10,815 nucleotides of DNA. Source: Candidatus Woesearchaeota archaeon (GTDB lineage: Archaea; Nanobdellota; Nanobdellia; UBA10117; WJKY01). The position numbers and the translations under genes were made by a program. The notes beneath the pieces are model-generated. The model saw only the letters and a list, made by a program, of their open reading frames with translations, ran no database searches and was not told where the DNA came from. Positions 1-10,815 of the stretch are shown piece by piece (within the stretch, counting starts at the first letter, position 1; the number at the start of each line of letters is the position of its first letter). The stretch is taken from assembly GCA_014728835.1 (NCBI GenBank), contig WJKY01000040.1, positions 1 through 10,815 on the forward strand, read 5' to 3'.

Positions 1-1
1 C

Positions 2-313
2 GTTAGACCTGCGCCAAAAGAAATTCGTCGCATTAAGAAAAAAATAAAAAAACCAAAGAAAAAACCTAAATTAAAAATTAAGAAAAGAAAATTAAAGAAA
101 AAAGATTTGAGAGCTTACGAAAGAAAACTCAAACAAATTAAAAAATCTGTTTACGAAGAAGTTCGTAAAAACGGTGCTGTAGCTAAAAAATTTAAACCTA
201 AAGTCAAAAAACTGAAAATTAGAAAAAAAACTAGCAAAGGTAAAAAGAAACTCTTTAAAGAACTTTCGAAACTAGAAAAAGATATGAAGAAAATAGAAAA
301 GGACATTGAATAA
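2..313 (+). CDS. Lysine-rich, highly basic low-complexity protein, C-terminal part (5' end probably outside window)
   Basis: The reading frame is open from the window edge to TAA 311-313; the ORF track only begins it at TTG 107. The product is K/R/E-rich with no recognisable domain. Its stop overlaps the next ATG (TAATG). Confidence 0.4.
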   Translation, partial: VRPAPKEIRRIKKKIKKPKKKPKLKIKKRKLKKKDLRAYERKLKQIKKSVYEEVRKNGAVAKKFKPKVKKLKIRKKTSKGKKKLFKELSKLEKDMKKIEKDIE

Positions 314-1305
314 TGAAAGAAGTAAAAGATATTTCTCCAGATAAACTTACAGCAAATGAATTAGTAAAACAATTATATGAAAGTGGTGGCTTTGTGGCAA
401 AAAAATTAGCTACAGGTGTTAATATTCTTGAAAAGATGACTAAAGATGAAAAATGTATTAAGTTTCTTTCTTTTCCTGCGTGTATAATTTCTACTGGTAC
501 GCGTGGCGTCATTAAAGATTTAGTTAAGAACAAATCAGTTGATGTGTTAATAACTACTTGTGGTACTTTAGATCATGATTTAGCGCGAATTTGGAAACCT
601 TATTGGCATGGCGCATTTGAAGCTGATGATAAAGAACTGCATAAAAAAGGTATTTACAGACTTGGAAATATATTCATACCAAAAGAATCATATGGTGAAA
701 TTTTAGAAAATAAAATTCAACCAGTGCTGAAAAATATGTATGAGAATAAAAAAGAATTATCTGGAAAAGAATTTATTTGGGAGCTTGGAAAAGCATTAGA
801 AAATGAAGAAAACAAAGAAAGTTCAATTATTTATTGGGCGTGGAAAAATAAAATCCCTGTTTTTGTGCCTGGAATCACTGATGGTGCTGTTGGTTCTCAA
901 CTTTGGTTATTCAGACAAAAACATTCTGATTTTAAAATAGATTTGCTTGCTGATGAAAATGATTTGTCAAATATTGTTTTTGACGCCCAAATAAAGCAAA
1001 GTTCCACTGGGCCCAGAAAAACTAATGGTTTTTCTCGGGCTAAAAAACTAGGGGCTTTGATGCTTGGTGGTGGAATTTCAAAACATCATACTATCTGGTG
1101 GGCGCAATTTGGTCACGGACTTGATTATGCTGTTTACATTACAACTGCAGTTGAATGGGACGGGAGTCTTAGCGGAGCTGAAACAAAGGAAGCTATTAGC
1201 TGGGGAAAGATTAAAGAACAAGGAATGCATATAACTATTAACGGAGATATAACAATCTTGTTGCCGCTGATGATATCTGCGCTCAAAGAAAGATTAGGAG
1301 GGTAA
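313..1305 (+). CDS. dys: Deoxyhypusine synthase
   Basis: The 330-aa product carries family hallmarks: TTCGTLDHDL, GITDGAVGS, LGGGISKHH, and the catalytic-lysine motif EAISWGKIK near the C-terminus. It aligns from memory to human DHS ([17 protein letters not shown]). Confidence 0.9.
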   Translation: MKEVKDISPDKLTANELVKQLYESGGFVAKKLATGVNILEKMTKDEKCIKFLSFPACIISTGTRGVIKDLVKNKSVDVLITTCGTLDHDLARIWKPYWHGAFEADDKELHKKGIYRLGNIFIPKESYGEILENKIQPVLKNMYENKKELSGKEFIWELGKALENEENKESSIIYWAWKNKIPVFVPGITDGAVGSQLWLFRQKHSDFKIDLLADENDLSNIVFDAQIKQSSTGPRKTNGFSRAKKLGALMLGGGISKHHTIWWAQFGHGLDYAVYITTAVEWDGSLSGAETKEAISWGKIKEQGMHITINGDITILLPLMISALKERLGG

Positions 1306-1306
1306 A

Positions 1307-1456
1307 GTGTCTGAAGAAAGTCAGGAATTAAAATGTCCAAAATGCGGTAGTGCTGCTTTAAGTGTGTCTACAACTACTATGCCTCACACTACCAAAAAAT
1401 ATAAACGAATCAAATGTTTAAACTGTGGTGTTCAATTTGATAAATTAGATGAATAA
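1307..1456 (+). CDS. Small zinc-ribbon protein (49 aa), not in ORF track
   Basis: GTG start at 1307 lies 5 nt after the SD-like AGGAGGG (1296-1302). Translation: MSEESQELKCPKCGSAALSVSTTTMPHTTKKYKRIKCLNCGVQFDKLDE, with two CxxC knuckles (CPKC, CLNC). It fills the dys-pth2 gap exactly and overlaps the pth2 start by 8 nt. Confidence 0.6.
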   Translation: MSEESQELKCPKCGSAALSVSTTTMPHTTKKYKRIKCLNCGVQFDKLDE

Positions 1457-1820
1457 AATGTATAAACAAGCTATTGTAATTCGGACTGATTTAAACATGT
1501 CGCGGGGAAAGTTATGCTCGCAATCAGCGCATGCTAGTCTTGAGGCTGCTTTGAAAACTCAGAAAACAGATAAAATCTTTAAAACAAAAAATCTAAATGC
1601 GTGGCGCAAAGAAGGTGCAAAAAAAATTGTTTTAAAAGTCATGTCCGAATCTGCACTAATTAAAATCAGAGATAAAGCTGTTCGTGCAGGCTTAAAATCT
1701 GCACTAATTAAAGATGCTGGTTTTACAGAACTGCCAGCAGGAACAATTACCGCAATTGCTATTGGACCTGATAAAGAAAAAGAAATTGATAAAATAACTA
1801 GTAATTTATCTACGTTATGA
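1449..1820 (+). CDS. pth2: Peptidyl-tRNA hydrolase, archaeal/eukaryotic PTH2 type
   Basis: N-terminal KQAIVIRTDLNMSRGKLCSQSAHAS and C-terminal DAGFTELPAGTITAIAIGP match the PTH2 signature. An alternative start is ATG 1458. Confidence 0.88.
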   Translation: MNKMYKQAIVIRTDLNMSRGKLCSQSAHASLEAALKTQKTDKIFKTKNLNAWRKEGAKKIVLKVMSESALIKIRDKAVRAGLKSALIKDAGFTELPAGTITAIAIGPDKEKEIDKITSNLSTL

Positions 1821-2504
1821 TTATTTTTTCACTAATTTTGCTTTTTTGATAACATATTGCCCGTGGTCGCCCTTCCAAATTTTTTCAGCTTCTTGGATTT
1901 CTATTTTTTTCTTAAAAACAGGACCATCTAAAACTATTGTTTCAAATTCTCCACCTTCCCCTGAAAGATGAATTCCATATCTTTGATGCATTAATTTTAA
2001 TTTTTCAAGAGTTTCTGTATTTAATTCTCTGCCAAGCCAGGACTCATCAAAACCATGTGCAGAAACAGATGTAATAATTACTTTAAAACCAGCTTTAATA
2101 AGTTCTGTAAGATATATTTCAGGGTCTAAATGCCAAAGCAAAGCTAAGCTTCGTAGCCCCAAATCACTGCATATTGCTTCGATTCTAAATCTTTGATATT
2201 GTGATGCTACTGCACCTGAAACTACGCCTTCTATTTTGTAATCTCGCATTGCTTTTTTTAGTGCTAATTCAAGGTCTTTTAGTTCTTTTTCTTTTATTCC
2301 TTTTGTTTTTCTAAATATAATAGGGATTCCAATAGCTTTTGCTTGTAATTTAACCATATCTATATTGGGAATGTGAAACATGTAAGAATATGGATTTTCT
2401 GATTTTATTGCTACTAAAACAGCAATATCTCTACCTTGTTCTATTGCTCTATGGAGCGCAAAAACGCTGTCTTTGCCACCGCTGAATAAAACTGCAACTT
2501 TCAT
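1821..2504 (-). CDS. dph6: PP-loop ATP-binding protein of the MJ0570/Dph6 family (putative diphthine-ammonia ligase)
   Basis: MKVAVLFSGGKDS is a PP-loop motif, and SGEGGEFETIVLDGP is typical of the family. I place the start at ATG 2504, which is preceded by AGAGGGTG, rather than at the track's TTG 2540. Confidence 0.8.
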   Translation of the reverse strand: MKVAVLFSGGKDSVFALHRAIEQGRDIAVLVAIKSENPYSYMFHIPNIDMVKLQAKAIGIPIIFRKTKGIKEKELKDLELALKKAMRDYKIEGVVSGAVASQYQRFRIEAICSDLGLRSLALLWHLDPEIYLTELIKAGFKVIITSVSAHGFDESWLGRELNTETLEKLKLMHQRYGIHLSGEGGEFETIVLDGPVFKKKIEIQEAEKIWKGDHGQYVIKKAKLVKK

Positions 2505-2673
2505 AAAAACACCCTCTTTAGCGGGAAATTGTAGTCTCAATTAAACAATATAAACTTTTGGGAAAAACCGAATTCTTTTAAAATACTTATTTTGACTTTA
2601 AATTAGCAGAATCTTCGAATGCCCTAACAAAATCTAGGGACATAAGAACTGCTGTTAACTGGCGGAATCAGTT

Positions 2674-2782
2674 GCGTCGGTAGTCTAGTCTGGTAGGACT
2701 CTGGCCTTCCATATCGTGAAAAGAAATTTTCGCGGAATTCTGGAGAAAGCCAGCGACGTGGGTTCAAATCCCGCCCGACGCA
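2674..2782 (+). tRNA. tRNA-Gly(UCC) with one canonical 37/38 intron
   Basis: Acceptor GCGTCGG/CCGACGC plus discriminator A. D-arm GTCT-AGTCTGGTA-GGAC. Anticodon stem CTGGC/GCCAG with loop CT-TCC-A[intron]A. T-arm GTGGG-TTCAAAT-CCCGC. Mature length is 73 nt after removing 2712-2747. Confidence 0.85.
2712..2747 (+). other. tRNA-Gly intron (36 nt), BHB-type, position 37/38
   Basis: Central 4-bp helix C2706-G2745, T2707-A2744, T2708-G2743, C2709-G2742, flanked by 3-nt bulges CAT (2710-2712) and AAA (2746-2748). The intron core is an 8-bp hairpin 2715-2734 capped by a GAAA tetraloop. Confidence 0.7.
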
Positions 2783-2785
2783 TTT

Positions 2786-3931
2786 CTATAATCTTGCCAT
2801 TGCAAAGTATATGGCTGCGATAGCAGCAATTGCAAAAGCTATCTTAAATTTAAGCAAAAGCGGCACCAATATTAAGAAAAATAATGCTATAGTGCGACCT
2901 GAACAATAAGATAAATCTCTAAAACTCATAAATTCTGTTCTAGTACCTGGTTTTAAATTATCACAAAAGAATGTGAACATTGGTATTGCGATCCCTGTCC
3001 AACCCACACCTATGAAAAAAGACATGCCATATATTGCAAATGGGTTTGTAATAAAAATCAAACCAATAAAAACCAGTGATAGTATTATTGCGCTAGCTCT
3101 CATAATTGCTTTTTTGCCGAATTTATCAGTTGCCCTGCCCAATAAAATTGCGCAAATAGCTATTCCCAAACTCATCAGAGATACTGCTGCGCCAGTAATT
3201 GAAAAGTTCTGACTGAGTGTGAATATATAAATAGGAAACATTACAAATACAGGCACCATTACAAAACCTTGGACAAAGAAATCATCAAACCAATGTAAAT
3301 TTTTTTTGCTAAATATTTGTTTCCATTTGTATTTCATGTGGCTTTTATATTCGTAACTTAAAAAAAGTGGGGCAACAGAAACTAAAAGTAAAACTGCTGC
3401 AATTAAAAATAAAAGACTAAATCCAAATGAAGCTATCATAACTCCACCAATAAAAGGCGCTGTTACAGCTGCAACTTTTGGTAAAGCTGTAAATAAACCT
3501 GTTTCAGTTCCTCTGCGTCCTTTATTACTTGATTTGGTAAAATGTGAATTCATCGGAACCCAATATATAATTGCTCCTATGGCGCCGACAATTGCAATCG
3601 GATACAATGGTAAATTTATTTCTCCTATGCTACGCAAAAGTAAAAGATAAACAATAGTAAGGCCAGGACCTATTGCAATTGTATGTTTCAGGCCAGCTTT
3701 TGAAGATATAACTGATACAATTGGAGCAAAAATCGCCATTGTTAAATAAAAAATAGCTAAATAAAATAGGGCTTGATTAAGTTCATATCCAAGATTTAAT
3801 AAATACATTGGAATAAAAACCGAAACTAATGATAAAGAAAATGCTCTCATGATTGTTGCAGCATATATTTCTTTAAGTTCTTTTTTTATTTTAGTCAGTG
3901 ACAATTTATGCAATAATAAATTATAGGGCAT
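2786..3931 (-). CDS. MFS-type membrane transporter
   Basis: 381 aa, almost entirely hydrophobic with about 10-12 predicted helices. It has an MFS motif-A-like loop, LLGRATDKFGKKAIM. Substrate is unknown. Confidence 0.7.
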   Translation of the reverse strand: MPYNLLLHKLSLTKIKKELKEIYAATIMRAFSLSLVSVFIPMYLLNLGYELNQALFYLAIFYLTMAIFAPIVSVISSKAGLKHTIAIGPGLTIVYLLLLRSIGEINLPLYPIAIVGAIGAIIYWVPMNSHFTKSSNKGRRGTETGLFTALPKVAAVTAPFIGGVMIASFGFSLLFLIAAVLLLVSVAPLFLSYEYKSHMKYKWKQIFSKKNLHWFDDFFVQGFVMVPVFVMFPIYIFTLSQNFSITGAAVSLMSLGIAICAILLGRATDKFGKKAIMRASAIILSLVFIGLIFITNPFAIYGMSFFIGVGWTGIAIPMFTFFCDNLKPGTRTEFMSFRDLSYCSGRTIALFFLILVPLLLKFKIAFAIAAIAAIYFAMARL

Positions 3932-3981
3932 ATTTTTATGTAGGGGATAGTATTTTTAAAGCCTTTTTACTAAAATTTATC

Positions 3982-4620
3982 ATGACAAAAATAATATTTG
4001 TGGCGCATGCTGATGATGGTGTGCTTGGATGCGGCGGAACAATTGCAAAACTTATCAGGCAAAAAGAAAAAGTAATTGTTGTTGTACTTTTTTCTGAAGA
4101 AAATAATCATACTCTGCTAGATACTTCTATTTTAAAAGAGCGGAAAACAAAAGAAGCAAAACGCGCATTTGGATTGCTTGGATGCAATAATATTATTTTT
4201 TTAGGTTTAAAAGAACTAAAAATAAAAAAGCAAATTAAAAACTCTAAAGTCATCAATAAAATTGAAAAAATTTTAGAGAAATATAAACCATATACTATTT
4301 TTACACATGCTCCTGATGATCCTCATCCTGCGCATAGAATAGTTACTGAATTAATTAAAAAAATGCTTATAAAATCAAAGCAAAAAATTGAAATATATAC
4401 ATTTACAATATCAACTCCGTTCAGGCTAATTAAACGAAACAGGCCTAAACTATATATTGACATTAGCAAAACTTACAAATTAAAAAATAAAGCATTGGAG
4501 ATGTTTAAGAGTCAAAGAAGTTTTATGCTTTATTATAAGAGTATAGTATGGCTGCGTAATTGGTTGGGCGGATTTAAAGCTGGCAGCAAATATGCTGAAG
4601 TTTTTACAAAAGATAAGTAG
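3982..4620 (+). CDS. PIG-L/LmbE-family deacetylase
   Basis: MTKIIFVAHADDGVLGCGGTIAK matches the AHPDDE-like motif, and HAPDDPHPAHRIV matches the HPDH-like motif. The start is moved to ATG 3982; the track's GTG 3898 extension would overlap the divergent MFS gene. Confidence 0.78.
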   Translation: MTKIIFVAHADDGVLGCGGTIAKLIRQKEKVIVVVLFSEENNHTLLDTSILKERKTKEAKRAFGLLGCNNIIFLGLKELKIKKQIKNSKVINKIEKILEKYKPYTIFTHAPDDPHPAHRIVTELIKKMLIKSKQKIEIYTFTISTPFRLIKRNRPKLYIDISKTYKLKNKALEMFKSQRSFMLYYKSIVWLRNWLGGFKAGSKYAEVFTKDK

Positions 4621-4622
4621 TT

Positions 4623-4630
4623 TTTTAAAT
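4623..4630 (+). promoter_or_regulatory. TATA-box-like element for tRNA-Arg
   Basis: TTTTAAAT is centred about 25 nt upstream of tRNA position 1 (4651). T-runs at 4621-4626 and 4642-4647 could also terminate the upstream CDS. Confidence 0.45.
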
Positions 4631-4667
4631 GAAATATGTGGTTTTTTATTGCTCCTGTAGCTCAGTC

Positions 4668-4752
4668 ACAGCTGAAAGGTCAGCTGGCACCCTGTGCACA
4701 TTCCTTTGAAATGTACAGCGGTTTTGCCGAACACGACCTTTGGTTGCTGAAT
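4668..4752 (+). other. tRNA-Arg intron 1 (about 85 nt) in the D-loop, just 5' of G18G19
   Basis: 4-bp helix TCAG(4662-4665)/CTGA(4747-4750) with 3-nt bulges TCA (4666-4668) and ATT (4751-4753). The inner helix includes AAAGGTC(4675-4681)/GACCTTT(4735-4741). Exact junctions are uncertain by 1-2 nt. Confidence 0.6.
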
Positions 4753-4774
4753 TGGATAGAGCACTTCCCTCCTA

Positions 4775-4793
4775 GAACTAAAAAGTTAGAGAA
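4775..4793 (+). other. tRNA-Arg intron 2 (19 nt), canonical 37/38
   Basis: Central helix C4769-G4791, T4770-A4790, C4771-G4789 plus a C.A mismatch. Bulges are TAG (4773-4775) and AAA (4792-4794). Inner helix is AAC(4776-4778)/GTT(4785-4787). Confidence 0.7.
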
Positions 4794-4815
4794 AGGAAGG
4801 AGTCGTGGGTTCAAA

Positions 4816-4857
4816 GGTCGGGCGCTTCCGACAGCTTATGAAGCGTTGACTTGAAAG
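4816..4857 (+). other. tRNA-Arg intron 3 (42 nt) in the T-loop, position 59/60
   Basis: T-loop TTCA(4810-4813) pairs with TGAA(4852-4855). The 3' bulge is AGT (4856-4858) and the 5' bulge is AAG (4814-4816). Inner helix is GTC(4817-4819)/GAC(4848-4850). Removal restores T-loop TTCAAAT and T-stem GTGGG/CCCAT. Confidence 0.65.
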
Positions 4858-4871
4858 TCCCATCAGGAGCA

Positions 4872-6491
4872 CTATCTTGTAAAAGAAATATCTTTGCCAG
4901 ATACTAAAGCATCTAAAACTTGTCTGCCGAGTTTTGATTTTTTGTAGATTCTTGCTGTGCCTTTCCGGTTTACAGACAAAGTTTTGATTGGTTTATTATT
5001 TATTTGTAAATTAACTGATCTTACGCGGTCTTTAAAATAAAAATTAATGAATTTTTTTGTTTCTTTTATTCTATAGGGAATACTCATTTGTGTGCGCCCT
5101 CTTCTGCGTTTTTTAATTGGCACAACAACTGTGTGTTCGCCATAAGAATAAATTTCATATTCGAGTTGACCAGTTTCAAAATCATTAACTTCAACTATTG
5201 GTCTTGCTAAATCAGCTTCTGTCATTCCTGTTGGAACTTTTACTCTCATGCTAAGTTCCAGAACTTTATCAACTTCTCCTTTGTCAATAAAGACAACAGT
5301 GTCAATAATTTGTGGAATCATTCCAAGTTCAACTCTGCCAACAAATCTTTGCACAGCATCAATTGGATTTGTTGCATGAATTACACCAGCTAAACCAATA
5401 CCTGCGAGGCGTAAATCAGCGTAAAGCTTGAAATCATGTGTTGTTCGCATCTCATCAAACATCGTATAATCTGGACGCGTAAGCAAAAGAACATTGTGTA
5501 TGCTTTGCCGGGAGCCAAAATCTTTTGAGTATTGAGTAATTTTATCAGGCACTTGCAAGTCTCTTGGAGATTCAATTGTTTTGATTATTTTATCTTCTTT
5601 AGCATAAAATTTTGCCAGAGCAGCTGTAAAAGTTGTCTTACCAGAACCAGGCGCGCCTGATACTAAAATTCCTGTTGCACTGGTTTTTAATCTTTGTTTT
5701 AATTTATTAGAAAGATTATAATCTTTAAGTTCCAAAGTAGCTACTGGTCGCACAGCAGTAATTTCCCAACCATCTGAAAATGGTGGTTTGCAAATAACTA
5801 TTCTAAAATTTTTAAACTGAACAATATTTATTCCTGGACTAGAGATCTCAATAAAAGCGCCTTGTGTAAGTTTTGTTTTTTCAATTATGTCTGCAGCAAA
5901 AACTTTTACATCATGTGCGCTAAGTTTTGTTTTTCTAAGTAATTTAAACTGCCATTTACCTGGTTTTCCTTGTTTTGCAAGAGGTATTGAATCTTCTTTC
6001 AGATGCACAGACATTGTATTTGGAGTAAAAAATTTTTCAATGTCTAGAGCTTTAATTTTTTTTGCTGAAACAGGTAGTATAAGAATTGTTTTAATGCCCA
6101 TTGCTTCGGCAACTAAAGATTGTACGCGATCTGCAGTAATCAAAACTGCGCGTTTGTCATATGCTATACTACGAATCATATCATCAATTGCGCCCGCATG
6201 TGCGCGTTTAATATGCCATTCTTTTGGTCGTTCACCTTCATAATCTAAATGAATTTTCTTTTTCTTTGCAAGCTCTCTAAGCGATGTTATTTCTTCCAAA
6301 CCAATAAAACCTTCAGATTGATTTTGATTTGCTTGGTTTTCTAATTCTGCAAGAACTGCACGCGGAATAATGATTTTGCCTGCAATTTTTTTCTTTTTAA
6401 CTAAATCAGAAACTTTGCGTTCAATAACTATAGATGTATCTACTACATATGTTTTTCTTGATAATTTGGTGGCTTTTTTCTTTTTTTTCAT
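4872..6491 (-). CDS. PIN-domain / PilT-type (VirB11-like) ATPase, archaeal COG1855-like
   Basis: N-terminal PIN domain: YVVDTSIVIE, AVLAELE, LITADRVQSLVAEAMGI. ATPase core: Walker A GAPGSGKTT, TIESPRDLQ, Walker-B-like RPDYTMFDEMR, and GVIHATNPIDAVQRF. I place the start at ATG 6491, which forms an ATGA overlap with the upstream stop. Confidence 0.8.
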   Translation of the reverse strand: MKKKKKATKLSRKTYVVDTSIVIERKVSDLVKKKKIAGKIIIPRAVLAELENQANQNQSEGFIGLEEITSLRELAKKKKIHLDYEGERPKEWHIKRAHAGAIDDMIRSIAYDKRAVLITADRVQSLVAEAMGIKTILILPVSAKKIKALDIEKFFTPNTMSVHLKEDSIPLAKQGKPGKWQFKLLRKTKLSAHDVKVFAADIIEKTKLTQGAFIEISSPGINIVQFKNFRIVICKPPFSDGWEITAVRPVATLELKDYNLSNKLKQRLKTSATGILVSGAPGSGKTTFTAALAKFYAKEDKIIKTIESPRDLQVPDKITQYSKDFGSRQSIHNVLLLTRPDYTMFDEMRTTHDFKLYADLRLAGIGLAGVIHATNPIDAVQRFVGRVELGMIPQIIDTVVFIDKGEVDKVLELSMRVKVPTGMTEADLARPIVEVNDFETGQLEYEIYSYGEHTVVVPIKKRRRGRTQMSIPYRIKETKKFINFYFKDRVRSVNLQINNKPIKTLSVNRKGTARIYKKSKLGRQVLDALVSGKDISFTR

Positions 6492-6841
6492 ATTTGCTTT
6501 TGTTTTTCTAATCGCACCCAATTAATAAATGCTTTGACTCGTTTATGAGCTTTTTCTATATCTAATTTATTTACGTGGCGCCTTGTAGACATTTTCCAAA
6601 GCTCTAAGAAATATGCTGAGAATTCTTTTTCTTGTTCTGATGAAGATTTTTCTAATTGTTTTTGTATTAACATAGGACTTACTTTGCTATGGCTATCTAA
6701 ATCAAAATGTTCTGCAACAGCTAAATTAGCTGCTTTTAAAATATGATTTAAAATTGCTGGCAAATAATCTTCAGCATTTGCTCTGCATAAAAGAAAATCT
6801 GCTAATTTTAATTTCTCATTTGCTTTGTCTAATTTACTCAT
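6488..6841 (-). CDS. Hypothetical small alpha-helical protein (117 aa), paralog of the upstream ORF
   Basis: The ORF is translationally coupled on both sides (ATGAGTAA overlap upstream, ATGA downstream). It shares the motifs LADFLL and AILNHILKAANLA with the 161-aa neighbour. I recognise no family. Confidence 0.6.
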   Translation of the reverse strand: MSKLDKANEKLKLADFLLCRANAEDYLPAILNHILKAANLAVAEHFDLDSHSKVSPMLIQKQLEKSSSEQEKEFSAYFLELWKMSTRRHVNKLDIEKAHKRVKAFINWVRLEKQKQI

Positions 6842-7319
6842 TTTTAATCACTGCTTTAATATCATTTACAAATTTTCTAGTAACACTAGAATATCTTTTT
6901 ACTGAGTTCAAATCTAATGTGGCTGTATCATAATCGTGAGACGTCAATATATATTTATTGCCGCGTCTGAATCGCATTGTGCCGTTTTTGTCGTATTTAT
7001 AAACTTCTAATAATTTGCCAAGTAATCTGTAATACTTAGGATCAAATTTGTATTTTTCTTCTAATTTTTGCCTGTAAATGCTGATTTCCATGGCAAAATT
7101 TTTTGGATATGCTTCTATTTGTTTGTAATATCTTTCATATTCTAGCAAAGATTGTAATGCTGCTCTGCTAGCAGTTATTATGTGCCCTGCTATAGCTAGC
7201 AAGAACTTTGTTTCTTTAATCATTGGATAAGTCATATAAAGAAGATGATCTGCAACTTCGATTTCTTTTTTTGCTATCTGCATAAGTTGCTCATGTTTGG
7301 TGTCTAACCTCGCTACCAT
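6834..7319 (-). CDS. Hypothetical alpha-helical protein (161 aa), first gene of the three-gene operon
   Basis: Clean ORF with codon usage like its neighbours. Motifs VADHLL and LAIAGHIITASRAA parallel those in the 117-aa ORF. I recognise no family. Confidence 0.6.
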   Translation of the reverse strand: MVARLDTKHEQLMQIAKKEIEVADHLLYMTYPMIKETKFLLAIAGHIITASRAALQSLLEYERYYKQIEAYPKNFAMEISIYRQKLEEKYKFDPKYYRLLGKLLEVYKYDKNGTMRFRRGNKYILTSHDYDTATLDLNSVKRYSSVTRKFVNDIKAVIKNE

Positions 7320-7365
7320 AGTTTATTTTAAGTAGTAATCTTATTTAATTTTTTAGGTAAGAAAC

Positions 7366-7372
7366 TTTATAT
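7366..7372. promoter_or_regulatory. TATA-like element (TTTATAT) between divergent transcription units
   Basis: It is near-palindromic and AT-rich. It lies about 45-50 nt upstream of the minus-strand ATG 7319 and upstream of the plus-strand GC-rich RNA region. A second TATA-like GTATAT sits at 7394-7399. Confidence 0.35.
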
Positions 7373-7550
7373 GTCCGTCGCTGCAATGCCTCAGTATATC
7401 CGCAACCGCGGTGAAGGTAAGCGCATTCCCCAATTCGAACGAAGTTCGAATGGGCCCCATCGAAACTATGTTTGATTAGGGCTTTGGACTGCACTGCACG
7501 GGATGCCGGCTTTGCCGAGATCGCATCTCGTGTCGCAACGGCGAAACGTT
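7373..7550 (+). ncRNA. Unassigned GC-rich structured RNA candidate directly abutting tRNA-Thr
   Basis: About 55% G+C by hand count, in an AT-rich genome. There are four consecutive strong hairpins at 7429-7454, 7456-7481, 7497-7532 and 7535-7552. There is no credible ORF. Strand is assigned by contiguity with the tRNA and the upstream TATA; the 5' end is uncertain (7373 to about 7421). Confidence 0.5.
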
Positions 7551-7624
7551 GCTTCGGTAGCATAGTCTGGTAATGCGTCTGCCTCGTAAGCAGAAGATCG
7601 AGAGTTCAAATCTCTCCCGGGGCT
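7551..7624 (+). tRNA. tRNA-Thr(CGU), intron-less
   Basis: GCTTCGG TA GCAT AGTCTGGTA ATGC G TCTGC CTCGTAA GCAGA AGATC GAGAG TTCAAAT CTCTC CCGGGGC T, 74 nt. The acceptor stem has two U-G pairs (3:70, 4:69) and the discriminator is U. Confidence 0.88.
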
Positions 7625-7629
7625 TTAAT

Positions 7630-8379
7630 ATGAAACCATTTGATATACATGTGCATTTTGAGGCATTTAAGCCAAAACAAGTAGATGGGCTTATTGCAGA
7701 TGCTAAAAAAGTTTTATCTGGAGCAATAAATCCAGGCACATATCCAAAAGCAAATAGGGTAGTTCTAAAACTAGCTAGAAAATATAAAGATTTTATTTGG
7801 CCTGCATTAGCTGTTCATCCAATTTATCTGCCTAAAATGACTGATGAACAGATAGAACAAGAACTTGATTTTATTTCAAAGCAAAACATTGTTGCGATTG
7901 GTGAAGCTGGTCTGGATTATTTTTGGCTGAAAAAAGTTATTAAGAAAAATGTTGATGAAGAAAAAAAGCGGCAAATTAAGTTTTTCAAAAAGCAAATTAA
8001 ATTAGCAGATAAAATGAATATTCCTATTATTATTCATTCGCGCTGGTCAATTGCTCGCGTTATAAAAATTCTAAAAGAAATGCGTCCTAAAAAAGCTGTG
8101 CTACATGGTTTTAGTGGGAATCTAGAACAAGCAAAAGACATGATTGATTTGGGATATATGCTATCTAATGGTCCGCGAGTTAGGGAATTTTTTAAGGATT
8201 TGCCTCTGAACAAAATTTTATTAGAAACTGATGCGCCATACATGAAAGTTAATGATAGAAATGCTGCTCCAAAAGATATTCTTTTGGCTGTGAAAAAATT
8301 AGCAGAGCTAAAAAATATTTCAGAGGAAAAAGTAATTAAACAGACAAACAAAAATGTGAAAAAATATTTTGAGATTTAA
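7630..8379 (+). CDS. tatD: TatD-family metal-dependent hydrolase/DNase
   Basis: Family motifs present: DIHVHF, GEAGLDYF, IIIHSR, LHGFSG and LETDAPY. The start is set at ATG 7630, because the track's upstream extension runs through tRNA-Thr. Confidence 0.85.
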   Translation: MKPFDIHVHFEAFKPKQVDGLIADAKKVLSGAINPGTYPKANRVVLKLARKYKDFIWPALAVHPIYLPKMTDEQIEQELDFISKQNIVAIGEAGLDYFWLKKVIKKNVDEEKKRQIKFFKKQIKLADKMNIPIIIHSRWSIARVIKILKEMRPKKAVLHGFSGNLEQAKDMIDLGYMLSNGPRVREFFKDLPLNKILLETDAPYMKVNDRNAAPKDILLAVKKLAELKNISEEKVIKQTNKNVKKYFEI

Positions 8380-9092
8380 CTAACGTAAGAAGCAGTTTCT
8401 TTTTTCTTTTTAACTTTTTTTGCTTTTTGTGTTTGTGCAAGGATGTTTTTTAATTTTTCCTCAAATTTATCTGCTTTTTTTAGCAATGGTTTAGGATCTA
8501 TCTTCAAACCCAAATACTTATCTAAAATTTTAATTATTTTTGCAGCTGCTCTGCTATCTGGCAATTTAGAATGTGTCTCTGCAAAAATAAAGGTTGATTT
8601 AACTTCTTTAGGTAGCTTTAAAATTAGAGCGCCTGAAATACCTAAAATTATTCCTTCTTCTAAAGGATTTAAATCAGCTTTTTCAAGTTTCTTTTTATTT
8701 GAAGATGCGTTAGTATAATAATAAGCTTCAGGTTCTTCTCTCTCTACTGATGAAGCTATGCCTTCCACGCTAATTAATTCTTTTGCATCTAATTTTTTGT
8801 AAAGAGAAGCTATTGCCTTTACTGTCTCCCATTCCATATCTTTTATTCCAGTTAAAGCTTGTAAAACAACAATATTGTGTTTTTTGTTGTAAAAAATCTC
8901 TAATGGTTGTACAACCTTACTATCATGTATAATTGCAACTGGATTAATATCCTCAGATGTAATCTTTCCAATTGATTTGAATTTAAGGTGGTCTAATAAA
9001 TATTCTGTGGCTATAGTTGCTACAAATCCAAAGCCTGGAAAACCTTCAATTATAATTGGATTTTTTGGTGTTTCAGTAAGTTCAACTTTCAT
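8376..9092 (-). CDS. PAC2-family proteasome assembly chaperone
   Basis: The N-terminal PIIIEGFPGFGFVATIATEYLLDHL...IGKI pattern is typical of archaeal PAC2 proteins, and the tail is lysine-rich. The start is set at ATG 9092, preceded by GGGAGAGG; the track's ATG 9119 is probably upstream of the transcription start. Confidence 0.72.
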   Translation of the reverse strand: MKVELTETPKNPIIIEGFPGFGFVATIATEYLLDHLKFKSIGKITSEDINPVAIIHDSKVVQPLEIFYNKKHNIVVLQALTGIKDMEWETVKAIASLYKKLDAKELISVEGIASSVEREEPEAYYYTNASSNKKKLEKADLNPLEEGIILGISGALILKLPKEVKSTFIFAETHSKLPDSRAAAKIIKILDKYLGLKIDPKPLLKKADKFEEKLKNILAQTQKAKKVKKKKETASYVS

Positions 9093-9182
9093 TTGGCCTC
9101 TCCCTAAGTTAAATAGCATAGAATTGCTTTATTTAAATAGATTCCCCTTATAAAAAGCACTTAAAAAAGATAAATCGCAACC

Positions 9183-9190
9183 TTTAAAAA
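9183..9190 (+). promoter_or_regulatory. TATA-box-like element for the 9209-9380 RNA
   Basis: TTTAAAAA is centred about 23-26 nt upstream of G9209, the first base of the long helix. Confidence 0.45.
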
Positions 9191-9208
9191 GGGAAATTAT
9201 GACTTTAA

Positions 9209-9380
9209 GGTAGTGATTCTGGAAGACTACATTAGTAGTCGCAGCAAAGCTTTGCTTTGTTGTGCCCTCCTTCCAGTTCTCACACCTCCTAATTCGGGTT
9301 TTATACTCGAATATCGAGCCTTGAGTTTACTCAAGGTTCATTATAAACTGGCGCAGAAACCTTTGAAACTGCGCCATAAA
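9209..9380 (+). ncRNA. Unassigned structured RNA candidate (three-way junction plus three hairpins), or a long structured leader of the 80-aa ORF
   Basis: A 14-bp long-range helix pairs 9209-9225 with 9270-9286 and encloses hairpins 9226-9239 and 9241-9265. Further hairpins lie at 9292-9312, 9316-9339 (10 bp) and 9349-9376 (8 GC-rich bp). G+C is about 43% by hand count. The overlapping 79-aa ORF has atypical composition. Confidence 0.5.
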
Positions 9381-9397
9381 TACTTAAAGGATGGAAA

Positions 9398-9640
9398 ATG
9401 GGAAAGGAATACGACTTTAATGAAGCTTTTGCAGAAGCATATACAGAACTGATAGGCCCTAAAACTCATAAACGGTCTACTGAAGCACAAATATTATACA
9501 TAAAAGGTGTAAAAGGTCTAGAGCAATATATTGCGCAAAAGAGATTACAAAACCCTGAAATAGCAGATTTCACAGAAAGCGGCATGAAATTAAAAAAGTT
9601 ACTTCATGATATAACTAATCTCGTGTCTAGACTTAACTAA
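9398..9640 (+). CDS. Hypothetical small protein (80 aa)
   Basis: ATG ORF with composition like the neighbouring genes, followed by a T-rich terminator. I recognise no family. Confidence 0.5.
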   Translation: MGKEYDFNEAFAEAYTELIGPKTHKRSTEAQILYIKGVKGLEQYIAQKRLQNPEIADFTESGMKLKKLLHDITNLVSRLN

Positions 9641-9667
9641 TTTTTATTTTTAATTTTTATTTTTAAT
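9638..9667 (+). terminator. T-rich terminator region formed by a perfect 13-nt tandem duplication
   Basis: TAATTTTTATTTT occurs at 9638-9650 and 9651-9663, followed by TAAT. It contains several T4-T5 runs directly after the stop codon, as expected for archaeal oligo-T termination. Confidence 0.5.
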
Positions 9668-9671
9668 AAAG

Positions 9672-9679
9672 CTTATAAA
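9672..9679 (+). promoter_or_regulatory. TATA box for 5S rRNA
   Basis: CTTATAAA is centred about 26 nt upstream of the 5S 5' end. Confidence 0.5.
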
Positions 9680-9700
9680 CCCTTAAAATTCACAAATTAT

Positions 9701-9817
9701 TGTCAGCGGTCAAAGCACCGAGGTAATACCTGATCTCATTTCGAACTCAGAAGTTAAGCTCGGTTACGTTTTGGTGTGTACTTCGTCATACGCGGGAAAG
9801 CCAAAAAGCTGCTGACA
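9701..9817 (+). rRNA. 5S ribosomal RNA (stand-alone gene)
   Basis: Helix I pairs GTCAGCGG (9702-9709) with GCTGCTGAC. The conserved core CCTGATCTCATTTCGAACTCAGAAGTTAAGCTCGG is present. Helix II is ACCGAG/CTCGGT, and helix IV/V is TTTTGG...CCAAAA. Confidence 0.9.
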
Positions 9818-9822
9818 TTATA
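9807..9822 (+). repeat. Direct repeat copy 1 (AGCTGCTGACATTATA), covering the 5S 3' end plus 5 nt
   Basis: Exact 16-nt match to 9957-9972. Confidence 0.9.
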
Positions 9823-9956
9823 ATCTTCCACGATTATGAAGCGGTTCTCACTTCCCAAATCAAATGAAATTCGATTGGGTGTTCGAAAGTCTAAGCAACA
9901 GCCCAAAGTATATTCAACCAAGTTGAATATGCTAGCTCTAGTCCTGAGCGCAGGAC

Positions 9957-9972
9957 AGCTGCTGACATTATA
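9957..9972 (+). repeat. Direct repeat copy 2 (AGCTGCTGACATTATA)
   Basis: Exact 16-nt match to 9807-9822, 150 nt downstream. It lies immediately before the rnp4 TATA-like element. Confidence 0.9.
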
Positions 9973-9973
9973 C

Positions 9974-9981
9974 TTATATAT
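9974..9981 (+). promoter_or_regulatory. TATA-like element for rnp4 (implies a leaderless or near-leaderless mRNA)
   Basis: TTATATAT lies 15-28 nt upstream of the two candidate ATGs (9996, 10002). Confidence 0.4.
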
Positions 9982-9995
9982 TCTTAAATTCTTAG

Positions 9996-10334
9996 ATGAT
10001 TATGGCTCGTAGAACTAAACCTGACTGGCAACAGGAAATTGCTAAGGAGCGAATAAGCATATTATTTAAGGAAGCTCTAAAGCAAGCAAAAGCTGGCAAC
10101 TTGGATAGAGCAAATAGATATGTTTTCTTGGCTCGCAAGTTAAGTATGAAATATCAAGTTCAGATTCCTAAGGCTTTGCGGCGCAAGTTCTGCCATAAAT
10201 GCTATCATTATTTATTGCCTGGCAAAACAGTTAAAGTGCGAACAAATCCTAAAACGCGCGCTGTGGAAATGCAATGCTTGGATTGCAAGCATATTAATCG
10301 CTATCCCTACTCAAAAACTAAGAGGTCCAAATAA
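9996..10334 (+). CDS. rnp4: RNase P protein component 4 (Rpp21/Rpr2 family)
   Basis: EIAKERISILFKEA, NRYVFLARKLSMKY and the zinc-ribbon pattern RRKFCHKCYHYLLPG...VEMQCLDCKHINRYP are typical of Rpp21. An alternative start is ATG 10002. Confidence 0.85.
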   Translation: MIMARRTKPDWQQEIAKERISILFKEALKQAKAGNLDRANRYVFLARKLSMKYQVQIPKALRRKFCHKCYHYLLPGKTVKVRTNPKTRAVEMQCLDCKHINRYPYSKTKRSK

Positions 10335-10815
10335 CTAAATTTTTCTCTTTTGCGTGTGTTTCTAAGCAGTCAAATAAGAAAGAGTGCTTCGTGTCTGGCT
10401 CGTACGGATATGATTCTGCGTAGCCGCTTGAAACCATTTCTGCATTTACAAATAAATCATCTGTATAAAGATAATATAAATAGCGGCCATATTTGCCTGT
10501 CTCAGAAACATCTTGTTCAAGATATAAAGTTTTGTTTAAAGTTAGGCTTCCAAGATAATCGCCAGCTTCTGAGTAATATTCATAACTTTTTTCTGGTGTA
10601 TCAATTCCAATCAAACGAACTTTTTTTCCATTTGTTAAAACAAGTGTATCACCATCAACAATACGCTGAACTTGTGCAGTTGGATAATCTTGCGCGTCTG
10701 CAATTAATTGTGGTATTTCAGCAACTGCATCTTTACAAGTTTGCGGCTCTTCTGAAACACAGCCACTTGCTAAAATTAAAAATATGATTAGAATCAGAAT
10801 TATTTTTCTTTTCAT
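10318..10815 (-). CDS. Secreted/lipid-anchored staphylococcal-type thermonuclease (SNase fold)
   Basis: N-terminal signal with lipobox: MKRKIILILIIFLILASGC. SNase core: VDGDTLVLTNGKKVRLIGIDTPE. The ATG lies at the last bases of the window, so the CDS looks complete. Confidence 0.8.
   Translation of the reverse strand: MKRKIILILIIFLILASGCVSEEPQTCKDAVAEIPQLIADAQDYPTAQVQRIVDGDTLVLTNGKKVRLIGIDTPEKSYEYYSEAGDYLGSLTLNKTLYLEQDVSETGKYGRYLYYLYTDDLFVNAEMVSSGYAESYPYEPDTKHSFLFDCLETHAKEKNLVIWTS

Follow-up and report, generated by a model that had tools for sequence, protein, structure and literature searches.

Background

[quoted passage not shown] Positions 37/38 and 59/60 are both published insertion points, with 20/21 also counted among the non-canonical sites (PMC4090602). 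tRNA genes with multiple introns have been reported from Crenarchaeota, N. equitans, M. kandleri, M. thermautotrophicus, Korarchaeum and ARMAN-1/2 (PMC4033280), and the reported maximum is three introns per tRNA gene (PMC4033280, PMC8450103). The tRNA-Pro(UGG) of Pyrobaculum islandicum, for example, carries introns at 25/26, 37/38 and 56/57, according to the summary of Sugahara et al. 2007 given in PMC4090602.

Disrupted tRNA genes have also been described in ARMAN-1/2, which possess an epsilon2 EndA, and in N. equitans, which has an (alpha-beta)2 EndA (PMC4033280, PMC5829648). In the latter paper, Kaneta et al. 2018 report several DPANN lineages with an alpha4-type EndA bearing an 'L3' loop, a feature tied to more tRNA gene disruption. 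Their survey, which is based on tRNAscan-SE 2 predictions, covers one genome each of Woesearchaeota and Pacearchaeota, with an alpha4 and L3-loop EndA, and mentions incomplete tRNA sets together with probable 'unidentified disrupted tRNA genes' in DPANN lineages (PMC5829648). Of the intron models in tRNAscan-SE 2, the second describes the non-canonical tRNA introns of Thaumarchaeota, and the intron models of this program were trained on Crenarchaeota/Euryarchaeota and Thaumarchaeota only (PMC8450103). Our full-text literature search retrieved no further paper on Woesearchaeota tRNA introns besides the survey of PMC5829648.

In this study, a stretch of 10,815 nt (hereafter the window) was analysed, and we conclude, with a probability of roughly 0.9, that positions 4651-4871 (+) are a Woesearchaeota tRNA-Arg(CCU) gene with three endonuclease-type introns and a precursor of about 221 nt. 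The three-intron layout is a known archaeal one that stands at the known maximum, and it is barely documented in the Woesearchaeota lineage. As in the multi-intron genes of Thermoproteales, the gene is colinear, its three bulge-helix-bulge introns fall in the D-arm region, at the canonical position and in the T-arm region, and relaxed HBh'/hBH motifs are used at non-canonical sites. It differs from them in its host, a mesophile-like DPANN archaeon with 33.5% GC in the window rather than a hyperthermophilic crenarchaeon, and in that no intron sequence family shared between tRNAs was found for its introns among 91 loci; its non-canonical insertion points, 17/17a and 59/60, are also unlike those summarised for the P. 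islandicum tRNA-Pro(UGG).

The disrupted tRNA genes of DPANN archaea come from the same superphylum, and in the case of the survey from the same phylum, and multiple or non-canonical introns are linked there with endonucleases that have specificity-broadening loops, but the available part of the survey holds no description of this gene, of a three-intron state or of an orthologue series (PMC5829648). The initial annotation had considered such a gene noteworthy in a DPANN-like genome, with multi-intron tRNAs reported mainly from Thermoproteales and a few other lineages. This needs tempering, as disrupted and multi-intron tRNAs had already been reported from DPANN archaea (PMC4033280, PMC5829648). 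Thaumarchaeota resemble the present case in having AT-rich genomes with many non-canonical bulge-helix-bulge introns that need clade-specific models, but they belong to a different phylum from the Woesearchaeota of the window.

The window and its host

The window codes for deoxyhypusine synthase, PTH2, diphthamide synthase, an MFS transporter, a PIG-L deacetylase, a PIN-domain ATPase, TatD and PAC2, and this gene content is archaeal. The PIG-L protein matches a hypothetical protein, GF374_01805, of Candidatus Woesearchaeota archaeon at 100% identity, and its second-best match reaches 61% identity, which together point to a sparsely sampled DPANN archaeon. A thaumarchaeotal (Nitrosopumilales) origin, which the 33.5% GC had suggested, is rejected on the strength of these Woesearchaeota/DPANN protein matches; the early guess of a DPANN-like genome was thus correct, the contig belonging to a Candidatus Woesearchaeota MAG by this protein match. 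The window also carries genes for an intron-containing tRNA-Gly(TCC) at 2674-2782, a tRNA-Thr(CGT) at 7551-7624 and a 5S rRNA at 9702-9817. AGG makes up 9 of the 105 arginine codons in the window's genes, so a tRNA-Arg(CCU) has codons to read, but a tRNA-Arg(UCU) could in principle read this rare codon, and the tRNA-Arg(CCU) gene is therefore not provably essential.

A TATA-like box, TTTTTAAA, at 4623-4630 (+) precedes tRNA position 1 by about 21-28 nt and is a putative archaeal promoter. TTTAAA-type elements occur upstream in 11 of 15 orthologous loci, starting at about -26 to -36, and the box together with these counterparts suggests that the gene is transcribed.

Anatomy of the gene and its spliced product

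The 5' strand of the acceptor stem, GCTCCTG (4651-4657, +), is perfectly complementary to CAGGAGC at 4864-4870, the two starting 213 nt apart. Exon 1 (4651-4667, +) consists of the acceptor 5' strand, U8 and A9, the D-stem 5' strand and the D-loop to C17, and it aligns with positions 1-17 of the intron-less orthologues in loci L007 and L009. It is followed by intron 1 (4668-4752, +), which is 85 nt long, interrupts the D-loop at 17/17a and has a relaxed motif. Exon 2 (4753-4774, +) carries the remaining D-loop, the D-stem 3' strand, the anticodon stem 5' strand and the anticodon loop to A37, including the anticodon CCT at 4771-4773 (+). Intron 2 (4775-4793, +; 19 nt) sits at the canonical position 37/38. 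Exon 3 (4794-4815, +) runs from A38 through the anticodon stem 3' strand, the variable loop and the T-stem 5' strand to A59 of the T-loop. Intron 3 (4816-4857, +; 42 nt) lies in the T-loop at 59/60, and exon 4 (4858-4871, +) supplies U60, the T-stem 3' strand, the acceptor 3' strand and the discriminator A73. CCA is absent from the encoded exon 4. Within these 221 nt all exons follow one another in tRNA order on a single strand, so this is not a split or permuted tRNA gene.

Joining 4651-4667, 4753-4774, 4794-4815 and 4858-4871 gives a product of 75 nt, GCTCCTGTAGCTCAGTCTGGATAGAGCACTTCCCTCCTAAGGAAGGAGTCGTGGGTTCAAATCCCATCAGGAGCA, which ARAGORN calls as tRNA-Arg(cct) with stems of 7/4/5/5 bp. 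All 21 stem pairs are intact. The product keeps the near-universal tRNA nucleotides U8, A14, G18 G19, A21, U33 and G53, as well as T54 T55 C56, A58 and C61, as read directly from the sequence. Its D-loop is AGTCTGGATA as DNA (AGUCUGGAUA as RNA), its anticodon loop is CTCCTAA (CUCCUAA) and its T-loop is TTCAAAT (UUCAAAU).

The anatomy put forward in the initial annotation was borne out in these respects: the perfect acceptor pair 213 nt apart was confirmed, removal of 4668-4752, 4775-4793 and 4816-4857 does leave a 75-nt cloverleaf that ARAGORN recognises as tRNA-Arg(cct), the claimed anticodon loop and T-loop are seen in the spliced sequence, and the AGTCTGG motif of the D-loop is common to the tRNA-Gly(TCC) and the tRNA-Thr(CGT) of the window. 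The proposed division into one canonical intron (37/38) and two non-canonical ones (D-loop and 59/60) also held, with the gaps against the orthologues at exactly these sites.

Orthologous loci in related genomes

Contigs with the closest PIG-L homologues share the window's gene order, namely DHS, PTH2, Dph6, MFS, PIG-L, ..., PIN-ATPase, ..., tRNA-Thr, TatD, PAC2, 5S. An intron-less tRNA-Arg(CCT) is found between PIG-L and the ATPase in L007/L008 and L009, at 5742-5816 in L007 and 3900-3974 in L009. Scanning metagenomes with an ATPase alignment provided 80 more loci, and ARAGORN and a pattern search recovered tRNA-Arg(CCT) genes beside the ATPase in additional loci; a contig scan with the window's PIN-ATPase returned only loci of 49-58% identity, without the tRNA neighbourhood. 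The tRNA and the ATPase stay neighbours throughout, but their relative orientation differs among loci.

The gene has no introns in L007/L008, L009, L012, L016, L017, L018, L021 and L022, nor in L064 and L080/L082. A single intron is present in L011 (16 nt, D-loop), L013 (33 nt, canonical position) and L024 (22 nt, D-loop), and two introns are present in L015 (102 nt at the canonical position and 23 nt at 59/60) and L073 (36 nt in the D-loop and 61 nt at the canonical position). The L024 intron was also tried as one of 23 nt, which gave a poor motif; with 22 nt the product has 75 nt and the central helix 4/4 pairs. The intron-less Woesearchaeota orthologues are like the window copy in their anticodon, 75-nt cloverleaf, PIN-domain ATPase neighbourhood and TATA-like box; they are unlike it in having no introns and in being found by ARAGORN, and also by Rfam where tested (L007, L008 and L009).

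When the window gene is aligned with the intron-less genes of L007 and L009, gaps open exactly at 17/17a, 37/38 and 59/60. An alignment of 14 spliced or intron-less sequences is ungapped, and standard pairs fill 99.3% of its cells when the standard cloverleaf is applied. Compensatory changes, with both sides altered, occur in 13 of the 21 cloverleaf pairs among these 14 sequences; they give a covariation score of 0.683, whereas shuffled alignments score 0.188, and none of 500 shuffles reaches 0.683. As a control, partners were slid by 1-3 columns, upon which pairing falls to 34-53%. The window tRNA is identical to the other aligned sequences at 46-61 of 75 positions, and the preservation of all its 21 pairs despite this limited identity argues against a decaying pseudogene.

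Whether the intron positions are conserved among orthologues had been named at the outset as a check. With the alignment now made, 37/38 and 59/60 are seen to recur, but the number of introns ranges from 0 to 3 and the D-loop sites vary.

Bulge-helix-bulge motifs at the three junctions

The intron boundaries were set from the orthologue alignment and not from the bulge-helix-bulge motif. For an intron of length n, the register was defined such that the central helix joins exon nucleotides -6 to -3 to intron nucleotides n-5 to n-2, the 5' bulge is made of the last two exon nucleotides and intron nucleotide 1, and the 3' bulge is made of the last two intron nucleotides and the first nucleotide of the next exon. 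Under this register, the central helix of intron 1 is UCAG/CUGA (U12-G15 with CUGA), with 4/4 Watson-Crick pairs and the bulges UC|A and AU|U. Its inner helix h' has 8 bp, and its outer exon helix has 1 bp only, which leaves the 3' site in an open loop; the central helix also takes U12 and C13 and so competes with two D-stem pairs. Intron 1 is a relaxed (HBh'/BHL-like) substrate. The central helix of intron 2, CUCC/AGAG, has 3/4 pairs and a C35.A mismatch, with the bulges UA|G and AA|A; the 5-bp anticodon stem serves as its outer helix, the inner hairpin is AACU/AGUU (4 bp), and the form is hBHBh'. The same C.A mismatch (H3 = AGAG) recurs in the L073 orthologue. In intron 3 the central helix UUCA/UGAA again has 4/4 Watson-Crick pairs, with the bulges AA|G and AG|U, and the motif is a full hBHBh' in which the 5-bp T-stem is the outer helix and the inner hairpin extends from intron nucleotide 1/2 to 36. 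The expectation that each junction could be drawn as a bulge-helix-bulge or a relaxed version of it therefore holds, with 4/4 helices at introns 1 and 3, 3/4 at intron 2, and intron 1 relaxed.

Over all placements of the same length on both window strands, 4/4 Watson-Crick pairs arise by chance in 0.7-0.8% of cases (about 0.75% per intron), 4/4 pairs including G-U in 2.3-2.5%, and at least 3/4 in 16%. Among the 12 introns of the clade (10 in tRNA-Arg and 2 in tRNA-Gly), 8 have 4/4 and 4 have 3/4 pairs; where several placements were equivalent, the best among two to four was used.

Folded alone, the introns of the window pair from nucleotide 1 or 2 to about n-6. Introns 2 and 3 leave exactly the last six nucleotides free, which fits the motif, and in intron 1 (-30.2 kcal/mol, z = -3.15) the terminal stem takes three nucleotides of the CUGA strand and only the last three are free. 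The unconstrained minimum-free-energy fold of the 221-nt precursor (-78.6 kcal/mol) does not choose the three central helices; with all three forced the energy is -73.8 kcal/mol, and forcing a single one costs 2.0 (intron 1), 2.4 (intron 2) or 0.4 kcal/mol (intron 3). All the sequence-level features that mark endonuclease-spliced multi-intron tRNA genes were found in this locus.

Visibility to annotation tools and the overlapping reading frame

The unspliced locus yielded no tRNA with ARAGORN, with or without the intron option, and no Rfam match at gathering thresholds. For the tRNA family (RF00005) this threshold is 29 bits, and the intron-less orthologues in L007-L009 score 68.5-70.6 bits. 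When Rfam was searched at E <= 10 on 4550-4950, no tRNA appeared, and the only matches, SNORD67 and mir-460, were at chance level (E = 2.3 and 3.6). The prediction that standard annotation would miss the gene is thus correct for ARAGORN and Rfam, both being blank on the unspliced locus. The mechanical listing of open reading frames includes an ATG-initiated frame of 72 aa at 4636-4854 (+) that overlaps the gene. It has no Pfam match and its intron stretches are missing from the intron-less relatives, in agreement with its earlier description as spurious.

As a consequence, the genome would be scored as being without tRNA-Arg(CCU), and the spurious 72-aa frame might be called instead. In DPANN MAGs, missing tRNAs are routinely taken as genome incompleteness or as reduced translation capacity.

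Alternative explanations

We accept a three-intron gene on account of the ARAGORN call on the spliced form, the syntenic orthologues with their covarying cloverleaf and the in-register bulge-helix-bulge geometry. The same evidence can be set against a dead tRNA-Arg(CCU) gene, in which three unrelated insertions have accumulated, processing has been lost and AGG is now decoded by another tRNA. Such decay would suit the rarity of AGG (9/105), the loss of the neighbouring glycosyltransferase and DUF131 genes from the window, which shows the region to have been rearranged, and the missing outer helix of intron 1. We consider it improbable: at 19-39% divergence from the orthologues the gene still has all its 21 stem pairs and its conserved loop nucleotides, the promoter-like box is kept, similar introns occur in otherwise intact genes of the relatives, and three insertions in exact bulge-helix-bulge register, two of them with perfect helices (p about 0.0075 each), are not expected of random insertion. 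A deeper objection would be that no tRNA is present and that the cloverleaf is an artefact of deletions chosen freely in AT-rich DNA, since three free deletions offer many degrees of freedom and the unspliced DNA is blank in both ARAGORN and Rfam. This is effectively refuted by the uninterrupted tRNA at the equivalent position in the relatives, against which the deletions are exactly the alignment gaps, by the covariation of the cloverleaf and by a bulge-helix-bulge register that is satisfied though it was not used for the boundaries.

Two further readings concern what else the DNA could encode. For a 72-aa protein with incidental tRNA-like pieces there is the ATG-initiated frame of 72 codons itself, but conservation tracks RNA pairing and not the reading frame, most of the frame consists of intron stretches, which are missing where the tRNA-Arg of relatives is intron-less, and Pfam gives no match, so that this reading has hardly any probability left. 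One or more of the insertions might, on the other hand, be of another kind, namely a self-splicing group I/II intron or the host of a C/D box guide RNA, which would give the intron its own function, and intron 1 does fold unusually well (z = -3.15). The tRNA-Trp intron of Haloferax is a known host of such C/D box sRNAs. The insertions of 19, 42 and 85 nt are far under self-splicing sizes, as most self-splicing introns of bacterial tRNA genes exceed 200 nt (PMC8450103), and they match no intron family of Rfam. We regard this option as very unlikely, given also that the chance-level Rfam matches noted above are non-significant, that no RUGAUGA C box was seen on inspection and that 91 related loci contain nothing similar to the introns of the window.

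Predicted processing and the splicing endonuclease

For the three-intron tRNA-Arg(CCU) gene, established archaeal tRNA splicing would imply transcription as a precursor of about 221 nt, which EndA would cleave on either strand behind the second nucleotide of the bulge. The resulting 2',3'-cyclic phosphate and 5'-OH ends would be sealed by an RtcB-type ligase, turning the four exons into the 75-nt tRNA; the CCA end would be a post-transcriptional addition, and the excised introns would probably leave as circles. The locus leaves the known working of such introns unchanged.

From intron 1, which is without an outer helix, and from the mismatched central helix of intron 2, we infer an endonuclease of broad specificity. 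This part of the original prediction is supported by the relaxed motifs; the further proposal of an alpha2beta2 or epsilon2 enzyme is not required, as alpha4 enzymes with the L3 loop are linked to tRNA disruption in several DPANN lineages (PMC5829648). A tblastn search of the related loci with an approximate M. jannaschii EndA query gave no credible match, the one weak match, in L033, being antisense to a 693-aa gene. With strict, mismatched and outer-helix-less motifs side by side, the locus is a three-site substrate that could be used for testing the specificity of the Woesearchaeota endonuclease.

Possible intron turnover in the clade

Across genomes, the orthologous tRNA-Arg(CCU) gene harbors 0, 1, 2 or 3 introns, and this series forms a compact data set on archaeal tRNA intron gain. 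We tentatively propose that this Woesearchaeota clade is in a phase in which endonuclease-type introns are gained (or lost) repeatedly and on a recent time scale, a view for which we put the odds somewhat below even. If it is true, the clade would offer a natural series for studying how such introns move, and if its EndA is of the alpha4 type with an L3 loop, mobile bulge-helix-bulge introns would have expanded here independently of those in Thermoproteales. In a BLAST of all introns against the 91 loci, those of the window matched themselves only, giving no sign of origin or mobility.

D-loop introns occupy three sites in the clade, 17/17a, 20/20a and 20a/21. The 59/60 insertion point is common to the tRNA-Arg of the window, the tRNA-Arg of L015 and the tRNA-Gly of L007. 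In addition, the T-loop intron of L015 and the D-loop intron of L024 have an 11-nt core in common, AGTGAAACTAG, with about 0.04-0.1 chance matches expected among the introns; as a sign of relatedness between the two, this sharing is only suggestive.

Intron variation in the neighbouring tRNA genes

Intron turnover extends past tRNA-Arg, because the orthologues of its neighbours tRNA-Thr(CGT) and tRNA-Gly(TCC) likewise differ in intron content across the clade, some being intron-less and others carrying introns of 13-72 nt (L014 5766-5852, L019 1906-2034, L073 5854-5982, L013 10576-10720, L018 3081-3194 and L021 3882-3994, all related loci). The tRNA-Gly(TCC) gene of the window (2674-2782, + strand) harbors a canonical intron of 36 nt (2712-2747), with the central helix CUUC/GGAG of the splicing motif formed by four of four pairs, one being G-U. 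This gene scored 56.3 bits with Rfam; plain ARAGORN made no call for it, and ARAGORN -i wrongly labelled it as tRNA-Ser(aga). Its orthologue in L009 is devoid of introns. Unlike the window gene, the orthologue in L007 (about 2466-2616, - strand), with an identical arrangement in L008, lacks the canonical intron, and it displays a 74-nt intron at 59/60, the same site as that of the third intron of the window tRNA-Arg (4816-4857), with a UUCA/UGGA helix and the T-stem as outer helix. Neither ARAGORN nor Rfam detected this L007/L008 gene.

Among the related tRNA-Arg(CCT) genes, the T-loop (59/60) intron of L015 (9783-9805) and the D-loop intron of L024 (2320-2341) both contain the 11-nt sequence AGTGAAACTAG and both have CAGAA as their tail. 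The match is short, but it may reflect transposition of introns of the type described in Thermoproteales.

Gene content around tRNA-Arg and the 5S rRNA

Comparison of window 3931-4872 with L007 3948-6056, L009 and L011 revealed that in these relatives two genes, one for a 377-aa glycosyltransferase and the other for a DUF131 protein, lie between PIG-L and the PIN-ATPase; both are absent from the window. The window tRNA-Arg gene lies 30 nt from PIG-L and 0 nt from the ATPase stop codon, a tight fit that is due to the absence of these two genes.

The spacer from PAC2 to the 5S rRNA (9120-9700) is roughly 580 nt in the window versus only about 48 nt in L007. It contains a TTTAAAAA box, followed by a hairpin-rich segment at about 9210-9390 and an 80-aa ORF (9398-9640), and an Rfam search of the spacer returned zero matches at E <= 1. 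An exact 16-nt direct repeat, AGCTGCTGACATTATA, was found at 9807-9822 and 9957-9972 (spacing 150), the first copy forming the 5S rRNA 3' end. The ~134 nt separating the copies are missing from L007 (alignment A3), and this segment could have arisen either by insertion, with a long stretch of the target duplicated, or by duplication of part of the 5S.

Two copies of the tRNA-Gly 5' end with its upstream region (ctaccggcgcatgttttaagaaagtaaaatattggtttataaa) were also noticed in L007 at about 2607-2650 and 2710-2750, spaced about 100 nt apart, which may represent a partial duplication or an integration scar. Adjoining this duplicated fragment, at about 2683-2700, is a hairpin, GCAACGGCG(A/G)AACGTTGC, nearly identical to one at 7535-7552 of the window, where it stands directly upstream of tRNA-Thr and overlaps its 5' end.

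Follow-up and report, generated by a model that had tools for sequence, protein, structure and literature searches.

A GC-rich leader in front of a Woesearchaeota tRNA-Thr gene as a likely copy of a modular, intron-related insertion element

Why should a short, strongly GC-rich stretch stand directly in front of a tRNA gene in an AT-rich archaeal genome, and is it an RNA gene in its own right? The question arises at a tRNA-Thr locus of a Woesearchaeota archaeon. The window, that is, the whole stretch of 10,815 nt that was analysed, is contig C35 of the host genome G000 (592 kb in 98 contigs; assembly 81% complete), and window and genome have an overall G+C of 33.5% and 34%, respectively. Positions 7373-7550 reach 55.1% G+C, against 28% at 7200-7372 and 31% at 7625-7800. 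A sequence-only reading had described a GC-rich island of about 55% between AT-rich flanks, lying directly 5′ of tRNA-Thr, and both statements are borne out: an intact tRNA-Thr(CGU) occupies 7551-7624 on the plus strand, its first 9 nt (7551-7559) being GCTTCGGTA. A TATA-like box, TTTATAT with GAAAC before it (7366-7372, plus strand), is, on sequence grounds, a putative promoter of a leader-tRNA-Thr-tatD transcript. The tatD gene (TatD_DNase; Pfam PF01026, E = 8e-57) follows at 7630-8379 on the plus strand, starting 5 nt past tRNA-Thr, and is probably on the same transcript as the tRNA; the tRNA-Thr/tatD arrangement is also kept in relatives. We think it likely that 7397-7550 belongs to a family of non-coding, modular, GC-rich insertion elements that spread through one order of Woesearchaeota (DPANN), and that this copy is now carried as a passenger tRNA leader.

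In terms of structure, the GC-rich interval folds well. Its MFE fold has −69 kcal/mol, with z = −3.1 against dinucleotide shuffles, and 1 of 200 shuffles was as stable; the opposite strand folds equally well (z = −3.1), and the strand of the RNA is thus undecidable from folding alone. The four hairpins of the sequence-only reading, A (7429-7454), B (7456-7481), C (7497-7506/7523-7532 around CGGC-TTT-GCCG) and D (7535-7552), are all present in the sequence and in the MFE fold. Rfam 15, searched over 7200-7700 at E ≤ 10, returned the tRNA and no other family, whether RNaseP_arch (RF00373), Archaea_SRP (RF01857), C/D or H/ACA guides, riboswitches or ribozymes, in agreement with the earlier remark that RNase P, SRP and guide-RNA motifs are missing; taken together, the searches at the gathering cut-off and at E ≤ 10 gave nothing beyond tRNA and 5S. 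Conserved C/D boxes were not seen by eye, and 'CUGA' is not kept among copies. A reduced RNase P RNA or SRP RNA was considered and rejected, since the sequence is multi-copy, is missing in relatives and is without CR-I/CR-V, and since the SRP RNA of the genome is placed elsewhere, at C82:15531-15804.

What, then, do relatives carry at this site? Two metagenomic contigs, L040 and L041, encode a TatD with 77-78% protein identity to that of the window and have the same gene order: a helical-protein gene on the minus strand, tRNA-Thr and tatD. Their DNA aligns with the window to 7298 and resumes at 7549/7551, and the distance from the upstream gene to the tRNA is ~104 nt in both, versus ~250 nt in the window. 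In these contigs, a TTTAAAAA box of the same kind lies ~25-33 nt before tRNA-Thr; it is followed by ~25 AT-rich nt and then by the tRNA-Thr start GCCTCGGTAGCTCAG, with 154 nt missing. The missing segment, 7397-7550 on the plus strand, has 5′ and 3′ modules homologous to other copies described below; its end is possibly 7552, if the terminal hairpin finishes in GC. Abutting its 5′ end is GCCTCAGTA (7388-7396, plus strand), a decayed copy of tRNA-Thr nt 1-9. In the empty site of L040 and L041, tRNA +1 to +9 reads GCCTCGGTA, and the upstream copy in the window matches it at 8 of 9 positions, for which the chance at one fixed position, estimated from the sequence, is ~1e-4. The duplication is short, with one mismatch per copy, and if the element ends in …CGTTGC, tRNA nt 1-2 come from the element and the duplication shrinks to only 7 nt with 2 mismatches. 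Because the segment is absent in L040 and L041 and has a degenerate copy of tRNA nt 1-9 on either side, 7397-7550 is, judged by this comparison, an insertion into the first nucleotides of tRNA-Thr with a target duplication of ~9 nt.

These results bear directly on the earlier proposal of a divergent or new stable RNA gene. The interval is indeed structured and GC-rich, on the strand of the tRNA, and belongs to no curated family, but a discrete conserved gene is rejected: it is absent from the syntenic locus in L040 and L041, it is bracketed by duplicated tRNA nt 1-9, and there are many copies. The conservation and covariation by which that gene was to be judged give a divided answer, in that conservation at the level of the locus is absent in relatives, while the helices do covary, across the repeat family and not across orthologues.

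The design of the family, read on the tRNA strand, is hairpin 1, a purine-rich linker ending in AGC, P2, ACUG, a variable P3 and a terminal pseudoknot module. The window copy contains both halves of this design. Its 5′ module (hairpin 1, linker and the AGC-G[CU]AU…AU[GA]C-ACU helix) spans 7400-7496, and its 3′ module (P3 and the terminal pseudoknot or hairpin …GAACGUU(NC)) spans 7497-7550. Hairpin 1, exemplified in the family by AUCCG…CGGAU or GCUGAAAGGUCAGC, is the 5′ hairpin CCGC-AACC-GCGG at 7400-7411 (plus strand), and alignment A1 has compensatory changes at 6 of its 7 pairs. The conserved core of AGC, P2 and ACTG lies at 7420-7496 (plus strand), where P2 pairs GCATTCC (7423-7429) with GGACTGC (7486-7492) and bears hairpins A and B at its apex. 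Covariation was counted on module alignments and on the parsed helix, the MAFFT alignment of the P2 region being too ragged. Among 27 distinct copies of the AGC-G[CU]AU…AU[GA]C-ACU core, pair 2 and pairs 5-9 covary, with C-G and U-A each accounting for 13 of the 27 at pair 2 and with pairs 5-9 changing yet staying paired.

Downstream of the core, P3 corresponds to hairpin C (7497-7532, plus strand; in the MFE fold), and the equivalent hairpin differs in sequence between copies. The terminal module of the family interleaves a 4-bp S1 with a 4-6-bp S2 (AACG/CGUU or AACUG/CAGUU) and ends in …GAACGUU(NC). At the tRNA-Thr locus it lies at 7528-7550 on the plus strand, with S1 formed by TCGT (7528-7531) and GCGA (7541-7544) and S2 by AACG (7537-7540) and CGTT (7547-7550). 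S2 lengthens to GCAACG/CGTTGC through tRNA nt 1-2, which gives hairpin D; S1 overlaps the 3′ strand of P3 in this copy, so that S1 and P3 are mutually alternative. S1 is 96.7% paired, 3 of its 4 pairs show compensatory changes, and its score was reached by none of 500 shuffles, a statistic in which independence is overstated, the sequences being related. The idea that the four hairpins make up the architecture of one RNA therefore fails: C and D are P3 and the terminal hairpin of the family, and A and B are an extra module inside P2. The hairpins of the leader would then be the element's own conserved design, plus a nested two-hairpin module.

This nested module (7429-7481, plus strand; in the MFE fold) is missing from other copies of the element. 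A similar two-hairpin module stands alone in AT-rich surroundings in a genome of another family (G022:C86, locus L013, ~2044-2071); its hairpin A is 93% identical to that of the window, and its hairpin B has a different inner stem that is still paired. The two-hairpin module may be a separate small mobile unit.

A compact, covarying and sequence-conserved pseudoknot whose end coincides with tRNA +1 in several copies calls to mind a small self-cleaving ribozyme, one that would cut its own 3′ end to free the tRNA. We regard this as highly improbable. No Rfam ribozyme family matched at E ≤ 10, and inspection gave neither an HDV-like nor a hammerhead core (conserved CUGANGA plus GAAA, sought by eye). 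HDV-like folds begin with G and cleave at their own 5′ end, and no small ribozyme is known to cleave at its extreme 3′ boundary, which we also count against this reading. Furthermore, the module abuts duplicated protein-gene ends and lies antisense in the 5S trailer, and cleavage would be pointless at both.

The window copy is far from alone in its genome. When the flanks of all ~20 detectable tRNAs of G000 were listed, many tRNAs proved to be followed, preceded or interrupted by related GC-rich sequence, and the elements occupy tRNA leaders, tRNA-tRNA spacers, trailers, tRNA introns and inserts at gene ends. There are at least 12-15 P2 cores in G000 (a loose P2-core pattern gives 15 matches, of which 13 distinct cores form the helix). 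A structural scan for the pseudoknot gave 46 matches versus 14-17 in shuffles, with 11 true terminal modules among them; nhmmer with a 29-nt terminal-module profile, which is too weak, added no copies. Over its final 23 nt, the window copy matches the leader of tRNA-Thr(UGU) (contig C66) at 100% identity. Short copies also exist; instead of being truncated at random, they comprise either a 5′ module or a 3′ module, with the break after ACUG. In the window itself, a terminal module alone (CTGC TGTT AACTG GCGG AAT CAGTT; 2649-2673, plus strand) ends exactly at +1 of an intron-bearing tRNA (2674-2782).

Insertion footprints are also seen elsewhere in the genome. When G000 was scanned for exact direct repeats (≥14 nt, within 450 nt), ~18 short GC-rich inserts bracketed by local copies emerged, nearly all at gene termini, and at least 8 of them carry family modules. 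The duplications at gene-end inserts range from 9 to 58 nt, and the duplicated targets include a tRNA 3′ end (23 nt, C14) and several protein-gene starts (18-58 nt). Empty sites were found for three inserts, namely the tRNA-Thr copy, a copy in the 5S trailer and one at the rpS28e/rpL24e junction. The 5S trailer holds a full second copy within the window (134 nt, 9823-9956, minus strand), antisense to 5S and flanked by a perfect 16-nt duplication of the 5S rRNA 3′ end (9807-9822 and 9957-9972); read on the minus strand, it consists of hairpin 1, UAGAGCUAGC, P2, ACUU and the terminal pseudoknot, and the site is empty in L041, with one AGCTGCTGACATTA. At the rpS28e/rpL24e junction (C22), the insert is 61 nt long and the duplication of the stop region is 36 nt exact, or 40 nt with one mismatch. 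The rpS28e stop abuts the rpL24e ATG in 8 of 11 relatives of the order, which is the arrangement of the downstream repeat copy in G000.

Several further loci of G000 deserve a description of their own. At C18:4437-4594, a 58-nt direct repeat (5′ UTR, ATG and 10 codons) brackets a 42-nt half element, and the 3′ strand of the element's P2 forms the beginning of that repeat, an arrangement that simple insertion with target duplication leaves unexplained. Duplicated starts of a Pop5-like and an aIF5B-like gene are found at C22:2542-2716 and C12:8775-8904, where synonymous third positions are the only differences between the two copies and the insert provides the downstream copy with a GGAGG Shine-Dalgarno sequence. 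A full element also lies behind tRNA-Leu at C66:3340-3485 (minus strand), where its end directly adjoins the ATG of a zinc-ribbon protein gene, a layout that implies a tRNA-element-mRNA transcript.

The positions of the copies suggest a further explanation, in which the element is a functional leader or spacer module that works as 'punctuation': an RNA-binding protein or endonuclease would separate tRNAs and mRNAs at it, and it would have spread for its usefulness. Spacer copies begin right after the discriminator base and end 0-3 nt before the next tRNA +1 or ATG, the P2 base and …GAACGUU are strongly conserved across families of the order, the majority of copies have the orientation of their flanking genes, and several give a duplicated gene start a Shine-Dalgarno sequence. 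Against this, the tRNA-Thr locus of close relatives works without the element, at least one copy (5S trailer) runs antisense to the neighbouring genes, some copies are only a 5′ half or a 3′ half, and the target duplications mark insertion and not a designed spacer. We consider a punctuation module unlikely.

The inserted element is thus our preferred reading of the leader, and its history at tRNA-Thr could be as follows. The element would have entered the very start of tRNA-Thr(CGU), duplicating nt 1-9, and would now lie between the old promoter and the intact tRNA, with the promoter firing onto the decayed upstream copy of the tRNA start. Transcription from the box at 7366-7372 would run through element, tRNA-Thr and tatD, RNase P would cut at 7550/7551, and a leader of ~155 nt would be released and then decay. 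Co-transcription of the leader with tRNA-Thr and its removal by RNase P are probable, as far as the arrangement of the locus can tell. Under this scheme, the leader would have no dedicated function at the tRNA-Thr locus, but 'no function' may be too strong: since motifs such as AGC-GCAU…AUGC-ACUG and …GAACGUU persist across families, and since by a rough count ~11 copies are sense to their neighbours versus 1 antisense, the RNA or the transcribed strand could matter, be it through a role of the RNA itself or through a route of insertion that is tied to RNA.

Removal by RNase P is supported by a gene for its protein Rpp21 in the window (9996-10334, plus strand; Pfam PF04032, E = 2.4e-16), which lies 2.4 kb downstream and is separate from the element, and because of which an RNA-based RNase P is expected in G000. 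Rpp21 and a Pop5-like gene start (C22) are encoded in G000, yet RF00373, the RNase P RNA, has no match anywhere in this 81%-complete assembly. The RNase P RNA of G000 may be highly divergent or unassembled.

That missing match has also been counted in favour of a different route, the 'exo-intron', in which the tRNA splicing endonuclease would remove the leader through a BHB at its boundary and RNase P would not be needed. The idea gains further from the make-up of the tRNA introns of G000: those at 37/38, in the D-loop and in the T-loop are built from element modules (hairpin 1, GCAC, AGC-P2-ACUG), the terminal pseudoknot is present in one 37/38 intron, and introns and non-intron inserts have stretches of 29-33 nt in common at 91-97% identity (E 7e-9 to 7e-6), with E of 7e-9 to 6e-8 for near-identical ones of 30 nt. 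Family members within tRNAs sit in BHB folds, as in the T-loop, where UUCA/UGAA forms the central helix. At the leader, on the other hand, no BHB was seen by eye or in the fold, either at 7396/7397 or at 7550/7551. The presence of Rpp21 argues for a normal RNase P, and cleavage by the endonuclease alone would account neither for the 9-nt tRNA fragment upstream nor for the end next to the promoter. Excision of this leader by the splicing endonuclease is, in our judgement, decidedly unlikely, and we return to an inserted element trimmed off by RNase P. A candidate 7-nt target duplication at T-loop intron borders (UUCAAAG/UUGAAAG) was examined and rejected, since the UUCA/UGAA pair is the 4-bp central helix of the BHB.

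The kinship with introns leads to a broader and more tentative suggestion, on which we would not insist: the element family might be a vehicle of archaeal tRNA intron gain, a small folded insert that lands almost anywhere in transcribed DNA. Copies at gene ends would be tolerated since the long target duplication rebuilds the gene, and copies inside tRNA bodies would be tolerated wherever a splicing fold can form. The element termini coincide with tRNA-processing sites, the 5′ end lying after the discriminator base or at an intron 5′ end and the 3′ end at tRNA +1, so a spread via processed by-products of tRNA maturation is possible. The route of spread could then involve an RNA intermediate, or else an undescribed 'long target duplication' insertion pathway.

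How widely is the family distributed? The exact terminal motif occurs in only G000 and G034 among 39 genomes of the order, with 11 and 2 copies of the terminal module, respectively. The P2 core in its hairpin form reaches at least 12 genomes of the order (15 in G000, 16 in G003, and 3 each in G016, G010 and G023) and a few genomes elsewhere in the class, with controls near zero. G003 has a uniform element of ~95 nt with the parts in the same order, ending in …CAGAACGUUA and with target repeats on its flanks, one of which reproduces the start of a tRNA-Thr gene (TGCCTCGGTAG); G016 has the same kind of bracketed inserts, with repeats of 19 nt and ~35 nt. A scan of the genome collection for the terminal motif gave single chance matches only, in high-GC bacteria, and viral contigs contained no copy, with one chance match.

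In two G003 loci, L079 and L080, elements are inserted 10-23 nt into tRNA genes, the start of which is duplicated. At L079, the sequence past the element resembles a new TATA box (TTTATAAAAAG) that lies ~27 nt upstream of the intact tRNA.

A search for an enzyme that could mobilise the element gave mostly negative results. The element itself has no terminal inverted repeats and no gene, its ends reading TATCCGC… and …GAAACGTT. Reverse transcriptase (PF00078) is absent in the 81%-complete assembly of G000 and in G034; of the 39 genomes in the order, 2 encode one. The same incomplete assembly of G000 yields no Y1 transposase, and its only DDE_Tnp_1 match lies on a 56%-GC probable contaminant contig, with none in G003 or G034. 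The only recombinase candidate in G000 is of the XerA type, on contig C97.

Eight contigs of G000 (C3, C9, C25, C28, C34, C42, C48 and C67) have a G+C of 51-62%, versus 34% for the genome, and are probably bin contamination; one of these holds the sole DDE transposase match, and another a second integrase.

We finally compare the Woesearchaeota family with known systems, starting with the transposed tRNA introns of Thermoproteales (Fujishima et al. 2010, summarised in section 17 of PMC4090602), whose mechanism is stated there as unknown. Both systems have near-identical intervening sequences in different tRNA genes and positions of one genome, which implies spread at the DNA level. Unlike those introns, the Woesearchaeota family has members beyond the tRNA bodies as well, namely in leaders, in spacers, in the 5S trailer and at protein-gene ends, and these outside copies come with target duplications and with empty sites in relatives, features that have not been reported for the Thermoproteales introns. 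The arrival route of archaeal tRNA introns is explicitly called unknown both in that section and in a preprint on Asgard tRNA introns (bioRxiv 10.64898/2026.10.13.758758), which found no such route. In this respect, it matters that one repeat family supplies intron bodies and at the same time shows a datable insertion footprint, with target duplication and empty sites. One small genome shows this footprint at the ends of tRNA, 5S rRNA and ribosomal-protein genes, and the question of intron arrival becomes testable.

Three classes of small or tRNA-associated elements resemble the family in part. First of all, like MITEs and small repeats such as Rickettsia palindromic elements and yeast mitochondrial GC clusters (PMC4478555), the copies are short, gene-less, multi-copy, hairpin-forming and GC-rich in an AT-rich genome, and they are tolerated inside or beside genes, as the elements treated in PMC4478555 are. 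Unlike MITEs, they have no terminal inverted repeats, their duplications are long and variable (9-58 nt), and no partner transposase was found. Second, like SINEs, they are small, associated with RNA genes and mostly sense, with variable target duplications, a conserved 3′ end and copies without the 5′ part. In contrast to SINEs, G000 and G034 lack a reverse transcriptase, and the 'truncations' coincide with a single module boundary, after ACUG, instead of being random. Third, as in the attL/attR of tRNA-targeting integrases (SSV and pNOB8 type; the Caldiarchaeum tRNA-Thr locus, PMC3293823), a tRNA fragment is duplicated beyond the insert. In our case, on the other hand, protein-gene starts and stops and the 5S end are duplicated too, there is no adjacent integrase, and it is the insert, not the repeat, that recurs. 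MITE, SINE and integrase att duplication each fail at least one defining test. For annotation, GC-rich structured islands beside DPANN tRNAs need a check against relatives and of copy number before a stable RNA gene is called.

A further resemblance is to bacterial restriction-modification units that arrive by 'insertion with long target duplication' and with no other mobile elements (Nobusato/Kobayashi; PMC2853133). Like the inserts of PMC2853133, ours have long variable direct repeats, often lie at gene or tRNA ends, carry no transposase or integrase and have empty sites in relatives. A long variable repeat, a single-copy target in a relative and the lack of a mobility gene are clearer at the 5S and rpS28e copies; the tRNA-Thr repeat (7388-7396/7551-7559), set against the empty site of L040 and L041, fits as well, but is short and imperfect. 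The cargo differs, however. The inserts of PMC2853133 are kilobase gene cassettes of bacteria, with repeats from >30 bp to ~400 bp, whereas the present ones form a non-coding, folded archaeal family of 40-160 nt with no restriction-modification genes, and the survey in PMC2853133 contains no archaeal case. 'Insertion with long target duplication' is thereby extended from bacterial gene cassettes to tiny non-coding archaeal elements, and the GC-rich leader is best read as one copy of a non-autonomous insertion element that is specific to the lineage and related to introns.

Follow-up and report, generated by a model that had tools for sequence, protein, structure and literature searches.

A predicted small structured RNA family with an anti-Shine-Dalgarno look-alike beside the 5S rRNA gene of uncultivated DPANN archaea

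A small structured RNA is very probably encoded by a gene of its own on the forward strand at positions 9209-9380 of the window, by which is meant the whole stretch of 10,815 nucleotides analysed here (contig WJKY01000040.1, Candidatus Woesearchaeota archaeon). Compared with its homologues, it appears to represent a new lineage-specific archaeal sRNA family, with a conserved core of about 105 nt that comprises the helix P1, the unpaired string ACACCUCC and the hairpins P2 and P3. An earlier note on this DNA had claimed a non-coding, structured RNA preceded by a TATA box of its own, and that claim is upheld by the fold, the homologues and the promoter. The preferred explanation overall, an RNA gene whose product pairs with Shine-Dalgarno (SD) sequences, is plausible, although it is held with less than even confidence.

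The predicted fold of the element is exceptionally stable. The minimum free energy (MFE) of 9209-9380 on the forward strand was -71.2 kcal/mol, against -36.0 +/- 3.8 kcal/mol for 200 dinucleotide shuffles (RNAfold), which corresponds to z = -9.2, and none of the shuffles (0/200) was as stable. The opposite strand of the same interval was less stable (z = -5.5). In addition, the element coincides with a local rise in G+C content, to 0.41-0.45 from about 0.27-0.34 in the flanks. All of the helices proposed in the earlier note were recovered at their positions on reading the sequence, and the RNAfold prediction for the forward strand of 9209-9380 displayed the same architecture, as listed below.

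9209-9211 with 9284-9286, + strand: outer pairs GGT/ACC, from the sequence
9213-9283, + strand: helix P1, from the RNAfold MFE structure and from RNAalifold on 5 homologues
9213-9216 with 9280-9283, + strand: lower stem of P1, GUGA/UCAC, from the MFE structure
between the lower and upper stems, + strand: internal loop of P1, UU/UUC, from the MFE structure
9219-9225 with 9270-9276, + strand: upper stem of P1, CUGGAAG/CUUCCAG, from the MFE structure
9226-9239 and 9241-9265, + strand: two hairpins inserted at the P1 apex, found only in the window, which create a three-way junction
9283-9291, + strand: linker CACCUCCUA, including ACACCUCC, unpaired from A9284, with C9283 closing P1
9292-9312, + strand: insertion hairpin Pi, AUUCGGGU/ACUCGAAU, found only in the window, L036 and L040
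9316-9339, + strand: hairpin P2, GAGCCUUGAG-UUUA-CUCAAGGUUC, kept as a hairpin in 8/8 homologues
9349-9376, + strand: hairpin P3, its stem recovered by RNAalifold
9350-9356 with 9369-9375, + strand: stem of P3, GGCGCAG/CUGCGCC, invariant in 7/8 homologues
within 9349-9376, + strand: loop of P3, 12 nt, AAACCUUUGAAA, semi-conserved

The RNA measures about 165 nt in the window because three extra hairpins have been inserted into the core of about 105 nt. Relatives were defined as contigs encoding homologues of the window's PAC2 protein, the product of a proteasome-chaperone gene. The best relatives of this protein are labelled Woesearchaeota, Nanoarchaeia or DPANN, and among species-representative genomes the PAC2 query returned a single match, in a Nanobdellota single-cell genome, which is distant (47% identity) and non-syntenic. 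The RNA was found in all loci whose PAC2 is 68-71% identical to that of the window, namely the metagenome contigs L002, L003, L004, L007, L036, L037 and L040. L004 is identical to L005, L006 and L016, and L037 to L038; each was counted once, and the window plus these seven make up the eight distinct homologues. The RNA is absent from L018, L028 and L034 (PAC2 62-63% identical), where the 5S rRNA gene directly follows PAC2, while synteny is absent from L035 (59%) and L001 (47%). With a covariance model made from five minimal versions, exactly one copy per positive locus was detected, at 63.9-133.1 bits, and nothing credible elsewhere in 79 kb. Furthermore, scans of metagenome and viral collections with an invariant 18-mer and 19-mer gave no new members, the hits being one contig already in the set and chance matches in coding DNA. 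As far as these data go, the family thus seems restricted to one narrow clade of uncultivated DPANN archaea.

The position of the RNA is constant, as in every RNA-bearing locus it points away from PAC2 and precedes the 5S rRNA. The gene order of the window is TatD (7573-8379, +), PAC2 (8376-9119, -), the RNA, an 80-aa ORF (9398-9640, +), the 5S rRNA (9702-9817, +), a non-coding stretch and Rpp21 (9996-10334, +). The PAC2, Rpp21/Rpr2 and TatD genes, a tRNA with a 38-nt intron, the labels of the best PAC2 relatives and the Nanobdellota match place the window in an AT-rich archaeon of the DPANN group.

Conservation within the family is strong at P1 and the linker. The P1 consensus reads GUGA-UU-CUGGRAG, loop, CUUCCAG-UUC-UCAC, with 11/11 pairs kept in 8/8 homologues. 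The string ACACCUCC shows no difference in 8/8, and UGA usually comes next. P1 and the linker are 97% identical on average, whereas the DNA of the adjacent PAC2 gene is only 73% identical, which argues for selection rather than recent common ancestry. At two pairs of P1 an A-U has changed to G.U, where the opposite strand would have C.A mismatches; such changes would fit an RNA read from the forward strand only. RNAalifold, applied to 5 homologues, independently recovered P1 and P3. In the cmalign alignment 91.9% of cells were paired, against 85% after shuffling and 35-49% with the 3' partners slid.

In P2, by contrast with P1, only the hairpin is conserved. Its sequence differs between homologues (GAGCCUUGGG/CCCAAGGUUC, GAGCUCGCC/GGCGAGUUC, GCUUGCC/GGCAAGC and GCUCGC/GCGAGC), and it folds individually in each of them. 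MAFFT and cmalign misplace P2 of the window and of L036 owing to the inserted hairpins, and changes in P2 were therefore counted on a hand-made alignment, in which six pair positions were altered on both sides. Likewise, comparison of the window, L036 and L040 showed two pairs of Pi in which both partners had been altered. Checking for homologues and covariation, as the earlier note had proposed, thus produced seven further versions of the RNA and double-sided changes in P2 and Pi; in P1 and P3 only one-sided changes, and no double-sided compensatory ones, were seen among these eight related sequences of one clade. The joiner J2/3 is A/U-rich and variable (10-14 nt). The pattern A.AAC.UUU.G..A recurs in the P3 loop, which spans 12-13 nt and is frequently palindromic (UUUCGAAA, AAACGUUU, UGGCCA).

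Variation also takes the form of whole hairpins gained or lost at the apex of P1 and 3' of the linker, which is typical of structured RNAs. In L002, L003, L004, L007, L036, L037 and L040 the P1 apex is a 5-6-nt loop (CCCUC, CCCCUC, CCCCU or CAUUU); the window retains CCCUC at 9265-9269, beside its inserted hairpins. L036 carries one additional hairpin after Pi. The three-way junction described in the earlier note is accordingly present in the window and absent from the other seven homologues, which have the plain loop, and since hairpins come and go at this apex, the junction is not a functional core. The outer helix that the note had drawn from 9209-9225 to 9270-9286 fared similarly, in that its pairs form in the window while the outermost GGU/ACC occurs in only 2/8 homologues. 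To judge from the position of the promoter, these outer pairs probably lie upstream of the transcription start and outside the RNA.

The same observations bear on whether the conserved unit could be a DNA-level feature, such as a group of palindromes to which proteins bind, a recombination or attachment site serving the adjoining variable genes, or a mobile-element remnant. Adjacent gene content does turn over, both between the RNA and the 5S rRNA and after the 5S rRNA, and a neighbouring element that follows the 5S gene is flanked by a 16-nt direct repeat. However, substitutions that create G.U pairs are tolerated on the forward strand only, the fold is asymmetric between strands, the promoter lies at a fixed distance, each locus holds a single copy at a fixed position, and neither flanking repeats nor a transposase are found at the element itself, which makes a DNA-level role highly improbable. 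Kinship between the RNA and the post-5S element was considered and rejected, as they share the 8-mer GUUCUCAC, but two sequences of such sizes have one 8-mer in common with a chance of about 0.2, and the covariance model has no match there.

A protein-coding origin of the conservation can practically be dismissed. An open frame of 79 codons with a GTG start does exist in the window, from 9213 to 9452, and had been judged spurious by the earlier note. L036, L004 and L037 contain 1-3 stops in every forward frame, so the ORF is not real. In addition, some indels between homologues are not multiples of three and shift the frame, no reading frame is conserved among the homologues, and the 79-aa product has no Pfam or NCBIfam match.

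The transcriptional context of the RNA was delineated from the following features.

9176-9182, + strand: BRE-like CGCAACC, preceding the TATA box
9183-9190, + strand: TATA box TTTAAAAA, an archaeal-type promoter with BRE
9212-9213, + strand: predicted transcription start, about 25 nt past the TATA centre
9388-9394, + strand: SD-like AGGAUGG, preceding the 80-aa ORF
9398-9640, + strand: 80-aa orphan ORF, variable 'cargo' behind the RNA
9641-9668, + strand: four T5 runs, after the 80-aa ORF and just before the 5S promoter
9673-9679, + strand: 5S promoter TTATAAA, from the sequence
9702-9817, + strand: 5S rRNA, from Rfam

The TATA element that had been proposed at 9183-9190 is kept at a fixed distance in the homologues. 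The motif cgNaaG-CTTTAAAAAGGG, or a close variant, lies at an identical distance of 20 nt from TAGTG in 7/7 aligned homologues, and L040 is the same; sequence conservation among the homologues starts at (G/A)TAGTG. Given this fixed promoter distance, transcription would be expected to start near A9212/G9213. At the 3' side, P3 of L002 is followed by the oligo-T run UUUCUUUUUU and then by the 5S promoter, and in L003 and L037 a T4 run 3' of P3 is located within the 5S TATA box. In the window, no terminator, T-run or TATA box occurs between P3 and ATG 9398, and the absence of oligo-T before this ATG, as claimed in the earlier note, was borne out for the interval from 9377 to 9398. Lacking a terminator and a promoter of its own ahead of the ORF, the RNA probably serves as the 5' leader of the ORF in the window, and the two are probably contiguous in one transcript. 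The four T5 runs at 9641-9668 are the probable archaeal terminator of this RNA-ORF transcript.

This arrangement raises the question of whether the RNA takes part in the biogenesis of 5S rRNA, either as a pre-5S leader or as a guide or chaperone that pairs with the 5S rRNA. The RNA is always immediately upstream of the 5S rRNA, and in L003 and L037 the two are parted only by the TTTT inside the 5S TATA box. Nevertheless, the 5S gene keeps its own BRE/TATA in every locus, and in four loci up to 570 nt of coding sequence (<=570 nt) plus strong T-runs stand between the RNA and the 5S rRNA. Close relatives with the same 5S directly after PAC2 have no such RNA, and when duplexes of the P3 loop with the cognate 5S rRNA were predicted, neither a consistent site nor an advantage over non-cognate pairs emerged. 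A role in 5S biogenesis is therefore very unlikely.

None of the known RNA classes examined accounts for the element. Rfam 15 returned nothing at the gathering threshold and nothing at E<=10 for 9209-9380, and only noise for the minimal L037 homologue, where the best hit was RsaH with 23 bits, the gathering score being 50. The Rfam check suggested by the earlier note thus agrees with its own failure to place the RNA, as no curated family matches, SRP RNA, RNase P RNA, riboswitches, C/D and H/ACA sRNAs, Hgc RNAs and ribozymes included. ARAGORN and the Rfam tRNA model found no tRNA at the element; tRNAs occur only at 2674-2782 and 7551-7624. Assignment to the box C/D sRNAs was rejected, since the 5' GUGAUUC is not RUGAUGA, C'/D' boxes are lacking and the size is wrong for a class of 50-70 nt; the CUGA that other homologues have behind the linker is missing from L040 and from the window, where CUAA stands instead. 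Box H/ACA sRNAs were likewise set aside, as the P1 internal loop is merely UU/UUC, in place of a large pseudouridylation pocket, and no ACA box is present; the three nucleotides after P3 vary among AUA, AUU, UUC, UUU, GCU and AAG. A reduced SRP RNA or RNase P RNA was rejected because the Rfam models do not match and inspection of the 105-nt core revealed neither the helix 8 GNAR loop and conserved loops of SRP RNA nor the P4 pseudoknot with the CR-I and CR-V sequences of RNase P RNA, and an rRNA fragment because the Rfam rRNA models do not match the element. A hammerhead-like CUGAUGA in L007 is not conserved and has no GAAA after it. Finally, a pseudoknot between GAGAAC of the P3 loop and GUUCUC of P1 is perfect in 4/8 homologues, but changes on its loop side are not compensated, and its other side involves nucleotides already paired in P1, so that it is not supported. 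Literature searches for a comparable DPANN RNA turned up nothing relevant.

What lies behind the RNA differs from locus to locus. No homologue of the window's 80-aa protein was found among 5.8 billion or 1.84 billion proteins, nor any family match. Its single-sequence AlphaFold model consists of three helices (pLDDT 68), and the ORF may therefore well be real. L004, L007 and L036 carry other ORFs behind the RNA, preceded by a CUUAAAGGUGAAAAUGG similar to that of the window, and BLASTP, Pfam and PHROGs detected no homology among these four downstream ORFs. In L002, L003 and L037 there is no ORF, and the 5S promoter directly follows the RNA. The tally is thus four unrelated ORFs, three loci without any and one contig that ends too early. 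Loci with and without an ORF are intermingled across the two types of P2 sequence, which implies that the RNA has long been maintained without any ORF and argues against a riboswitch or a dedicated leader.

These results decide most of what had been said about the RNA as a regulator. A riboswitch-like control of the 80-aa protein, which the earlier note had entertained, is not sustained, given that other loci carry unrelated ORFs or none and that the protein is an orphan. Nor do the RNA and this ORF consistently co-occur, a relationship the note had raised, as the RNA is kept in loci that lack the ORF. Between the two options that it had offered, an sRNA or a 5' leader, the sRNA gene holds and doubles as a leader in the window, whereas the riboswitch reading falls. 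It can be stated with good confidence that the RNA is not an ORF-specific riboswitch.

The leader hypothesis, the second option of the earlier note, would have the RNA act in cis as a riboswitch, a thermosensor or an SD-sequestering element on whatever ORF follows it. Several features are compatible with this view: P3 and the ORF are not separated by a terminator or promoter in the window, L004 and L007; the UTR and start are similar in the four ORF-bearing loci; and the downstream ORFs have SDs, unlike most window genes. Furthermore, when the leader was folded together with the ORF start, the linker CCUCCU paired with the ORF's SD, AGGAUGG, in the MFE structure of the window. This pairing is limited to the window, as the same fold with the start region did not predict it in L004, L007 or L036. 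In addition, the downstream ORFs are mutually unrelated, that of 80 aa being a strict orphan, the ORF-less L002, L003 and L037 keep P1 and the linker at 95-100% identity, no conserved internal-loop 'pocket' of the kind seen in riboswitch aptamers is present, and no Rfam riboswitch matches. Altogether, a purely cis-acting leader is quite unlikely.

The most suggestive feature of the core is its unpaired linker. The 3' tail of archaeal 16S rRNA, …GAUCACCUCCU, is the anti-SD sequence. By the textbook consensus, which may differ from this lineage's own 16S end, ACACCUCC is identical to the archaeal anti-SD core. Of the seven homologues for which the unpaired probability of ACCUCCU was predicted, six gave values of 0.9-1.0; in L002, the value for ACCU was about 0.7. 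A second C-rich motif, CCCUC, is found in or beside the P1 loop in 7/8 homologues. SD-like motifs precede PAC2 and the cargo ORFs, while most other window genes have none, for which reason the ORF's SD is noteworthy. Within the window the best matches were PAC2 (-8.4 kcal/mol) and the 80-aa ORF (-6.9 kcal/mol), values that represent ordinary SD-level complementarity only.

From these elements a mechanism of anti-SD pairing can be proposed, which is put forward as tentative. A separately promoted gene would produce the small structured RNA, in which P1, P2 and P3 would form a scaffold that displays the single-stranded ACACCUCC together with the second motif, CCCUC. The exposed CCUCC motifs could then pair with SD tracts of the GGAGG type and limit access of the ribosome. 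In trans, the RNA may act on the minority of SD-led genes, the neighbouring PAC2 among them. In cis, wherever an ORF has come to be placed behind the RNA without a terminator, the RNA would become its leader, and the motif could mask the SD of that ORF. Most window genes lack an SD, so few targets would exist. The anti-SD match was noticed post hoc, and the probability that an RNA of 105 nt shares an 8-mer with the 16S tail by chance is of the order of 1 in 100.

Pure seed pairing leaves the sequence invariance of the P1 and P3 stems unexplained. Their invariance suggests recognition by a protein, and the RNA might instead be a protein-binding scaffold or decoy recognised via P1 and P3, perhaps one that presents the 16S tail to aDim2/Pno1 (KH-domain) or Nob1 (PIN nuclease), or a subunit of an RNP. 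Archaeal aDim2 binds the GGAUCACCUCC tail. P1, invariant on both strands and in its internal loop, and the invariant P3 stem would serve as recognition sites joined by P2, a spacer helix conserved as structure only, and the semi-conserved and often palindromic P3 loop would fit such a role. The promoter of the RNA resembles that of the neighbouring 5S gene, and the surroundings are rich in RNA-processing genes: Rpp21 lies near the RNA in the window, and L002 and L007 have a Tsr3-like gene. On the other hand, the contigs examined contain no candidate protein whose presence or variation follows that of the RNA, and the RNA-less relatives L018, L028 and L034 share the same neighbouring genes. A scaffold or decoy role is accordingly regarded as a lesser, somewhat doubtful possibility.

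A more speculative model is considered unlikely. Herein, the RNA would be a mimic of the 16S 3' tail, a stable decoy that either competes with the small subunit for the few SD-led mRNAs or titrates Nob1/Dim2-type factors of 16S 3'-end maturation, and its locus would also provide a promoter-plus-leader platform for orphan genes with fast turnover.

Known systems offer partial parallels to the anti-SD pairing preferred here. Archaeal sRNAs that mask ribosome-binding sites (RBS) include sRNA41 and sRNA154 of M. mazei (reviewed, PMC5867862). The window RNA is like sRNA41 and loop 2 of sRNA154 in being an archaeal hairpin-rich sRNA with an exposed C/U-rich anti-RBS motif and a proposed occlusion of the SD, independent transcription being inferred here (PMC5867862). 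It differs from them in that no sequence or structural homology exists, in that it belongs to a different phylum (DPANN) with apparently few SDs, and in that its family has invariant P1 and P3 sequences, which suggests an additional partner. With the archaeal 16S 3' tail it shares the 8-nt CACCUCCU, which is single-stranded and adjoins a helix on the 3' side of that helix; however, its string lies internally and not at the 3' end, the helix before the string is unlike h45, and the molecule is an RNA of about 105-170 nt with its own promoter.

Further parallels are found outside this group. The Firmicute RNAs RsaE and RNAIII use several C-rich motifs to bind SD sequences. The window RNA likewise exposes two C-rich motifs, CCCUC in or beside the P1 loop and CCUCC in the linker, on a scaffold of several hairpins, although RsaE and RNAIII are bacterial and without homology to it, and the match to RsaH is noise. 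The Hgc RNAs of Methanocaldococcus and Pyrococcus are GC-rich islands of non-coding RNA in AT-rich archaeal genomes. The RNA described here is similarly visible as a local rise in G+C, but the Hgc families are in Rfam and none of them matches the element.

To our knowledge, almost nothing is known about the regulatory and structural RNAs of uncultivated DPANN archaea with tiny genomes. The present family is narrow and lineage-specific, and its importance is for now moderate. Since whole hairpins are cleanly gained and lost, it also illustrates neatly how an RNA can evolve in modules. The invariant anti-SD look-alike provides a concrete hypothesis on how translation may be controlled amid mRNAs that mostly lack an SD. 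Finally, a conserved and separately promoted RNA that is kept beside the 5S rRNA gene in a streamlined genome is likely to be important to the cell.

A second non-coding element is found directly 3' of the 5S rRNA, and a counterpart was recognized by sequence conservation in L036, one of the contigs carrying the small RNA between PAC2 and 5S:

Window 9818-9975, + strand: second non-coding element, directly 3' of the 5S rRNA
L036 1-100, - strand: counterpart of this element

In the window sequence, no T-run separates the 5S rRNA from the post-5S element, which folds better than its shuffles (z = -3.7). About 80 nt of the element are kept in L036, and the first hairpin differs between the two sequences by a compensatory change (AUAAUC/GAUUAU versus ACAAUC/GAUUGU). 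The element is absent from L002, L003, L004 and L007, four of the other contigs with the small RNA at this position. Furthermore, the 3' end of the 5S recurs at the end of the element as a perfect 16-nt repeat, AGCTGCTGACATTATA:

Window 9807-9822: copy at the 5S 3' end
Window 9957-9972: copy at the end of the post-5S element

Owing to this repeat, either copy could serve as the pairing partner for the 5' strand of 5S helix I, and in the minimum free energy fold of 9695-9985 the distal one is paired. The post-5S element might represent a 3' extension of the pre-5S, or alternatively a small insertion by which the 5S end is restored.

Elsewhere in the window, the covariance model built from five minimal versions of the small RNA gave a weak match at 976-1094 on the - strand (15.5 bits, E = 0.013), falling within a 330-aa ORF (313-1305); this match is almost certainly due to chance. 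In addition, one tRNA gene missed by ARAGORN was recovered:

Window 2674-2782, + strand: intron-containing tRNA gene (38-nt intron), scoring 56 bits with the Rfam tRNA model

The mechanically called TatD ORF (7573-8379) overlaps tRNA-Thr (7551-7624) at its start, and the true start probably lies downstream of 7573, since the Pfam match begins only at residue 23. Similarly, because PAC2 homologues begin with MK(I/V)EL, the window PAC2 (- strand) probably starts at position 9092, with the ATG that follows GGGAGAGG, and not with the ATG at 9119. This SD-like motif and that of the 80-aa ORF80 (AGGAUGG) are exceptions: for most window genes (e.g. 3931-, 4636+, 7319- and Rpp21 at 9996) the 25 nt ahead of the start contain no SD-like sequence. 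In some genes, a TATA-like, A/T-rich box is located about 25 nt 5' of the ATG, which suggests leaderless mRNAs.

Downstream of the small RNA, four mutually unrelated small ORFs of 80, 100, ~159 and 173 aa are found (window 9377-9640, L004, L007 and L036), preceded by a similar UTR and start, CUUAAAGGUGAAAAUGG, and sharing a loose N-terminal [EK][EK][EK]Y pattern. A Tsr3-like gene, 85% identical between two contigs, lies between 5S and Rpp21:

L002 3009-3497 and L007 2050-2595: Tsr3-like gene (Ribo_biogen_C, weak match)

The window has no such gene; the post-5S element takes its place there. In L018, which lacks the small RNA, and L019, PAC2 and 5S are identical, whereas the genes downstream of 5S differ. 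The surroundings of the 5S gene are a hotspot of gene turnover.
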